From assembly GCA_963837025.1 (NCBI GenBank), contig CAWILT010000002.1, positions 230,554-294,553 on the forward strand: a stretch of DNA of 64,000 nucleotides. The letters are read 5' to 3'. The notes under the pieces are model-generated. The model was not told where the DNA came from. It saw only the letters and a list, made by a program, of their open reading frames with translations, and made no database searches. Origin of the DNA: an uncultured Alphaproteobacteria bacterium (lineage in GTDB: Bacteria > Pseudomonadota > Alphaproteobacteria > Rickettsiales > JALZUV01). A program made the position numbers and the translations under genes. Positions 1-64,000 of the stretch are shown piece after piece. Position 1 is the first letter of the stretch. Each line of letters starts with the position of its first letter.

Positions 1-676
1 TGATAAGCGAATGGCCATAGGTTTTGCGCCCATTTGCATGGGTGCCGCACTGAGCGGGCGCGATAACAAAGCATCCTGTTTCAATCGCACGGGCGCGGCA
101 CAGCACATGCCAGCCGCCACGACTGCCGGTATAATGGGTGAATGCTGCCGGTATAGCCAATATGTTCGCACCCGCTTTGGCTAACACGCGATAGAGCGCA
201 GCAAAGCGCACATCATAACAAATGCTATGGCCTAAAGTTGCCTCATCCATCTGAGATAAAACCGCTTTATTGCCGGCACTAAAGCGCGATGATTCTACAT
301 GCGATTCACCTTGTGGAATGGTGACATCAAATAGATGTATTTTATCATAACGCGCCACGATTTCGCCAGAGGGAGCCAATAAATATTGTCGGTTAACATA
401 TTTGGCACCATCTTTTACTTTCATATGCAGGCTGCCAATTAAGACTGAAACATGGTGGTCTTTAACCCACTGTTTTGTTGCAGTTAATGCAGGATGCTCA
501 CTTTCATAATAAACCTGCTGATGAAATGATTCACCGCTGGCCATCAAAAAAGCATTCTCGGGTAGGGCAATAAATGAAGCCCCCATTTGCGCGGCTTGTT
601 GAACCTGCTTGGCTAGTGTAACGCAATTTTGCTCTAATGAGTCGCTACTGTTACATTGAATGGCGGCAATTTTCAT
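1..676 (-). CDS. carbon-nitrogen hydrolase (nitrilase superfamily); C-terminal end runs off the window
   Basis: Not in the ORF track (no stop in window). My reverse-strand translation from ATG 676..674 gives MKIAAIQCNSSDSLEQN...FIALPENAF...RYDKIHLFDV...LGHSICYDVRFAALY...ILAIPAAFT. These are the E / K / C(ICYDxRF) blocks of the nitrilase superfamily. Confidence 0.75.
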   Translation of the reverse strand, partial: MKIAAIQCNSSDSLEQNCVTLAKQVQQAAQMGASFIALPENAFLMASGESFHQQVYYESEHPALTATKQWVKDHHVSVLIGSLHMKVKDGAKYVNRQYLLAPSGEIVARYDKIHLFDVTIPQGESHVESSRFSAGNKAVLSQMDEATLGHSICYDVRFAALYRVLAKAGANILAIPAAFTHYTGSRGGWHVLCRARAIETGCFVIAPAQCGTHANGRKTYGHSLI

Positions 677-781
677 GCGTGTATGATGCGCCAAGCGCGC
701 AAGGATGCAACTTTTTTATGAGGTTGCACTTGAACCACTGTCGTAACTAAGCCATCTTTCATTGGCAATAGAGAGTGTAGC

Positions 782-1942
782 ATGGTTATTTCAGCAAATT
801 TAGGGTTTCCCTCAACGGGCGCACATCACGAGCTTCAAGCCGCTTTAACGGCATTTCAATCTGGCGAAATGACTCAACAAGCAGTAGAGCTAGTCGCTCA
901 AGATATTCGGCGCGAAAATTGGATGTTGCAGCATAATCAAGGGATACAGCACATTCCTAGTAATGATTTTACTTATAAATACCGTATGTTAGACACTATA
1001 TGCATGCTGGGCGCGCTTCCATTATGCTCTATACAATCGCATCAAAAATTTGATTTGAAGCAATATTGCGAACTCGCAGATGATTTTACCATACCTGCGC
1101 TGAGCATAGATATGGAATTGACGTTTTGTAATCGCAAAGCTGTGGATGAATTTTTAGAAGCTAAAGCGATAGGTATTCATACGCGCCCCGTTTTGATCGG
1201 CCCATTGAGCATATGCCAATTAGCAGGTCTTTCGATTGAAGATAAGCAGATAATTGCCCCCAAAATTGTGGCGGTCTATGCGCAATTATTGAGCGAACTG
1301 GCAGAAGTAGGAGCCAATTGGGTGCAATTCGATGAGCTAAGTTTGAATGCGCAAACCAGCGGCGATGAGCTTGAAATATACATGCAAACCTATCAATCGC
1401 TACGCAAAACATCGCCCAAATTGCATCTGATGGTTACCACACAGGGAGATTTAGGTGGAAATCTTGAAGCGGTGAGTCAGTTGCCTTGTGCCGGTGTGCA
1501 TTTAGATTTAGTGCACGCACCACACCAGCTTGAAGCTGCGTTAGTTATTTGGCCAGCAAAAAAGGCGCTTTCGCTAGGGGTGGTAGATGGCCAATCCATT
1601 TGGCGTAGTGACTTAAAGCAAGCGGTTAAATGGGGGGAAGCGGCAGCAGATGCCATTGGTCATGCATGGGTGCAAATCGCATCCACCCAAAGCTTAGAAT
1701 CACTGCCTTACGATGCGCTAAATAGGGAGCAGTTGGATGCAGAGTTAAAAACCTATGTCAGCTTTGCAAAGCAAAAACTAGCCGAGATTGCCACCGCCGC
1801 AACCGGTGTGAGCAAAGGCAGAGGCGCCATTCGAAGCGAAATTGAAACGAATCAAAAGGTGTTAGCACATTGGCAAGCCTCACCTTATCAAGATAGCGAG
1901 CAGGTGCTGCAATTAATAGCAAGCGAACAAACACTAGTTTAA
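782..1942 (+). CDS. MetE N-terminal-domain-like protein (Meth_synt_1 half only; catalytic C-terminal half absent)
   Basis: Collinear with the E. coli MetE N-domain: LGFPSTGAHHELQAAL vs LGFPRVGLRRELKKAQ, WVQFDE vs WVQIDEP, GVHLDLVHAP vs GLHVDLVHGK, LDAELKTYVSFAKQKLAEI vs LDAEVKSWFAFALQKCHEL. It stops at the interdomain linker. Confidence 0.6.
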   Translation: MVISANLGFPSTGAHHELQAALTAFQSGEMTQQAVELVAQDIRRENWMLQHNQGIQHIPSNDFTYKYRMLDTICMLGALPLCSIQSHQKFDLKQYCELADDFTIPALSIDMELTFCNRKAVDEFLEAKAIGIHTRPVLIGPLSICQLAGLSIEDKQIIAPKIVAVYAQLLSELAEVGANWVQFDELSLNAQTSGDELEIYMQTYQSLRKTSPKLHLMVTTQGDLGGNLEAVSQLPCAGVHLDLVHAPHQLEAALVIWPAKKALSLGVVDGQSIWRSDLKQAVKWGEAAADAIGHAWVQIASTQSLESLPYDALNREQLDAELKTYVSFAKQKLAEIATAATGVSKGRGAIRSEIETNQKVLAHWQASPYQDSEQVLQLIASEQTLV

Positions 1943-2692
1943 GCTAAAATAAGCCTGACATTTTGCATCGGTGTGGGGTGATTGAGCATAATGTGCGGCT
2001 TGTTTGCCCACTAGCATGGCACGATTTACATCTTGCAAACAGCCATCTGCCGCTTGGGAATAGGCCATTATTTTGCCGCTTGATGCGATGCCATCGTCAC
2101 TTTTAATATCTAAATTTTTAATGTCATCAGCATTGGCAATCGCGCGATTAAAGCGCCAATCAGATAAACCGCCTAATACAATAAAATGCTGATTTTTCCA
2201 CTCGGCGCGGCTATAGGCGATAGAACTGCTGAGCAAATAACCTGAATCCGGATATGATCCTGCTGGCATATTCTCGCCAGGCACATAATAATCGCCGATT
2301 AAATCGCCAGAATAGGCCTTTTCAATCAATCCAGCTAATGCGAGATGCTGCCATGCAAGCGCCGCTTCAGGTGTTATGTCTGCTTCGGGCGTGTCTGCAA
2401 TGATGGAATCGCCATTGCCATTGCAATCAGCAAATAAATAGCGACAATTATTCCAATAATTTGAGGCGTTCATCATATCGCCGGGCACGGCTTGATAGGC
2501 TACTTCAAACCGTTTAAAGGCAGTTTTATAGCGCTCCACTTCGGTTAAAATCTGTTTGTCATGCGATTTTAAGGTGAGTTCAGCGCCGGTTGAGATACTG
2601 CCAGCTAACACCGCAGCCGCAACAATCAATAAGAAAACGGTAAATATGGCAGGTGAAAAGATGCGGGTTTGTTTTAAAGCTAAACTGTTCAT
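1934..2692 (-). CDS. hypothetical membrane-anchored/secreted protein
   Basis: ORF track 1934..2728. The internal Met at 2692 is preceded by AGGGA and followed by a hydrophobic helix (IFSPAIFTVFLLIVAAAVLAGSIS). No family recognised. Confidence 0.4.
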   Translation of the reverse strand: MNSLALKQTRIFSPAIFTVFLLIVAAAVLAGSISTGAELTLKSHDKQILTEVERYKTAFKRFEVAYQAVPGDMMNASNYWNNCRYLFADCNGNGDSIIADTPEADITPEAALAWQHLALAGLIEKAYSGDLIGDYYVPGENMPAGSYPDSGYLLSSSIAYSRAEWKNQHFIVLGGLSDWRFNRAIANADDIKNLDIKSDDGIASSGKIMAYSQAADGCLQDVNRAMLVGKQAAHYAQSPHTDAKCQAYFSLN

Positions 2693-2802
2693 GCGTATCC
2701 CTGCTGTTATTTCACAAGACAATAACATAAAAACGCTGATAAGTTAACAACCATTAACCACTGTCACAAATCTTTAACATTCCAAAGCACGGTAACGCGA
2801 AG

Positions 2803-2831
2803 CAAAAAAAAGGGTGGCACGCAGCCACCCT
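2803..2831 (-). terminator. rho-independent terminator of the porin gene
   Basis: AGGGTGGC / GCCACCCT stem with a 5-nt loop. On the minus strand it is followed by a T8 run (A-run 2803..2810 on plus). Confidence 0.7.
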
Positions 2832-2855
2832 CTTTTCAAATAAGTTCTAGTTAAA

Positions 2856-3926
2856 CTAGAATGCGAGTTCAGTACCCAAGATAACAACCGTACCGTCGTT
2901 ACTTGCAATAGCACCTTCAGCATCAAACATGCTTACTTCTGCATAAGGAGTAAGGCCAGGAGCTAACATATAATCAGCACCAACTACGAGGTTATCGAAG
3001 TCATTGCCATTAGCTTCTGAATCTAACCAAGTTACCGATGCGCCGAAAGGACCGAAGTCATAACCAGCACCCAGCGTATAATAGTCAGCATCGCCACCTA
3101 AAGTGTCTAACCAGTCACCATAAGAACCAGCAACATTAACACCATAGAAGTTAGTAGCTAAACCAGCATTGTAACCTTCAAGATCATTAAGACCAGCTGC
3201 ATCTGATTCGCCCATAACACCCGTAACTGCTGCAGCAATACCAAAACCTTGGAAATCACCTTCGTAATTAAGTGCTGCTTCGAATACATTACTGTAACCA
3301 TCATCTAAACGATCAACAAGTTGACCACGGTTTTCTAAATCAGGAGTATAAGAACCACCTAATTGGAAACCAGCGAAACGTGGGCTATAATAGTTGATTT
3401 TGTTCGCATTAAAGGTCGACTCATCACCAAATAATGTTGTATCACCCACTTCAGGAGCTAAACCTGGAGTGCTGATGAAAGAATCTGTTGTTGGAGCTGC
3501 GAAGAAAACCCAATCGCCATCAATACCACCGGTACCGCGAGCAATGTTATCTGCTTCAACTGCTAAAGTTTCTGCAGAACCTGCAGTAGAACCCATTTCG
3601 AAACGACCAAAAGCGCCATCTAAGAACACATAAGTGTTAGAAGCGTTTAAGCCTTCGTTATTAGCGTCTGCAGTTACGTCAGCTTCCAAATCAATTACTG
3701 CACCATAACCAAGACCGTTATCGGCTTTGCCATGCACAGAGAAAGAAACTTCAGTGTCGTTACGGAAACCATAATCACTGGTACCAGCGTCTAAATCTTG
3801 GTCAACATAACCTGCTTGGAAGTCAATTACGCCGCCAACCATTACTTTTGGGTCTTCTGCTTGAGCAGCACCTGCAATTAATGCAGCGCCAATCAGAGCA
3901 GTCGTACCGATCAAAAACTTTTTCAT
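2856..3926 (-). CDS. outer-membrane porin (alphaproteobacterial Omp2/RopA-like type)
   Basis: Signal peptide MKKFLIGTTALIGAALIAGAAQA, G/Y/D-rich amphipathic beta-strand pattern, C-terminal ...GTELAF. Confidence 0.8.
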   Translation of the reverse strand: MKKFLIGTTALIGAALIAGAAQAEDPKVMVGGVIDFQAGYVDQDLDAGTSDYGFRNDTEVSFSVHGKADNGLGYGAVIDLEADVTADANNEGLNASNTYVFLDGAFGRFEMGSTAGSAETLAVEADNIARGTGGIDGDWVFFAAPTTDSFISTPGLAPEVGDTTLFGDESTFNANKINYYSPRFAGFQLGGSYTPDLENRGQLVDRLDDGYSNVFEAALNYEGDFQGFGIAAAVTGVMGESDAAGLNDLEGYNAGLATNFYGVNVAGSYGDWLDTLGGDADYYTLGAGYDFGPFGASVTWLDSEANGNDFDNLVVGADYMLAPGLTPYAEVSMFDAEGAIASNDGTVVILGTELAF

Positions 3927-4113
3927 GATAAATATCCTAATGCTTTGTTTATTACTATCGTTAAAGATTACGGAAAATAAATTCCCGCATCAACTGTGGC
4001 CATATTTAGCCGACTCGGTTACGATATACAAGCGCGAATGCAAATCTGTGGATAAAATAGCAGCTTCTGAGTCACGCTGTTGCGACAAAAACACAACCAA
4101 ATTGAGGATTAGA

Positions 4114-4776
4114 GTGAATATTGCCAATCAAATTAAAGCTGTGGATAAGGTGTTAAATCAAGCGCCAGCGCCCCTTCAATCACCTCATCACGCCCCTAAA
4201 CTGATTGCGGTGAGTAAGCAACAACCCAAAGCAAAAATAGATGAAGCATTAGCCACAGGCCATAAAATTTTTGGTGAAAATCGCTTAGAAGAAGGTTTGG
4301 AGCATTGGAAACAGCATAAAATACAGCAACCAGAGCTAGAAATTCATTTTATTGGCGCGCTACAAAGTAAAAAAGCAGAAGCGGTGGTGGATTTTTTTGA
4401 TGCGATTCATTCGGTTGATCGTCCATCGCTTGCACTCGCGCTACAAAAAGCGATGGAAAAAACCGCCAAACGCCCCGATTGCTTTATTCAAATAAATACC
4501 GGTAAAGAGGAACAAAAGTCGGGTGTGCTGCCACACGATGCGGATGCGTTTATCCATAAATGTAAGCAAGAATGGAATTTGCCTATTGTAGGGCTGATGT
4601 GCCTACCGCCACAAGGGCAAAACCCAGTGCCGCATTTTGCCTATTTAAAACAATTAGCCACCCAGCATGGGTTGCATCAACTGAGCATGGGTATGAGTGA
4701 TGATTGGGAGCTGGCATTGCGTATGGGTGCCACTCATATTCGCCTAGGCACCGCAATATTTGGTGCTCGCGACTAG
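4114..4776 (+). CDS. yggS: YggS-family pyridoxal-phosphate binding protein
   Basis: LIAVSKQQP...FGENRLEE...HFIGALQSKK...LSMGMSDDWELALRMGATHIRLGTAIFG. GTG 4114 has a GAGGA Shine-Dalgarno 5 nt upstream. The track start at 3925 adds about 60 non-homologous residues. Confidence 0.8.
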   Translation: MNIANQIKAVDKVLNQAPAPLQSPHHAPKLIAVSKQQPKAKIDEALATGHKIFGENRLEEGLEHWKQHKIQQPELEIHFIGALQSKKAEAVVDFFDAIHSVDRPSLALALQKAMEKTAKRPDCFIQINTGKEEQKSGVLPHDADAFIHKCKQEWNLPIVGLMCLPPQGQNPVPHFAYLKQLATQHGLHQLSMGMSDDWELALRMGATHIRLGTAIFGARD

Positions 4777-5864
4777 ATGCTTTCATAACCTGCAATTTGC
4801 AAGCCATAGCCATCAAGGCCAATAACCGCATTGCGGCTGTTAGAAAGTAAGATCATTTCGGTAACGCCAGAGTCGATAAGAATTTGTGCGCCGATACCGT
4901 AATCACGCAGCATGGGTGCGGCATTACTGGTTTCGCCACTGCGTTGGCCTAATAATTCGGATAGCGTATTGCGGCGCGGCTCGCGAATAATCACAACAAG
5001 ACCTTCGCCATGATCCGCAATTTTTTGCATTGCTTTACTAAGCTCGCCGGTTTTATCGGCGAAATTGTCGCCCACTGCATCGCGCAGTAAGTCGAATGCA
5101 TGCATTCGCACCCATACAGGTTTGGCAGGGTTGGGATTGCCTTTCTTTAATACTAAATGCTCGGCATATTCTAGCGTACTGGTATAGACGGTAGCTTGCC
5201 ATTCTCCGCCAAACTGGCTGGTGATGGTGGTGGATTTGCCCGCTTTAACTAATTTATCGGTGCGGCGGCGATAGGCGATTAAATCGGCGATGGAGGCAAT
5301 TTTTAATCCATGCTTTTTGGCATAAGGAATTAAATCGGGTAGGCGCGCCATTTCGCCATCATCTTTCATAATCTCGCAAATAACGCCGGAAGGGTTGAGG
5401 CCGGCTAGACGCGAAATATCAACTGCCGCTTCGGTATGGCCTGCGCGTACCAGCACCCCACCATCGCGCGCCTCAAGCGGGAATATATGGCCGGGCGTGG
5501 CAATTTCAGTTGGGTGACACTCAGAGTTTATCGCGGTGAGGATAGTGTGCGACCGATCCGCTGCGCTGATGCCTGTAGTTACGCCTTCACGCGCTTCAAT
5601 TGAAACGGTAAAGGCCGTTTCGTGGCGCGAACTATTCTGTTTGGCCATTTTAGGCAAGCCCAATTTATGAATTTGCTGGCTGGTCATGGGTAGGCAAATA
5701 AGCCCACGGCCATGAGTAGCCATAAAATTCACTACCTGCGGCGTGGCAAATTGCGCAGGAATAACTAAATCGCCTTCATTTTCGCGGTCTTCATCATCAA
5801 CCAGAATAAACATTCGGCCTGCTTTGGCATCGTCCAAAATTTCTTCAATTGAGTTTAATTTCAT
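4773..5864 (-). CDS. ribB: 3,4-dihydroxy-2-butanone-4-phosphate synthase fused to a Cys-less GTP-cyclohydrolase-II-like domain (RibBX type)
   Basis: N-terminal half: [20 protein letters not shown]...GHTEAAVD. The C-terminal half aligns to RibA, but [15 protein letters not shown] replaces VHSECLTGD...CDCG. Confidence 0.85.
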
Positions 5865-6466
5865 ATGCGTGCTTGTTCCTGTGTTTGGGCGAGTAAATAG
5901 CGGGCAATTAAATCCGCTTCAAGGTTTACGGCATCGCCAACTTTCAAATTTCCCAGATTGGTGTGATCAAGTGTGTGTGGAATAATCATAAGCTCGCAAA
6001 TTTTGCTTTCACGCTGCACCTTATTAACGGTGAGCGAAACGCCATTGATCGCCACCGATCCTTTATCTGCTAAGTAAGCACCGAAATTTTGTGGATAGGC
6101 GAAAGCCAGCAGCCAAAAATCGCCTTGCGCTTCAAAGGTGGTAATTTTTGCTACGGCATCCACATGTCCGGTTACGAAATGGCCGCCAAATTCGCCGCCA
6201 ACGGCTACGGGTCGCTCTAGATTAATACCCGAGCCCACCTGCCATTTACCCAATGTTGTTTTTGCGAGCGATTCAGGTGAAATTTCAACGGTGAAACTAT
6301 CGGTGTTTTTGGCAACTACCGTCATACACGCTCCATCACAGGCGATGGATGCGCCAATGGGCACGCTAGCCATTTCTAATAGGCTTTGGATTTCCAGCCG
6401 TTTGCCATGGGCGAGCGATTCAACGGCTCGAACCGTGCCAAGATGGGTGATTATTCCGGTAAACAT
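5861..6466 (-). CDS. ribE: riboflavin synthase alpha chain
   Basis: MFTGIITHLGTV..., internal duplication, GHFVTGHVD motif. 4-nt overlap with ribB. Confidence 0.9.
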   Translation of the reverse strand: MFTGIITHLGTVRAVESLAHGKRLEIQSLLEMASVPIGASIACDGACMTVVAKNTDSFTVEISPESLAKTTLGKWQVGSGINLERPVAVGGEFGGHFVTGHVDAVAKITTFEAQGDFWLLAFAYPQNFGAYLADKGSVAINGVSLTVNKVQRESKICELMIIPHTLDHTNLGNLKVGDAVNLEADLIARYLLAQTQEQARI

Positions 6467-6467
6467 A

Positions 6468-7442
6468 TCAGCCTTTTAACAGGCTTTGCGGGTCAGTAAA
6501 ACGATAAACGGTTAAGATATCATTGCCCAAGGTAAGGCGTTGGTGCGGTGCGGGTAAAGATTTTTCCTGCCAGAGCTGTTCAAACGCGCTAATGCCTTGC
6601 CCAAATGATACTGTGGGTGCGCTATACCAATAAAGTTCATCTACCAAATTTTCCCGCAAGAAGGCTTGGCTGAGGCTAGCGCCCGCTTCCACCATTAAGT
6701 GGTTCACTCCCTCATTGGCAAAAGCGCGCAAGAGTTGGGGCAGGGTTGCCTCGCGGCGTAAAGTGAAATCCGTTTGGGCAATGCGGCTTCGCCTATCCAG
6801 CACATGGCGCGCAGGCGAGAGCGCCTCTAGTCCATCAATGCGACAAGTAAGCTGCGGGGCATCGGCAAGATAGGTGCCACTACCGGTGAGAATCGCATCA
6901 TTTCGGCTGCGCAAATGATGGCCGTGGTTGCGCGCTTCCTGCTCAGTTATCCATTTGCTGCTGCCATCCTCGCGCGCAATAAACCCATCGGCGGTGGTGG
7001 CGATTTTAAGTGTTACCCACGGGTGTAAAAGGCGCACACGGCTAATAAATCCGCGTGTAATTTCAGTGGCTTGTGCTGCTCCATCGCCTAATTGCACAGC
7101 AATATTGGCTGATTGTAATTGAGCAATACCTTGACCATCCACCTTTGGGTAGGGGTCTTGTAAGGCGATAACCACTTTGGCGGGCTTTGCCGCAATGATG
7201 GCTTGCACGCATGGCGGTGTTTGACCGTGATGAGCACATGGTTCAAGCGTAACATAGAGGGTTGCGCCTTCCACCTGGTTGCCTGCTTGAACCAGCGCTA
7301 GGGGTTCAGCATGAGGGCGCCCAAATGGTGCAGTACGTGCCTGACTAATTACCTGATTATCGCGAACAATAACACATCCAACGCTAGGATTAGGCCCTGT
7401 ATTGCCGATGCCAAGCGCTGCTAAATCAAGCGCTTTTTGCAT
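6468..7442 (-). CDS. ribD: bifunctional riboflavin deaminase/reductase
   Basis: NPSVGCVIV, HAEPLAL, TLEPCAHHGQTPPC deaminase motifs plus a reductase half. Met at 7442 (MQKALDLA...) chosen because the track start overlaps the upstream lipoprotein gene. Confidence 0.9.
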   Translation of the reverse strand: MQKALDLAALGIGNTGPNPSVGCVIVRDNQVISQARTAPFGRPHAEPLALVQAGNQVEGATLYVTLEPCAHHGQTPPCVQAIIAAKPAKVVIALQDPYPKVDGQGIAQLQSANIAVQLGDGAAQATEITRGFISRVRLLHPWVTLKIATTADGFIAREDGSSKWITEQEARNHGHHLRSRNDAILTGSGTYLADAPQLTCRIDGLEALSPARHVLDRRSRIAQTDFTLRREATLPQLLRAFANEGVNHLMVEAGASLSQAFLRENLVDELYWYSAPTVSFGQGISAFEQLWQEKSLPAPHQRLTLGNDILTVYRFTDPQSLLKG

Positions 7443-7452
7443 GAAAGGTGAG

Positions 7453-8184
7453 CTAGTCAATGCAGAATGCAGGCGCGGTAGAGCTAACTTTATTGAGCGT
7501 AATTGATACTTCGCCATTACGCTTTACATTTATATTTCGTTGTTCTCTTGGCTGGCAATTTTCAAATGTTTCAGCGTTTTCGATTATCCACCCCTCTTCA
7601 TTTTGACTGATGGATGCATTGCATAAAGCTTTGGCATTAAAACCATCGGTTTTACCGCGACCCAGTTTATTTGAAATATAAGCCCATGCTAGCGCTGCCT
7701 GCGGCGTGCGAATTTTTACATGTAATTTTTGCAAAGCATCTTGCTGCTTAAAAATAAGCGATTTATTATTTTGCGTTAAAATAAGAGCACCAAAGGTTTT
7801 GCCTGCAAAACTTTCTGTAGCCATAATATTTGAACTGAACACATCTTGGCCTAATAGCTCTTCAATGGCGCTATTATTAAATTTAGCTGCTTTTTGATTG
7901 GGCGTATCCACTTTGGCCGATTGACTTAAACATAAGTAAACATGCTCAGCATTGGCAATATCCAAACCTTTTAATTCGTGCAAATCACAGGCGCGCGTAT
8001 AGGGATTAGCCGTGTTTTCAATCAACGTAGCCGCAGGAAACTCACCGCTTTTGCAATAATTTTTTAAAAGCTCAGCGCTAGATTCAATTTCTTCTTTCAA
8101 AGGCGCTTCATCTTTTTTAGCGTCATCTAAACACGCTGACAATAAAAAGGTGCAACTAAATAGCATGAGAATAATTCGATTCAT
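7453..8184 (-). CDS. hypothetical lipoprotein
   Basis: [18 protein letters not shown] lipobox signal. No family recognised. Sits between nrdR and ribD. Confidence 0.6.
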
Positions 8185-8669
8185 GTGGTTTCTTTCGTTG
8201 GTTTATCGGCATGAGCAAGGGTGCTTTGTAATGTTTCCACAAAGGTTTCAAAATCGCGCGCTTCACGAAAATTGCGGTAAACACTGGCATAGCGAATATA
8301 GGCCACTTTATCGAGGGTTTGTAGCCCTTCCATTACCAGCTCGCCAATTCGGGTTGAGGCAACTTCGGCTTCGCCTGAAGCTTCTAATGTGCGCACAATG
8401 CGACTGACTAATTGGGCAACCGCTTCGGGTGTAACAGGCCGTTTACGAGTGGCGATTGAAATGGAGCGATGGATTTTATCGCGATCGAGCGCTTTACGAT
8501 CGCCATTGGTTTTAACCACAACCAATTCGCGCAATTGCACACGTTCAAACGTGGTGAAACGCGAATCGCATGAAGGGCAATTGCGACGACGGCGAATAGA
8601 CTCGCCCTCCTCACCCGCGCGACTATCTTTAACTTGCGTATCAAGATGACCGCAAAAAGGGCATTTCAT
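8181..8669 (-). CDS. nrdR: transcriptional repressor NrdR
   Basis: [17 protein letters not shown]...[17 protein letters not shown] zinc ribbon plus ATP-cone. Confidence 0.95.
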
Positions 8670-8671
8670 GA

Positions 8672-10036
8672 CTAGCCTTTATACTCTGCATAGATGGGAA
8701 AGCGCGAACAAAGTTCTTTCACTTTAACCTTCACTTCTTTTTCAATCGCACGGTTATTATCTGGATTTTTGGCTAAACCATCTAACACATCGCAAATAAG
8801 CTCGCCGACTAATCGACATTCTTCAATGCCAAAGCCGCGACTGGTAATGGCAGGCGTGCCCAAACGCAAACCCGATGTGACCATGGGCGATTCAGGATCG
8901 AAGGGGATAGAGTTTTTATTAGCCGTTAAACCTGCGCGCTCTAATGATGCTTCGGCTTTATCGCCAGTTAAACCTTTAGGTCGCAAATCAACCAATAACA
9001 TGTGATTATCCGTGCCGCCGGTTACTAAATTAACGCCACGATTGACCAATACTTCACCCATCGCGCGGGCATTAATGACAATATCTTTGCCATAAGCTTT
9101 ATATTCATCGGTTAGTGCTTGGCCGAATGCAATGGCTTTACCAGCAATCACATGCACCAATGGCCCGCCTTGGATACCAGGGAAAATCGCCGAATTTAAC
9201 GCTTGGCCTAAGGTGATGGTTTTGCCTGATTTTAAGGTGCGCACTACTTTATCGGGTGTGGCAGTCAAAATAATGCCACCACGAGGCCCGCGGAGTGTTT
9301 TATGCGTGGTTGAGGTAACAATATCAGCAAACGGAATGGGCGAGGGATAGCTACCCGCAGCCACTAAACCGGATACATGCGCCATATCCACCATAAACCA
9401 TGCGCCCACTTCATCGGCTATATCACGGAATTTTTTCCAATCAATCACACGGGTATAGGCAGAAAAACCAGCAATAATGAGCTTAGGTTTAATTTTAATC
9501 GCTTGCGCACGAATGGCATCATAATCGAGCAAATGCGTTTTTTCGTCCACACCATATTGATGAGCATCAAACCATTTGCCCGATTGATTAGGCGCCGCGC
9601 CATGCGTTAAATGCCCGCCCGCTGCTAAGGATTGGCCTAAGATAACATCATTGGGTTTTAATAAAGCGGTAAACACGCCCTGATTAGCTTGGCTGCCTGA
9701 GCTAGGTTGCACATTAGCATAAGATGCGCCATAGATTTTGCATAATCGGTCAATGGCTAATTGTTCCACTTCATCGGCATATTCACAGCCACCATAATAG
9801 CGCTTGCCCGGATACCCTTCTGCATATTTATTGGTAAAAACACTACCTTGAGCCTGCATAACCGCTAGTGAGGTGAGGTTTTCGGACGCAATAAGCTCGA
9901 TTTGTTTCTGCTGGCGCTTTAATTCATGCTGCATGGAAGCAAAAATTTCGGCATCGGCATCTTCTAGCGATTGATTAAATAACGCGCTTTGATTGGTTGG
10001 TTTATTGACAGTTTTAGGGGCCATAGCGGTGCTCAT
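8672..10036 (-). CDS. glyA: serine hydroxymethyltransferase
   Basis: [35 protein letters not shown]. Met at 10036 has GGGAGA upstream; the track start is 10054. Confidence 0.95.
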
Positions 10037-10203
10037 ATTCAGTTTCTCCCACATTTCAATGTGTCTTATATGTCGCTTCTATAGCGTGTTTTTGTGCCCA
10101 TCACAACAATTCGCTCAAAATAAAAGACAAAATTATGGCAGTTGTTAACGTTGTGTTAACCTTTAGTTGCTATTCTGAGTTCTAATGGCCGGAGTGGCTA
10201 TTG

Positions 10204-10229
10204 TAAATGTGGACAGGTAGTCCGATTAA
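10204..10229 (+). promoter_or_regulatory. possible sigma28-type promoter of the flagellin gene
   Basis: TAAA (10204) ... TCCGATTAA (10221), resembling TAAA-N15-GCCGATAA, but the spacer is about 2 nt short. Confidence 0.3.
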
Positions 10230-10257
10230 CCTTTAAAAATCCAAGTAGGAGAATACT

Positions 10258-11946
10258 ATGTTAAATTCTATCAACACAAATATTGCTGCGTATAGTGCAC
10301 AGCAAAACATCAATAAAGCTAACTCTATGGCGGGTAGCTCTATTGCACGTCTATCGAGTGGTGATCGTATTACGCGTGCTGCGGATGATGTTGCCGGCCT
10401 TTCGGTTGGTACGTCGCTTCGTACACAAGTAACCACGTTACGCCAAGCCTTAGTCAACAGCTCGCAAGGTTCTAGCTTGCTTCAGGTAGCTGATGGCGCA
10501 TTACAACAAGTAACCGACATTCTTCAACGTCAAAAATCAATCGCAACCCAAGCGGGTTCAGGTTCTTTGACAGATGTTGAGCGTGGCTTTCTTAACCAAG
10601 AATTCCAAGCTTTAACGTCTGAGATTGATCGTATTGCGGGTTCAACTAACTTCAACGGTGTATCGTTAATTAACGGTGGTTTAGGTATTTCTACTAACCT
10701 CGTTGATACCGATGCTCAAGTTGCGGGCGTTGACTTTAACGCGGCTGACAACTCAGGTGCCGTTGCGGTAGCAGGCGCAAAAGCCATTCAGGCTTTTAAC
10801 GTTTCTACCGGTGCGGAACTTAATGGTAATGCAGCTCCTGGTGAATTAACCTTCACATTGGCTGATGGTACGACTGAGTTAACTAACCAAGCTTATGGCG
10901 GCGTTAACAGCGCAGTTAATGGCAAGTTCCAAAAATTCGAACTTTCTAATGTAAGCTACGGTGCCGCTAACGTGGGTACTGCAGATTTGACAGCGACCAT
11001 TGGTGGCGTTGAATTTAAAGGTAAAGTAATTGGTGGATCGACCAACGTTTCTTTAAGCAATGGTACTACCAACATGCTTTTAACTTTTACTGCAATTGAT
11101 CTAACCAGCGCCTCTACGACCAACGTTTCTGAAGCGCAGTTAAAAGACGATTTCGTAAACACTGCAGTATATCGTACTGCATCGGTAAACGGCGTTGACT
11201 TTACAGGTACTAAACTTGAAGGTGTTTCTGGTTCTGCTGCTGGTGCAGGTAACTCGGTTGTGCGTTTAGCCGATGCCAACAATGTAAGCATCAGTGACTT
11301 CAAATATGTGAGTAATGCAGGTGCCAATACCAACACATTGACGGTTCAAATCAATGGCTCAACATTTACGGCTTCTGGCGTGAATGATGCGGTTGCGGCG
11401 GCTGACCAGATTTCGTTTGAAAATGGTAAAGGCGAAGCGTTCATGATCGATCTTACGGGATTGACCACGGGCATCACCAATATCCGTACAAGTGATTCTG
11501 ATCGTCAAGGCTTTATGTCAGCTTTAAACACTGGCTTCTCACGTTCAGGTAATGGTTTAAGCTTTGCAATTGGCTCAACAGCATCTGATACCATTAAGGT
11601 TCAGATTAAAGACTCATCTACCAATGCATTATTTGGTGGTCAGGCTTTAGGTGTTGCAACTGCAGCTGCTGCTTCAGAAGCCTCTGCTGCGCTTGATGTT
11701 GCCATTAGATCGGTAACGGCAGCACGTGCTGAAGTAGGTGCATTGCAATCTCGTTTCGATTTTGCAGCAGCTAACACTGAAACCTCAATCCAAAACCAAG
11801 ATGCGGCGCGTGGTGTTCTACTCGACACTGACGTAGCGGCAGAATCTACTTCGTTTGCCTCTGCTCAGGTGCAGTTGCAGGCAGGTATCTCGGTATTAGC
11901 GCAGGCAAATCTGTTACCACAGAACTTGTTGAAACTTATCGGGTAA
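10258..11946 (+). CDS. fliC: flagellin (562 aa, long variable middle)
   Basis: N-terminus MLNSINTNIAAYSAQQNINK...LSSGDRITRAADD. C-terminus ...LQSRFDFAAANTETSIQNQDAARG...LAQANLLPQNLLKLIG. AGGAG Shine-Dalgarno at 10247. Confidence 0.9.
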   Translation: MLNSINTNIAAYSAQQNINKANSMAGSSIARLSSGDRITRAADDVAGLSVGTSLRTQVTTLRQALVNSSQGSSLLQVADGALQQVTDILQRQKSIATQAGSGSLTDVERGFLNQEFQALTSEIDRIAGSTNFNGVSLINGGLGISTNLVDTDAQVAGVDFNAADNSGAVAVAGAKAIQAFNVSTGAELNGNAAPGELTFTLADGTTELTNQAYGGVNSAVNGKFQKFELSNVSYGAANVGTADLTATIGGVEFKGKVIGGSTNVSLSNGTTNMLLTFTAIDLTSASTTNVSEAQLKDDFVNTAVYRTASVNGVDFTGTKLEGVSGSAAGAGNSVVRLADANNVSISDFKYVSNAGANTNTLTVQINGSTFTASGVNDAVAAADQISFENGKGEAFMIDLTGLTTGITNIRTSDSDRQGFMSALNTGFSRSGNGLSFAIGSTASDTIKVQIKDSSTNALFGGQALGVATAAAASEASAALDVAIRSVTAARAEVGALQSRFDFAAANTETSIQNQDAARGVLLDTDVAAESTSFASAQVQLQAGISVLAQANLLPQNLLKLIG

Positions 11947-11957
11947 TTGAACCGAAC

Positions 11958-11983
11958 GGGATGGGAGCTTTAGCTCTCATCCC
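11958..11983 (+). other. intergenic stem-loop after fliC (no U-tract)
   Basis: GGGATGGGAGC-TTTA-GCTCTCATCCC, 11-bp stem with one G-U pair. May be an mRNA stabiliser or partial terminator. Confidence 0.4.
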
Positions 11984-12016
11984 AACGGGTTCGCAAGGAA
12001 ACTAGGGAGTTAAACG

Positions 12017-12394
12017 ATGGAAATTAATGGAGTGAATGCTCAACCATCAAACCCCGTATATAGCGGGGCCAAGAGAGCCGAAGCGATACGCGAAGTATCG
12101 CCCAAGTCGCAAAATACATCAAACACAACCAGCATTGATAAACAAGTTAACGATGTGCAGAATGTAGAAAAACAACGCCTTGATACGGTCGTCAAAGCTG
12201 CTTCAAGTTTTAAAAATGTATATGCTGTAAGCGATACAACTTTTACCATATTCAAAGACAGCACCGGTCAATTTGTAACACGCTTTACCAGTTTAAAAGA
12301 TGGTGCTGTAACCTATGTTCCCGAGCCAGATATTGCTCGTTTTATCGAAAGTAACCGCGCACGCACCGATGCGCTCATCACTATCGAAGCTTAG
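12017..12394 (+). CDS. flaG: FlaG-family flagellar protein
   Basis: C-terminal FTIFKDSTGQFVTRFTSLKDGAVTYVPEPDIARFIE, typical of FlaG. Confidence 0.8.
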   Translation: MEINGVNAQPSNPVYSGAKRAEAIREVSPKSQNTSNTTSIDKQVNDVQNVEKQRLDTVVKAASSFKNVYAVSDTTFTIFKDSTGQFVTRFTSLKDGAVTYVPEPDIARFIESNRARTDALITIEA

Positions 12395-12407
12395 AAAAAC
12401 TGCGAAT

Positions 12408-12423
12408 TGGTATGATTATTGCT
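12408..12423 (+). promoter_or_regulatory. sigma54-type promoter candidate for fliD-fliS
   Basis: TGGTAT-GATTA-TTGCT. The GG and GC dinucleotides have the exact -24/-12 spacing of TGGCAC-N5-TTGCW. Confidence 0.45.
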
Positions 12424-12516
12424 TAAATATAACGAGGTTAAAGAATAACTCTAGTTTAAGCTTAATTTACCACTACGCCCAGCAAACGCTGAACGATTTC
12501 AGCATTAGGAAAAACA

Positions 12517-15084
12517 ATGATAACCAGCATACAATTAGGAAATATCTTTAAGTCCGGCGATCGTACGATTGTTACAGGTGGCGGATCGGGCTTAGATATT
12601 GAATCACTCGTAAATGGTTTATCTGAAGTAAAGCGCCTTCCGGCTGTTCAGTTGGAAGAGCGGCTTGAAGAAAACGCACTGCGCCGATCATCATTTAAAG
12701 AGTTTGGTTCTATCTTGTCACGCTATCAAGATGCCGCGGCTTTATTGCGCAACCCTCCGGGGGTATCCAACGCCAAAGATAATATTTTTGAATATCGTAA
12801 TGCGTCTGTCACGTCCAATAGCGGCATATCAGCATCAACTTATTTAGATGCAATTGCTGCACCGGGTGCTGAGTTAGGCGATTATAATATTAAAGTAAAT
12901 TCGCTTGCCTCATTCAATGTGCAAACCACCGAAACCTTTGCTCTGGCAAATTTAAATACCGATGCGGTAGGCGATGGTTTGCCTTTTAGCGCAGGTACGT
13001 TAGCGCTTGGACCATTCAATAAAGAAATTCAAATTGGTGAAAATGATACCCTCGCGCAAATTGTAACGAAAATTAACTCAGTCTCAAATGAGAGCTTTGT
13101 GCGTGCCTCAACCATTCGAGTGGCCGATGGTCAGTATCGTCTGCAATTTAAAACGACTGAAACTGGCACTGCTTATAATTACAGTTTTGCAGATGCGGGT
13201 GCCGCCAAAGCAACGCTATCAACACCCAACCAAATTTTCCGCTATGATGCCACCGATATTGATGGTGATGGCGATACATCAAACAATCCAGCAAATGGTT
13301 ATAATTTTAATGGGCAAAGCTGGAATGACAGCATTAGTGGAAATAACGCTTCTGAAGGCGGCGGCGGCGCGCAGACATTAATTAATCCAGGCATTAATGG
13401 ATTACCAGCAATTGATTTTTCAACCTCTACCAGCAGTATATTAACCGTTGCCAATAATAATGATCTCAATACGGGCGGCCCTTATGCTCAAAAAACATTC
13501 GCGGTGGCGATTCAAACCGGTAGCGATATTAGCGGCACCCAAACTATTTACGAGCAAGGTGATTCAAATCAGAGCATCGGTATCTTCATTGCGCCCGATC
13601 CCGATAATGGCAATGCGCCAACCCTATTCGGAACGCTTCATAATAGTTCGGCTACCCCCGGAAATGAATGGAAAACCGTGAATATGGGTGTGGTTACTGC
13701 TGACACAAGCTATAATGTAATGTTAGAGCTTGATGCATCGGCTAACCCAGCTGTAAATGATCCCGCCAATACCCTTAAAGGTTATGTAAACGGCACTTTA
13801 AAAGATACTCAAACAGGGGTAACTCAATTAGATTCTAATTCAGGCGCTGCCGCTATTGGCGGATCGAAGGGTGGAGTGGGCTTTCCTGATGAAACGACTT
13901 CGGGCGCCGCCTCGGCCTTTTTCAAGGGTAAAATGGGCGAATTTATAGGCACCAATACAAAATTATCTGATACGCAACGAACCGCCCTCGATTCGTATCT
14001 ATATGATAAATGGCAAAATGCTGCTCCTGCCTCGAATGGATCGGTTCTAAAGGTAGGAATTGCTTTAACAACTCAAGCTAATGATGCGCAAGTAACCATT
14101 GATGGAACCACCATCACACGCTCAACCAATGCAATTGACGATTTAATCAAGGATGTCACCTTCAACATCAAACAAATTACGCCTCCAGGGACTGAAATTA
14201 CCATTGATATTGAGCCAGATACAGATATAGCGCGCGATGCCATTTTAAATTTTGTCGATACCTATAATGAATTGCGCATTTTTTATTCGCGCCAAACAGA
14301 AATAAACGATGAAGGTGTAGCAACCGATAATGCGATTTTGCGCAAAAGCCCAACTTTACGCACGATGATGAATAATGTTTTAAGTGAGCTGACCGCAGTT
14401 GTGGGCGGCCTTAACACCGCGCCCAATAAATTAGCCGATTTGGGTATTACATTGGAAGATTTTCCAGGTGATGACGAAACCCCATTTACACGTAACATTC
14501 TGGTTGTTGATACCGATACGTTAGAAAAAAGCTTAAAAGGTAATTTTGAAGCGGCACGTAAAGTGTTTGAATTTGATTTTGTATCGGACAATGCAAATGT
14601 CCAAATTTTTAAACGTTCAAATTCACTCTCAGCCACCAATTTTACCCTAAATCTTGATGTTACAAATGGCATTTATCAAGCCAATGTAGAAGGCACGATT
14701 GTTGATTTAGATGCGACGGCTATTAGCGGTGGCGGGTTTTTACTGAAAGGTAAAACGGGCACAGCATTGGCTGGTTTGGAAATGATTTACGGTGGCAATG
14801 CAGATTCGACAGCAAATATTAATATCAGCCAAGGCATTGCAGATCGACTCTTTAATGTGATGAAGGTGGGGCTTGATCCTAAAGAAGGTTTTATCAAAAC
14901 AGAACTGGATAGCTTAATTAGCTCCGATGAGCGTATAAACCAAGATATTGCACGCATTGATAGCATTGTTGAGCGTTTTCGTATCCAACAATTACAACGG
15001 TTTGCGGCGCTTGAGCAGCTTATTTCATCAACCAATACCATATTGCAATCGCTCGATGCGCAAGCGAATGCTAACCAAGGATAA
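12517..15084 (+). CDS. fliD: flagellar filament cap protein FliD with inserted LamG/concanavalin-like domain
   Basis: N-terminal MITSIQLGNIF...GLDIESLVNGLSEVKRLP and C-terminal coiled coil ...RIQQLQRFAALEQLISSTNTILQSL are FliD-like. See the finding for the insert. Confidence 0.85.
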   Translation: MITSIQLGNIFKSGDRTIVTGGGSGLDIESLVNGLSEVKRLPAVQLEERLEENALRRSSFKEFGSILSRYQDAAALLRNPPGVSNAKDNIFEYRNASVTSNSGISASTYLDAIAAPGAELGDYNIKVNSLASFNVQTTETFALANLNTDAVGDGLPFSAGTLALGPFNKEIQIGENDTLAQIVTKINSVSNESFVRASTIRVADGQYRLQFKTTETGTAYNYSFADAGAAKATLSTPNQIFRYDATDIDGDGDTSNNPANGYNFNGQSWNDSISGNNASEGGGGAQTLINPGINGLPAIDFSTSTSSILTVANNNDLNTGGPYAQKTFAVAIQTGSDISGTQTIYEQGDSNQSIGIFIAPDPDNGNAPTLFGTLHNSSATPGNEWKTVNMGVVTADTSYNVMLELDASANPAVNDPANTLKGYVNGTLKDTQTGVTQLDSNSGAAAIGGSKGGVGFPDETTSGAASAFFKGKMGEFIGTNTKLSDTQRTALDSYLYDKWQNAAPASNGSVLKVGIALTTQANDAQVTIDGTTITRSTNAIDDLIKDVTFNIKQITPPGTEITIDIEPDTDIARDAILNFVDTYNELRIFYSRQTEINDEGVATDNAILRKSPTLRTMMNNVLSELTAVVGGLNTAPNKLADLGITLEDFPGDDETPFTRNILVVDTDTLEKSLKGNFEAARKVFEFDFVSDNANVQIFKRSNSLSATNFTLNLDVTNGIYQANVEGTIVDLDATAISGGGFLLKGKTGTALAGLEMIYGGNADSTANINISQGIADRLFNVMKVGLDPKEGFIKTELDSLISSDERINQDIARIDSIVERFRIQQLQRFAALEQLISSTNTILQSLDAQANANQG

Positions 15085-15148
15085 GCCAGTAAGGTAACAC
15101 TTTATTAACAAAGTAACGATATACTTAAATTAACGGAAAATCGGAGAT

Positions 15149-15643
15149 ATGACCTTTAACAAAACACAACAATTTCTCGCTTATAATATGGCTACCCTAA
15201 CGGTGCCAAAAACGCGACAAGTGGTGATGTTGTTTGATGGTGCGATACGCTTTATGAGCCAAGCAAAATTGGCGCTAGAAGATAATCGAATCGAAGATAG
15301 ATATAATTTATTGCATAAAACATCGGAAGTGCTAATTGGCCTACAAGGCGCATTAGATTTTGATAATGGGGGCGAAATTGCGCCACTATTATATGATTAT
15401 TATTCATCGTTAGACGCGCGCATTTTATATGTGCAACGCACAAACGATGCTAAAATTTTGAATAGTGTTATTACTGAACTTAAAATTATGCGCGAAGCAT
15501 GGGGTAATATTGATAACCGTTCACAAGCCGGTGAGACTTTGCCGGTTAATGTAAAGCAAGAGCCTAAACTTGAAAAAGAAGTTTTGGAAAAAACGCCATC
15601 GGCTCAAGCTTTCGACACCTCATCGCTTTCAGTATCAGTCTAA
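15149..15643 (+). CDS. fliS: flagellar export chaperone FliS
   Basis: VVMLFDGAIRFMSQAKLALEDNRIEDRYNLLHKTSEVLIGLQGALDFDNGGEIAPLLYDYY. Confidence 0.9.
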   Translation: MTFNKTQQFLAYNMATLTVPKTRQVVMLFDGAIRFMSQAKLALEDNRIEDRYNLLHKTSEVLIGLQGALDFDNGGEIAPLLYDYYSSLDARILYVQRTNDAKILNSVITELKIMREAWGNIDNRSQAGETLPVNVKQEPKLEKEVLEKTPSAQAFDTSSLSVSV

Positions 15644-15663
15644 AATTAACCATAATAGTATAA

Positions 15664-15687
15664 GCCGCTCAAAGAGCGGTTTTTTTA
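15664..15687 (+). terminator. rho-independent terminator after fliS
   Basis: GCCGCTC-AAA-GAGCGGT followed by T7. Confidence 0.75.
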
Positions 15688-15729
15688 TGTTTGGATCTTA
15701 AAACACTTCTGACACATTAAAACCTAAAT

Positions 15730-15745
15730 TGGCACGCTAGTTGCA
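15730..15745 (+). promoter_or_regulatory. sigma54 promoter of fliK-flgD
   Basis: TGGCACGCTAGTTGCA is a perfect match to TGGCAC-N5-TTGCA. It lies about 30 nt upstream of the GTG start, with an AAGGAG Shine-Dalgarno at 15761. Confidence 0.75.
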
Positions 15746-15773
15746 TCTCTTATTCTGACAAAGGAGATACAGC

Positions 15774-17774
15774 GTGCAGATAAACTTACTTTCCCTATTT
15801 TTAGGCGGTGCGCAGGCACCCACACAAGATATCAAAGCCGCTTTTGCCCCGCAAAATGCGCAAGAGGCAGATCTTGCCTACCAAAATTTTGATGCCCTTT
15901 ATTCAAGTGCGGTGGCAGATTTAACACCGCAACAGCTTCAAGAAACGCCGACGCCTAAATTAATGGCCGCTTTTCTACAGCGCTTAACCACTATTAACAC
16001 TGATGCGGTGCAGGGTGATGCAGTAACCACTGAAAATTCAGAGCTATTTTCAGCCCAACAAATTTTAACAAATGCAGACGATCTTGGCATCGACAGTGAG
16101 CAACTTGAAGCGTTTGATATAATGCATCTTCCGCAAGGCGGGTGCTACGAAACAAAGTCTTTTTGTGGGGAAATTCTAGCTGAGTATGAACTGCAAACCA
16201 TTCCTACAAGTGATGTTGGGGTTGTAAATTCTGTTGATGGTAGGGCAGCAACCAATGAATCCCTTAATACTTTGTCTGTAGAAACATTTGAAAAGAGTGA
16301 TTTAGGCGCAGCACTTAAAGTGTTGGTTGAATTATCACAAACGGCTACAGAACAAAATTTAACGCTAGATATTATTGATTCAGCGAGCAATGCGCCTTTA
16401 GTTGAATATAACGGCGAACAGCTTAGCATACCCGATGAAGTACTCGCGTCGCTTTCTAATTTATTTGATGTTCCATTAGAGGTGCTGCGTGAAAATATGC
16501 AAGCATATCAATTGGTGTCTATTGATAATCTTGAATATCAAGCCAAAGCACCGGGTGTGATAGAGTTGATGGCAAGTGTGCTCAATATGCCCGCTGACCA
16601 AGTATGGGAAAAGCTGGATAATATAGCCGATTTGCAATTGGATATGCCTTTAGAGGCGGTGATGGCCGCCCTTGTGCAGCCTGAAAATCCATTGCTTAAA
16701 GGAGCATTAGGGTTAACCAATGCTCAAGCAGGTAAACAAAACACATCTAACAACGCCAACCTACAACAGCTTAACGGAATGGCAACATCGCGCCGCAAAG
16801 CAAGTGGTATTGAGCAGCCTAAATTAAACAACTTAGCGCCTGCTTTGCCGGATAATATGGCCAAGTTTTTGCCACAACGCGTGCAAAGCAACATACCGCT
16901 AGCTCATGGTAATGAAAAACCTATTCCTGCCTTTTTAAATTCAGGTGTTACTCCGCCCGTTGCGGCAGTTGTTAATCGCGAAGTGGGTATAAAATCATTA
17001 AAACAAGATCAAAAATTTGAATTGCCTAAAGCGAGTGCAACGGCACGGTTTGATGCCCGCTCACAGCGCAACCAAGCAGCAGATAATTCGGTAAGTTTTT
17101 CAGCACGGGCGGCTTTGGCACGCCAAGATACACTTCGCAGTGCGGCGCCGCTAAAGCAAGATAATATGGCACCGCTATTGCGCGAATCAATGGAGCGGCC
17201 CTTGGCCAAACAAGCTAGCTTTGAAGCATCATCGTCTTTAGGGCTATCGGCAGGTGATAACCAACGTTTAGATTTTGATTCTAAATTACGCGAAACCCGC
17301 ATACAAAACCGCAATCATTCGCATTTTGGCAATGTGCGTGAACAGGTCGTGGTGCAGGTTAAGCAAGGCATTACGCGCGGTGATTCTAACATCAATATCC
17401 GTTTAAACCCCAGCGAATTAGGACGTGTCGATGTACGTATTGAGGTGCATCATGACGGACGCACTACGCTTGCTATCGTAGCGGAAAATCGTGATACGCT
17501 GGAAATGCTACAGCGTGACAGTCGTAATTTAGAAAAAGCATTCGCAGATTTAGGCATGCAAATGTCCGATAGCGGTATGAGCTTTAATTTAAGCGAACAA
17601 GGTTTTCAAAATCAACAACAAGAAGAGGGCAATAAAGAGCCTCTGATCGCACAAAAATCTGCATTTGAATCAGCTTTAGCAGGTTCAGATGATTACATGG
17701 CCGAAGCGTTGCTCGACGGCTCACCCGTTAATTATTTAGTTGGGGCTGATGACAGCCTTAATATCAAAGTTTAG
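15774..17774 (+). CDS. fliK: flagellar hook-length control protein FliK
   Basis: C-terminal Flg_hook domain: INIRLNPSELGRVDVRIEVHHDGRTTLAIVAENRDTLEMLQRDSRNLEKAFADLG. The Q/P/A-rich N-terminus is unconserved. Confidence 0.8.
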   Translation: MQINLLSLFLGGAQAPTQDIKAAFAPQNAQEADLAYQNFDALYSSAVADLTPQQLQETPTPKLMAAFLQRLTTINTDAVQGDAVTTENSELFSAQQILTNADDLGIDSEQLEAFDIMHLPQGGCYETKSFCGEILAEYELQTIPTSDVGVVNSVDGRAATNESLNTLSVETFEKSDLGAALKVLVELSQTATEQNLTLDIIDSASNAPLVEYNGEQLSIPDEVLASLSNLFDVPLEVLRENMQAYQLVSIDNLEYQAKAPGVIELMASVLNMPADQVWEKLDNIADLQLDMPLEAVMAALVQPENPLLKGALGLTNAQAGKQNTSNNANLQQLNGMATSRRKASGIEQPKLNNLAPALPDNMAKFLPQRVQSNIPLAHGNEKPIPAFLNSGVTPPVAAVVNREVGIKSLKQDQKFELPKASATARFDARSQRNQAADNSVSFSARAALARQDTLRSAAPLKQDNMAPLLRESMERPLAKQASFEASSSLGLSAGDNQRLDFDSKLRETRIQNRNHSHFGNVREQVVVQVKQGITRGDSNINIRLNPSELGRVDVRIEVHHDGRTTLAIVAENRDTLEMLQRDSRNLEKAFADLGMQMSDSGMSFNLSEQGFQNQQQEEGNKEPLIAQKSAFESALAGSDDYMAEALLDGSPVNYLVGADDSLNIKV

Positions 17775-17785
17775 GAGATTTAAAC

Positions 17786-18502
17786 ATGGTCGATATTTCA
17801 ACATTAGGATTTAGTTCAAAAGTAGATCCGTCCACATCGGTACTTCGTCGCGAAGAGAGCGCTCTTTCAAATGCTGAGAAAACGCAAAAAACGCTGGCGA
17901 ATGAGTTTGATGAATTTATGCTTTTGCTTACCACGCAATTGCAAAATCAGGATCCGACTGAGCCGTTAGATACCAACCAATTTACGCAACAACTGGTGCA
18001 ATTTACCGGCGTAGAACAATCGGTTGAGATGAACAAAAATCTCGAAAAACTAATTGCTCTTAATGCAACGCAAAAAACCGATAGCGCGGTTAATTTCATT
18101 GGCAAATATGTGGAAACTTCAGGCAATAGTGGCTTCTTAAATGAAGGTAAAGCCAGCTTCTCATATGATCTGCCTAAAGGGGCAACCACGGCAAGCATAA
18201 CCGTGTTGGATAAAGTGGGTCGCCCAGTTTATACCAAAACGGTTGAAGGCGCTGCAGGCGAATATAACTTCGCATGGGATGGCACCAATAGCTTTGATGG
18301 CACCGATATGCCTGATGGTGAGTATCAATTTGGTGTAACGGTGCGCGATGCGCAAAATAAACCACTGACTGCTAAAACCTACACTGCCGGTATTGTGACC
18401 TCAGTCGCGCTGGATGGAACTGAACCTGTAATGACGCTTAATGGCGTACTGGAAGTGCCTTCAAGCAAGATTTCCTCGGTAGTTGGATTATTCAACAGCT
18501 AA
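17786..18502 (+). CDS. flgD: flagellar hook capping/assembly protein FlgD
   Basis: FDEFMLLLTTQLQNQDPTEPLDTNQFTQQLVQFTGVEQ plus a C-terminal FlgD Ig-like part. Confidence 0.9.
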   Translation: MVDISTLGFSSKVDPSTSVLRREESALSNAEKTQKTLANEFDEFMLLLTTQLQNQDPTEPLDTNQFTQQLVQFTGVEQSVEMNKNLEKLIALNATQKTDSAVNFIGKYVETSGNSGFLNEGKASFSYDLPKGATTASITVLDKVGRPVYTKTVEGAAGEYNFAWDGTNSFDGTDMPDGEYQFGVTVRDAQNKPLTAKTYTAGIVTSVALDGTEPVMTLNGVLEVPSSKISSVVGLFNS

Positions 18503-18504
18503 TT

Positions 18505-18520
18505 TGGCACGATACTTGAA
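18505..18520 (+). promoter_or_regulatory. sigma54-type promoter candidate for flgE
   Basis: TGGCAC-GATAC-TTGAA. The -24 element is perfect; the -12 element is TTGA instead of TTGC. Confidence 0.55.
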
Positions 18521-18583
18521 TAGGTTATTACAAGCAAATACGTTTAACAAATAAAGATTATTGCAGGATATTAGGAGGCAATT

Positions 18584-21388
18584 ATGAGCTTATACGGAGC
18601 ATTATTCGCAGGGGTATCTGGGCTAAAAGCACAGGCCAGCAAAATCGGAATTATTTCCGATAACATCGCCAATGTTAACACTGTAGGGTATAAATCTGCC
18701 GAAGCGCAGTTTTCAACCCTAGTAGTGAATGGCAATTCATCATCAGTTTCATCTTACTCAGCGGGTGGCGTATTAGCGACAGCGCGACAAGAGGTGGATA
18801 AACAAGGTTTGTTGCTTGCAACCGACGCGCCCACTGATATTGCGATATCGGGCGATGGTTTCTTCGTTGTTAATTCTCGCACCGATGGAACAGGTTCGCC
18901 TCTTTACACACGTGCCGGATCATTCCGTGCCGATGAAGTGGGTAACTTCCGCAACGCCGCTGGTTTTTATCTTCAAGGCTGGCCGCTAGATAGTAATGGA
19001 GACATCCCAGCTACCAGTGCAAACTTAGATAGTTTAGAAACCGTAAATGTGGACACTGCAACGGGTGATGCATCGGCTACAACGTTGGTTACCATTGGCG
19101 CAAATCTTAACTCCGGCGAAAAAATCTTCCCAGGTGTAAGCGATAAAGTTACCATGGATGTCAATTCAACCGCTAACTTTAACATTAAAGGCGATACCAT
19201 CATTTTGCCCAATGAATATGGATTTAGCAGCACGAATGGATTGGGTCGTAACGATAAAATGACCATATCAACCGGTAATGGTTTGAAATATGATTATAGC
19301 TATGGTGGTTTTTCAATAGGACGTGCGGTTAACGTTGCAGGTTCTACCAACAATGGCGGAGATGCAGGGCAAAATAATCTTGCAACACGCACTTTAGCGG
19401 GCACCGATATTGTGGCACTTACGCCGGGCGCGTCAACCATTGAAATTACTATCCCTAATCATGGCTTGGTATCAGGCGATGTAACATCACTATCAGGTAT
19501 TCCTGCGTTTGATAACTTTACAGTCGCAGAATTAAATTCATCCCACACGATAACGCGTACAGGTGTAAATACCTTTACGATTAGTGTAACCAACAGTGCT
19601 TCAGGTGCGGCTCCGGTTAGCCCAGCATCAGGCGGTACTGCCGATACACGTCAATTTGTGGGTAATATTTTAGATGCGGTAACGGTAAATGAAACTTTTC
19701 TAAGCACTAATAATGTGAATGGATTTACAACCGCCAGCCAACAATTTACCATCACGACGGAAAGCGCAGGAACCAAAACCTTTAAATATACCACCGGCTC
19801 GCCAAACGTAGCGCAAGGTGAATTTAATAATCTTACTACGCTTGCAACGGCAATTGATAATGTAGTGGGCTTAACCGCTCGCGTACAAGATGGCCGCTTA
19901 GTTGTAGGTGCTGAAGACGCCAATGAAGCGGTAACTTTCGCTAATCAGGATGCATTAGGATCATCAACCTTACGTGGGATTGACTGGATTAAAGAGTTGG
20001 ATTTAGCGAATGTGGCTTCATCTACAAACCGCTTCTCAACGCTTAATGGTTTAGCCGAATTGGTTAATACCAGTGCAGGCATTACCGCGGTGGTGAACAA
20101 CCCATTTTCAAGCACTACGCTTGATATTCGGGTGGATGATCCATTAGACACATTGCAGTTTCAAGACTTTTCACAAGAACCTGTAACGCGTTTGCCTAAC
20201 AATAGTATTGCTGTTTTGGCAGCAGATACGACTGCGGCTGCTGGCCCCGTTACAGTAACGGTGACGGATACAAACCACGGCTTCTTTAGAGGGCAAAATG
20301 TAACATTAGCAGGCGCGACAAACGCAGGTAGTGGATCATTTAACAACTTCACGGCTGCTGAGCTTAACGCATCTTATACCATAACCAATGTAATTGATGC
20401 CAACACTTATGAGGTAGTGATTAACGTTGCAAACGCAGCAGGTATTCCATCTGCATCTGCAGGCGGCGGTAACGCGATTGACCGTGCTCAAACCAACAAT
20501 GGTAGTTTACTGGCAGAACTTGGTTTAGTTGATTCGTTAGAAGGCGCAGCTTACACGCGTCAAGCAACATCACCGCTTGGGCCTCGTTATGATGCTTCAG
20601 GATCAGTGGGTTCCAACATGGCTTCAGGCGACATTGAATCACAATTTAGCCGCTCAATCCGTGTGTTTGATGCATTAGGAACACCGCATGATTTGCAAAT
20701 GAGTGTGATTAAAATTGATACTAACGAATGGGCAGTGGAAATTTTTGCTATACCCGAAAGCGATGTATCAACCACACTTTCTGATGGCCAAATCACAACG
20801 GGAACCATTTTATTTAACGGTGACGGTAGCTTACGTAGCATCAGTGCGGGGTTAGTGAATCCGGTAACCATTAACTGGACCAATGGCGCAACATCAAGCG
20901 ATGTATCCTTTGGATTTGGTACAGCAGGTTTACCAAAAGGCACCCCAAATGCGACCAGCTTTGGATTAACCGATGGTTTAAGCCAGTTCTCTTCTGCTTA
21001 TAATGTGAATTTCGTGAATCAAAACGGATCACAGGTAGGAGATCTTATCGGGGTAAATATCGATGATGAAGGTTTAGTATCGGTTAGCTTTAGTAATGGC
21101 GATGTACGTTCAGTCTATCGCTTGCCTATCGCAGATTTCACCAATCCGAATGGATTAGGCACTGAATCAGGCAATGTGTTTAGACAAACACGTGATTCAG
21201 GCGAGGTGAATTTACGGACATCAGGCTCAAATGGCGTAGGATCGGTTGTATCATCTGCATTAGAATCATCCAATGTAGAGCTTTCCGAGCAGCTTACCGA
21301 TTTGATTGTGGCACAGCGTGCCTATCAATCAAATACGCGAGCGATCACCGCTTCGGATGAGTTATTAGAAGAATTAAACCGACTCTAA
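18584..21388 (+). CDS. flgE: flagellar hook protein FlgE (934 aa, large insertion with duplicated module)
   Basis: N-terminus MSLYGALFAGVSGLKAQASKIGIISDNIANVNTVGYK. C-terminus NVELSEQLTDLIVAQRAYQSNTRAITASDELLEELNRL. Confidence 0.9.
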   Translation: MSLYGALFAGVSGLKAQASKIGIISDNIANVNTVGYKSAEAQFSTLVVNGNSSSVSSYSAGGVLATARQEVDKQGLLLATDAPTDIAISGDGFFVVNSRTDGTGSPLYTRAGSFRADEVGNFRNAAGFYLQGWPLDSNGDIPATSANLDSLETVNVDTATGDASATTLVTIGANLNSGEKIFPGVSDKVTMDVNSTANFNIKGDTIILPNEYGFSSTNGLGRNDKMTISTGNGLKYDYSYGGFSIGRAVNVAGSTNNGGDAGQNNLATRTLAGTDIVALTPGASTIEITIPNHGLVSGDVTSLSGIPAFDNFTVAELNSSHTITRTGVNTFTISVTNSASGAAPVSPASGGTADTRQFVGNILDAVTVNETFLSTNNVNGFTTASQQFTITTESAGTKTFKYTTGSPNVAQGEFNNLTTLATAIDNVVGLTARVQDGRLVVGAEDANEAVTFANQDALGSSTLRGIDWIKELDLANVASSTNRFSTLNGLAELVNTSAGITAVVNNPFSSTTLDIRVDDPLDTLQFQDFSQEPVTRLPNNSIAVLAADTTAAAGPVTVTVTDTNHGFFRGQNVTLAGATNAGSGSFNNFTAAELNASYTITNVIDANTYEVVINVANAAGIPSASAGGGNAIDRAQTNNGSLLAELGLVDSLEGAAYTRQATSPLGPRYDASGSVGSNMASGDIESQFSRSIRVFDALGTPHDLQMSVIKIDTNEWAVEIFAIPESDVSTTLSDGQITTGTILFNGDGSLRSISAGLVNPVTINWTNGATSSDVSFGFGTAGLPKGTPNATSFGLTDGLSQFSSAYNVNFVNQNGSQVGDLIGVNIDDEGLVSVSFSNGDVRSVYRLPIADFTNPNGLGTESGNVFRQTRDSGEVNLRTSGSNGVGSVVSSALESSNVELSEQLTDLIVAQRAYQSNTRAITASDELLEELNRL

Positions 21389-21407
21389 ATTTTAACGCAA
21401 AACCCGC

Positions 21408-21448
21408 AAATACCCGATAGAATGCAACCCTATCGGGTATTTGTATTT
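21408..21448 (+). terminator. rho-independent terminator after flgE
   Basis: AAATACCCGATAG / CTATCGGGTATTT 13-bp stem with a 9-nt loop, then GTATTT. Confidence 0.7.
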
Positions 21449-21628
21449 AAAATATAAAAAACAGGTTATGAAGTTAGTTTTTGTAACTAGTTAAAGCTTG
21501 TAAATCTTGACAAAAAGGCCTACTCCGCTATGGTTATTTGGTTAAGATATATTTATAAATATATCAAGAAGTATAAAGATTGAAGAGTTCGCAAACGAAC
21601 CATTCACGGGTGAAAGTTTAAGGAAGTT

Positions 21629-21958
21629 ATGACACAGAAGAATCGATTATTAGATAAGCTAAATTTGCCGGGTCGCACAGACGATGGCGATGCCACTAAT
21701 GTATCTTCTTCCATAACCGAAATGATGATGGATCCACGTTATTTGCGCCAATCATCAAGCTTAGTTAATCAAGCCTTACAAAAAGGTTTCGATGTGCTGC
21801 AAATGGAAAATGGTGAAATTGTGATGACGGGCACCAAAACAATCATCTATCGCTATCAATGGGATGCTGAACAAGGCAAATTAATGAAAAAAGCCATTGA
21901 AGATAAAGAAGAAGATGAGCGCCTACAGTTGCCCTCAATCGACGAAATTATTTCTTAA
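21629..21958 (+). CDS. hypothetical small acidic protein
   Basis: ORF with an AAGGAAG Shine-Dalgarno. Possible TTGACA(21507)-N16-TATGGT(21529) promoter. No family recognised. Confidence 0.45.
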   Translation: MTQKNRLLDKLNLPGRTDDGDATNVSSSITEMMMDPRYLRQSSSLVNQALQKGFDVLQMENGEIVMTGTKTIIYRYQWDAEQGKLMKKAIEDKEEDERLQLPSIDEIIS

Positions 21959-22815
21959 TTGCCTTTTTCTAACCGCTCTAGCTGATTCGCTAGTGCAACA
22001 AATTCATCAATCGTTAAATTCTCTGCCCGTAATGTTGGCTTGATGGCACATGCCTCAAGTAAAGCTTCAGACTTTTCATGCAGCGACTTTAAGCTGGAGC
22101 GTAACATTTTGCGCCGCTGCCCAAAAGCGGCTGCAGTTACGCGCTCTAAATAATGCAGTTTGCAGGGTGCACGCTCGAGTCGGGGAATAAGTTTTACGAC
22201 CGTTGAATCTACCTTTGGGGGTGGGCTGAAAGCGCTGGCAGGTAAGTCGAAGCAGCTAAAAGCTTCGCATAGCCATTGGCATAATATGCTCAAACGTCCA
22301 AAATGCTTGCTGCCCGCCGGCGCTACGATGCGTTGAACCACTTCTTTTTGAAACATTAATGTGAGCGATTGATAGCAGGTGGCGTCTTTATCTATTTCTT
22401 CGAGCCATTTAACAAGCATAGCCGTGCCTATATTGTAAGGCAAATTGGCAATAATCGCGCGCGGCACGGCTACCGTATCGAGTAACGAAATATTTAAAGC
22501 ATCCGCTTGGATGATTGTTAAACGATCATCCGCATACGTTTGCAGCTCAGTAAGTAGGCCTAACAGACGGGTGTCTTTTTCAATGGCGGTAATGCTCGCT
22601 GCTTCCGATGCAATAAGCGAACGGGTTAAGCCGCCGGGGCCTGGCCCGATTTCAATCACATGCACGCCATCCAGCTGCCCCGCTTGGCGCACAATTTTGT
22701 CGGTAATATTGGCATCCAGCAAAAAATGCTGGCCAAGTTTTTTGTCAGCACGCACCTGATGCTGCTGTAATTGCTGTGAAAGTGAGCCGAGCAGAAGGCT
22801 AATCCCGTATTTCAA
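21955..22815 (-). CDS. rsmA: 16S rRNA (adenine1518/1519-N6)-dimethyltransferase
   Basis: KKLGQHFLLD, VIEIGPGPGGLT, IIANLPYNI. Confidence 0.9.
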   Translation of the reverse strand: MKYGISLLLGSLSQQLQQHQVRADKKLGQHFLLDANITDKIVRQAGQLDGVHVIEIGPGPGGLTRSLIASEAASITAIEKDTRLLGLLTELQTYADDRLTIIQADALNISLLDTVAVPRAIIANLPYNIGTAMLVKWLEEIDKDATCYQSLTLMFQKEVVQRIVAPAGSKHFGRLSILCQWLCEAFSCFDLPASAFSPPPKVDSTVVKLIPRLERAPCKLHYLERVTAAAFGQRRKMLRSSLKSLHEKSEALLEACAIKPTLRAENLTIDEFVALANQLERLEKGN

Positions 22816-24061
22816 TAAAGGTATCGCGACGCAATTCGCGCATTATCTTTGATGCTTCTAAATCCAGCTTCTCACGAAATAACCGATCGCGCAGCCCCTC
22901 ATCAGCAGTAACTTGCACCGGCATTTCTACTTTTTCACAAAGAATGTAAAAGCGAATGCCTTCAGGTGTAGCAAACGGCTCGCCTACTTCACCCACATCT
23001 AAATCCAAAACCTGCTGTTTGGCATAAGCTGGCAATTCGCTGATGGTGGATTGCAAGAATGAAACGGAAATATCAGCACCATCAAATTGGTCAAGCCCTG
23101 CAATTGAGGGCTCTAAGCACGTGCCTGGATTTTGCGAAACCTGCTTGGCAATGCCTAAAGTAAGCTGCACCTCTTTAGGCGATGCATCATTGCGCAAACC
23201 CAATAACACTTCTTTGAGCGTAACCTCGCTAGGATCAAGCACAGTCACGTTACTTTTGGCGCGGGTTTCATTTAGGCGAATAATATGAATGCCACGTGAT
23301 GAACGAATCGGGCCTAAAATTTGGCCGGAGCTTGCAGTTTGCACTTGTGCGGCAATAATCGGCTCTAACTGGTCAAGCGTAACCCAAAAGCGGGGCTCTT
23401 TACCGGCAGGCACTTTCATAATTTGTTGCATGACTGATTCTAGCTTTGCGCCGCCTTTCACATCTTGCACAATTTTCTCAGCCAGCTGCATGAGCGTGGC
23501 TTCCTTTTCCGGCGCATCAATGCTTAACACTAAAGGCGTAATATTATATTCTTGGCCAGACTCAACCAAACGCTGATTTGAAGCTGCACGTTGAAATTCG
23601 GCTTCGCTAATGCGCACTTTTGAACGCACGACGGTCGACATCATTTTGCTCCACAATAATTGTGCTTGCAGTTGGCTCGTAAATGCAGGCCATGCTACAT
23701 TTTTGCTCGCCATAAATTGTTCTAAACTGCCCGGGGCTTGATTATTCTGCTTTTCTAAATCGCTAATGGCGGCTTCCATTTCGCCGGCGCTGATGGTGAT
23801 GCCTCGCTTTTTCGCTTCAATGGCATGCAATTGTTCATCTACTAATTGATTCAATGCTTCAGTCTTTACTTTCTGGCGCACCTCGGGTGTATCGCTCAAA
23901 CCGCTTGAACGGATAATGAGATTAGTGCGATCTTCTAAGTCAAGGTTTGAAATAGGCATATCACCTACCACAGCAACCACATCTAAATAACCCACGTCAG
24001 CAAAACTGCTAACCGGCATTAACAGTATGCAAAAGCATATTAACTTAAGACGATAAAACAT
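22799..24061 (-). CDS. surA: SurA-like periplasmic chaperone / PPIase-domain protein
   Basis: Signal peptide, SurA_N-like region and one parvulin-like region. Conserved lptD-surA-ksgA order. Confidence 0.75.
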   Translation of the reverse strand: MFYRLKLICFCILLMPVSSFADVGYLDVVAVVGDMPISNLDLEDRTNLIIRSSGLSDTPEVRQKVKTEALNQLVDEQLHAIEAKKRGITISAGEMEAAISDLEKQNNQAPGSLEQFMASKNVAWPAFTSQLQAQLLWSKMMSTVVRSKVRISEAEFQRAASNQRLVESGQEYNITPLVLSIDAPEKEATLMQLAEKIVQDVKGGAKLESVMQQIMKVPAGKEPRFWVTLDQLEPIIAAQVQTASSGQILGPIRSSRGIHIIRLNETRAKSNVTVLDPSEVTLKEVLLGLRNDASPKEVQLTLGIAKQVSQNPGTCLEPSIAGLDQFDGADISVSFLQSTISELPAYAKQQVLDLDVGEVGEPFATPEGIRFYILCEKVEMPVQVTADEGLRDRLFREKLDLEASKIMRELRRDTFIEIRD

Positions 24062-26172
24062 TAATTTAAACTCTCCAATTCTACACGTACAACAAACGAG
24101 GTGGAGGGTTCGATATCCCTGTCTCGTATGAGGCTTCGGCTGAGGTTACCATAAAGATTGAAACATTCATCCGTATATTTAAATCCAGCGTTCGCTGCTG
24201 TTTGTTGACTCTCCTGCAAATCTCTACGCGTGCCAGCGAATAATGTCCAGTAATCTGTCACGGCGACACTACCCGTGGCCACGACTTCTTCGCGATTATC
24301 AAGGAATGGATCATTATTTAAATTTAAGTAATCGACTTGGAAGAACACCGGATCGAAATTGACTAGACCATTCACCTCGGAGCGTTTTGGCGCTAAGCTT
24401 TCTTTATCAAGACGAAAACGATAGGCGGTAGAAAAATGCGTATCCCACGTTAAAGCTAACCGACCTACATAATCAGATTGGTTTTCAGTTAAATCATTAT
24501 TAAATGGAAAAGGGTTTTCTTCATCGGATCGATAATGCTGGCCGAATAAAAAATCCAGATTACGCGTATCGGCAAACTGCCACAATCCCTGAATACCATA
24601 GTTAAAACGCGGTCCTGTTTCAATGCGGTCATATCCTGCAAAGCGGTTACCATCGAATAAATTAGCGTCATTAAATTCAGGTATTACACTATCTTCATTC
24701 GGTATTTTACTAGTGTTTGCCCCGCTCGGGCTCATGATAAATTGTGCTACCGGTTCAATTAGAAGACTGCGTCCGGGGGCGTAGTGATTAATCAACGGAT
24801 AACGCCAGCTAAGCTCAGCCTGCGGAATCACGCGCGCTACATTTCCATCATAATCTTGAGCAAAGCCATCACGCGCCACATTTTCAACCGAATAAATATC
24901 ACCGCGAAGTGAAGTTTTTGCCTCCAGCACGTGCCCGCCTTGGGTGATATAAGGCACTTCCCACCCCGTCTCTAACGTTAAGCGGCGGCTTTGCGCACCG
25001 ATATTGCGCGATAGAATCGTGCTGCTGGCTTGCATATTAACCCGCGAATTGAGCCAGCCCGGATCTGTTTCATAACTATATTCTACAATAGGTGATATGA
25101 GCGGGGTGGTATCGGAATTATCACGAATGGTTAAACCTTGAAACGCCAATGCTTGAACGCCTAAATAACGACGACCCTTAATATTTTCAGCATAAAGCCT
25201 AGATGTGAGCATATCGGATGAAGCAATATTATAGCGGCGCATATAGGTGTCATCAGTTGTGCGATTAAGGTTAAAACCCCACGACCAATCATCTGATAAT
25301 TCGAAATTTCCAAATGCATTAATATGTCCGCGAATTTCCGTCCCATCAACTTCTTGACCTGAACTATTGCGGCGCGTTGGATTTGTAATAGAGCCACTCC
25401 ATTCCATTAATCCATTCGAAAATAAATGACGATATTCCGCCGCTAATACAGGCGCTTCATTACTTAAAAAGCTGGGGGCCAAAACGGCATCAATATTAGG
25501 CGCAATGGATAAATAACCGGGTATTTTCACGAAGCTGCCTAGCTCAGAATCGGAACCTACTTCAGGTGCTAAAAACCCAGTTTTCGCTTTAGCATCAGGG
25601 GTGGCATGACTAAAATAAGGTGTATATGCTACCGGTACACCCCATAATTCTAATCGCGCATTTTCATATTCAATACGTTCAGCTTCTTGATCAATGGTTA
25701 CAGCATCCGCTTTCATTTGCCATAAAGGGCTTTTGCCATCACAAATTTTGCAGGGGGAATAAACGGCTTTATCTAGCTCAATGACATTCTCGTTTATTTT
25801 TCGTGCTTCACGCGCTGCAAAGAGCGAGTTATTGGCTAGCCGCGCGCGAAAATCTTGAATAACCCCCGATTCAAGATTGTCTTTCAAACGAATATTATCC
25901 GCAAATAATACATCACCATTAGGCTGACGCAGCGAAATATTTCCGCTGGCATAGACCTCGTTAGCGGATTGTAAATAGGTTAAGCGATCAGCAAAAATAA
26001 TAATGTCGCCTTGCACAATTTTAACATCGCCTTGCGCAATAACACGAGATTGCTTTCGGTCATATCCCAATTCTTGCGCAGAAAGATAAACGGGTTCATT
26101 GCCCACAGCTAAATCAGCTGCTTGCCCCGCATAAGCCCAGAAAACAAGAATGAACAAAACCAACTGCCGCAT
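24061..26172 (-). CDS. lptD: LPS-assembly outer-membrane protein LptD
   Basis: Signal peptide, OstA N-terminal domain (ADRLTYLQSANEVYASGNISL), large C-terminal beta-barrel. TAATG overlap with surA. Confidence 0.9.
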   Translation of the reverse strand: MRQLVLFILVFWAYAGQAADLAVGNEPVYLSAQELGYDRKQSRVIAQGDVKIVQGDIIIFADRLTYLQSANEVYASGNISLRQPNGDVLFADNIRLKDNLESGVIQDFRARLANNSLFAAREARKINENVIELDKAVYSPCKICDGKSPLWQMKADAVTIDQEAERIEYENARLELWGVPVAYTPYFSHATPDAKAKTGFLAPEVGSDSELGSFVKIPGYLSIAPNIDAVLAPSFLSNEAPVLAAEYRHLFSNGLMEWSGSITNPTRRNSSGQEVDGTEIRGHINAFGNFELSDDWSWGFNLNRTTDDTYMRRYNIASSDMLTSRLYAENIKGRRYLGVQALAFQGLTIRDNSDTTPLISPIVEYSYETDPGWLNSRVNMQASSTILSRNIGAQSRRLTLETGWEVPYITQGGHVLEAKTSLRGDIYSVENVARDGFAQDYDGNVARVIPQAELSWRYPLINHYAPGRSLLIEPVAQFIMSPSGANTSKIPNEDSVIPEFNDANLFDGNRFAGYDRIETGPRFNYGIQGLWQFADTRNLDFLFGQHYRSDEENPFPFNNDLTENQSDYVGRLALTWDTHFSTAYRFRLDKESLAPKRSEVNGLVNFDPVFFQVDYLNLNNDPFLDNREEVVATGSVAVTDYWTLFAGTRRDLQESQQTAANAGFKYTDECFNLYGNLSRSLIRDRDIEPSTSFVVRVELESLN

Positions 26173-26220
26173 AAATGTGTTTTACGGTTAGCATGCGTTT
26201 AAAGCAAGTATGAAGGCCAA

Positions 26221-27315
26221 TTAACCATGTTCAAGATGTAACATCATCCAAACACCAATTAACAACGTAGCAAATGGTGGCGCCCATGCCGCTACTAAAA
26301 TTGGCAAACTACCCGATAAGCCCATGGCATGGATTAAATCGGATAAGAAATAGATTAAAAACCCAACTAAAATTCCACTGGCTACTAGCAACACCATTTT
26401 GCCTCGCCGTGGCGAGCGCAAACTGAATGTGGCGCCAATAAACACCATGCCCACTAACAATAAGGGGAGGGCTAGCAGAATTTGAAAATGCAATTTATGG
26501 CGAATGGCTGAAAAGCCAGCATCTTCAAGCAAGCCAATAAAATGGGGTAACTCCCAAAATGAGAGGGTTTCAGGCGCAGCAAAACTATCTTGAATTTGCT
26601 CTAACGTTAATTGAGTTGATAAAGAATATTCATCTAAAAATTCTGATGGTTTACCCTCACTCGATAAAACCACATCTTTTAAATGCCAATTATCTTTATC
26701 TAATTTAGCCGATGCAGCATCAATTCGGCCCAAAAATTTACTGTCCGATCCGTAGCGAAATACAATCACATTATTCAACATTACCTGTTCTTGATCCAGC
26801 CGAAGCGCATGGAACACACGTTCACGCGACTCGCCTGATGCGGTGATTTCAAAATCGCGTAACCACAAGCCCGACGATAATGACATCACACTCGATTTAC
26901 CCGAAATATAGCGTGCTTCCAATTGTTCAAAACGCGCCAACATTGATGATGAGATAGGGTTAAATAAAGTAACAAACAAAACCCCAATCATTAATGTAAC
27001 AAGCCAGCCAGGTTTCAAAAATTGCCACACCGAAACCCCTGCCGCGCGCGCTGCCACTAACTCAGAACTGCGGGTTAAACGGGTCAGCGCAATCATCACC
27101 CCAATCAACACGGCAAAGGGCAAAATACGTATGGCCATCTCCGGCGTTTTCATCAATGCCATATCGATAACATCCGTAAAATTTACATTGGCTTTGCTGG
27201 CTGTTCGACGCAAAAGCTCCACGGTATCGAGCATTAGAACTAAAAGTAATAAACCGCCTAGCGTGCCGAAAATTGCCCCTAAAAAATGACGCGCAACATA
27301 AAGATGTAAGGTCAT
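26221..27315 (-). CDS. lptG: LPS export permease LptG
   Basis: YjgP/YjgQ permease topology. Second gene of the overlapping lptFG pair. Confidence 0.85.
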   Translation of the reverse strand: MTLHLYVARHFLGAIFGTLGGLLLLVLMLDTVELLRRTASKANVNFTDVIDMALMKTPEMAIRILPFAVLIGVMIALTRLTRSSELVAARAAGVSVWQFLKPGWLVTLMIGVLFVTLFNPISSSMLARFEQLEARYISGKSSVMSLSSGLWLRDFEITASGESRERVFHALRLDQEQVMLNNVIVFRYGSDSKFLGRIDAASAKLDKDNWHLKDVVLSSEGKPSEFLDEYSLSTQLTLEQIQDSFAAPETLSFWELPHFIGLLEDAGFSAIRHKLHFQILLALPLLLVGMVFIGATFSLRSPRRGKMVLLVASGILVGFLIYFLSDLIHAMGLSGSLPILVAAWAPPFATLLIGVWMMLHLEHG

Positions 27316-28439
27316 AATCCTGCCTTGCCTAACGCCACATTATCCACTGGCGTAGCAGAGATGGAATGGTATCTTTGATCGCGCAATAAATAGGAAACTA
27401 AAGCTATCCAGAAAATTAAATTAAAATACATTAATGGGATAAGCATACGATTAGCGCTTACAATATTTTGTAGCGCCAGATCAAATGCAACAATGCAGAT
27501 AGCGACAATTGTAATTGCCCCTAAACGCTTTGCTTGACCGCGCCGATTAAACTCGCCGCGCAATAAACTTGCATAGGCAAACAACCCTAAAATTAAGGTA
27601 TAAAGTGGCCATACAATACGATGATGTGCTTCGGCTAGAAGCTCATTTCTTTTCGATTCATCAGCGGCGGCTTCGGCAAATAATTCAGGCAAACTATACT
27701 CTTCCGGCTTACGATCGCGCAAGGTAATATCCGTAGCATAAAAATTTAAATCCACCGCATATTCATCAAATTTTAAAAAAGAAAATCGGCCATTGCGCAA
27801 TTCTTGTCGGCTGCCATTAAATAATAAAAAGCGCGGACCCGATGATGTTTGTTCCACACGTCCGCTCTGCGCCATCATCGTTACAGGCTGTTCAATCATG
27901 CGATTATCATGCACTAATAATCCTTGTAATTGATTGTCGGCCAAACGCTCGCGAACAAAAACCGTTAAGCCTTTAATGGGCGAATTAAATACCTCCTCTT
28001 GCAATAAAAGCGACGCATAATTATCGCGCAGAAAACTCTGCATATCTTTAAATTTATGGTAGGTAACGGGCATTAAATAAAGCGCTAAAAAATAAGCAAT
28101 TACTGTTGCTGAACCTGCGACAATGAGCACTGGCCGACATAGTTGCCAACGCGATTGCCCTGCTGCGCGCAGCACCACTAATTCTGAATCTTGAATAAGA
28201 CGGTAATAAATAAATAATACACTTACAAATACTGCAAACGGCAATATCACAAATAAAAGCGATGGAATCATCAGCCCTGTAAGTTGTAGGAATGTGAAAG
28301 GCGATACGCCGCGATTTACAATATAATCAATAAATCGCAAGGCTTGGGTAAGCCAAATAATCGCGGTTAAACTAAAGGCAATAATCACCAAGGCTGTGCT
28401 AAGTTGCAATGAGATATATCGATTTAAACGTGAAATCAT
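27312..28439 (-). CDS. lptF: LPS export permease LptF
   Basis: YjgP/YjgQ family (MISRLNRYISLQL...). 4-nt overlap with lptG. Confidence 0.85.
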   Translation of the reverse strand: MISRLNRYISLQLSTALVIIAFSLTAIIWLTQALRFIDYIVNRGVSPFTFLQLTGLMIPSLLFVILPFAVFVSVLFIYYRLIQDSELVVLRAAGQSRWQLCRPVLIVAGSATVIAYFLALYLMPVTYHKFKDMQSFLRDNYASLLLQEEVFNSPIKGLTVFVRERLADNQLQGLLVHDNRMIEQPVTMMAQSGRVEQTSSGPRFLLFNGSRQELRNGRFSFLKFDEYAVDLNFYATDITLRDRKPEEYSLPELFAEAAADESKRNELLAEAHHRIVWPLYTLILGLFAYASLLRGEFNRRGQAKRLGAITIVAICIVAFDLALQNIVSANRMLIPLMYFNLIFWIALVSYLLRDQRYHSISATPVDNVALGKAGL

Positions 28440-28470
28440 GGCGTTAATCTAACAGGGCAGTCACGCAAAA

Positions 28471-29190
28471 TCACCGCGTTTTTTCGGCTAACACATAAAG
28501 TGCGATGCCTGTGGCAACCGACACATTGAGACTTTCCATTTGCCCATAAATTGGCAATTTGCCCAATAAATCACAATTTTCAGCAATGAGGCGGCGTAAT
28601 CCGGCACCTTCCGCACCCATAACCAACACCGTTCTTAAGCCTAGCTTATGTTTACTAAGCGCATATTCAGCTTCGCTATCCAGTCCTACACTCCAATAAT
28701 CGAGCGTTTGTAGTTCTTTCAGCGCGCGGGTTAAGTTTGTCACACTCACCAGCGCTACCGATTCTAACGCACCCGCAGCAATTTTGGCCATGGTAGCGCT
28801 TTCGCGCGGTGCATTCTTCTCTTGCACAATTACGCCCGCGGCATCAAATGCCGCTGCTGAGCGCAAAATAGCGCCAATATTTTGTGGGTCACTCACCTGA
28901 TCGAGCATGATGAGGGGTTTGCCCATAGCGGCCAATTCGCGCAAACTGGGTTGTGGCAAAGCCTGCACCTCAAGCGCCACACCTTGATGCACCGAATGCG
29001 GCGGTAAATGTTTATCCAGCCAATCAGAATCCACCGTGTGAGCATAGATTTTAGGAGGAACGGTCATGCGATCAGCCGCGTTGCCTGTCATATAGAGCGT
29101 ACGCTTTACCCGTTTTGGGTTGTCCAGCGCAGCTTGCACAGCGTGTGTGCCGTAAAGAAAGAAATGTCCAGCGGATAGGGGCGAGCTCAT
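28471..29190 (-). CDS. TrmH/SpoU-family rRNA 2'-O-methyltransferase (RlmB-like)
   Basis: LYGTHAV..., DQVSDPQNIGAILRSAAAF, VMGAEGAGLR, ESLNVSVATGIALY. Met at 29190 preferred to the track start at 29250. Confidence 0.8.
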   Translation of the reverse strand: MSSPLSAGHFFLYGTHAVQAALDNPKRVKRTLYMTGNAADRMTVPPKIYAHTVDSDWLDKHLPPHSVHQGVALEVQALPQPSLRELAAMGKPLIMLDQVSDPQNIGAILRSAAAFDAAGVIVQEKNAPRESATMAKIAAGALESVALVSVTNLTRALKELQTLDYWSVGLDSEAEYALSKHKLGLRTVLVMGAEGAGLRRLIAENCDLLGKLPIYGQMESLNVSVATGIALYVLAEKTR

Positions 29191-29281
29191 GCCATGTTCA
29201 TAGCAGGGAATTTTACCTTGTGCCACATCTACTCTTGCGCAAATGCGCATGACGCGCTAAACCATTTGCTCATACCCCAGT

Positions 29282-29367
29282 GGAGGGGTGGCTGAGCGGT
29301 CAAAAGCAACGGACTGTAACTCCGTCGGAGTATTCCTACGCAGGTTCGAATCCTGCCCCCTCCACCA
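29282..29367 (+). tRNA. tRNA-Tyr (anticodon GUA), class II with long variable arm, CCA encoded
   Basis: Acceptor stem GGAGGGG/CCCCTCC, anticodon stem ACGGA/TCCGT with loop CUGUAAC, T-arm GCAGG-TTCGAAT-CCTGC, discriminator A. Close to E. coli tRNA-Tyr. Confidence 0.95.
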
Positions 29368-29708
29368 TTTACAATTACAAACGCCCTTTATGGGTGTTTT
29401 TTTATGACTGAAAAAAGCGTGTTTCTGCGCTGTTTAGCCTGTGCGTGTGAGCACTGTTAGAAAAATTTACAGGGCAAAATTCTCTCTCAAACCTCTCATT
29501 CTCTCACGGCTCTGAGCACCTTTGCGATTTTCCGTACTCACCTTAACGCCTTGATTTACAATCATTTTCAAAAATGATGGTTGGCATCCTATGAATGGTA
29601 TCTTTTTTACTGGTTTTCTAACTTTTCAAATTTTTTTCATCAGCCTTCGTCATTTCGTCATCCGATTTTGTACCGGCCTGAGAACAACAACAAATATGGA
29701 GTTCTCAC

Positions 29709-29945
29709 ATGCGATTAAGTACAAAACTGCCCGATGAAATGAGCGCGAATGAGCGTTTAAAAGAAATAGCATCCATTCTGGCCAAGGCCTTATCCAGAGA
29801 TAATCAGGACGATGCCAACATATTGAAAAACCTTGATAATAAGAGAGGTTTGACTGGACTTCCCGTCCCTTCGAAGCATTCATGCTCTAACAACAAAAAA
29901 TTCTCAAAACACAAGGGAAATGAAGGAGTTAGACATGAAGATTGA
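29709..29945 (+). CDS. hypothetical small protein
   Basis: ORF with a GGAG Shine-Dalgarno. Lies upstream of the DUF2924/recombinase module. Weak support only. Confidence 0.3.
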   Translation: MRLSTKLPDEMSANERLKEIASILAKALSRDNQDDANILKNLDNKRGLTGLPVPSKHSCSNNKKFSKHKGNEGVRHED

Positions 29946-30408
29946 TGTTGTAAAAACAGCGGCGGAGTTTGAAAGCATGAGCGCAAAAGAGCTGTTGGCG
30001 GAATGGCCGCGCTATTTTGATGATCCGCCAAAAAGCAGATCGAACAAAAGCTATCTGATGGGCGAACTGATTTACCGTATTCAGGAGTTGTCATACGGCG
30101 GTTTGACCAAGCAGACGATTGATCGGCTGGAGGCACTGGCTGAAAACAAATCCTTGAAAGAACGTAAAGGCGATGTCTCCCGCCTTGCCATCGGCACAAG
30201 ATTGGTGCGGGAAGTCAAAGGCGTTGAGCATCATGTCACGGTGCTGGAGGAAGGCTACGAGTATCAGGGCGTTAAATATAAAAGTCTCTCTGGTGTGGCA
30301 TATGCCATTACTGGCACGCGCTGGAACGGTAATGTGTTTTTTGGCCTCGGCAAAAAGGAAAACCCTCGCCCCTATAGACGATCTCGAAAAATCGGAGGGG
30401 GTCAATAA
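29935..30408 (+). CDS. DUF2924-family protein (recombinase-associated)
   Basis: LLAEWPRYFDDPPKSRSNKSYLMGELIYRIQELSYGGL, typical of DUF2924 from memory. AAGGAG lies 6 nt before ATG 29935. The stop overlaps the recombinase ATG. Confidence 0.7.
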   Translation: MKIDVVKTAAEFESMSAKELLAEWPRYFDDPPKSRSNKSYLMGELIYRIQELSYGGLTKQTIDRLEALAENKSLKERKGDVSRLAIGTRLVREVKGVEHHVTVLEEGYEYQGVKYKSLSGVAYAITGTRWNGNVFFGLGKKENPRPYRRSRKIGGGQ

Positions 30409-31766
30409 TGCAGCAAAAGAAAATTGTCCGTTGCGCCATCTACACCCGCAAGTCCACTGAAGAAGGCCTCGATATGGATTACAACACGCTGGATGCCCAG
30501 CGCGAGGCGGGTGAAAAATATGTCGAGGCGATGAAGCATGAAGGCTGGCGTATCATTCCTGATCTGTATGATGATGGCGGGTTCTCAGGTGGGAACATGG
30601 ACCGCCCAGGCTTGAAGAAGCTGATTGAGGATATTAAAGCCGGTCGCATTGATACGGTGGTGGTCTACAAGGTCGACCGTTTGACACGCTCGCTTGCTGA
30701 CTTTGCCAAACTGGTGGAAGTGTTTGATGCATATGGCACGAGCTTTGTCTCCGTCACCCAGCATTTTAATACGCAAGACTCCATGGGGCGATTAACGCTC
30801 AATATCCTGCTCAGTTTTGCCCAGTTTGAACGTGAAGTCACGGGCGAACGCATCCGCGATAAGTTTGCCGCATCAAAGAAGAAAGGCATGTGGATGGGCG
30901 GTCCGCCCCCGCTGGGTTATGATGTTGTTGATCGTAAACTCATCATCAATCCTGTTGAGGCCGATCAGGTTAAGTATATTTTTGAGACCTATGTCCTGCT
31001 TGGCGGGTCTATTTCACTGGTTTTGAAAAAGCTCAATGATGAAGGCTATAAAACCAAATCTTACACCAGTCGTACAGGCCAACGCCGAGGGGGCCATAAA
31101 TATGGTACCGCGACAGTCAAAACCATTTTGAGAAACAGGCTCTATATTGCCGAGGTTCATCACAAAGGCACGTATTACCCAGGACAACACCGACCGATTA
31201 TATCAATGGAGCTGTTTAACAAGGCACAGGAAGTTCTTGCTGAAAAAGCGACGGTAAAAAGCAAACGCACTTATGCAGCCAAATCGAAGTCTTTGTTGAG
31301 AGGAATTATTGTTTGTGGCGGGTGTCATGGGGCGATGTCGCCCACTTACACCAAGAAAAAGAATAAGCGCTATGAGTATTACGTTACCAATTCCTATCGC
31401 CAGCACAGTTGCGGTGAATGTCCAGTCAGCCGCATCCCTGCGGGTGAAATTGATGCCATCATCAAGGGACAGCTCAAAGCCATTTTTGCAAGCCCAAAAA
31501 TATTGGTTGAGGTTTGGCGACAGGCGAAAAAAGACAATCCCGCATTTCAGGAATATGAGCTGCATGAAAGTTTAAAGCGGCTGGGATCATTTTGGGATTT
31601 GCTCTACCCCGGCGAACAAAAGCGCATCACGCAGTTACTGATTTCACGGGTGGTGGTCAAATCTAACGGTGTCGATATCGAATATCGCGCCAGCGGGATT
31701 GAGGATGTTGTCCACCAGCTTCAGCTTACCATCAATAAACAAGAGCAATTAAGGGAGGCATCATAA
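30408..31766 (+). CDS. large serine recombinase
   Basis: Resolvase catalytic domain (AIYTRKSTEEGL..., VVVYKVDRLTRSL, ERIRDKF), then a recombinase domain and a Cys-rich zinc ribbon (CGGCHGAM...CGECP). Confidence 0.9.
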   Translation: MQQKKIVRCAIYTRKSTEEGLDMDYNTLDAQREAGEKYVEAMKHEGWRIIPDLYDDGGFSGGNMDRPGLKKLIEDIKAGRIDTVVVYKVDRLTRSLADFAKLVEVFDAYGTSFVSVTQHFNTQDSMGRLTLNILLSFAQFEREVTGERIRDKFAASKKKGMWMGGPPPLGYDVVDRKLIINPVEADQVKYIFETYVLLGGSISLVLKKLNDEGYKTKSYTSRTGQRRGGHKYGTATVKTILRNRLYIAEVHHKGTYYPGQHRPIISMELFNKAQEVLAEKATVKSKRTYAAKSKSLLRGIIVCGGCHGAMSPTYTKKKNKRYEYYVTNSYRQHSCGECPVSRIPAGEIDAIIKGQLKAIFASPKILVEVWRQAKKDNPAFQEYELHESLKRLGSFWDLLYPGEQKRITQLLISRVVVKSNGVDIEYRASGIEDVVHQLQLTINKQEQLREAS

Positions 31767-32171
31767 ATGCAGCTTGATACAGATAATCAGAAAATCGTCA
31801 TCCATGTGCCGGTTAACATGAAAAAATGGGGCGGTAAAAAAGTCATTGTGGGGCCGCAAGGGCAAGATTTAAGACGGCTTGATCGTGAAAACAGGCGTGA
31901 TGACAAACTCCTTAAAGCACTGGGGCGAGCCTATAAATGGCAAAAATGGATCAAGATTGGTAAATGCAACAGCGCCGAAGATATCAGTGATATCGAAAAT
32001 ATTAATCGGTCTTATGTGCTGCGTATTTTGCGCCTAAACCGCCTTTCGCCAAATATCATCAAGGCCATTTTGGATGGTAACCAGCCCGATGGGTTTGGTC
32101 TGTGCGATGTTGAAAAGCCATTCCCGCTATTATGGGATGAACAAGAAGATCAATTTGGTTTTCGTATCTGA
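31767..32171 (+). CDS. recombinase-associated HTH-like protein
   Basis: ATG immediately follows the recombinase stop. LKALGRAYKWQKWIKIG...INRSYVLRILRLNRLSPNIIKAILDGNQP resembles the conserved partner of such recombinases. Confidence 0.55.
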   Translation: MQLDTDNQKIVIHVPVNMKKWGGKKVIVGPQGQDLRRLDRENRRDDKLLKALGRAYKWQKWIKIGKCNSAEDISDIENINRSYVLRILRLNRLSPNIIKAILDGNQPDGFGLCDVEKPFPLLWDEQEDQFGFRI

Positions 32172-32371
32172 TGATCATGCATCCGTTTGTATGATTAATA
32201 ACATCATACAGCTGTAGGATTTTCCAAAACCCAAAAATATCAAAACATTATTTCCTAAAGGGTTAGACGGTATCGACCAAATGGTAGTTGTACTGAATGG
32301 TTCATAACCTCTTCTAATTGCACTTATTTTTGCATTTTCTTTTCTGAGAAAAACAACTCGGAGGAGAAAGA

Positions 32372-32943
32372 ATGTCAAAGAACCGCTACGGCGGCGTAGA
32401 CTCCTACGCCGCTTTTTTTATTGCTTTTAAAGTCAAACAATTGCTGCGAATGCCGATCTTTAATCGGGATGATTTCGAGGATTTGGAACAGGAATTGATG
32501 CTGGCTTTTATTAAAGCTGAGCCTTCATACGATCCCGCCAAAGGTCATCGAAAATCATTCATTAAATCCGTTATCAATAATCACGCTCGCAACTTGGTCA
32601 TAGCGACCGAAGCCCAGAAAACTGGACGGGTCAAAAAGAGCGGAGCCTGTCAGAAACGCTGCTGGATGATGTGGATCATATAGAGCTTTTGGACACGATA
32701 ACAGAAGCGCATTTGCCGTGGTCTGACGGCTATGCCCCGCTGTCTATTGAGGCGCTGGAACTGGTGATGGATGAGGAGCGCATCATTCGTGACATGCCAG
32801 AAACCTTGCGCGAAACCTATCACATTCTCAAAGATTATAGTGTTTCCGAAGCCGCCAAACTGACGGGCATACACCGCTCAACATTATCAAGCCGCGCACA
32901 AAATTTGCGGAAATACCTCAAAGAACTGCGGGAGAAAAAATAA
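32372..32943 (+). pseudogene. sigma-70/ECF-like sigma factor split by a frameshift
   Basis: Region-2-like FEDLEQELMLAFIKAEPSYDPAKGHRKSFIKSVINNHARN in frame 2. Region-4-like LRETYHILKDYSVSEAAKLTGIHRSTLSSRAQNLRKYLKEL in frame 1. The frames overlap around the A5 run at 32633..32637. Confidence 0.6.
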
Positions 32944-33033
32944 AACGAAAAAAATATCGTGAGGGCTTCGTCATTCGGCAAACCAATCTTGTACCGGCGC
33001 TTTTAGGACCAACAAAACCTAAAAGGAGCAAAC

Positions 33034-33276
33034 ATGACACTGTCCGTACAAGAAAAAATCGACCTTGGTGATGCCGTTTTTAAATGGGTGCAACACACGC
33101 CGGTGGGGCATCTGAAAGATTTGAGCGATGATGATCTGGAAATGATCCGCCAGCAACTGATCAAGGAAGTCCGTGAGGTCGGCAGAGCGCTGCATTGGAT
33201 CGATGGGATTATCAAACTCAAATTCATTGAACGTGATCAGCAACCGTCCAATCCTGTTGTGGAGGTGCGCTCATGA
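33034..33276 (+). CDS. hypothetical phage protein
   Basis: AAGGAG Shine-Dalgarno. 4-nt overlap with the next gene. Confidence 0.45.
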   Translation: MTLSVQEKIDLGDAVFKWVQHTPVGHLKDLSDDDLEMIRQQLIKEVREVGRALHWIDGIIKLKFIERDQQPSNPVVEVRS

Positions 33277-33656
33277 AACAAAAAAAGACCGTCACCGTAA
33301 AGCAAAAATACGTGGAAGACCGCATTCATAATGCGGCGCGCACGCTCCGCCGATTACCTGAAGAGCGTGTTCAGGGATATTTCAGCACGTGGCCGAAAAT
33401 CAAGCGCGATGAAATGGAAATCCTGCAGATGGAGAAAGAGCCGATGCGGATCAGGCCAAGCATGGAGGACATCACGCAAATGGAAGAAGTCCTGTTTGTG
33501 TGGCTGCGCTGGTTGGAGGTGGACGAGCGCAAGCTCGTCTGGCAACGCGCCGAACGTGTGCGCTGGAAGCTGATCTGCGCGCAGTTTGGCGTGGGTCGCA
33601 CCAAAGCCTGGGAGATGTACAAATGCGCGCTGGGTAAGATCGCCGCCCGCATATGA
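33273..33656 (+). CDS. hypothetical phage protein with C-terminal HTH-like segment
   Basis: ...WKLICAQFGVGRTKAWEMYKCALGKIAARI. Coupled to both neighbours by overlaps. Confidence 0.5.
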   Translation: MKQKKTVTVKQKYVEDRIHNAARTLRRLPEERVQGYFSTWPKIKRDEMEILQMEKEPMRIRPSMEDITQMEEVLFVWLRWLEVDERKLVWQRAERVRWKLICAQFGVGRTKAWEMYKCALGKIAARI

Positions 33657-34099
33657 GCCAACTGACCTTTGCCCCAATCCCGAATGAGATACTGCGCCGG
33701 ACAGATTTAAGTCCTGGCGCAAAATTGTGCTGCGCGCGCCTCATTCAGTATGCGGGCAAAGATGGGCAGGCTTTTCCTAAACTGGCAACGCTAGGCGAAG
33801 AGCTGGGTTTTTCGTCCAGAAATGTCCAGCGCTTTATTGCCGAATTGGAAAGCCATAAGCTGGTGACAACGCAACAACGGGGGCGTGGTCAATCGAATAT
33901 CTACCATGTGGATAAGTCGATACTTATCCACAACCCCAAACTTACCACGACAGATTTGTCCACTCTAGACCGGACGAATTCGTCCACTCCAGACACGACA
34001 GATTCGTCCACACCATATAAAGGAAGAAAAGATAACTTTAAAAAAGAAATAGAAAAGATAACAGCGGGCCTTGTGCATAACATGCGAATGCCGCGCTGA
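33653..34099 (+). CDS. winged-HTH protein, replication-initiator-like
   Basis: IPNEILRRTDLSPGAKLCCARLIQYAGKDGQAFPKLATLGEELGFSSRNVQRFIAELESHKLV. The C-terminal part is encoded by 24-bp repeats. Confidence 0.6.
   Translation: MSQLTFAPIPNEILRRTDLSPGAKLCCARLIQYAGKDGQAFPKLATLGEELGFSSRNVQRFIAELESHKLVTTQQRGRGQSNIYHVDKSILIHNPKLTTTDLSTLDRTNSSTPDTTDSSTPYKGRKDNFKKEIEKITAGLVHNMRMPR
33948..34011 (+). repeat. three 24-bp-phased direct repeats (iteron-like)
   Basis: CGACAGATTTGTCCAC (33948), GACGAATTCGTCCAC (33973), CGACAGATTCGTCCAC (33996). The GTCCAC cores are spaced exactly 24 nt apart. Confidence 0.6.
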
Positions 34100-34189
34100 T
34101 CCCAAAAAAGAATAAGCAAAAACTGATGCTAATTGACTTGATAACCCTCGGAAATGAAGCGTTACTGGTGTTAACAAAGGAGCAAAACG

Positions 34190-34408
34190 ATGACAAACAC
34201 ACAAGAAAAAAGAACGGCGCTGGACGCCTTTATCGAACACAAAGCCCGTATTGACGAGATGCTGGAGCGCCTGCAAGCGGCAAGCGCAGACCATTTTGAA
34301 ACCAACCCTGATGATATACGCTGGGGCGACGCGGGCTTTTTAGCAGACATTGCCAGCGACCTACAACACATCACCGACCGTGTTTTCAAGGAGGGTGAAT
34401 ATGCCTAA
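34190..34408 (+). CDS. hypothetical phage protein
   Basis: AAGGAG Shine-Dalgarno. The stop overlaps the next start. Confidence 0.45.
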   Translation: MTNTQEKRTALDAFIEHKARIDEMLERLQAASADHFETNPDDIRWGDAGFLADIASDLQHITDRVFKEGEYA

Positions 34409-34583
34409 AACCACTCAACAGCAAATTGACCAGCTTTTAACTGAAATAGCCAAGAAGCATTTGAACCTTGAAACGCTGGAAACCCAAAACAGCGACAGCC
34501 TTGATTTTCACGACGTGTCCGTCTGGTTTTTGAAAAAGGCTTTGCAGGAGGCGTATGAGGCGGGCTTAAGGACCAAAAGATAA
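34401..34583 (+). CDS. hypothetical phage protein
   Basis: ATG 34401 follows AGGAGGGTG. LETQNSDSLDFHDVSVWFLKKALQEAYEAG. Confidence 0.45.
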   Translation: MPKTTQQQIDQLLTEIAKKHLNLETLETQNSDSLDFHDVSVWFLKKALQEAYEAGLRTKR

Positions 34584-34584
34584 C

Positions 34585-34679
34585 GTATCTTATTATTTGC
34601 ATTAAGACCTATAAAGATAACAATAAGATACATTAAACTGTTTTAGGCTTGATTTTTACCTTAATGTATCTTATTATTT
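34585..34679. promoter_or_regulatory. hipB promoter with repeated operator-like motif
   Basis: GTATCTTATTATTT occurs at 34585 and 34666, and the inverted AATAAGATAC at 34622. TTGATT(34649)-N17-TATTAT(34672) overlaps the last copy. Confidence 0.5.
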
Positions 34680-34728
34680 ACACTAGGGCATATAAGGTAA
34701 AATATAAAACACATTACGGATTAACGAC

Positions 34729-35070
34729 ATGAGCATGAGCAAAAAGACACATCTACCAATCCCCGTGCAGAAAGCCTTAAGAAGGCTTGGCAAAGACATT
34801 AGCGATGCTCGCCGCCGCCGTCGCATTGCTATGGAGCTGATGTCTGAGCGCGCAGGGTTTTCGCGGATCACTTTATCCAAAATTGAAAAAGGTGATCCAA
34901 GTGTGTCTATGGGTTCATACGCTTCGGCTCTCTTTGTCTTGGGCATGATCGATCATCTGGGTGGGATTGCGGACGCGTCTCACGATATTGTCGGGCGTGA
35001 GTTGGAGGAAGAAAGCCTGCCAAAAAGAATTCGAGCGCCACAATCTAACAAAGGGGAAGCCAATGAGTAG
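34729..35070 (+). CDS. hipB: Xre-family HTH antitoxin, HipB-like
   Basis: LRRLGKDISDARRRRRIAMELMSERAGFSRITLSKIEKGDPSVSMGSYASALFVLG. 8-nt overlap with hipA. Confidence 0.8.
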   Translation: MSMSKKTHLPIPVQKALRRLGKDISDARRRRRIAMELMSERAGFSRITLSKIEKGDPSVSMGSYASALFVLGMIDHLGGIADASHDIVGRELEEESLPKRIRAPQSNKGEANE

Positions 35071-36331
35071 CCAGCAAATTTACGTTTCCATTGAGCTTGG
35101 CGACGAAACATTCAAGGTTGGAAAGCTTTGGTTTCACCAACGTGGTGCGCGACAAAGCGCTTCCTTTGAATATGAGCCAGAATGGCTGAAACATTCAGAA
35201 AAGTTTGCATTAGACCCTGCGCTCCAATTAACCGAAGGTGCGTTTCATACCACACCGGATCAGATTTTATTTGGCGCTATTGGTGATTCTGCTCCTGACC
35301 GTTGGGGGCGCGTCCTAATGCGCCGTGCGGAAAGTGCGCGCGCCAAATTGGCTGGAGAAACAACACGAACGCTCTCTGAGGTAGATTATCTCCTGGGCGT
35401 AAATGATGAAGCACGCCAAGGCGCATTACGCTTTTCTTTGGAAGATGGCGGCCCATACCTCACACCAAAAGATAAAGAAAGCATCCCACCGCTGATTGAT
35501 CTGCCCAGATTGCTCTCGGCAACAGAGCGTTATCTCAATGATGATGAAACAGCCGAGGATTTGAAAATATTATTGGCGCCTGGCTCATCCCTTGGTGGTG
35601 CACGACCAAAAGCATCCGTTCGAGACAAAGACGGCCATCTTGCCATCGCCAAATTCCCGAAAAAAGATGATGAATTCAACGTGGTTGTCTGGGAGGCTGT
35701 TGCACTCACTTTGGCAGAAAAAGCAGGCATCACGACGGCAGAATGGCGCTTGGAAACAATCATGGACAAGCCTGTTTTGATTTTACGCCGTTTTGACCGT
35801 CAGGATGGGAAGCGTGTGCCTTTCTTATCAGCAATGAGCATGTTGGGCGCAAAGGACAATGACCCTCACAGTTATCTTGAAATTGCCTATGCGTTGACGC
35901 AAAGCGGTGCGAATCCAAACAGTGATCTGGAAGAATTGTGGCGGCGGATTGTGTTTACGGTTTTGATTTCCAATACAGATGACCATTTAAGAAATCATGG
36001 ATTTTTATATGAACGCCATAAAGGTTGGCGTTTATCACCTGCCTATGACGTTAATCCGACGCCAGTTGAAATCAAAGCAAGGATGTTATCAACCTCAATT
36101 GATTTTGATGACCCCACCGCATCTATTGATTTGGCATTATCCGTTATTGATGATTTCAGAATCAAGAAATCACGGGCGCAGAAAATTATCAGAGAAGTTG
36201 CCACGGCGGTCAGTGAGTGGCGGCCTGTTGCTACACAGTTTGATTTAAGCAAGAAGGAAGCTGATCGCATGGCTTCTGCTTTTGAGCATGAAGATTTAAA
36301 AAAAGCGTTAGGTATAAAAGATGAAAATTAA
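35063..36331 (+). CDS. hipA: HipA-family serine/threonine kinase toxin
   Basis: N-terminal coupling domain (VGKLWFHQRG...FEYEPEWL), SLGGARPKASV, catalytic loop ISNTDDHLRNHGFLY. ATG 35063 preferred to the track start. Confidence 0.9.
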   Translation: MSSQQIYVSIELGDETFKVGKLWFHQRGARQSASFEYEPEWLKHSEKFALDPALQLTEGAFHTTPDQILFGAIGDSAPDRWGRVLMRRAESARAKLAGETTRTLSEVDYLLGVNDEARQGALRFSLEDGGPYLTPKDKESIPPLIDLPRLLSATERYLNDDETAEDLKILLAPGSSLGGARPKASVRDKDGHLAIAKFPKKDDEFNVVVWEAVALTLAEKAGITTAEWRLETIMDKPVLILRRFDRQDGKRVPFLSAMSMLGAKDNDPHSYLEIAYALTQSGANPNSDLEELWRRIVFTVLISNTDDHLRNHGFLYERHKGWRLSPAYDVNPTPVEIKARMLSTSIDFDDPTASIDLALSVIDDFRIKKSRAQKIIREVATAVSEWRPVATQFDLSKKEADRMASAFEHEDLKKALGIKDEN

Positions 36332-37433
36332 AGATATTGTAAAACCGGAAACTTTGTCTGCATTAGAAGAAATCAATAATAGATATGCTTCTTTGAATAA
36401 GGCTTTGTATTCTTCTCCCGCTGTACAACTCATGCAACAACTTGAAGCTCAAAGTTTGTCTTTAAATAAATATCTCCAGCCCTATGCGGACATCGCACAA
36501 GCTTTTCGTCTATCAATTGCTCCTAAAATGGAAGCTTTTGCTGCATTACAATCGAGTTTGGCGCCACTTTCAAAGCAACTGCTTGAATTCAGAAGTCCTC
36601 TGCAGGAAGCTCTTGAGCAAATTCAAAAACAAACAGCACCGCTACAAGAGGCAATGAAGCGGTTTCAGGATATTCAAAGTCGTATAGATTATTCTCAAAT
36701 CAATGAAGCTTTTCGCAGCATTACAGATGTCATTAACAGCATCCCAAGAGATCGTCTGATAAAACTCCGGCTTCACTCCCAATATTGGCTTATCAGTGAT
36801 GATGAATTACTTCTGGCCGTAGGTGATAATGATAATTTAGAGGCAGAGTCGTTAACTGATTTTGTTATCGGTTATTACAAGGATAACAATTGGACGCGCA
36901 TGGCTAATATGGTTCAAACTTGGCAGATTTCAATTAGTCAAGAACGCTTAGATATCTTTAATAGTGCATTACAGCATACTCAAACAGCATCTTCAGAAGA
37001 TGTTCATTTACTTACTGTCCCAGCATTGATTGCCCAAATTGATGGATTAATTAGAGAGCTCTACTCATGCCTACCAAAAGAAATAAAAAAACGTATAGAA
37101 AAAGAGATAACAGATAGCCTACCAGAAGAGATTAAGTCTAAAAGAATAGATACTCGTCCCAATCAAGTTGTGGCTAGTGTTGCAGAGCTTGTAGATTATT
37201 GGTCAGCAGAAATCCTACAAGAAGCTATTTATGAAGGCCTTTTTAAGTCATCCAATAATATAACAGCGGATGGAAGCTATTCGCTTTATCGTCATAAAAT
37301 TATGCATGGAGATAAAGACTTCTTAAGATACGGAAACGAAGAAAACTTTGTACGCCTTATGCTTTACGCTGATTTTATAATTAACTTAATCAATCAAGTT
37401 AAAACTGAGCCTCCTAAAGTAAGTGCAGCATAA
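36321..37433 (+). CDS. hypothetical protein; N-terminal helical repeats, C-terminal HEPN-like R-x4-H motif
   Basis: The ATG lies 11 nt inside the hipA 3' end. AT-rich. SLYRHKIMHGDKDF and PALIAQIDGLIRE. No family recognised with certainty. Confidence 0.6.
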   Translation: MKIKDIVKPETLSALEEINNRYASLNKALYSSPAVQLMQQLEAQSLSLNKYLQPYADIAQAFRLSIAPKMEAFAALQSSLAPLSKQLLEFRSPLQEALEQIQKQTAPLQEAMKRFQDIQSRIDYSQINEAFRSITDVINSIPRDRLIKLRLHSQYWLISDDELLLAVGDNDNLEAESLTDFVIGYYKDNNWTRMANMVQTWQISISQERLDIFNSALQHTQTASSEDVHLLTVPALIAQIDGLIRELYSCLPKEIKKRIEKEITDSLPEEIKSKRIDTRPNQVVASVAELVDYWSAEILQEAIYEGLFKSSNNITADGSYSLYRHKIMHGDKDFLRYGNEENFVRLMLYADFIINLINQVKTEPPKVSAA

Positions 37434-37455
37434 AAAATGTTCGCGAACATTTTTA
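37434..37455 (+). terminator. terminator after the hip-associated gene
   Basis: Perfect palindrome AAAAATGTTCGCGAACATTTTT. Confidence 0.7.
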
Positions 37456-37517
37456 CAGCGGACAGGTCGAACAAAAAACGATAGTCTAATCAATACAATC
37501 GCCGGAATTGTACCGCA

Positions 37518-37559
37518 AAGCCACGCAACCATTGACCATGGGCGTGGCTTTTGCTTTTT
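37518..37559 (+). terminator. second hairpin/terminator
   Basis: AAGCCACGC ... GCGTGGCTT with a 15-nt loop, followed by TTGCTTTTT. Confidence 0.45.
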
Positions 37560-37768
37560 CCCTTCCCTGTTATAGCAAAAAAGGTACTTCCGGCGATTGA
37601 ACCCTATGCGGCGGGCTTAGGCGCAGGAGTTTTTTAGCGCCAGAAGATTTTTTTGGGTACGCGCCCCCACCGCCAATCATCAAAAAACCAGTCAGAGCAA
37701 CGTGTTCAAGGTGCGTACCTTGGCGCGTACTCATGCGTACCTGACTGCAAAAAAGGAATTTGAATTTG

Positions 37769-38345
37769 TGGATCATCGTTCCCTTAACATTTTGTCCTTG
37801 TGCGCCGGTGTCGGCGGACTCGACCTCGGCATCCGAGTGGCGCAGCCAAATGCTCGAGCAGTCTGTTTTGTCGAGATCGAAGCCTTTGCGTGCGAAATCT
37901 TGGCAACGCGCATGGAAGACAAAAGCTTGGACGAAGCGCCTGTTTGGACGGATTGCCCCCGCGATCACCGGAGGCGATGGAGAAATTGATGGGACCGAAC
38001 GGTCAACGGGCGGGACGATCCCGTCCGAGCAATCTTCGGGAACAGATTATGTGGCCGACCGTGACCGCACAGGATTCCAAAAACAATGCAGGGCCGAGCC
38101 AGTTTGTGCGGAACACGAAGCCGTTGAATGTGGAAGCTGTTTGCCATTCCCACCCGCACCCGAAGGCAATTGGAACGGAATCCCAGCCGGTCTTAAACCC
38201 GCAATTTGTCGAATGGCTGATGGGCTGGCCCATCGGGTGGACAGAATTCGAGCCTGTGGAAACGGTGTCGTCCCATTGGCTGCCGCTCATGCGTGGGGCG
38301 TTCTTACAACTGCAGCAAATGGAGGAAAATAAAAATCATGACTGA
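37769..38345 (+). pseudogene. C5 cytosine DNA methyltransferase, internally deleted and frameshifted
   Basis: Motif I LSLCAGVGGLDLG in one frame. WPTVTAQDSK and LNPQFVEWLMGWPIGWTE in a second. DRIRACGNGVVPLAAAHAW in a third. No PCQ catalytic motif in any frame. Confidence 0.65.
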
Positions 38346-39621
38346 TGCAAAATCAAAAGAACTGAAAATCGAGCATGTATCGGTTGATGACCTGATCCCT
38401 TATGCCAAAAATGCGCGCACACATTCTGATACGCAGGTGGCGCAGATTGCAGCATCGATGACGGAATTCGGGTTTGTGAATCCTATTCTGCTGGGTGAGG
38501 ATAATATCATCATTGCAGGGCATGGGCGTTTGATGGCGGCGAAACTGCTGGGCATGAAAAACGTGCCAACCATTCGCCTGAACCATTTAAACGAAGCACA
38601 GCGCCGTGCGCTGGTGATTGCGGATAATAAAATTGCTGAGAACGCGGGTTGGGATGAAACCCTGCTGCGGGAAGAATTATCCGCGCTGGAAGATTTGGAT
38701 TTCAACATAGACTTGTTGGGTTTTAATGCTGAGGAATTGGACAATCTGTTCTTGGATGATGCCAATGCCGCTGGCGGCTTAACCGATGAAGATGCAGCAC
38801 CTGAAGTGCCAGAAACGCCTATCAGCGTCCCTGGCGATATTTGGATTTGCGGTGAGCATAAAGTGCTGTGCGGCGACTCCACCATGATTGATAGTTACAA
38901 TGCCTTGTTAGGTGAAGAACTGGCGGACATGGTTTTTACCGATCCGCCTTATAACGTCAATTACGCAAACTCCATGAAAGACAAAATGCGGGGTAAAGCC
39001 CGCCCGATCCAAAATGATAATCTGGGCGATGGGTTTGGCGATTTTCTCTATGATGTTTGCACCAATCTGATGATGGTGTGCAAAGGCGCAATGTATGTGT
39101 GCATGAGCTCGTCCGAGCTTCATACGCTGCACGGCGCATTTGTTGGCGCAGGTGGCAAATGGTCGACCTTTATCATCTGGGCAAAAAATACCTTCACGCT
39201 GGGGCGGGCGGATTATCAGCGCCAGTATGAGCCGATCCTTTATGGCTGGAAAGATGGGCATGAGCATTTTTGGTGCGGGGCCAGAGATCAAAGCGATGTT
39301 TGGTTTGTGAACAAGCCTGTTAAAAATGACCTGCACCCCACCATGAAACCTGTGGAGCTGGTGGAGCGTGCCATTCACAATTCCAGTAAAACCAAGGATA
39401 TTGTTTTGGATGCGTTTGGCGGTTCGGGATCAACCATGATCGCCTGCGAAAAAACAGGTCGCCGCGCCAGATTGATTGAGCTTGATCCCAAATATGTCGA
39501 TGTCATCGTCAAACGTTGGGAGGATTTTACAGGGAAGAAAGCCGTTTTAAATTCTACAGAAAAGGAGTTTGATGAATTGGCTAAATCCCGGAAAAAGAGT
39601 AAAGTAGATGAAATTAATTGA
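38338..39621 (+). CDS. ParB-like nuclease domain fused to N6-adenine/N4-cytosine DNA methyltransferase
   Basis: VDDLIPYAKNARTHS...IIAGHGRLMAA (ParB N-terminal domain), FTDPPYNVNY (motif IV), VLDAFGGSGSTMIA (motif I). Confidence 0.9.
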   Translation: MTDAKSKELKIEHVSVDDLIPYAKNARTHSDTQVAQIAASMTEFGFVNPILLGEDNIIIAGHGRLMAAKLLGMKNVPTIRLNHLNEAQRRALVIADNKIAENAGWDETLLREELSALEDLDFNIDLLGFNAEELDNLFLDDANAAGGLTDEDAAPEVPETPISVPGDIWICGEHKVLCGDSTMIDSYNALLGEELADMVFTDPPYNVNYANSMKDKMRGKARPIQNDNLGDGFGDFLYDVCTNLMMVCKGAMYVCMSSSELHTLHGAFVGAGGKWSTFIIWAKNTFTLGRADYQRQYEPILYGWKDGHEHFWCGARDQSDVWFVNKPVKNDLHPTMKPVELVERAIHNSSKTKDIVLDAFGGSGSTMIACEKTGRRARLIELDPKYVDVIVKRWEDFTGKKAVLNSTEKEFDELAKSRKKSKVDEIN

Positions 39622-39630
39622 GGGAACATA

Positions 39631-40641
39631 ATGGCAGAAATTTCATATTTTCAAAAATACTCGCAACGAGAAAATCATATCACCAATAATACGATGCTTA
39701 TGTTCCGGCATATCTATCGTCATAATCCGTTGCGCTTTGAAAAGTTTTTGAAAGAAATCATATCTGACGCTCAAATTGATATTGGATTGGTTTTTAGCCA
39801 ACAAATCAGAGAGCAAAGCAGCATCCCAGATGGGTACATTCGTCAAACTCCATTGAGCATTTACATTGAAGCAAAAGCCGACGGCGAGCTTTATTTGGAA
39901 CAAATTCAACGTCATGTCGATAGTGTTGTAAAATCAAACCTTCCGAAAGGTTCTGCAGTAATAATAGGGTTGGCAAAGAAGCAACCCAATGAAGCAGTTA
40001 TCAAAGAATTTGAACGTGTTTGTAATGATGTGGGTATTCATTACACGACCATTACATATTTAGAATTAGTGGCCTTGCTAAACGACAAGGGTATTTTTCC
40101 AGAACATGAAACTGATTTACAGGAAATAATTGAAGATTATGAGACATTCTTAAGATCAGACGGAATGTTACCAAATCCCTACGAAATGGTGGCTTTCCCC
40201 TGCGGAACATCTTGGGACGAGAACATTAAATACAGCATATATTACGAACAATCTTCCAAATCCTCTAAAGCGCATGTTCCATATATAGGAATTTACAACA
40301 ATAAAAAAATCACTCACATCGCCGAAATTCTTGGGACTTGCATTTGTAAACCTGAAAAAGATGGTCTGGTCTTTGAAAAAGAATATGGATGCGTATCACA
40401 AGAAGACATAGATAAAATCCGAGATGTGATCTCGGCGACTAATTACTATGATCTTAATCAAGGATTAGAAAGATATTACCTCTTGGGCGATCTTTATGAA
40501 GTTAATATCGAGAAAAAATCTTCTGGCGGTATTCGTGGTCACAGATACTTTGATTTACAAGAGTTATCCGGTGATAAAATTTTGCCAGAAGATTCCATAG
40601 AAGACATATCAAAAAAAGTTTCAGGCAGTAGCTTTATCTAA
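39631..40641 (+). CDS. hypothetical protein with N-terminal PD-(D/E)xK nuclease-like motifs
   Basis: GAGGGA Shine-Dalgarno, 9 nt after the methylase stop. RENHITNNTMLMF ... IPDGYI ... LSIYIEAKADGEL ... QIQRH. AT-rich. C-terminal 200 aa unrecognised. Confidence 0.55.
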   Translation: MAEISYFQKYSQRENHITNNTMLMFRHIYRHNPLRFEKFLKEIISDAQIDIGLVFSQQIREQSSIPDGYIRQTPLSIYIEAKADGELYLEQIQRHVDSVVKSNLPKGSAVIIGLAKKQPNEAVIKEFERVCNDVGIHYTTITYLELVALLNDKGIFPEHETDLQEIIEDYETFLRSDGMLPNPYEMVAFPCGTSWDENIKYSIYYEQSSKSSKAHVPYIGIYNNKKITHIAEILGTCICKPEKDGLVFEKEYGCVSQEDIDKIRDVISATNYYDLNQGLERYYLLGDLYEVNIEKKSSGGIRGHRYFDLQELSGDKILPEDSIEDISKKVSGSSFI

Positions 40642-40920
40642 AATTTTGTAACGCCGCACGCCATCAACACGTTCGCTGATAATCTCTGCGCCTGCTTTTT
40701 TGAGGATAGAGAGATGCCCGCGCACGGTGTGGGCTTGCCAGCCGGTTTGTTTGGTTAGCTCCTCAATCGTCGCCCCCTTATCGGATTTGAGCAGTTGCTC
40801 AACCAGCGTCTTCTTGGTGATTTTTGGCGCTGGCTCTGCTGTAGTTTCGGGCGTTGTTTCGACGGCCTCGACTGGCTTTGCATCAAGGGCTTCAATTGGT
40901 TTTTTGCTTTGTTTTGTCAT
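40621..40920 (-). CDS. DUF3489-family protein
   Basis: KKTLVEQLLKSDKGATIEELTKQTGWQAHTVRGHLS...RRYKI. Met at 40920. Confidence 0.7.
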   Translation of the reverse strand: MTKQSKKPIEALDAKPVEAVETTPETTAEPAPKITKKTLVEQLLKSDKGATIEELTKQTGWQAHTVRGHLSILKKAGAEIISERVDGVRRYKILDKATA

Positions 40921-41003
40921 GGTTTTTCCTTTCTGTTGTGATGTCCATGAATGCTTCAATAGGCACGCTTATCAAGTCAATAATCCTTAAAAAGTGAGAG
41001 AAT

Positions 41004-41504
41004 ATGGGACTTTCAATCAGGAAATACGCCACATTGCGCGGTGTAACCGAAGGCGCTGTGCGGAAAGCTATCAGCTCGGGGCGCATCACGCCGAATGAGG
41101 ATGGCACAATCGATGTCGAACGGGCGGATCGTGAATGGAAAGAAAATACCGATGAGGCAAAAATCAATACGGGTCTGCCGGTGATGACCGAGAACATGCC
41201 CGCCGCCAACGGCAAGCCATCGTTTACCAAAATCAAAACGGCGCATGAGCTTTATAAGGCGCAGCTGACACAGCTTTCCCTACAGGAAAAGAAAGGACAG
41301 CTCATCAACAAAGACATGGTGAAAACCCAAGTGTATCGCCTGGGGCGGCAGGTTCGGGATAGCTGGCTGAATTGGCCTGCGCGTGTGTCGGCCTTGATGG
41401 CTGCTGATCTGGGCATTGACGAACACGCTCTTCATCAGGCGTTAGAGCGCTATGTGAGGGAGCATTTAAATGACATTGGAGAGGGAAAACTCAATTTCGA
41501 TTGA
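41004..41504 (+). CDS. phage terminase small subunit (Nu1-like HTH)
   Basis: LSIRKYATLRGVTEGAVRKAISSGRI... N-terminal HTH. Position and overlap with the large subunit. Confidence 0.7.
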   Translation: MGLSIRKYATLRGVTEGAVRKAISSGRITPNEDGTIDVERADREWKENTDEAKINTGLPVMTENMPAANGKPSFTKIKTAHELYKAQLTQLSLQEKKGQLINKDMVKTQVYRLGRQVRDSWLNWPARVSALMAADLGIDEHALHQALERYVREHLNDIGEGKLNFD

Positions 41505-42990
41505 GTATGACGCGGCATTTGTTCAAAACGTCTACCTCAAAAGTTTCACCCCCGAACCGCATTATGATGTTGCCGATTGGGCCGATAAATATCGCCTGTT
41601 ATCGGGTAAATCCGCAGTAGAACCTGGGGAATGGAAAACCGCCCGCACGCCTTACCTCAAAGAGGTAATGAACCAGCTTTCCACCAGCTCGCCCGCACAG
41701 CGCATTGTGTTTATGAAGGGCGCGCAGGTCGGCGGAACGGAAGCCGGTAATAACTGGATTGGTTATATCGTGCATATGGCGCCAGGGCCGATGATGGCGG
41801 TATCGCCCACGGTGGAGCTGGCCAAGCGTAATTCGAAACAGCGGATCGAGCCGTTGCTGCAGGAAACGCCGGAATTGCGCGAGCGTGTAAAGCCTGCGCG
41901 CGAACGGGATAGCGGTAATACAATCCTGAGTAAAGAATTTGAAGGCGGTCTGTTGATTATGACGGGGGCAAATTCGGCGGCGGGTCTGCGCTCTATGCCT
42001 GCGCGGTATTTGTTTATGGATGAGATTGATGCCTATCCAGGGGACGTTGGCGGCGAAGGTGATCCGATCCTGCTGGCCGAACGCCGAAGCGCGACATTCC
42101 GCCTGCGCCGTAAGATTTTTATGGTGAGTACGCCAACAGTGAAAGGAATATCCCGTGTGCAGCGTGAGTTTGAGAAAAGCGATCAGCGCTATTTTTTTGT
42201 TCCTTGCACGAAATGTGGCCATTACCAGCATTTGCGCTTTACACAACTGCGCTGGCCTGAGGGCGATCCGGAAGAAGCTAAATACGCTTGTGAATCCTGC
42301 GGGCGTCTCATGCATAATCATGAGAAAACCTTACTGCTATCCAAGGGTGAATGGCGGGCAACGGCGGAAAGCATTGATGGCACGGTTGGTTATCATTTGT
42401 CATCGCTCTACAGTCCCGTCGGGTGGTTTAGCTGGTCGGATGCGGCAACGCTATTTGAAGAAGCCAAGCGCAATCCCGATCTCATGAAGGGTTTTGTCAA
42501 CACGGTGCTGGGTGAACCTTATGAGGAATCATCCGAAGCGCCGGAATGGCAACGCATTTATGAGCGCCGTGAAAAATACAGCCAGGGTGTTGTGCCGATG
42601 GGCGGTTTATTCCTCACCGCCGGTGTGGATGTGCAAAAAGACCGTCTTGAATGTGAAGTGGTGGCTTGGGGACGCAACAAACAAAACTGGTCGGTGGATT
42701 ATATCATCATCGATGGGGATACCGCCCGCCAAGATACATGGGATCGGCTCGCGGTCGAAGTCTTGGAACGTGATTGGCTTCATGCCTCTGGTCACACCAT
42801 GCCCATTCGGGTGATGGCGGTGGATTCCGGTTATGCCACGCAGGATGTTTACGCCTTTGTGCGCCAGCATCCGCAGGCCGTTTGGGGTGGTTCGGGCGCA
42901 CGCGCCAGCCAGCCACGCACTGTGGTTGCCATTAAGGGACAAGAGCGCAATACGGCGCTGATCTTGAGCGTGTCCAAAGCTGATGCGTAT
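41470..42990 (+). pseudogene. terminase large subunit (lambda GpA family), 3'-truncated by deletion and fused in frame to a portal fragment
   Basis: FMKGAQVGGTE, YLFMDEIDAY, zinc-ribbon-like CTKCGHYQ...CESCG, VDVQKDRLECEVVAWG, MAVDSGY. The junction coordinate is approximate (42980..43010). Confidence 0.8.
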
Positions 42991-43915
42991 TTGGGCTTTG
43001 GCGTCGATATCAGCGATTGGGAGCGTATCCCCTCAGTGACCAGTTTTGGTCGCCGCCGTGTTCTGCATATTCATGATAAGGAGCGCACCGGGCAGCATCG
43101 TGGGAAGCCGCTTCTGACTTCCATCATGCCGATGTTTAAAATGCTGGATCATTATGAAAGGTCCGAGCTTCAGGCGGCGGTGGTGAATGCCATGATTGCG
43201 GCGTTTATTGAAACACCGCTGGATGGTGAAAGCATTGGCGAGATGTTTGGCGGGTCGGTGGATGATTACCTCGCCGCCCGTAATGAATGGGATATTCGCC
43301 TGCAGGGTGGATCAATTATTCCGATATTTCCGGGCGATAAAGTTGCGCCCTTTACGCCAAGCCGCCCGAATAGCGGCTACGGTCAGTTTGTTGAGAACGT
43401 ACTGCGCCATATTGGTGCGGGTTTGAATATTCCGTTTGAATTGTTGATGAAGGATTTTTCCAAAACCAACTATTCAAGCGCCCGGGCGGCACTCTTGGAG
43501 GCATGGCGATATTTTTCGGCGCAACGCCAGTGGCTTGCCACCTACTGGGCAAGGCCTGTTTATGAACTATGGCTGGAAGAAGCGATTAACAAGGGGCTCA
43601 TTGAAGCCCCTGATTTTTATGAGAACAAAGCCGCATGGACACGGTGCAAGTGGATTGGTCCCAGGTCGTGGTTGGGTTGATCCTGTCAAAGAAGCCAAAG
43701 CAGCCCATCTAAGGATGCAGATTGGTCTTTCCACGCTGGAAGATGAATGTGCCAGCCAAGGCTTGGATTGGGAAGAAGTCTTGGAACAGCTTGCCCGTGA
43801 AAAAGCCAAGATCACTGAGCTTGGCCTCACGATCAATGATGTGAACAGCATTTTAAACACCAACACTCAAGAAAAAGAGGATAACGATGAGAATCTGGAA
43901 CCGCATAACCGGTGA
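42991..43915 (+). pseudogene. lambda-family portal protein, C-terminal fragment, frameshifted
   Basis: VLHIHDKERTGQHRGKPLL...SELQAAVVNAMIAAFIE...YSSARAALLEAWRYF. Deleting the extra A at 43663 restores WIGPGRGWVDPVKEAKA. Confidence 0.75.
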
Positions 43916-44285
43916 TCCGTGGGCGATCACTGAAACCGCCTTGCACACGATTTTGGAAGTGGCCGCGCGTGAAAATGAAGCGCCCGAAGCGGTTGCTGCC
44001 AAACTCGGTCGTCAATTGCAAAACAGCTATAACGCCACCGAGCGTGATGGTGTTGCCATTATTCCTGTAACAGGGCCGCTCTTTCGTTACGCCAATATCT
44101 TCACGGCGATCAGCGGTGCGTCCAGCTATGAGTTGATTGCGCGTGATTTTATGAGCGCCCTTGAAAACCCGCAAATCAGCTCGATTATTTTGGATATTGA
44201 TTCCCCCGGCGGTGAAGTCAACGGCGTGTCCGAGCTGGCCAGTATGATTTTTGAAGCACGCGGCACAAAACCGATCATTGCTTAA
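43887..44285 (+). pseudogene. S49/ClpP-like head maturation protease, N-terminal 132 aa only
   Basis: VAIIPVTGPLFRYAN...ILDIDSPGGEVNGVSELASMIFEARGTKPIIA, then a stop. About two-thirds of a normal protease/scaffold protein is missing. Confidence 0.7.
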
Positions 44286-44356
44286 CCTCGAAAAACGTTG
44301 GTACATTGGTTGGTATATTGAATCTGTAGAGAAAAATATACCAACCTTTTGATCCG

Positions 44357-44731
44357 ATTAAGAAGTTAAACGATACCAGATGTAAAAATGCGAAGCCATT
44401 TGATCCTCCATCGAGGTCTCCTCGTAAGTTGGCGGATGGAGAGGGGTTGTACCTTTGGGTATTCCCTGACGGAGCAAAGAGATGGAGATTTGTTTATAAA
44501 CTTAAAGGAAAACAAAAGAATGAAGCCTTGGGTGTTTATCCAGAAGTGAGCCTAAGAGAAGCAAGAGATAAAAAGGCCGAGGCTAGAAAACTTATAAAAG
44601 AAGGTAAAGACCTCTCACTTGAACGTAAAAAACAGAAACTATTGGCCAATCAAAATAGTGATAATACCTTTGAGAATGTGGCGCGTCGATGGTTTCAAAC
44701 TAATTTTAAGATAAGTTTATTTAGACCTTAG
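44357..44731 (+). pseudogene. P4-type tyrosine integrase, N-terminal (DUF4102-like) stub
   Basis: My upstream extension plus the track ORF gives KKLNDTRCKNAKP...RKLADGEGLYLWVFPDGAKRWRFVYKLKGKQKNEALGVYPEVSLREARDKKAEARKLIKEG...TFENVARRWF. No ATG, and no catalytic domain. Confidence 0.75.
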
Positions 44732-44885
44732 TGCTTATAATAAACTAATCCGATGCCTGCGATTGTATTTGGCATGGGGAGTTTTAATACGGTGAAGGCC
44801 GGAAAGCCACGTTGCGCTTAAGATGTATTTTATTGATTTTCAGAACAAAGCGCAAAGTTTTAAACGATAATTCAGTTCCACAATA

Positions 44886-45707
44886 TTAAAATTGATTGAG
44901 GCATTTTTTTAGACTTTCCGTCCAATGGGGTATTTGAATATTCAGATTACATTTTATTTTTTCTTTACTTAAAACACTGTAATATGGTCGCGTAGCTTTT
45001 GCAGGATAATCTTCTAATGAAATGGCTGTTACATCACAAGTAAGATTTAATTGCTTAATAATTTCATGCGCAAAATCATACCATGAACAAACTCCCTCAT
45101 TTGAATAATGGTAAATATCTTTAGTGTTCTCTTTTATTTTTGGCAAGATATCGACAACCACTTGTGCCAGATCCCCTACATAAGTTGGCATTCCCACTTG
45201 GTCGGATACCACAGCAATGGAACTATTTTCGTTAGCAATTCGTTTAATTGTTGTCATAAAGTTTTTACCCTGCGCATCATAAAGCCATGACGTCCGAAGA
45301 ATAATTGCCGTCGACGCATAATCAAGAACAGCCTTTTCACCTCCCAATTTTGAATGGCCATAAACCGACTGTGGGTTAGGGATATTTTCTTCTGTATAGG
45401 GTCTGTGCGCCGTGCCATCGAATACATAGTCGGTCGATATATGAATAATTTTAGCTCCTGTTAATGACAAATTACGAACGCCGTCAACATTGACTTTTGT
45501 TGCTAAAGCAATTTGATCCTCTGCCTCATCAACCGATGTATAACCTGCGCAATTTATGATAGTGTCAATTTTATTCTTAGAGATAAAATGGGCAACTGAT
45601 TTTTGATCAGTAATATCTAATTCTTTTTTATTTAAAGTAAGAGCATTGGGCAGTAGCAATGATAACGCACGCCCTAATTGACCTTGCCCACCGGTAATTA
45701 ATAGCAT
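44886..45707 (-). CDS. rfbD: dTDP-4-dehydrorhamnose reductase
   Basis: MLLITGGQGQLGRAL..., INCAGYTSVDEAE, STDYVFDG. AT-rich. Confidence 0.9.
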   Translation of the reverse strand: MLLITGGQGQLGRALSLLLPNALTLNKKELDITDQKSVAHFISKNKIDTIINCAGYTSVDEAEDQIALATKVNVDGVRNLSLTGAKIIHISTDYVFDGTAHRPYTEENIPNPQSVYGHSKLGGEKAVLDYASTAIILRTSWLYDAQGKNFMTTIKRIANENSSIAVVSDQVGMPTYVGDLAQVVVDILPKIKENTKDIYHYSNEGVCSWYDFAHEIIKQLNLTCDVTAISLEDYPAKATRPYYSVLSKEKIKCNLNIQIPHWTESLKKCLNQF

Positions 45708-46240
45708 GCTAAAAAAGCTCCCAGATCTAAGTCCTTTTGTGAAACTAACATATCCTTTTTATCTATTTTCCAATCTATATTCAGAGTTTCATCGTTAAAT
45801 AACACACCAAATTCGGCGTCTTTATTATAATAGTTGTCGCATTTATAGGCAAAAATAGCAGTTTCACTTAAAACTGAATATCCATGTAAGAAACCGCGCG
45901 GTACCAAAAGTTGCTTTTGATTTTCGCCAGAAAGCTCTACAGCTACATGTTGACCAAAAGTCTTAGAGTTTTTGCGAATATCAACGGCAACATCTAAAAC
46001 TGCTCCTTGAATAACGCGCACCAATTTTGTCTGTGCATAATCGCCCGTTTAACAATGCAGCCCCCTAATCACACCGAAGTGAGAAAGGGATTGATTATCT
46101 TGAATAAAGTTATGTGTAACACCTAGTTTCTTTAAATTTTCTTGGTTATAGCTTTCAAAAAAATATCCTCGGTCATCTTCAAAAATATGTGGCTCAAAAA
46201 TAATTACATCATTGATATTTGTTTTAATAATATTCATCAA
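45698..46240 (-). pseudogene. rfbC: dTDP-4-dehydrorhamnose 3,5-epimerase interrupted by one in-frame TAA
   Basis: DDRGYFFESY...VIRGLHC-TAA-TGDYAQTKLVRVIQGAVLDVAVDIR...PRGFLHGY. The two track ORFs (46049..46240, 45698..46024) are in the same frame. Confidence 0.85.
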
Positions 46241-46347
46241 TTAGAGCCTTATAATTTAATATAGAAATGATAAATTTGCCGGAAGGATATTTATAGACTT
46301 TGTTTTTATATTGTAATTAAGATTAATTGTGTTTCAGCAAGTTAATT

Positions 46348-47334
46348 TTAAGCCTGCGATTGTGATTGGTATGGAGCAGCTTGCGGTTCTTTGATTTTTT
46401 CTAGGGCGAAGAAGGATTGATAAAGGGAATTATCAACCACGTTGATATTGAATTGAATCACATCAATAAATTCATGTAGGCCATTATTTAAAATGGTATC
46501 CACATCAGCCTTATCAAAAGTTGCTCTCAATTTTTGCATCTCGCTCGTTACCGGAACATCAACATCAAGCATTTGAGTGATGCGATTTAGCGAGCGGGCA
46601 GCATTTTCAATGCAATGACGAATAGCACGCGGAAAATCTTGATTAAGTACGAGAAATTCAGTTACATCGCGGTAGTTGGCACGATGATATTGTTTACGAT
46701 ACATTTCAAATCCGCTCACCGATTTGAGCATCGCGCCCCATTCAACGGTGTCGTAAGGCGAATCCAGCATCTCGCCTTTTGGTAGCAATAGAAAATATTT
46801 TACATCTAGCATGCGAGCGGTTTTATCGGCACGTTCTAGCAATCGTCCCATGCGCGCAAAATGCCATCCTTCGCCATGCGACATGGTGTTTTCAATAAGG
46901 CCTGAAAATAAATGATTTGCTTGATGGATTGAAGTGAAAAAATTCTGAAGATCATCAATGTTTCGTTTGCGACTTTGCTTTTCAACTAAGTGATAAAGTG
47001 CATTGATTGTTTCCCACATTTCGGATGAAATAATTTCGCGAACGGTGCGCGCGTTTTCACGCGCCATTTGGATACTGGCAAGAATAGAGTTTGGATTCTT
47101 TTCATCAAAGGTAAGGAAATGCAGCACGTTTTTTTCATCGGCAATATCATAGCGCTCGTTGAAATCTTTTTCATCGCCGGATGAACGTACGAGCGGATCC
47201 CATTGCGCCGTTTCGCGCTCCCAACCCATATCTAAAATAAGGCGGGCATTTACATCGATAAAACGCGCCACATTATCGGCACGTTCTAAATAACGGCTCA
47301 TCCAATAAATGGAATTAGCAACGCGACTAAGCAT
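46348..47334 (-). CDS. alpha-E domain protein (DUF403)
   Basis: MLSRVANSIYWMSRYLERADNVARFIDVN. ATG 47334 overlaps the ATP-grasp stop (ATGCTTAG). Confidence 0.85.
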   Translation of the reverse strand: MLSRVANSIYWMSRYLERADNVARFIDVNARLILDMGWERETAQWDPLVRSSGDEKDFNERYDIADEKNVLHFLTFDEKNPNSILASIQMARENARTVREIISSEMWETINALYHLVEKQSRKRNIDDLQNFFTSIHQANHLFSGLIENTMSHGEGWHFARMGRLLERADKTARMLDVKYFLLLPKGEMLDSPYDTVEWGAMLKSVSGFEMYRKQYHRANYRDVTEFLVLNQDFPRAIRHCIENAARSLNRITQMLDVDVPVTSEMQKLRATFDKADVDTILNNGLHEFIDVIQFNINVVDNSLYQSFFALEKIKEPQAAPYQSQSQA

Positions 47335-48793
47335 GATGGGAATCCGTTGCTGTTTTTTTATTGTCCAACACCCATGTATCTTTACTGCCGCCACCTTGCG
47401 AGGAATTAACGACAAGCGAACCTTTGGTGAGTGCCACACGGGTTAACCCGCCGGGTAAAACAAAGATGGATTCGCCATATAAAATATAGGGTCGAAAATC
47501 AACATGGCGGCCTTCAATGGCATCACCAATAATGGTAGGCGTGCGCGATAAATCTAGCGTAGGTTGGGCAATATAATCACGCGGATTTTCTTTAATTTTT
47601 TTGGCAAATTCAGACTGTTCTTTTTTGGTGGATTTAGGGCCAATTAACATGCCATATCCACCCGATAAATTAACGGCTTTTACCACCAATTTATCTAAAT
47701 TTTGTAGCACATAATTTCGGTCTTTTTCATCATCGCAAATATAGGTAGGAACATTTTTTATAATGGGTTCTTCATCTAAATAATATTTGATAATTTGAGG
47801 CACATATGCGTAAACGGCCTTGTCATCGGCAATACCAGTACCGGGTGCATTTGCTAGCGATACGTTGCCTTTGCGATAACATTCCATAATGCCGGGAACA
47901 CCTAATAATGATTTCTCATTAAAGGTTTCAGGATCTAAAAACTCATCATCAATGCGGCGGTAAATAACATCCACTTTTTCAAAGCCGCGCGTGGTGCGTA
48001 ACATGACATGATCATCAATAATCGTAAGATCAGATCCTTGTGCAAGCGGCACACCCATTTGCTGGGCTAGAAAGCTATGCTCGTAATAAGCAGAATTATA
48101 AATGCCGGGGGTAAGCACAATTACATTTGGATTCGTAACCCCATCGGGTGCAGCATGGCAAAGCGCATCATGCAAATGATCGCCATAGTCAGAAACGGGA
48201 CGCACGCGCATGGCTTGAAATGCCTTAGGCATTGAACGCTTTTGAATGGAACGATTTTGTAGCACATAAGAAATACCAGAAGGGCAACGTAAATTATCTT
48301 CCAACACATAAAAATCACCGTTTCCATCACGCACTAAATCAGTGCCGGTGATATGTATCCAAATGCCTTTAGGAGGTGACAAACCTTTACATTGTTCAAG
48401 ATAACATTCTGAAGATAAGACTAAGTCTTTGGGAATAATTCCATCATTTAATATATTCTGATTATTGTAAATGTCGTTGATAAACAGGTTTAGCGCTTTA
48501 ATGCGTTGCTTCATACCACGCTCTAACACTTCCCATTCTTTGGCCGTTACAATTCGCGGCAAAATATCAAATGGGAAAATCTTTTCCGAACCTTTTTTAT
48601 CGCCGTAAACATTAAAGGTGATGCCTTGTTGGTAGAGCGCCCGCTCAGCTACTTTTTGGCGACGCTTTAAATCATGGGTGGGCATGGCATTGATGCGCTT
48701 GACTAAAGGCTTTACCTCAGGGCGAGCGATGCCATCAGACTCAATTAATTCGTCATAAAATCCATCCGTCGTATAGTTCTCAAAATCCATCAT
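47327..48793 (-). CDS. circularly permuted type-2 ATP-grasp protein
   Basis: GITFNVYGD...IFPFDILPRIV...EWEVLERGMKQRIKALNLFINDIY...; 488 aa, typical of the family. Confidence 0.85.
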   Translation of the reverse strand: MMDFENYTTDGFYDELIESDGIARPEVKPLVKRINAMPTHDLKRRQKVAERALYQQGITFNVYGDKKGSEKIFPFDILPRIVTAKEWEVLERGMKQRIKALNLFINDIYNNQNILNDGIIPKDLVLSSECYLEQCKGLSPPKGIWIHITGTDLVRDGNGDFYVLEDNLRCPSGISYVLQNRSIQKRSMPKAFQAMRVRPVSDYGDHLHDALCHAAPDGVTNPNVIVLTPGIYNSAYYEHSFLAQQMGVPLAQGSDLTIIDDHVMLRTTRGFEKVDVIYRRIDDEFLDPETFNEKSLLGVPGIMECYRKGNVSLANAPGTGIADDKAVYAYVPQIIKYYLDEEPIIKNVPTYICDDEKDRNYVLQNLDKLVVKAVNLSGGYGMLIGPKSTKKEQSEFAKKIKENPRDYIAQPTLDLSRTPTIIGDAIEGRHVDFRPYILYGESIFVLPGGLTRVALTKGSLVVNSSQGGGSKDTWVLDNKKTATDSHHA

Positions 48794-48808
48794 TAGCTTT
48801 CTTTGCTA

Positions 48809-50668
48809 TTATTCTGCCTCATTTATTTCGCGCATTTTTACGCCAATCGTCATGGTTTCGTTGCCACCGCCTTTATAGATAGTGCCGGCGGTGGGCGTTG
48901 CATCGCGATAGTTACGCCCGCAAGCCACACGAATATGGTCTTGATTCGCAGCGCACCCATTGGTGGGATCATAACCACGCCAGCCTACAAAAGGCAAGTA
49001 AGCTTCTGCCCAAGCATGCGATGCATCAGACTGTATCTTATTTTCATAATTCGCGCCCGTATAAATATAACCCATACGGTAACGTGCTGGAATACCTAGC
49101 AGTTGTACCATACAAATAAACAAATTGGCGAAATCTTGGCATACGCCTTTGCGTGTGGCATATACCTCAAATGGCGTAGTGTTAAGTTTTGTGCTGCCCG
49201 ACACATATTTATAATCGCGATAAATACTGCGGTTAATATCTTCCACCGTTTTAAGCAGATGATAATCATTACGTTCTGCAAAACTCATCGCGTAATCGGT
49301 TAATTCTGATAGCTGCGATTCGGGCAATTCATGCGGCAACAAATAAGGCATCATCATTTGGCGTTGCCATGGCATCCACGTTAGCGGAATAGAAGTTTGT
49401 CGGCGCGATAAGCTGTGATCATCGGCAGGTGCAGCATAAATTTTTACCCTGCTGGTCGCCTCAACGGTTAGTTTCGTATAGGGATCGCTAATAATGCAAT
49501 GAATGGCTTGATTGCCAAACACATCTTCAAACTGAATTTCCTCTGCGGGTGATGAGATAAGCAAACGCGATGATACCACTTCTTGTAGCGGATCATCGGT
49601 AGGTTGCAGGCGAAACATATGCGTGCTGTGTTCAACAGGCGCGGTATATTCATAGTGTGTGGAATGTACTACCTCATATAAACGATAGGCCAACACTTCG
49701 CCCTGAGGGGTGCGCGACATAGCGCGGGCATTCAACACATGGCCTTGCGACTGTTCACCTTTTGCATTAGTCATCACATTCTGATTTGGGTCATTCAATG
49801 GTTGGGCTGGTGGTATTGGCGCGGCTATATTAACGACGGGCTGAGGCTGCTGCACCGGCGCACTATCCCACACAATCGCACCCCGCCGAATGATCAACAT
49901 TTGTCCGGGCTGCATTTGAATCCACTCGCCCGTAGCAAAGGGAGATGAACTAACAATCATGGCGGTACGATAGGTGTCGCGCGGATCGTTTAACGTAATT
50001 TGCGCGGCTTCGGATTGGTAAATTTCTTGATTGTTCGGCGGCTGAATACGCGAGTAATACAGATTTTTCGGTGATTGCGAGCCATGAAAACACACAATAC
50101 TATCGCCATCGCTCAAATACATATCCGCGCTACCCAAACTATCAAAACGCTGGAACCAGCTATGGATGGTTTGTGCTTCAATATTTGCAATGCGGCGTCC
50201 ATCGCCTTCTTGCATTAGCGATAATAAATTGCAAAAAGCGAGTTCTGAATCGGTGTTGCCTAACGGTTCTAGCAAGCGTTTATATTTGCCATGCAAAGCC
50301 TCAACCGCTGATTTATCCAAATCGCCATTATGCATAAATAACCAATCGCGCCCTGCAAAACTGCGACAAAAAGGTTGCGTTTCGGTGTAGCTATAGCCCT
50401 TAGAAGCCCCGCGTACTTTGCAGAAAAAAGTAGTAGAACGAAAATTTGACCAATCGGTTATGGTATCAATAAATACCTGCTCGCCACGCGCAGCAGGGTC
50501 TTTGGTTACCATGGCAGATGAATCATCATCCGGATACCAGCCAAAACCCCAGCCATGCGAATGATCGCCGCTCACTTGGTTAGGTAAATTTAAATTCAAA
50601 GAAGGTGATCCTTGACCATCAAGGCTTATCGCCAAAATGTCGCTGGTGAGAGGAGGGATGGTAAACAA
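48809..50668 (-). CDS. YafJ-type class-II glutamine-amidotransferase-like domain fused to a Bact_transglu_N + transglutaminase-core protein
   Basis: N-terminal half: HSHGWGFGWY, TETQPF, WLFMHNGDL, GNTDSELAFCNLL, YLSDG. C-terminal half: GVCQDFANLF...SHAWAEAYLPFVGWRGYDPTNG (Cys-His-Asp). TTG start with an AAGGA Shine-Dalgarno. Confidence 0.8.
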   Translation of the reverse strand: MFTIPPLTSDILAISLDGQGSPSLNLNLPNQVSGDHSHGWGFGWYPDDDSSAMVTKDPAARGEQVFIDTITDWSNFRSTTFFCKVRGASKGYSYTETQPFCRSFAGRDWLFMHNGDLDKSAVEALHGKYKRLLEPLGNTDSELAFCNLLSLMQEGDGRRIANIEAQTIHSWFQRFDSLGSADMYLSDGDSIVCFHGSQSPKNLYYSRIQPPNNQEIYQSEAAQITLNDPRDTYRTAMIVSSSPFATGEWIQMQPGQMLIIRRGAIVWDSAPVQQPQPVVNIAAPIPPAQPLNDPNQNVMTNAKGEQSQGHVLNARAMSRTPQGEVLAYRLYEVVHSTHYEYTAPVEHSTHMFRLQPTDDPLQEVVSSRLLISSPAEEIQFEDVFGNQAIHCIISDPYTKLTVEATSRVKIYAAPADDHSLSRRQTSIPLTWMPWQRQMMMPYLLPHELPESQLSELTDYAMSFAERNDYHLLKTVEDINRSIYRDYKYVSGSTKLNTTPFEVYATRKGVCQDFANLFICMVQLLGIPARYRMGYIYTGANYENKIQSDASHAWAEAYLPFVGWRGYDPTNGCAANQDHIRVACGRNYRDATPTAGTIYKGGGNETMTIGVKMREINEAE

Positions 50669-50775
50669 GTGAAGGTTCCTTTTAAAAAAGCATTATTTAT
50701 AGTTCGTGCTAAACGCAACATAGTAGCTTATGCTGGCTTGCGAAAGTCATTTAATTTCAAGGTTTTTTTACACAT

Positions 50776-53700
50776 ATGAGCATTACCGCCGCACTCCATC
50801 ACACCACCCATTACCGCTATAATAAGCCTGTTAATTTAGGTATGCAAACCATTCGATTGCGACCCGCACCGCATGTGCGTGCTAATATTCAATCTTATTC
50901 CATGAAGATTGCGCCAAGTGATCATTTTATTAACTGGCAGCAAGATCCGTTTGGTAATTTTTTAGCGAAAGTCGTATTTCCCAAAAAAGTAAAAGAGTTC
51001 AAAATCGAGGTGGATCTGCTCACCGAAATTCGCGTGTTTAATCCATTTGATTTCTTTCTTGAAGAATCGGCTGAAAACTTTCCGCTTACTTATGATAAAG
51101 GGTTAAAAGAAGAGCTGGCACCGTACCTCGAAATTAAAGAAAATGATGCGGGCTTGTTAGCATGGATTGCGGATGCTAACCAAAAACCGCAAGGCATAAT
51201 CGACTTTTTAGTAGGCATTAATCAAAAGCTAAGCCAATCACTTTCCTATACAGTGCGTTTAGAGCCGGGCGTGCAATCTTGCGCTGAAACTCTGGCTAAA
51301 GGCAGTGCCTCATGCCGCGATATGGCATGGTTTATGTGTCAGGCTTTGCGTCATTTGGGGCTAGCCACACGTTTTGCCTCTGGTTACCTTATTCAACTAG
51401 CGGCCGATGTGAAATCGCTCGATGGGCCTTCAGGCACCGAAGTTGATTTTACCGATTTACATGCGTGGACTGAAGTCTATTTACCCGGTGCAGGCTGGGT
51501 CGGGCTTGACCCCACCTCGGGCTTATTTACAGGCGAAGGGCATATTCCACTTTGTTGTACGCCTAATCCTTCCAGTGCGGCACCCGTTACAGGAACATTA
51601 GAAGCGGGCGCCACTGCTACTCTTGACCACACCATGACCATCACCCGCATGGTAGAAGCGCCGCGTGTTACCAAGCCTTACACCGACAATCAATGGCAGG
51701 CCATTGATGCGTTAGGTGCAAAGGTTGATAAAAGCCTTAAAAAACAAGATGTGCGCCTAACCATGGGTGGCGAGCCAACCTTTGTTTCCCTTGATGATCG
51801 TGAGCATGATACATGGCATTATGCTGCCTTAGGTGGCGAAAAGAAAAAGCTGGGCTATGATATGCTGCAGCGGTTGCGCGCAAAATTTGCAAGCAATGGA
51901 TTGCACATGCATACGCAAGGCAAATGGTATCCAGGCGAAATTTTACCACGCTGGGCGATGCCCTGTTTTTGGCGCAACGATGGCGAAGCGATGTGGCAAG
52001 ATAATGCCTTATTAGCTAACCCCGAAAAGCCACTAAAGCACAGCCTAAACACAGCCGAAAAATTTATCAAATTATTGGCCGCTAAATTGGCTATTCCTGA
52101 AAATTATGTGCTGCCCACTCGCGAGGACACACCTTACTATTTATGGAAAGAAAATAAACTACCTCTGCAAGATGAAATAATGCAGGCCAATATATACGAA
52201 AAAGCTGAGCGTGAACGACTTCAATCCTTAATGGAAAAAGATTTAAACGAACCTTCAGGTTTTGTATTGCCGCTGCATTATTCGCATACGCGCAACGCTT
52301 GGATTAGTAATAAATGGCAATTTAAAAGTAACCATTGTGTGCTGCTAACGGGTGACTCGCCTATCGGTTTGCGCTTGCCGCTCGCCAGCTTGCCAAGCCC
52401 TGCCCAAGCGCAGGCTGAGATAGTGCCCGAGCGCAGCAGCTTTGATGTAGCAGAACCTTTGCCCACCTATGCCGCATTAACCAAACAATTAAAAGCACGT
52501 AAAAAACCAAATGATTCCGCATTCGCTAAAGACGAAAATGGTTTAATTAAAACGGCTTTATGCGCGCAAATTCGCGGTGGAGTATTGCACTTATTTTTGC
52601 CCCCCGTTGCATGGGCAGAGCATTTTGTGGAACTGATTGCCACCATTGAGGCCGTATCAGCAGAGCTTAAAATTCCGGTCATCTTAGAAGGTTATACACC
52701 CCCTGCCGATGCGCGACTCTCGCATTTTTCAGTTACCCCTGATCCGGGTGTAATTGAAATTAATGTGCAGCCTGCCGCTAATTGGCAAGAGCTAAAAACG
52801 ATCACACAAATGGTTTATGCGGAGGCGCGTTTAGCACGGCTTTCAACCGAAAAATTTATGCTGGATGGAAAGCGCGTTGGGACAGGCGGTGGCAATCATA
52901 TAGTGATGGGCGCGGCAAAACCTGCCGATAGCCCATTTTTGCGCCGCCCTGATTTGCTGCGCTCATTGGTTAGTTTTTGGCAAAACCATCCTTCGCTTTC
53001 CTATGTTTTTGCGGGCATGTATATTGGCCCCACCAGCCAATCGCCTCGCATCGACGAAGCGCGAGACGATGCACTTTATGAACTTGAAATTGCCTTTGCC
53101 CAAATACCCGAAAAAGGTGAAGTGCCGCCATGGCTGGTTGACCGTTTATTCAGAAATTTGCTCGTTGATTTAACGGGTAACACCCATCGTGCAGAATTTT
53201 GTATTGATAAACTGTATAGCCCCGATAGCGATCGTGGCCGCCTTGGTTTGCTCGAAATGCGGGGCTTTGAAATGACCCCGCACCCGCAAATGAACCTATT
53301 ACAAAATTTGCTCATCCGCGCGTTGGTGGCGCATTTTTGGCAAACCCCACATACGGGAAAATTAATTCGTTGGGGCACGCAATTACATGATCAATTTATG
53401 TTACCCCATTATTTGCAGCAAGATTTTAACCATGTTTTACAGACATTAAAATCAGGCGGATTTAATTTTGCTTCAGAATGGTTTGATCCGTTTTTTGCGT
53501 TTCGTTTTCCAGAATGCGGCCAAACGCAAATAGGTGATATAAGCCTATCGCTACGCACAGCATTAGAGCCGTGGCCCGTAATGGGCGAAGAGCCAGTAGG
53601 CGGTGGCGTTAGCCGTTCGGTTGATGCTACGGTGGAGCGTTTGCAGCTCTGTGTAACTGGTTTGAATGAGAGTCGGCATATTATGACCTGTAATGGTCGC

Positions 53701-54054
53701 CATGTGCCTTTACGCGCGACACAAAATGCGACGGTTAAAGTTGCGGGCATTCGATTTAAAGCATGGGAACAATTTTCCAGTCTGCATCCCAAGTTACCCG
53801 TTAACGCACCGCTTGTGTTTGAAGTTATTGATCATATCCAAAATCGCGCACTTGGCGGATGCACCTATCATGTCGTCCACCCTGGTGGCCGCAATTATGA
53901 TCGTTTTCCTTTAAATGAAAATGAAGCTGAAGGCCGAAAACTCTCACGGTTTGAAGCGATGGGCCATACATCAAGCCAGCCTAATATTCCTGAACCTGAG
54001 CAGAATATAGAGTTTCCGCACACGCTAGATTTACGTTTTCCCATACAGATTTAA
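50776..54054 (+). CDS. large transglutaminase-family protein (Bact_transglu_N + TGase core + DUF2126)
   Basis: SCRDMAWFMCQALRHLG...DLHAWTEVYLPGAGWVGLDPTSG, then a roughly 750-aa DUF2126-like extension. Confidence 0.85.
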   Translation: MSITAALHHTTHYRYNKPVNLGMQTIRLRPAPHVRANIQSYSMKIAPSDHFINWQQDPFGNFLAKVVFPKKVKEFKIEVDLLTEIRVFNPFDFFLEESAENFPLTYDKGLKEELAPYLEIKENDAGLLAWIADANQKPQGIIDFLVGINQKLSQSLSYTVRLEPGVQSCAETLAKGSASCRDMAWFMCQALRHLGLATRFASGYLIQLAADVKSLDGPSGTEVDFTDLHAWTEVYLPGAGWVGLDPTSGLFTGEGHIPLCCTPNPSSAAPVTGTLEAGATATLDHTMTITRMVEAPRVTKPYTDNQWQAIDALGAKVDKSLKKQDVRLTMGGEPTFVSLDDREHDTWHYAALGGEKKKLGYDMLQRLRAKFASNGLHMHTQGKWYPGEILPRWAMPCFWRNDGEAMWQDNALLANPEKPLKHSLNTAEKFIKLLAAKLAIPENYVLPTREDTPYYLWKENKLPLQDEIMQANIYEKAERERLQSLMEKDLNEPSGFVLPLHYSHTRNAWISNKWQFKSNHCVLLTGDSPIGLRLPLASLPSPAQAQAEIVPERSSFDVAEPLPTYAALTKQLKARKKPNDSAFAKDENGLIKTALCAQIRGGVLHLFLPPVAWAEHFVELIATIEAVSAELKIPVILEGYTPPADARLSHFSVTPDPGVIEINVQPAANWQELKTITQMVYAEARLARLSTEKFMLDGKRVGTGGGNHIVMGAAKPADSPFLRRPDLLRSLVSFWQNHPSLSYVFAGMYIGPTSQSPRIDEARDDALYELEIAFAQIPEKGEVPPWLVDRLFRNLLVDLTGNTHRAEFCIDKLYSPDSDRGRLGLLEMRGFEMTPHPQMNLLQNLLIRALVAHFWQTPHTGKLIRWGTQLHDQFMLPHYLQQDFNHVLQTLKSGGFNFASEWFDPFFAFRFPECGQTQIGDISLSLRTALEPWPVMGEEPVGGGVSRSVDATVERLQLCVTGLNESRHIMTCNGRHVPLRATQNATVKVAGIRFKAWEQFSSLHPKLPVNAPLVFEVIDHIQNRALGGCTYHVVHPGGRNYDRFPLNENEAEGRKLSRFEAMGHTSSQPNIPEPEQNIEFPHTLDLRFPIQI

Positions 54055-54058
54055 GCCG

Positions 54059-55042
54059 TTAAAATGCTGCTATAATGGCTTCAGCCAAGCTATGCCCGCT
54101 GGTAAAAGCGCCTTCAACGCGGTTGGCGGTACACCAATCACCACAGGCAGCAAGTTTTTCTGACTGGTGGATAAGATAGGGTTCGGCAGTGCTTTCACTG
54201 GTTTCCGCATAGCGCCAGCGATGTAGCGATTGATAGGTATTTTTAGTGGCATCAAACCCTAAAAGCGCACTGATTTCGGCAAGTAATCGTGCTTCAACTT
54301 TCGTCAAATCATCATCTAAATGTTTTTCAGCCCATGCGTTGTGGGTTTGAATAGAAAGTGCAGGCGAGGTTGAACGTTCGGGCTTAGAAGATTCGTTTGT
54401 GATCCATTCAATGGGCGAGTTTTTAACCTTAGCAGCATGCCATGCAAACGGCAGCGGTTTATCGAAACCAAGCATTAGTGTAAAACAGCCATCCATTTTC
54501 ACCCGCTTTAACGCTTCATGTCCGTTAAAAATGGGCGGCATTAGCGCGCGGGTTTGAGGGGCTGGTGCGGCACAAATCACCCAATCAAATTCACCCAAAG
54601 GGGTGCCTTTAATGCTCATTAACCGCCACTTTTTTTGATATCTGCGAATATCAGCCACATGGCATTCCAATTCCACATTCAAACCCAGCGCCAGATGTTT
54701 ATTAAGCGCATTCATTTTTGGTACTGCAATATAATGTGGCTCAAACCAATCGCGCTTATAGGGTTTTTGGCCTTTTTCAAGGGTTATTACATTAGGTTGC
54801 CAAGCCTTAATTAAACCTGACTGCTTAAAAGGTTCAAGAAATTGTTGAAAGGCTAGAGTGCGCGCGGTAAAGCATTGCGCCCCATGATCAAATGTGAAAT
54901 CGCCTGCGTAACGTGTTGACATGCGACCGCTAACCCCGCGTGATTTTTCGAACAAACTAACTTCAGCATCAGTTGATAAATGGCGAGCTAAGACCAAACC
55001 TGAAAGGCCTGCGCCAATGATGGCAATAGTGGGTTTTTTCAT
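54059..55042 (-). CDS. NAD/FAD-dependent oxidoreductase (renalase/COG3380-like)
   Basis: [20 protein letters not shown]...[12 protein letters not shown] Rossmann motif. C-terminal ACGDWC. Confidence 0.75.
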
Positions 55043-55124
55043 AACATTAAAATATCATAATTCAACTTTAGAAGTGAATAAATATTTCGCTAATTGTGCG
55101 CTATGGTTAGATTTGATAGTAAGA

Positions 55125-55286
55125 ATGATGCCGCGTGGAATAAAAAAAGAAAATTTACCCAGCAAGCTTTGCGCTAGCTGCGGGTTGCCATTTACATGGC
55201 GCAAAAAATGGGAAGATGTATGGAGCGAAGTAAAATATTGCTCCAACCGTTGCCGAAAATTGAAACTCAAAAAGGAGAAGCAGTAA
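55125..55286 (+). CDS. DUF2256-family zinc-ribbon protein
   Basis: [38 protein letters not shown]. Confidence 0.7.
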
Positions 55287-55732
55287 TGTATGAAGTTTCG
55301 CCCCTTTATCGTTGGCTAACCTATGCCGGAGCGCTGCCCTTTTTAGGGTGTGCATTATTACTGGCACTGGGTATTTATACTTTGCCCATTATTGGTTTGG
55401 TGCAGGATATTTTAGTAAGCTATGGGCTGATAATTTTAGCCTTTATGTGCGGCATTCATTGGGGCACTTATTTATATTATGCCAAGCAAGCTCCGTTGAA
55501 TTTATTTATCACCAGCAATTTCATTATTATGTCTGCTTGGTTGGCTAGCTTGATGCTGCCCTATTTTGTTGTTTATGGAGTGTTAGCCATAGGTTTTGTA
55601 AGCGTGCTGCGTATCGACAAAAAGCTAATTCTAAATAATTTAATTTCGCCTCACTATTATCAAACGCGATGCCGCATAACAGCAGTTGTTTTGATAAGTT
55701 TATTCATCGCCATTTTTTGCTCAATGAAATAA
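55286..55732 (+). CDS. DUF3429-family membrane protein
   Basis: TAATG overlap with the DUF2256 gene, AAGGAG Shine-Dalgarno. LTYAGALPFLGCALL..., four hydrophobic helices. Confidence 0.65.
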   Translation: MYEVSPLYRWLTYAGALPFLGCALLLALGIYTLPIIGLVQDILVSYGLIILAFMCGIHWGTYLYYAKQAPLNLFITSNFIIMSAWLASLMLPYFVVYGVLAIGFVSVLRIDKKLILNNLISPHYYQTRCRITAVVLISLFIAIFCSMK

Positions 55733-55737
55733 AAAAA

Positions 55738-55757
55738 GGGAAGCCATTTGGCTTCCC
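55738..55757. terminator. bidirectional terminator
   Basis: GGGAAGCC-ATTT-GGCTTCCC flanked by A7 and T7. Lies between convergent genes. Confidence 0.75.
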
Positions 55758-55794
55758 TTTTTTTAGATTCTTATTCTCGTTAGAGAATGAGAAA

Positions 55795-56151
55795 TTATGC
55801 TGCCATACGGTCAGTCATGCCATAGTGGCTGTAAAGATCTTGCTTGAATTTTGCATCAGCAAAGTTAGGCCAGTTATCTTTATCAAAACCTTCTGCATTT
55901 TCGAGCATTTCTTTGCTCACGTTCAATACGAATGTTTCATCTTTTGTATTTACAGTCATTGCTTCTGGTGGAATAGCGAATAATTTATCGCCCATGCCCA
56001 TGATGCCGCCAAATGAAAGTACATAATATTCTACACGATTTTCAGTAGTGCTTAACATCATATCTTTAATCGAACCTAAGCTTTCGCCTTGTGCATTTTT
56101 CACATCAGTTCCCATAATTGAATCAGCTGATAAAATTGTATTCTTGTTCAT
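55795..56151 (-). CDS. PRC-barrel domain protein
   Basis: ADSIMGTDVKNAQGESLGSIKDMMLSTTENRVEYYVLSFGG. Confidence 0.8.
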   Translation of the reverse strand: MNKNTILSADSIMGTDVKNAQGESLGSIKDMMLSTTENRVEYYVLSFGGIMGMGDKLFAIPPEAMTVNTKDETFVLNVSKEMLENAEGFDKDNWPNFADAKFKQDLYSHYGMTDRMAA

Positions 56152-56475
56152 AATAAAATCCTTTAGTTATTTAATTATCTTTAGTCGTCATCGACTTGGT
56201 TAATGTAGCCAAGTCACCCTCAATTCGCTATTGGCAGAAATGACGAGTTTATCAACAAAGGATAAAGATCCTGCCCACTTTAAAAATGGTGATACAACAG
56301 GCTTTATTAACGTGTCAGGACTGATCATTAACATCAGAAACAATAGTCTTTCTACTTCAAATAGCTATATTGCCATACAATCACTCATACCTCAATCCGT
56401 GAAGAGACTTCCCTCTAATGTCAATACAAACAACGCGCTAAAATATATACAATATTTAATATTTAGTGTTTAAAG

Positions 56476-56865
56476 CTATTCAATGTTGTCCTGCTTTTTT
56501 GAGCAGCATCGAGTATATTTATCAAATATTCGTAAGAATAGCACTGCGATAATTAGGCAGGCCCAACCGTTCAAAATTTCTTTAACCGTTATCCATTCAC
56601 CCACTTCATTATATCCACCAAATTTTTCAGGAATCCATAAGAATAAATGATTAGTACCATGGTATGAAAACACGAATAAACCTATAAAACCAAAGATTGC
56701 AATGGTCTTCAGCCATATAGACCATGAGCGAGGAAATAGACGGTGATCGTATTGTGATTGTAAGGTTAATTCAGAAAGAAAAGCCTTTTCTTTAATGGTC
56801 GCCCATAACATAAAGCAAAAACAAGCCATGCATACAGCTTTAAATATAATAATCGCAGTCTCCAT
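56476..56865 (-). CDS. hypothetical membrane protein
   Basis: Met at 56865 follows GGAGGTGGT. Four predicted hydrophobic helices. Confidence 0.5.
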   Translation of the reverse strand: METAIIIFKAVCMACFCFMLWATIKEKAFLSELTLQSQYDHRLFPRSWSIWLKTIAIFGFIGLFVFSYHGTNHLFLWIPEKFGGYNEVGEWITVKEILNGWACLIIAVLFLRIFDKYTRCCSKKQDNIE

Positions 56866-56906
56866 ACCACCTCCAGTTTGTTTAAACAAAAACAGGTACA
56901 ATGTTG

Positions 56907-57284
56907 TTATTGGATAGTATGGCGTTTTAAATCATCAAGTGATACATAATCTAATGCGCGAGCATGACAGGCATCTAGTTTAACGGGTGGCGCTACATTT
57001 TCCTCCATGGCCTCTCGCCAACGATAAGCACATACGCACCAACCATCACCTGCTTTTAAACCACTAAAGTTATATTCAGGACGAGCAGTAGAAAGATCGT
57101 TACCGCGTGATTTGGTGAATGTCAGAAATTCCTCCGTCATAATAGCGCAAATTACATGGCGGCCAGCGTCATGCGCATCGGTAAGACAAAATCCGTCGCG
57201 ATAAAAACCGGTTAATGGATCAACACAGCAAGATTGTAAGGGCTCGCCTAACACATTGAGCGATTGCGGTTTAACATTTTTCAT
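56907..57284 (-). CDS. DUF2237-family protein
   Basis: LNVLGEPLQSCCVDPLTGFYRDGFC...GRHVICA...GNDLST...GDGWCVCAYRW. Confidence 0.75.
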   Translation of the reverse strand: MKNVKPQSLNVLGEPLQSCCVDPLTGFYRDGFCLTDAHDAGRHVICAIMTEEFLTFTKSRGNDLSTARPEYNFSGLKAGDGWCVCAYRWREAMEENVAPPVKLDACHARALDYVSLDDLKRHTIQ

Positions 57285-57850
57285 TTTGCCAACTCTTCTT
57301 CAATCCGTTTGAGCACTTTTTCATCCGTAGGTTTGGTAGTACTTGTGTACCATTCAGCCAAATTACCATTTTTATCGATGAGATATTTATGGAAATTCCA
57401 TTTGGGCGAACCTAGCAAACCGGCCTTTTTATTTGCCCAAACATAAAATGGATGTGCGCTGCTGCCTTTAACATCATTAATCACCGTTAGCGGGAAAGTA
57501 ATTTCAAACTTTTCCTGTGTGAAGTTTTTCACTTCCTCTTCCTTCGCAAATTCTTGGCCGCCAAAATTATCCGATGGTACGCCGATAATGACCAATCCAT
57601 CATCTTTAAAATGGTCATACAGCTCTTGCAGCTGCGCATATTGCGGGGTTAGCCCACATTGCGATGCAGTGTTCACGATGAGCACCACTTTACCTTTTAG
57701 GCTTTCTAATTTCAATTTTGAATCATCCATCATGTGGAATTCAAATTGATGGGCATTAGGGATAGTCGTCATAGCGGGAGCCTCCTGCGCGGTTAGGTGA
57801 GTGAAAGGCAACCATAAACACATTGCCGCAAATAGGTGTGAAAATTTCAT
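57281..57850 (-). CDS. glutathione peroxidase (signal peptide)
   Basis: GKVVLIVNTASQCGLTPQYAQLQELY...WNFHKYLI. Confidence 0.9.
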   Translation of the reverse strand: MKFSHLFAAMCLWLPFTHLTAQEAPAMTTIPNAHQFEFHMMDDSKLKLESLKGKVVLIVNTASQCGLTPQYAQLQELYDHFKDDGLVIIGVPSDNFGGQEFAKEEEVKNFTQEKFEITFPLTVINDVKGSSAHPFYVWANKKAGLLGSPKWNFHKYLIDKNGNLAEWYTSTTKPTDEKVLKRIEEELAK

Positions 57851-59382
57851 GATAGCTCCTTAAAAAAGCGTTGTGAATCGTGGCGGATGGCGGCTTGTTT
57901 TTCGTCATCAAAATTATCATAGGTAGCATACATCATTCCGATGCGATGGTTGTTCGAAAGTTTGCTTCGGTTGCGTGCCAAGAAATCCCAATAAAGATAA
58001 TTAAAGGGGCAGGCGTCCGCCCCGTTCTTTTTGCTCACTTTATAGCTGCAAGATTTGCAATAATCCGACATTTTATTGATGTAGCTGCCGCCTGCGGCAT
58101 AGGGTTTGCTGGCAAGCATTCCGCCATCCGCAAATAGAATCATCCCACTTACATTGGGCATTTCCACCCATTCATAGGCATCGGCATAAACAATGAGGAA
58201 CCACTCATTTACTTGCGCTGGGGCGATACCCGCTATTAGCGCAAAATTGCCCAACACCATAAGCCGCTGAATATGATGCGCATAGGCATTTTGTTTGGTT
58301 TCGGTTACACATTGCCGCAAGCAGTTCATTTTGGTGTCACCTGTCCAATAAAATTCAGGTAATGGGCGCGAGGCATTGAAAAAATTTTCATTCGCATAAT
58401 CAGGCATTTTAAGCCAATAAAGTCCGCGAATATATTCGCGCCAACCCAATATCTGGCGAATAAATCCTTCAACTGCATTTAAAGGCGCGCCTTCTTCATG
58501 AAAGGCCTTTTCTGCCGCTGCGAGGATTTCCATGGGGGTGAGCAGGCCGCAATTTAAATAAAAACTGATATGCGAATGATACATCCATGGCTCATCCTGC
58601 ACCATCGCATCTTGATAATCGCCAAATTGATGCAAGCGCTCATCAATAAATTTATGCAGTGCATAAAGCGCTTGATCGCGTGTTACTGCAAAATGAAATG
58701 GCTCTAAATCTCCGAAATGCTCGCCAAAATTTTCTGCCACTAATGTGAGAACCTTATGGGTTATATCAGATGTTTGGGCATGATAGGTTTTCGGAACATC
58801 CAACCCTTGTTTGGGCGGTTTGCGGTTTTGAGCATCATAATTCCACTTGCCGCCTACGGGGTCATCGCCTTGCATCAAAATACCGGTTTTGATGCGCATC
58901 TGCCGATAGAAATTTTCCATACGATAGGTTTTGCGATTTTTCGCCCAGCCTTCAAACTCCGCGCGCGTGCAGATAAAGCGATCATCTTCACGAATCTCAA
59001 CTGGTATATTCAGCGCCTTTTTCCAGCTTTCAAATTCCTGTAGCACGCGATATTCACCAGGGAAGGTGAGAATAAGCCTATCAGGCGAATGCTTATCAAT
59101 GGCGCGCTTCACAGCATCAGTAAAACTGTTCAGCCCTTGCGCCTTATCCAGTTCACAATATTCAACGTAAAACCCTTTATCGCGCAACTCGGCGGCAAAG
59201 TGCCGCATGGCCGAAAATAGAAAAGCAATTTTCTTTTTGTGGTGCTTTACATAGCGGGTTTCATCCCACAGCTCTGCCATGAGGATAACATCCTCATTCG
59301 TATCGGCATCGGCCAAACTGGCCAAGCCATGGCTTAACTGATCGCCCGCTATTAATCGTAATGCACCCATAGTGCGCACCAT
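57847..59382 (-). CDS. FeS-cluster cryptochrome/(6-4) photolyase family protein (CryB/PhrB-like, COG3046)
   Basis: 511 aa. C-terminal YCKSCSYKVSKKNGADAC has the C-x2-C-x12-C spacing of the PhrB 4Fe-4S ligands, plus an upstream Cys (NCLRQC). Confidence 0.8.
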   Translation of the reverse strand: MVRTMGALRLIAGDQLSHGLASLADADTNEDVILMAELWDETRYVKHHKKKIAFLFSAMRHFAAELRDKGFYVEYCELDKAQGLNSFTDAVKRAIDKHSPDRLILTFPGEYRVLQEFESWKKALNIPVEIREDDRFICTRAEFEGWAKNRKTYRMENFYRQMRIKTGILMQGDDPVGGKWNYDAQNRKPPKQGLDVPKTYHAQTSDITHKVLTLVAENFGEHFGDLEPFHFAVTRDQALYALHKFIDERLHQFGDYQDAMVQDEPWMYHSHISFYLNCGLLTPMEILAAAEKAFHEEGAPLNAVEGFIRQILGWREYIRGLYWLKMPDYANENFFNASRPLPEFYWTGDTKMNCLRQCVTETKQNAYAHHIQRLMVLGNFALIAGIAPAQVNEWFLIVYADAYEWVEMPNVSGMILFADGGMLASKPYAAGGSYINKMSDYCKSCSYKVSKKNGADACPFNYLYWDFLARNRSKLSNNHRIGMMYATYDNFDDEKQAAIRHDSQRFFKELS

Positions 59383-59442
59383 AGCAAAGAGCGGCCCGCG
59401 ACTCTAATGAAGCTTTTGTAATTTTAAATTAAACGCGAAAAA

Positions 59443-60618
59443 CTAGGCGGCTTTTTTGCCTTCTACCGCATCAACAATTTTGCGTGCAGCATCGGCTAAA
59501 TCATCGCCCGATTGGATGGGTAATCCGCTCTCGGCCATAATCTTTTTGCCTTCAGCCACATTTGTGCCTTCCAAACGCACCACGAGCGGCACGGTAAGGT
59601 TAAGCTCGCGTGAGGCGGAAACCACACCTTCGGCAATAATATCGCAGCGCATAATGCCGCCGAAAATATTCACCAAAATGCCTTCAACATTAGGGTCACC
59701 CATAATGATTTTGAACGCTTCTTTTACTTTTTCTTTGGTTGCTCCACCGCCCACATCGAGGAAGTTAGCGGGCTCAGACCCATAGAGATTGATGATATCC
59801 ATCGTCGCCATGGCAAGGCCAGCACCGTTGACCATGCAGCCAATTTTACCATCCATTTTAATATAGGCTAAATCGAATTTTGAAGCGGCCAACTCTAGCG
59901 GATCTTCTTCATCTTCATCGCGTAATTCTAAAATATCAGGCTGGCGGAACAGTGCATTGGGATCAAAATTCATTTTCGCATCCAACGCAATCAGCGTGCC
60001 TTGCTTGGTGATAACCAGCGGATTAATTTCTACTTGGCTAGCATCAGTGCCGATAAAGCAATCATAGATGCCCTTAGCAAATTTGTAAAAGTCGCCCATA
60101 AGTTCTTTAGGAATTTCTAAACCGAACGCCAATCGACGCGCGTGGAATGGTTGAAAGCCTGATGCAGGATCAACCTTAGTCGTGAAAATCTTCTCAGGCG
60201 TTTCTTCAGCTACGGCTTCAATATCCATACCGCCTTCGGTTGAGGCCATAAAGGTAACAAAGCTGGTATCGCGATCAATTACGGCAGAAAAATAAAGTTC
60301 CTTATCAATATCAGAACCTTCTTCCACATAAACACGCTTTACCAATTGCCCATTTGGGCCGGTTTGGTGGGTAACCAACGTCATGCCCAGCATTTCTTTA
60401 GTGATTTCGTTAACTTCCTCAGCAGATTTGGCGATTTTCACGCCGCCCGCTTTGCCGCGACCACCTGCGTGAATTTGCGCTTTCACCACATATATTTTGC
60501 TTTTCAGTTCCTTGGCAATGGATTCGGCTTCTGCCGGAGTAAAGGCCACTTTGCCATAAGACACAGGCACGCCATATTTGCGAAGAACGGATTTAGCTTG
60601 GTATTCGTGGATATTCAT
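59443..60618 (-). CDS. sucC: succinyl-CoA synthetase beta subunit
   Basis: [19 protein letters not shown]...[15 protein letters not shown]...[13 protein letters not shown]. Confidence 0.95.
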
Positions 60619-60702
60619 AGGAATTCACCTTATCTATTTTCAATTGTTGGCACTGTTTAAGCACCCTCGCGCGCTAAGCGCAAGGGGTGGCGTAAAGTTT
60701 GC

Positions 60703-61686
<984 letters not shown>

Positions 61687-62019
61687 TTATTGGCGTTACT
61701 ATAGAAAACTTCTGCCACCGCGCAACCCCAACCTATTTACCTATTCAAAATTCCAACAGCTTTTTGATGCAATGTTTAGAACCGTCATTAAATTGTCATG
61801 GTGCGTTCATGAAATGTTAATATTTATTAGGCATGATGAGGAGGTTATCTTACCCTTCTTCGTTTTGTAGAGCCTTTAATTTTTTCTACATACGTAGAAA
61901 GGTTACAGCTTTATGCTACGAGATTGAAATTGTAAGAGAACCGGCTAAAATTGACACAGTAGAGCCGTTTCAAACTACTGTATTTCCTTACAAGGCGCAC
62001 AACATCGCGCCTCAAAGAC

Positions 62020-62883
62020 ATGACAAACGACATGAACCACCAAGAAGAGGACATCAACCTGTTCTACGGCTACGAGTACATCGAAGCGCCAGCTTCTTTG
62101 GACGACGCCCTCAACAACCTAGAGTTTAGGCTTGAGGAGTTGAATGAGAAAACTTCTCCCGAAGCAATCGCTTTGGAGGAGATCGCGAAGTTCACTCCAG
62201 AAGCCGAAAGGTCTTTGGAAGTGAGAACTCTATTCCTCTACAAAGAGGACTGGGGCAGCAAGAAACTAGCTCACTACCGTGATCTAGTAAAGCTTGCCGA
62301 CTGGCTGCTTTCCGACGAAGGGCAGCTCATCAGCTTAACAGCTGACGAGCTTGAGGAAGCCGGTGTATCAAGCATTGAGGAGGCGAAAGCTTTCAACAAT
62401 GCTTGGTTACTAATTGCTCCCGAGCCTCAAGATTTCTCGCACGAGAAGAACCTGGGGGTGAGGAATTGTTTGTTAGCCTTCGGGCAGCAGACGAGTTGGT
62501 GCCACACACCAGCCGAGATGCGAACTGTTTTAAACGGTCCGCATCTTCCCGTTGGCTTGGCCAAGGGGAGTAGAATCTTATTCGAAGATTACTCCCCACG
62601 CCAGTACGAGATTTGGCTTGGGCGAAACCGAGAAAACCTCTCCCCAGCCATCAAAGGCTGGGAGAAGTCCCTGCTCTTTTGGCCGTCAGTGGCTGAAACT
62701 GTAGGAAAAATGCCAACCAAGCAGCAAGAAATTGCTGTGGAGGTGGTAGAGGAGATGGCTTCCGACTTTGAAAAAAGTCGTGAGCCATATTCCGACCAGT
62801 TACACTGGTTGGAAGATTGGAGCTGCTTCCAGAATAGGCTAGCAATAGCTTTCTGGGATAAGATGTCCCAAGCAATGGCGTAA
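62020..62883 (+). CDS. hypothetical protein, compositionally atypical orphan
   Basis: 287-aa ORF with G/C-ending codon preference unlike its neighbours. No family recognised. Terminator downstream. Confidence 0.5.
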   Translation: MTNDMNHQEEDINLFYGYEYIEAPASLDDALNNLEFRLEELNEKTSPEAIALEEIAKFTPEAERSLEVRTLFLYKEDWGSKKLAHYRDLVKLADWLLSDEGQLISLTADELEEAGVSSIEEAKAFNNAWLLIAPEPQDFSHEKNLGVRNCLLAFGQQTSWCHTPAEMRTVLNGPHLPVGLAKGSRILFEDYSPRQYEIWLGRNRENLSPAIKGWEKSLLFWPSVAETVGKMPTKQQEIAVEVVEEMASDFEKSREPYSDQLHWLEDWSCFQNRLAIAFWDKMSQAMA

Positions 62884-62906
62884 CCCGTTGCACATGTTTA
62901 AAAAAA

Positions 62907-62938
62907 GAGGAGTACCTGCGGGTGCCCCTCTTTTTTTT
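62907..62938. terminator. bidirectional terminator between the orphan and ppk
   Basis: GAGGAGTACC-TGCG-GGTGCCCCTC (one mismatch, one G-U pair) flanked by A7 and T8. Confidence 0.6.
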
Positions 62939-62956
62939 GTTTAAATTTTCGATAAT

Positions 62957-64000
62957 TTACGTTTTTCTTAGCACTTTGCCGCGGCCGGATAGGCTGGGGT
63001 TGGTCATGAAATAATCGTGGGCGCTAAAGCTTTCGGGCGTGTGCGGGGTGCGCGTGTAGCTGCCATCGGGTTGCAGCACCCAGCTTTGCTTTTCGTCTTT
63101 AAAGCTGGCCACCATGATTTGATCGAGAATTTGGGCATGCACGGTTTTATTTTCAATCGGCACTAGCACTTCCACGCGCCCATCAAAATTGCGGGGCATC
63201 CAATCGGCTGAGGCGATGAAAAGCTTGGCTTTATCGTGCGGCAGGGCGTGGCCATCGCCAAAGGCAACAATGCGCGAATGCTCTAAAAAACGCCCAATAA
63301 TGGATTTGACGGCGATATTTTCCGATAAATTCGGCACATTGGGTTTAAGGCTACAAATGCCGCGAATGATAAGGCTGATGATAACCCCAGCCTGACTGGC
63401 ACGGTAAAGCGCATCGATAATTTCAGCATCAAGCAATGCATTCATTTTAGCCCAAATATGGGCAGGACGGCCAGCGCGGGCATGGTCAGCCTCAGCATCA
63501 ATCAGGCGGATTAGCTCGTTTCGCATGTCTTTTGGAGCGATGACCAATTTTTGCATGTCGCGCGGCGGGGCGTAGCCGGTAACGAAATTAAACAGATAGG
63601 CCGCATCGCGACACAAGGTTTCATCGGTGGTGAAATAAGATAAATCGGTGTAGAATTTGGCGGTTTTCGGGTGATAGTTGCCCGTGCCAAAATGCGCGTA
63701 AGATTCCAGCTTGCTATCCGTTTTGCGCGTAACCAGCGTAATTTTAGCATGGGTTTTAAGCTTGACGAAGCCATACACTACCTGCACGCCCGCGCGCTCC
63801 ATATCGCGCGCCCAGCGAATGTTGGCCTCTTCATCAAAACGGGCTTTTAGCTCAACTAATGCCGTGACCGATTTGCCATTTTCCGCCGCTTGAATAAGTG
63901 CCGCCACAATCGGTGAATTGCTACTGGTGCGGTATAGCGTGGATTTGATGGAAATCACATCGGGGTCAGCCGCGGCTTGCTGCAAAAAGCGCACCACCAC
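62957..64000 (-). CDS. ppk: polyphosphate kinase 1, C-terminal ~347 aa (5' end outside window)
   Basis: [61 protein letters not shown]...HAKITLV. Confidence 0.9.

Follow-up and report, generated by a model that had tools for sequence, protein, structure and literature searches.

In the reading that we prefer, a canonical hipBA operon in a degraded prophage carries, at the 3' end of hipA, a swappable and autonomous gene (gene 3 in the following) that is a candidate defence cargo; we give this reading a probability of about 0.58. The window, i.e. the whole stretch of 64,000 nt from an uncultured rickettsialean alphaproteobacterium that was analysed, harbours hipB, hipA and gene 3 as a single tightly packed unit of co-oriented genes with overlaps of 8 nt (hipB/hipA) and 11 nt (hipA/gene 3). 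A preliminary description had placed the hipA stop codon within the next ORF and reported the same 8-nt overlap, and the ORF coordinates agree with both statements. It proposed a candidate three-component module or else a moron of the Abi type that had arrived independently at the hipA stop. The second of these turned out to be the best fit to the data.

Table 1. Features of the hipBA locus and of the surrounding prophage (positions refer to the window).
Feature	Position	Strand	Basis
Degraded prophage, ~15 kb	29282..44285	.	adjoins tRNA-Tyr; synteny with Micavibrio prophages
hipB upstream control region	34581..34716	+	architecture kept in L046, L050, L015, L016
hipB, 113-aa Xre-type HTH antitoxin/repressor	34729..35070	+	weak HTH_3 and couple_hipB matches; orthologues
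hipA, 422-aa full-length HipA Ser/Thr kinase toxin	35063..36331	+	HipA_C and Couple_hipA matches; motifs
Exchangeable cargo segment	36311..37428	+	sole stretch dissimilar to the 92-95 % identical L046, L047, L125
gene 3, 370 aa	36321..37433	+	ORF; ATG 36321, stop 37431-33
N-terminal helical region of gene 3, four ~14-aa (A/S)-P-L-x-x-(E/Q) repeats	36516..36677	+	repeat analysis, AF2
Conserved all-alpha C-terminal domain of gene 3, residues ~150-365 (~210 aa)	36768..37415	+	family alignments, AF2
R324-H-K-I-M-H329-G motif	37290..37310	+	R324 and H329 invariant in alignments
Perfect 22-nt palindrome AAAAATGTTCGCGAACATTTTT, right boundary of the cargo site	37434..37455	.	backbone feature, single copy per element
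Strong hairpin with U-run	37515..37559	+	-21.9 kcal/mol, z -4.3; kept in L046, L050, L002, L015

In addition to the hipBA unit the prophage contains a sigma70-like gene and genes for DUF2924, DUF6362, HTH_36 and DUF6900 proteins, for a serine recombinase, for a ParB-MTase and for a fusion of a terminase with part of a portal protein (Table 1). Host genes resume at 44886. No Rfam family was matched between 34300 and 38400.

The kinase gene of this operon is intact. HipA matches the complete HipA_C profile (1-213 of 213, E 8.5e-50) as well as Couple_hipA, which covers the N-terminal subdomain (E 3.4e-5), and the motifs pointed out earlier, the P-loop-like SLGGARPKAS and the catalytic NTDDHLRNHGF, are both found in this full-length protein. 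In PADLOC-DB v2 it matches the candidate family PDC-M03A (E 2.2e-8). Its ATG is preceded by AAGGGGA, and its stop codon lies at 36329-36331. The profile matches of HipB are weak (HTH_3, E 0.004; TIGR03070 couple_hipB, E 9.6e-5), both being under the curated cut-offs. A 62 % identical HipB orthologue is encoded upstream of hipA in L015, L016 and L041, and the orthologous hipB-hipA pair is kept in these three loci and in L046-50. Upstream of hipB two direct repeats of 55 nt (34581-34635 and 34662-34716) were found, in which GTATCTTATT/AATAAGATAC form inverted arms. The second repeat contains the -10 hexamer of a match to a sigma70-like promoter (34649-34677), and these repeats are candidate HipB operators. 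With an HTH-type hipB overlapping a full-length HipA kinase (HipA_C plus N-terminal coupling domain) and with palindromic repeats overlapping the promoter, the locus resembles HipBA of the E. coli K-12 type, from which it differs by the extra co-oriented ORF on the hipA stop and by its location in a prophage cargo slot.

The operon occupies the cargo slot of a decayed prophage of the Micavibrio type, and its 3' end is a site at which genes are exchanged. The window is 91.7 % identical to L046, L047 and L125 up to position 36310, unrelated to them from 36311 to 37428, and again 94.9 % identical from 37429 onwards. On backbones of at least 90 % identity this interval is known in three states: it holds gene 3, or an unrelated gene of 413 aa (L046, L047, L125), or it is empty (L052, L053, L105), in which case the TAA of hipA itself abuts the 22-nt palindrome. 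The cargo boundaries are shared at base level across the related elements. Gene 3 and the 413-aa gene both start at most 2 nt from the hipA stop or overlap it, and both reuse the hipA TAA; the stop codon of gene 3 is thus the ancestral one of hipA, and the final ~7 hipA codons (past ...DLKKA) come from the inserted cassette. The two occupants are not kin, as their proteins are unrelated. The 413-aa protein is NERD-like with a nuclease-like motif and has 712 homologues over many phyla. Gene 3 had been described as visibly richer in AT than hipBA, and this is borne out by GC contents of 36.7 % (gene 3), 46.6 % (hipA) and 50.3 % (hipB).

In prophage defence hotspots and morons, e.g. the P2/P4 hotspot, variable cargo is flanked by conserved sequence. 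The same is seen here, where between the conserved flanks of related elements the cargo is unrelated or absent and AT-rich genes alternate at one precise site in close relatives. Unlike in such hotspots, cargo is exchanged here within an operon, where the toxin gene has its final codons, and therefore the cargo inherits the promoter of the TA operon, the stop codon of the toxin and the 3' palindrome.

This palindrome had been taken for the terminator of the unit. It is indeed perfect, but the hairpin it forms is weak (-6.9 kcal/mol, z -2.1), the terminator scan made no call there, and it belongs to the shared backbone and not to gene 3. The intrinsic terminator is likely the strong hairpin with a U-run further downstream (Table 1). 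An integron-like attC site was also considered for the palindrome and rejected, because the window, like every other locus, has a single copy of it, with none at the left junction.

Gene 3 encodes a protein with a variable N-terminal part bearing repeats and a conserved all-alpha C-terminal domain. The tandem peptide repeats already noticed by eye are real, with a period of 14 aa (z = 5.9) and a best pair matched by none of 500 shuffles, and the corresponding region of the L003 homologue contains an 81-nt expansion of 7.4 copies. AF2 confidence is low for this helical region and homologues differ in length here; it is possibly a sensor or oligomerisation region. The C-terminal domain is modelled as all-alpha with a pLDDT of 84.7. 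According to DSSP of this model helices span residues 207-222, 226-250, 293-307 and 340-362, with a variable helical insert at 253-290, and the R324/H329 motif is placed on a short helix (324-328), followed by a loop and by the last helix. This model is compatible with a HEPN domain, for which an insert between helices 2 and 3 is expected and a motif where helix 3 ends or where the loop to the last helix begins. The domain defines a family of 1182 representative clusters in which it is C-terminal in every case.

The R-x4-H motif followed by G, on which the proposal of a HEPN RNase was based, is present as R324-H-K-I-M-H329-G. Its Arg and His do not vary in any of three alignments (20, 33 and 124 sequences), and across the 124 diverse family members only R209, R324 and H329 are invariant at all. 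HEPN domains are further expected to have a conserved acidic residue (Ex3[KR]) on a helix ahead of the motif. Gene 3 has a Dx3R pattern (Q239-I-D241-G-L-x-R245), whose D241 never varies among close relatives, whereas in the wide family its column falls short of 90 % conservation. HEPN domains are expected to have a polar residue (N/D/H) right after the motif Arg (PMC3710099). In gene 3 this position is H325, as in most family members, while P0011 and P0016 have N, so that the protein shows both the Rx4-6H motif and the polar residue.

Searches for the HEPN fold itself, in contrast, gave nothing significant with Pfam, PDB profiles or Foldseek. In full-length fold and profile searches the N-terminal coiled coil dominated the matches (MCP, designed bundles, spike proteins), and the query was trimmed to residues 145-370. 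The domain-only AF2 model had no significant Foldseek match in the PDB and one marginal unnamed match in BFVD, PDB profile searches with two alignments (A2, A3) returned nothing relevant, and solved HEPN structures were not matched. When sets of 33 and 124 members were compared with Pfam, no family recurred; HEPN_RiboL-PSP matched with E 0.14 and recurs in only two of the 124. Gene 3 has no family match in PADLOC-DB v2 (at E <= 1 only LmuB at noise level, E 0.49), nor have the four homologues P0019, P0052, P0058 and P0117 at E <= 0.01. Gene 3 itself has no match in NCBIfam or PHROGs, and remote family members match phrog_28904 (function unknown). By tblastn gene 3 had no match among the phages of INPHARED or the plasmids of PLSDB, and the large protein database searched with a diverse profile returned hypothetical proteins only, none of them with a Pfam domain. 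Motif, polar residue and modelled helix topology thus fit HEPN, but neither profiles nor folds tie gene 3 significantly to any known family of this kind, and the likeness remains a resemblance of motif and modelled topology.

Compared with HEPN proteins of abortive infection (AbiD/F, AbiJ, AbiU2, AbiV; Anantharaman et al. 2013, PMC3710099), gene 3 is similar in being a single protein, a few hundred residues long, whose C-terminal domain is all-alpha, in having Rx4H with a polar residue after the Arg ahead of the last helix, and in occurring on mobile elements next to RM and TA genes. It is dissimilar in its larger domain (~210 aa) with an extra invariant Arg (R209) and in its lack of a significant Pfam or PADLOC HEPN/Abi match. 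The most likely activity of gene 3 would be that of a HEPN-like metal-independent RNase serving as an abortive-infection effector. Alternatively the R/R/H residues may bind a ligand, nucleic acid or a partner, and gene 3 may be a non-catalytic regulator, a sensor, an exclusion factor, or have no role in defence. The missing match to HEPN or any other nuclease family, the annotation of family members solely as hypothetical proteins and the existence of non-catalytic HEPN-type domains (PMC3710099) are in line with this alternative. We regard it as rather unlikely, given that R-[H/N]-x3-H-G is strictly invariant and positioned as in HEPN domains and that the family is found in defence and mobile contexts, namely in DISARM, beside CBASS, methyltransferase (MTase) and RM/TA genes, and in prophage cargo slots.

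The distribution of gene 3 bears on whether the three genes form one system. Homologues were expected to recur beside hipA, and they do in L015, L016, L041 and L042, a second lineage with the complete hipB-hipA-gene 3 triad, in which HipA is 71 % and gene 3 ~50 % identical to the window and the junctions are tight (start/stop overlap or gaps of at most 5 nt). At ~50 % identity of gene 3 this association is either old or was assembled repeatedly. However, intact gene 3 orthologues without hipBA were found in at least eight contexts, and most gene 3 lineages lack hipBA. In L001 and L008 such an orthologue occupies the same prophage slot, at 86-88 % identity to triad-bearing relatives; others are found in L009, L010-13, L014 and L126, after an 804-aa partner in L045, and within a DISARM-type operon, where DrmD and a type III-like MTase flank it. 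Some orthologues stand alone. In L002 and L003 only a frameshifted 3' stub of hipA is left ahead of gene 3, with CBASS alongside. Conversely, among hipA orthologues with 55-90 % identity there are many that no co-directional gene follows.

An obligatory three-component module finds no support in these data, since on near-identical backbones the third gene is an unrelated one or is missing, and most gene 3 lineages do without hipBA. A looser variant is a modular defence system in which HipB is the repressor or antitoxin and HipA a sensor or switch that controls or assists a swappable nuclease effector. It would account for the triad in two diverged lineages with tight junctions, for the fact that the hipA stop is adjoined or overlapped by both alternative occupants and provides the TAA of each, and for the hipA stub still attached to the CBASS-flanked gene 3 of L002 and L003. 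Both occupants also have nuclease-like invariant motifs, which resembles effector swapping in modular defence, and a part played by HipA-family kinases in defence against phages has been validated (PMC13092281). We nevertheless consider this variant improbable: hipBA with an empty third site exists on backbones of at least 90 % identity, many orthologous loci have hipBA as just these two genes, gene 3 stays intact without hipBA, and the family of the 413-aa protein is spread over many phyla. The evidence gives no indication that gene 3 depends on HipA or HipB for its function.

The locus shares with HipBST that the Hip operon consists of three genes. In HipBST the kinase is split into HipS and HipT and the gene order is hipB-hipS-hipT (PMC8262856), whereas here the kinase is intact (422 aa, with its N-terminal domain) and is followed by an unrelated, dispensable third gene. 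A role of gene 3 as second antitoxin or as modulator of HipA in the manner of HipS is suggested solely by the shared operon position and the probable translational coupling to hipA. We hold this to be very improbable, because HipA is full-length including the N-subdomain (Couple_hipA), gene 3 follows the kinase and has no HipS-like match, profile searches with it found no Hip-related match, it is widespread without any HipA, and hipBA is stable without it. HipAD (DS-6), in which the DUF3037/DUF1829 protein DS-6B stands in place of HipB (PMC13092281), is comparable in that a HipA-family kinase is encoded with a partner not of the HipB type in an anti-phage context; it differs in that HipB is present here, and gene 3 and DS-6B are unrelated. 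A survey of the HipA family describes no hipB-hipA-third-gene arrangement of this kind (PMC8262856).

For the preferred reading, a hipBA operon with exchangeable cargo, we propose that a foreign AT-rich ORF was inserted between hipA codon ~415 and the ancestral TAA/palindrome, so that gene 3 would be transcribed from the hipB promoter and probably be translationally coupled to hipA. We infer this co-transcription and coupling because of the 11-nt overlap and because neither a terminator match nor, on the + strand, a promoter-like site was found at the hipA/gene 3 junction. Loss of HipB repression would then raise gene 3 expression, with gene 3 itself acting as an autonomous single-gene module made up of the variable repeat-bearing N-terminus and the conserved all-alpha C-terminal domain. 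A more far-reaching version, which we regard as doubtful, is that hipBA serves as a defence platform in which phage-triggered loss of HipB or activation of HipA frees the kinase and switches on or phospho-gates a downstream nuclease module that is swapped between prophages (the HEPN-like gene 3, the NERD-like 413-aa protein or none), with gene 3 founding a new HEPN-like RNase branch of ~1200 clusters.

If the preferred reading is correct, this locus is a clear natural case of cargo exchange within a TA operon at base resolution, and it suggests that TA promoters can be co-opted for other stress- or infection-responsive genes. The near-identical backbones with gene 3, with the alternative gene or with an empty site would then be natural controls for studying cooperation between HipA and an effector. 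It would also bring to notice a large, wholly unannotated family with an invariant R...Rx4H signature, which, because its members are found in DISARM, CBASS-adjacent, RM/TA and prophage contexts, is a concrete candidate for a new defence effector of the RNase type.

Comparison of the hipB-hipA-gene 3 unit with related prophages reveals that its third gene is exchangeable cargo. Three loci (L046, L047 and L125), whose HipA is 96.6% identical to that of the window (tblastn), match the window DNA with 91.7% identity over 31077-36310 and with 94.9% identity from 37429 onward, while the segment in between is unrelated. Instead of gene 3 they carry a gene for a 413-aa protein, which starts 2 nt past the hipA stop and shows no similarity to gene 3 in BLASTP or hhalign. 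In L052, L053 and L105 the site is empty: hipA ends with ...DLEKAKKA and its TAA abuts the 22-nt palindrome. Both cargos are inserted after the ...DLKKA codons of hipA and terminate on the same TAA, and therefore the palindrome and the hairpin downstream of it are features of the backbone. Because the palindrome is present in one copy per element, an integron-like array is argued against. In the empty site of L052 a 1-nt difference shifts the TAA out of frame, so that the hipA frame stays open across the palindrome for over 40 additional codons.

The preliminary description of the unit agrees with the ORF calls in all three genes and both overlaps, and the genes are packed operon-like. The lower GC content of gene 3 noted there was borne out, and its peptide repeats are real, with a period of 14 aa (z 5.9). 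The supposed terminator is indeed a perfect palindrome but folds weakly (-6.9 kcal/mol), which does not favour a terminator role; a far stronger hairpin followed by a U-run is the better candidate. The approximately 60 nt between these two structures are conserved (95% in L046 and L050) and still recognisable in L002 and L015. This stretch contains no ORF and has no Rfam match; it could represent a small RNA or a regulatory leader of the downstream methylase genes.

Features of the window and of compared loci
Feature	Location	Remarks
tRNA-Tyr	29282-29367	adjoins prophage
hipB promoter (predicted)	34649-34677	inside operator-like repeats
hipB	34729-35070	weak HTH matches; 50.3% GC; overlaps hipA by 8 nt
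hipA	ATG 35063, stop 36329-36331	AAGGGGA before start; full-length (HipA_C E 8.5e-50, Couple_hipA E 3.4e-5); 46.6% GC; overlaps gene 3 by 11 nt
Cargo segment	36311-37428	
Gene 3	ATG 36321, stop 37431-37433	36.7% GC
Palindrome	37434-37455	
Conserved stretch	37456-37514	
Terminator-like hairpin	37515-37559	
C5-MTase remnant	37702-38345	several frames
336-aa ORF	39631-40641	36% GC
Terminase-portal fusion	41470-43680	736 aa
Host genes	from 44886	
413-aa cargo	L046 5260-6501	
Intact DNA_methylase	L050 6848-8170	440 aa
Metallophosphatase	L015 3043-3819	Metallophos E 6e-13
804-aa protein	L045 909-3323	phrog_25374
P0019	L004 6001-7077	
P0004 repeat region	L003 6047-6646	
Frame-shifted TAA	L052 1585-1600	

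The unit lies within a degraded prophage of about 15 kb, whose gene order is shared by Micavibrio aeruginosavorus (CP003538) and by marine contigs of the Micavibrio type. DUF2924 and serine recombinase genes, a sigma70-like gene, DUF6362, HTH_36 and DUF6900 are followed by the unit itself, an internally deleted C5-MTase and a ParB_N/N6_N4 MTase, and then by an AT-rich ORF, DUF3489 and a terminase ORF fused to a portal fragment. Structural genes are missing. The fusion ORF joins the ATPase and nuclease domains of the GpA terminase to a lambda-type portal that is reduced to its C-terminal half (profile positions 182-354); because relatives keep terminase, gpW and portal as separate genes, it suggests a deletion which inactivated the prophage. 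The C5-MTase remnant lacks about 750 nt compared to the intact gene of L050, the match breaking at 37954 (L050 7034 and 7792). The AT-rich ORF, situated between the ParB-MTase and DUF3489 genes, is missing from the corresponding position of L046 and may represent another variable cargo gene of this element; it has no Pfam match, just weak matches to PD-Lambda-5_A (E 0.006) and phrog_16683.

The expected recurrence of gene 3 next to hipA was found in part. The triad is present in L015, L016, L041 and L042 (identity to the window: HipA 71%, HipB 62%, gene 3 about 50%), where hipA and gene 3 either overlap by 4 nt or are 5 nt apart. Variable cargo of the same slot further includes a calcineurin-like metallophosphatase gene, which immediately precedes hipB in L015, L016 and L041. 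On the other hand, many gene 3 lineages are free of hipBA. Orthologues 86-88% identical to these triad-linked copies occupy the same slot without hipBA in L001/L040 and L008; L002 and L003, where a CBASS operon lies adjacent, retain gene 3 and the downstream backbone but of hipA just a frameshifted 3' stub; and the gene stands alone in L009, L010-13, L014 and L126. The closest homologue, P0002 of L045 (58% identical), follows an 804-aa protein without Pfam match, with a 17-nt overlap, and thus has a different upstream partner. Conversely, many hipA orthologues (55-90% identity) are not followed by a co-directional gene within 300 nt. The linkage is thus genuine and recurs, yet it is optional for gene 3 and for hipBA alike. 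In L004-L007 the homologue P0019 (30% identical, present on 22 contigs) is flanked by DrmD (E 3e-211) and a type III-like MTase, overlapping them by 4 nt; genes for a ResIII helicase and a ZorA-like protein come next, and P0019 looks like an extra gene within a DISARM-type operon.

Close homologues of gene 3 are few (21 proteins, Micavibrio-associated), whereas its C-terminal 210 aa or so match 1182 representative clusters from bacteria and archaea, always at the C-terminus behind variable N-termini. A tandem repeat in the N-terminal region of the homologue P0004 (81 nt or 27 aa, 7.4 copies, 94% identity) and the likewise expanded repeats of P0003 and P0018 point to rapid length variation of this region. 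Every family member is annotated as hypothetical protein; remote ones belong to phrog_28904, which carries no functional annotation, and their neighbours are heterogeneous genes of mobile or defence type (MTases, Panacea and MqsA antitoxins, phage portal). An alignment of 124 diverse members leaves R209, R324 and H329 as the sole invariant positions, so that both residues of the originally noticed motif are conserved, and R324 is followed by H or N. The AF2 domain model is all-alpha and confident (pLDDT 84.7, pTM 0.86), placing the motif on a short helix ahead of the last loop and helix, with a variable helical insert upstream. Motif and residue after R agree with the HEPN criteria (PMC3710099), with which the all-alpha layout is compatible. 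However, the HEPN_RiboL-PSP profile of Pfam matched gene 3 only with E 0.14 and was found in two of the 124 members, PADLOC gave no match, PDB profile searches were empty, and Foldseek against PDB and BFVD yielded nothing significant. Because no known family was matched, we refrain from assigning gene 3 to the HEPN superfamily. Its mode of action is nevertheless most likely that of a HEPN-like RNase (probability roughly 0.5-0.6).

Homologues of the 413-aa protein number 712 and come from many phyla; UniRef labels one of them 'NERD domain-containing'. Searches of Pfam and PDB gave no match for the protein. Its invariant residues (E250, D253, A267-K268-D269; Q266 nearly so) would fit a PD-(D/E)xK-like pattern, and it probably represents a nuclease family of this type without a Pfam model.

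That both cargos appear nuclease-like and the triad recurs could mean that HipA works as the sensor or switch for a swappable effector encoded by the third gene. We regard this as rather unlikely, given the empty sites and the many gene 3 lineages without hipBA. Gene 3 would instead act as an autonomous Abi-type RNase. The whole unit would be transcribed from the hipB promoter, with gene 3 translation coupled to hipA, and loss of HipB would derepress all three genes.

Among the systems listed in a survey of the Hip family (PMC8262856), no hipBA operon carries an effector gene downstream. A role in phage defence has recently been validated for kinases of the HipA type (PMC13092281); the kinase is common to those systems and ours, but their partners differ. 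The unit is not a categorically new system. What is new is best described as a toxin-antitoxin operon serving as carrier of hotspot cargo, together with a large unannotated HEPN-like family.

Follow-up and report, generated by a model that had tools for sequence, protein, structure and literature searches.

The window, a 64,000-nt stretch of the contig, carries a prophage in which a DNA methylase gene is followed at once by a 336-codon open reading frame (ORF). The methylase gene (38338..39621, + strand, with an alternative GTG start upstream at 38293) encodes a ParB_N domain and a beta-class N6_N4 DNA methyltransferase, matched in Pfam by PF02195 (7e-6) and PF01555 (8e-27) respectively. The motif DPPY (within FTDPPYN) is followed by FGGSGST (within AFGGSGST) and the gene closes with a TGA stop at 39619-39621. 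The stop overlaps the GAGGGA Shine-Dalgarno of the ORF (39620..39625, + strand); in the junction sequence, TTGAGGGAACATAATG, 9 nt separate it from the ATG at 39631. Re-reading the sequence, together with the Pfam matches, bears out the first-pass annotation, which had described a methylase with a ParB N-domain and these two motifs, its stop at 39621, the Shine-Dalgarno, the 9-nt gap and the 336-aa ORF. The methylase scores as MTase_II in PADLOC (3.8e-176) and as phrog_498 in PHROGs (8.8e-165), with 597 relatives in IMG/VR and 1229 phage records. The gene order MTase-DUF3489-TerS-TerL is conserved in related contigs, and the enzyme is the usual phage-borne methylase sited upstream of the terminase module.

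The ORF stands between the ParB-methylase and the DUF3489/terminase module. Downstream lies a convergent gene for a DUF3489 HTH protein (40621..40959, - strand; PF11994, 2e-18), whose 3′ end overlaps that of the ORF by 21 nt. It follows the methylase in most of 80 related contigs and belongs to the conserved phage module, outside the inserted segment described below. Next come a conserved 166-aa ORF at the small-terminase position and a gpA terminase-portal fusion (41004..43680, + strand), identified from Pfam and by comparison with the related contigs L028 and L108. The fusion is one ORF with GpA_ATPase, GpA_nuclease and Phage_portal_2 matches; relative to L028 and L108 a deletion of ~1.37 kb has fused the gpA terminase onto the C-terminal portion of a portal of lambda type. 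The prophage is therefore defective. Upstream of the ParB-methylase is the remnant of a C5 cytosine methyltransferase gene (37702..38345, + strand), recognised by a PF00145 match on its first fragment and by frame-by-frame comparison with the intact gene of L028. Motif I and motif X (GNGVVP) now fall in different frames, and about 640 bp have been deleted, taking the PCQ and ENV motifs. We note that these prophages also carry toxin-type cargo, HipA in the window and AbiEii in L108.

Boundaries and recurrence of the inserted segment

The contigs L028 and L029 are the closest relatives that lack the ORF (their methylases are 93-94% identical to that of the window) and both present a clean empty site. 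When the window was compared with them by blastn, homology ended at 39542 and restarted at 40648, with ~72 bp between these points in L028. These boundaries define an AT-rich cassette of about 1.1 kb and about 36% GC (about 39543..40647). It contributes the complete ORF together with the 3′-terminal stretches of both neighbouring genes, ~79 nt of the methylase gene and ~27 nt of the convergent DUF3489 gene. A step in GC content falls at the same coordinates: the ORF has 36.3% GC (GC3 32.9%) against 47.7% (GC3 51.9%) for the methylase gene, and the downstream genes have 49-53%. The AT-richness remarked on in the first-pass annotation is thus real, with the drop located at the indel boundaries, and the separate acquisition of the nuclease gene that it had suggested is shown by the empty sites, with which the GC step agrees. 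A scan for promoters and terminators around the cassette gave nothing better than shuffled sequence.

In the 80 IMG/VR contigs retrieved by way of the methylase, the slot ranges from 10 to 3100 bp and holds varied cargo. The ORF is absent from 78 of them; the two carriers are L108 and L041 (identical to L109). Methylase and ORF follow one another in this order in three diverged lineages, represented by the window with L108 and L112, by L041 and by L119, with ORF identities of 96-97%, 60% and 53% respectively. In L112 another gene separates the two, and in L119 both are damaged. The ORF was thus separately inserted, into a slot of this defective prophage whose cargo varies. Its recurrent adjacency to the methylase is better explained by one inherited cargo slot than by functional coupling.

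Two predicted domains of the 336-aa protein

The ORF (39631..40641, + strand) encodes what the AlphaFold2 (AF2) model, relatives and residue conservation indicate to be a two-domain protein, a solitary nuclease of an unnamed family. The full-length model has a pLDDT of 87.8. With the window protein as query, nothing significant was found in Pfam, PHROGs, PADLOC, NCBIfam or PDB sequences; of the PADLOC-DB 2.0 system models only PD-Lambda-5_A appeared, at a non-significant E of 0.006 over 50 residues. The motifs RENHITNNTMLMF, IPDGYI, LSIYIEAKADGEL and QIQRH are present as first described. Among 167 representatives sharing only 25-40% identity, at least 96% retain each of E14, N15, T18, N19, Q58, D67, Q72, E80, K82, Q91 and H95, so that the motifs are more than chance resemblances. 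The putative catalytic residues are the most constant (D67 99%, E80 100%, K82 99%, E14 96%).

The predicted nuclease domain comprises residues 1-155 (39631..40095, + strand), with E14, D67, E80, K82, Q91 and H95 as its key positions. Its modelled elements follow the order alpha-alpha-beta-beta-beta-alpha-beta-alpha-beta, and DSSP assigns helices 16-31, 33-44 and 89-102 and strands 53-57, 68-72, 76-81 and 109-115. D67 sits at the start of strand beta2, and E80 and K82 at the C-terminal end of beta3 (76-81). The model thus contains the PD-(D/E)xK core, alpha-beta-beta-beta-alpha-beta with D on the second strand and ExK on the third. Foldseek comparison of the full-length model with the PDB gave weak matches only, among them EcoT38I (E 9.6e-3). 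The Pfam family PDDEXK_4 (PF14281) is matched weakly by 43 of 137 relatives (best 4.2e-6), always over residues ~70-165, the segment from ExK to the end of the domain. The window protein itself has no PDDEXK_4 match in Pfam; its score and those of four members inspected fall short of Pfam's gathering cut-off, 22.3 bits. No function is assigned to PDDEXK_4 (PMC3424549). The strand and helix order of the model and the relatives' PDDEXK_4 matches support the first-pass assignment of the N-terminus, and the D/E/K residues have proved to be conserved in homologues. The ORF product is accordingly predicted to be a PD-(D/E)xK nuclease; its catalytic residues are conserved, and it is distantly related to PDDEXK_4.

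The C-terminal domain (residues 158-336; 40102..40638, + strand) consists, in its own model (pLDDT 89.3), of a linker helix and a beta-barrel-like domain. Conserved residues include N198, Y204, G220, Y222, K225 and K295. Profile searches did not link its sequence to ASCH, EVE or SRA domains, a domain profile found no similarity among PDB sequences, and hhalign against an approximate YqfB-like ASCH sequence found none either. The remark that this part matched nothing recognisable therefore stands for the sequence, which in this half defines a new family. In fold the domain matched PUA/ASCH/EVE readers of modified bases and nothing else, each time weakly (Foldseek E from 2e-4 to 0.4, TM 0.3-0.58). 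In the PDB the EVE domain of VcaM4I ranks first (4.7e-3), with TTHA0113 at 8.4e-3 and also ASC-1, PH0355 and the CMoRE sensor; in BFVD it matches ASCH proteins and, at 2e-4, a viral 'PD-(D/E)XK' protein of 320 aa. We therefore regard the domain as a candidate PUA/ASCH-like reader. An END nuclease with an iEndoIII sensor was also considered and ruled out, the domain being beta-rich and not helical HhH. The alternative offered at the outset, a nuclease with an unfamiliar sensing domain, is supported by this unrecognised domain beside a conserved nuclease.

Family distribution and gene neighbourhoods

Relatives of the ORF (29 close and 1393 representative, all about 335 aa) form about 1,400 clusters at 50% identity, distributed over Proteobacteria, Acidobacteria, Verrucomicrobia and Firmicutes. 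Profiles of the N-domain alone and the C-domain alone recovered proteins of this ~330-aa architecture, or fragments, and nothing else; no fusion of either domain to a different partner came up, and the searches therefore lend no argument from modular sensor swaps. No homologue occurs in 50,697 phage genomes.

Family members sit repeatedly among defence genes. An Aureimonas homologue is flanked by a pAgo-associated Aga REase and DRT1; others adjoin Hhe/PDC-S37, UvrD/GajB-like, SoFic or DISARM-like genes, or are placed between type I hsdR and hsdM. Solitary homologues were found on Macrococcus plasmids, in a his operon and in an integrase island, and some lie beside IS elements. The insertion sites share no common target gene, and no partner, antitoxin or regulator was found conserved beside the family genes. 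Homologues at 81% and 67% identity have no adjacent ParB-methylase; an EgtD-like methyltransferase upstream of the former (L012) was rejected as a partner, since it belongs to Methyltransf_33 and is not a DNA methylase. None of 66 neighbours in 12 genome loci matched any of seven reference methylases, giving no linkage of the nuclease homologues to a cognate methylase, and no DNA-methylase family is among the 25 most frequent neighbour Pfam families listed. As far as sequence comparison can tell, the family consists of solitary nucleases of constant architecture, carried as single-gene cassettes in defence islands and mobile elements.

Possible roles of the nuclease

We infer, at even chances of being right, that the ORF encodes a stand-alone, two-domain, modification-dependent (type IV-like) nuclease with a role in defence, carried as a prophage moron. 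Residues 1-155 would form the PD-(D/E)xK catalytic domain (E14, D67, E80, K82) and residues from about 158 to 336 a beta-barrel domain of PUA/ASCH-like fold. Because it has no protecting methylase, such a solitary nuclease would have to spare host DNA, most likely by requiring a modified base; the finding of no cognate protecting methylase fits the type IV-like reading. The C-domain would bind or flip the modified base, presumably of the 5-methyl- or 5-hydroxymethyl-cytosine type, after which the N-domain would cut nearby, as type IV enzymes do. If this is correct, about 1,400 clusters gain a function as a compact one-gene modification-dependent nuclease, and a new reader domain joins the PUA-type sensors for tools that detect epigenetic bases.

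The first-pass annotation had raised the possibility of a restriction-modification-like pair. On this reading the ParB-methylase would protect host and prophage while the ORF product cut the same site when unmethylated, as a type II-like or addiction system. The arrangement is suggestive of this, as the genes share a strand, a 9-nt spacing and a Shine-Dalgarno that overlaps the methylase stop; PADLOC scores the methylase as MTase_II, the gene order recurs in the three lineages, and both genes are damaged together in L119. The wider comparison does not support it. Co-occurrence is limited to two of the 80 contigs, the closest of the 78 without the ORF show the clean empty site, and an extra gene stands between the two in L112. 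No such methylase accompanies the homologues that are 81% and 67% identical, nor the family genes in about 20 further contexts, and ParB-methylases are widespread in phages by terminase genes with no adjacent homologue of the ORF. We consider a pair of this kind very improbable; the ORF beside the ParB-methylase is most probably a positional neighbourhood and no restriction-modification partnership. For annotation the lesson is that a PD-(D/E)xK gene placed 9 nt behind a methylase does not by itself make a restriction-modification system.

A more serious competitor, if still an unlikely one, is a defence nuclease blind to DNA modification, either an abortive-infection effector triggered by a phage protein or nucleic-acid structure, or an RNA-directed enzyme. 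ASCH and PUA domains often bind RNA, and the closest folds of the C-domain include the RNA-binding ASCH proteins TTHA0113, ASC-1 and PH0355. The defence-island neighbourhoods, the solitary gene with intact catalytic residues and the toxin-type cargo of these prophages are also consistent with such an enzyme. However, the best nuclease-linked fold matches are the DNA modification readers VcaM4I and CMoRE, no conserved partner, antitoxin or regulator adjoins the gene, and the C5-methylase inactivation pattern described below is left without explanation. The cassette could also be non-defensive, a selfish homing-type endonuclease or a phage recombination or repair nuclease, as its single-gene indel with precise boundaries, its AT-rich composition and the unrelated sites of its relatives (the his operon, beside IS elements) would allow. 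Its absence from the phage genomes, its repeated placement between other defence systems, the insertion sites without a common target gene and a conserved sensor-type second domain, which is unexpected in a repair nuclease, all argue against this role and make it as improbable as the methylase pair.

A modification-dependent nuclease would bear on the fate of the prophage's own C5 methylase. This gene is intact in nine of nine ORF-negative relatives. Two different lesions disrupt it in the two ORF-positive prophages that still have it, the ~640 bp deletion in the window and a TAG at codon 247 in L041 (Fisher exact p = 1/55, post hoc and uncorrected for phylogeny). The pattern is a suggestive clue to modification dependence. 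The window deletion could be unrelated, the prophage decaying generally, and an assembly error could account for the stop in L041. Tentatively, and with the balance against it, we put forward a more specific proposal: the family would be a widespread and so far undescribed single-protein type IV enzyme of reversed architecture, nuclease first and ASCH-like reader last, that targets C5-modified cytosine, and arrival of the cassette would have led to C5-methylase inactivation, here by two independent lesions. Arrival would set up an intragenomic conflict and hence selection against the prophage's own anti-restriction C5 methylase. Were this so, a phage protective methylase and a modification-dependent nuclease would be in natural conflict within one prophage. 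A 41%-identical homologue lies beside a BanI restriction-modification system, with an apparently intact BanI-type C5 methylase gene about 1.5 kb off; any m5C dependence would therefore be context-specific or member-dependent.

A close parallel among characterised enzymes is the PvuRts1I/AbaSI family, type IV nucleases dependent on 5hmC or glucosyl-5hmC. These are solitary single polypeptides of ~300-330 aa, without a methylase, in which an N-terminal PD-(D/E)xK-type nuclease is followed by a C-terminal PUA-superfamily (SRA-like) reader. The ORF product resembles them in size, predicted domain order and solitary occurrence, but has no sequence or Foldseek match to them, and its C-domain is nearer to ASCH/EVE than to SRA. 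The published fusions of a PUA domain to a nuclease depend on modification, as a rule with no methylase close by (PMC6765204), and plasmids encoding them are toxic in Dcm+ cells (PMC6765204, PMC7897488). VcaM4I and TspA15I (EVE-HNH) and YenY4I (EVE-DUF3427-PD-(D/E)xK) would share with the ORF the logic of a nuclease joined to a PUA-fold sensor. In the non-SRA fusions of Lutz et al. 2019 the sensor is reported to be N-terminal and the nuclease C-terminal (PMC6765204), whereas the predicted order in the ORF is reversed and there is no sequence similarity; the VcaM4I nuclease is moreover HNH, against a PDDEXK_4-like domain here. CMoRE/PD-T4-3 (PMC12923530) gives a weak fold match to the C-domain (9u75, TMq 0.32) whose E of 0.39 is below significance, and combines its 5hmC-sensing domain with a GIY-YIG catalytic domain, unlike the predicted PD-(D/E)xK of the ORF. 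Type II systems differ in that the ORF family has no conserved cognate methylase. Within that class the prophage-borne EcoT38I is nevertheless similar as a prophage-carried PD-(D/E)xK nuclease of about 340 aa.

The nuclease gene and its two domains

The ParB-methylase gene, an ORF of 427 or 442 amino acids (two lengths are listed), ends at window position 39621 and carries both the ParB_N and the N6_N4_Mtase domain (Pfam), with its motifs in beta-class order (DPPY, then FGGSGST). It matches the PADLOC type II methylase model at 3.8e-176 and phrog_498 at 8.8e-165. The 336-aa ORF lies at 39631..40641 on the same strand. At the junction (...AATTGAGGGAACATAATG) the TGA stop of the methylase is overlapped by GAGGGA and followed, after 9 nt, by the ATG of the ORF. 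The first-pass annotation was correct in these positions, the GAGGGA and the spacing, and the four peptide motifs it listed are all found. The ORF is also AT-rich, as had been remarked: its GC content is 36.3% (GC3 32.9%), against 47.7% for the ParB-methylase; the DUF3489 and terminase genes have 49-53%.

By itself the ORF protein has no match in Pfam, PHROGs, PADLOC, NCBIfam or PDB sequences. A word-indexed database yielded 29 relatives, and a profile search of 1.84 billion representatives gave 1393 clusters at E<=1e-3 (480 at 1e-30). Of the 150 relatives listed, nearly all align over their whole length of around 335 aa, and those that are shorter are truncated. Among 167 representatives with 25-40% identity to the query, E14, N15, T18, N19, Q58, D67, Q72, E80, K82, Q91 and H95 are each at least 96% conserved. 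The AlphaFold2 model built on the alignment (mean pLDDT 87.8) has, in its N-terminal part, helices 16-31 and 33-44, strands 53-57, 68-72 and 76-81, helix 89-102 and strand 109-115. D67 sits at the start of strand 2, with E80 and K82 at the C-terminal end of strand 3, and the predicted arrangement is that of a classical PD-(D/E)xK core. When family members were scanned singly, 43 of 137 matched Pfam PDDEXK_4 (best 4.2e-6), over residues ~70-165 in all four members inspected; no second Pfam family recurred among the 137. As far as computation goes, the ORF is established as a predicted PD-(D/E)xK nuclease. The first-pass annotation had made this call and named structure prediction and conservation of the catalytic D/E/K as its tests; a restriction-endonuclease-like core is present in the model, and all three catalytic residues are conserved.

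The C-terminal half (residues ~158-336) was modelled separately, with a pLDDT of 89.3. Foldseek found no strong match to this model in the PDB. The PDB matches of the same fold class are the EVE domain of VcaM4I, a type IV enzyme (4.7e-3), TTHA0113 (8.4e-3, TM 0.48) and, also weak, the ASCH domain of ASC-1, PH0355, 1wk2 and the 5hmC-binding domain of CMoRE/PD-T4-3. In BFVD the model matches a 320-aa protein labelled 'PD-(D/E)XK nuclease superfamily protein' at 2e-4 and an unnamed one of 122 aa at 2.7e-4 (TM 0.58); proteins with an ASCH domain follow from 3.4e-3 on. A nuclease with an 'unknown sensing domain', offered earlier as an alternative, is borne out; the fold matches of the C-terminal domain to EVE, ASCH and 5hmC-binding domains are weak. 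This putative reader domain has no sequence family yet.

Relation to the ParB-methylase

The ParB-methylase is common in phages (1229 phage records; at least 597 IMG/VR contigs) and its gene order is conserved: after the methylase come DUF3489, encoded on the opposite strand, a conserved ORF that occupies the position of the small terminase, and the large terminase. The nuclease ORF occurs in only two IMG/VR contigs, of which one ranks within the best 80 for the methylase; 78 of these 80 lack it, and none of 50,697 phage genomes holds a homologue. In the closest ORF-less relatives, IMG/VR contigs L028 and L029 (methylases 94% and 93% identical to that of the window), the sequence aligns as far as window position 39542 and then from 40648 onward, and ~72 bp takes the place of what lies between; the methylase and DUF3489 genes of L028 converge and meet at their stop codons. 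GC steps down and up exactly at these two boundaries, and the separate acquisition suggested by the first-pass annotation is supported by both the empty site and the GC step. Among the 80 contigs the slot between methylase and DUF3489 measures 10 to ~3100 bp with unrelated contents, and is a cargo hotspot of this phage group. Across these IMG/VR contigs (L028-L107) the cargo includes, in L033, a DUF3644-like protein of 352 aa that has Zn ribbons and an Rx4H motif, an epimerase-like ORF in L105, and many small ORFs.

The adjacency recurs in three diverged lineages, represented by contigs L108/L112 (96-97% ORF identity), L119/L121 (60%) and L041 (53%). Divergence of the ORF roughly parallels that of the methylase, and the recurrence looks like one old insertion, inherited and then often lost. 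In L119 (1330..1656) and L121 (1..1777) the methylase is frameshifted and the homologue that follows is split after about residue 104, interrupted by a 336-aa opposite-strand ORF, probably an IS transposase. In L112, a 112-aa protein of KDGV(V/I)RDGSS.GAG repeats (601..939) lies between methylase (89% identity) and ORF (96%).

Outside the prophage, homologues of the ORF are solitary. They adjoin an integrase, an IS200/605 element on a Macrococcus plasmid, DISARM-like helicase/methylase genes and a BanI system already equipped with a nuclease; others lie within a his operon or separate hsdR from hsdM in a type I system. The 66 ORFs that flank the gene in 12 named genomes gave no match to seven reference methylases, and DNA-methylase families are absent from the 25 Pfam families listed as most frequent in these neighbourhoods. 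PADLOC matches there include pAgo with an Aga REase, DRT1, Hhe/PDC-S37, SIR2-HerA, Old and AriA/GajA-type ATPases. In Aureimonas sp. Leaf427 (L018, 6431..12819) the homologue is directly flanked by the pAgo-associated Aga REase on one side and by a gene for DRT type 1 on the other. At locus L013 (2..4407) it lies between hsdR and hsdM/hsdS, followed by an M78 peptidase/DUF4411 and an E2/ThiF/JAB gene; both loci are dense defence islands.

The restriction-modification-like pair proposed by the first-pass annotation is not borne out by the comparative evidence: homologues are solitary elsewhere, most methylase contigs lack the ORF, the site exists empty and the slot varies in cargo. The family to which the ORF belongs is large and unnamed; its members are solitary nucleases of two domains, found in defence islands. 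In the window the ORF is probably a solitary defence nuclease, a positional neighbour of an orphan phage methylase.

Modification dependence and the C5 methylase

The nuclease has no protecting methylase and therefore, if active, must avoid host DNA. It would do so by modification dependence, the known solution for such domain logic. Published PUA-fold/nuclease fusions cut m5C or 5hmC DNA, seldom have a methylase nearby and prove toxic to cells that are Dcm+ (PMC6765204, PMC7897488). CMoRE is an example in one gene, its nuclease N-terminal and its sensor C-terminal (PMC12923530). The ORF is a putative variant of the type IV systems of nuclease plus PUA-fold reader; its domain order is the reverse of that in the EVE-HNH group. 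We regard the full explanation, modification dependence included, as evenly balanced. The mark of the ParB-methylase is evidently tolerated, since the window, L108 and L041 all have that gene intact.

A narrower reading is that the nuclease has m5C-type specificity and conflicts with the C5 cytosine methylase often found directly upstream of the ParB-methylase in this prophage group. In all nine ORF-negative contigs having that gene (L028, L033-L037, L039, L042, L100) its frame is open, with PCQ, ENV and GNGV motifs. In the window, 37702..38345 is a C5 methylase pseudogene: ~640 bp, PCQ and ENV included, have been lost in a frame-shifting deletion, and motifs I and X lie in different frames (intact counterpart: L028, 3781..4992). 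The L041 gene has a TAG at codon 247 that cuts the protein off before motif X, and the close ORF-less relatives L039 and L042 have an intact gene; L108 has no C5 methylase gene at all. Two separate lesions in two independent ORF-positive lineages versus 0/9 give a post hoc Fisher p of 1/55, uncorrected for phylogeny and drawn from metagenome assemblies. This pattern fits modification dependence. However, the window prophage shows decay in any case, a deletion having joined its terminase to the portal, and a BanI-type C5 methylase gene that seems intact lies ~1.5 kb from a 41%-identical homologue. If there is m5C dependence, it would then have to be context-specific or differ between members. 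We consider the m5C conflict rather unlikely.

We also observed a ~405-aa ORF rich in WPTP/WATP repeats (L028, 3701..5008) that overlaps, in a different frame, the intact C5 methylase; the window retains the C-terminal part of this ORF at 37800..38345. It may be an overlapping gene or a frame artefact.

The prophage remnant

Window 41470..43680 is one ORF in which gpA terminase ATPase and nuclease domains continue, as a fusion, into the C-terminal half of a portal of lambda type; ~1.4-2.6 kb present in L028 and L108 is absent at ~42984. This deletion makes the prophage defective; the 336-aa nuclease ORF is carried in it as a moron cassette. The likely borders of the remnant or island are 29282..31766 (tRNA-Tyr, then a DUF2924 gene and a large serine recombinase) and 44429..44731, where 100 aa of a tyrosine-integrase Arm DNA-binding domain are left as a fragment adjoining rfb-like genes. 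At 34729..37433 a pair made up of a HipB-like HTH protein and a HipA kinase toxin overlaps by 11 nt the AT-rich 370-aa ORF (36.7% GC) that comes after it; this ORF has no family match and may be another separately acquired cargo gene. At the position equivalent to the HipA region, L108 has an AbiEii toxin.
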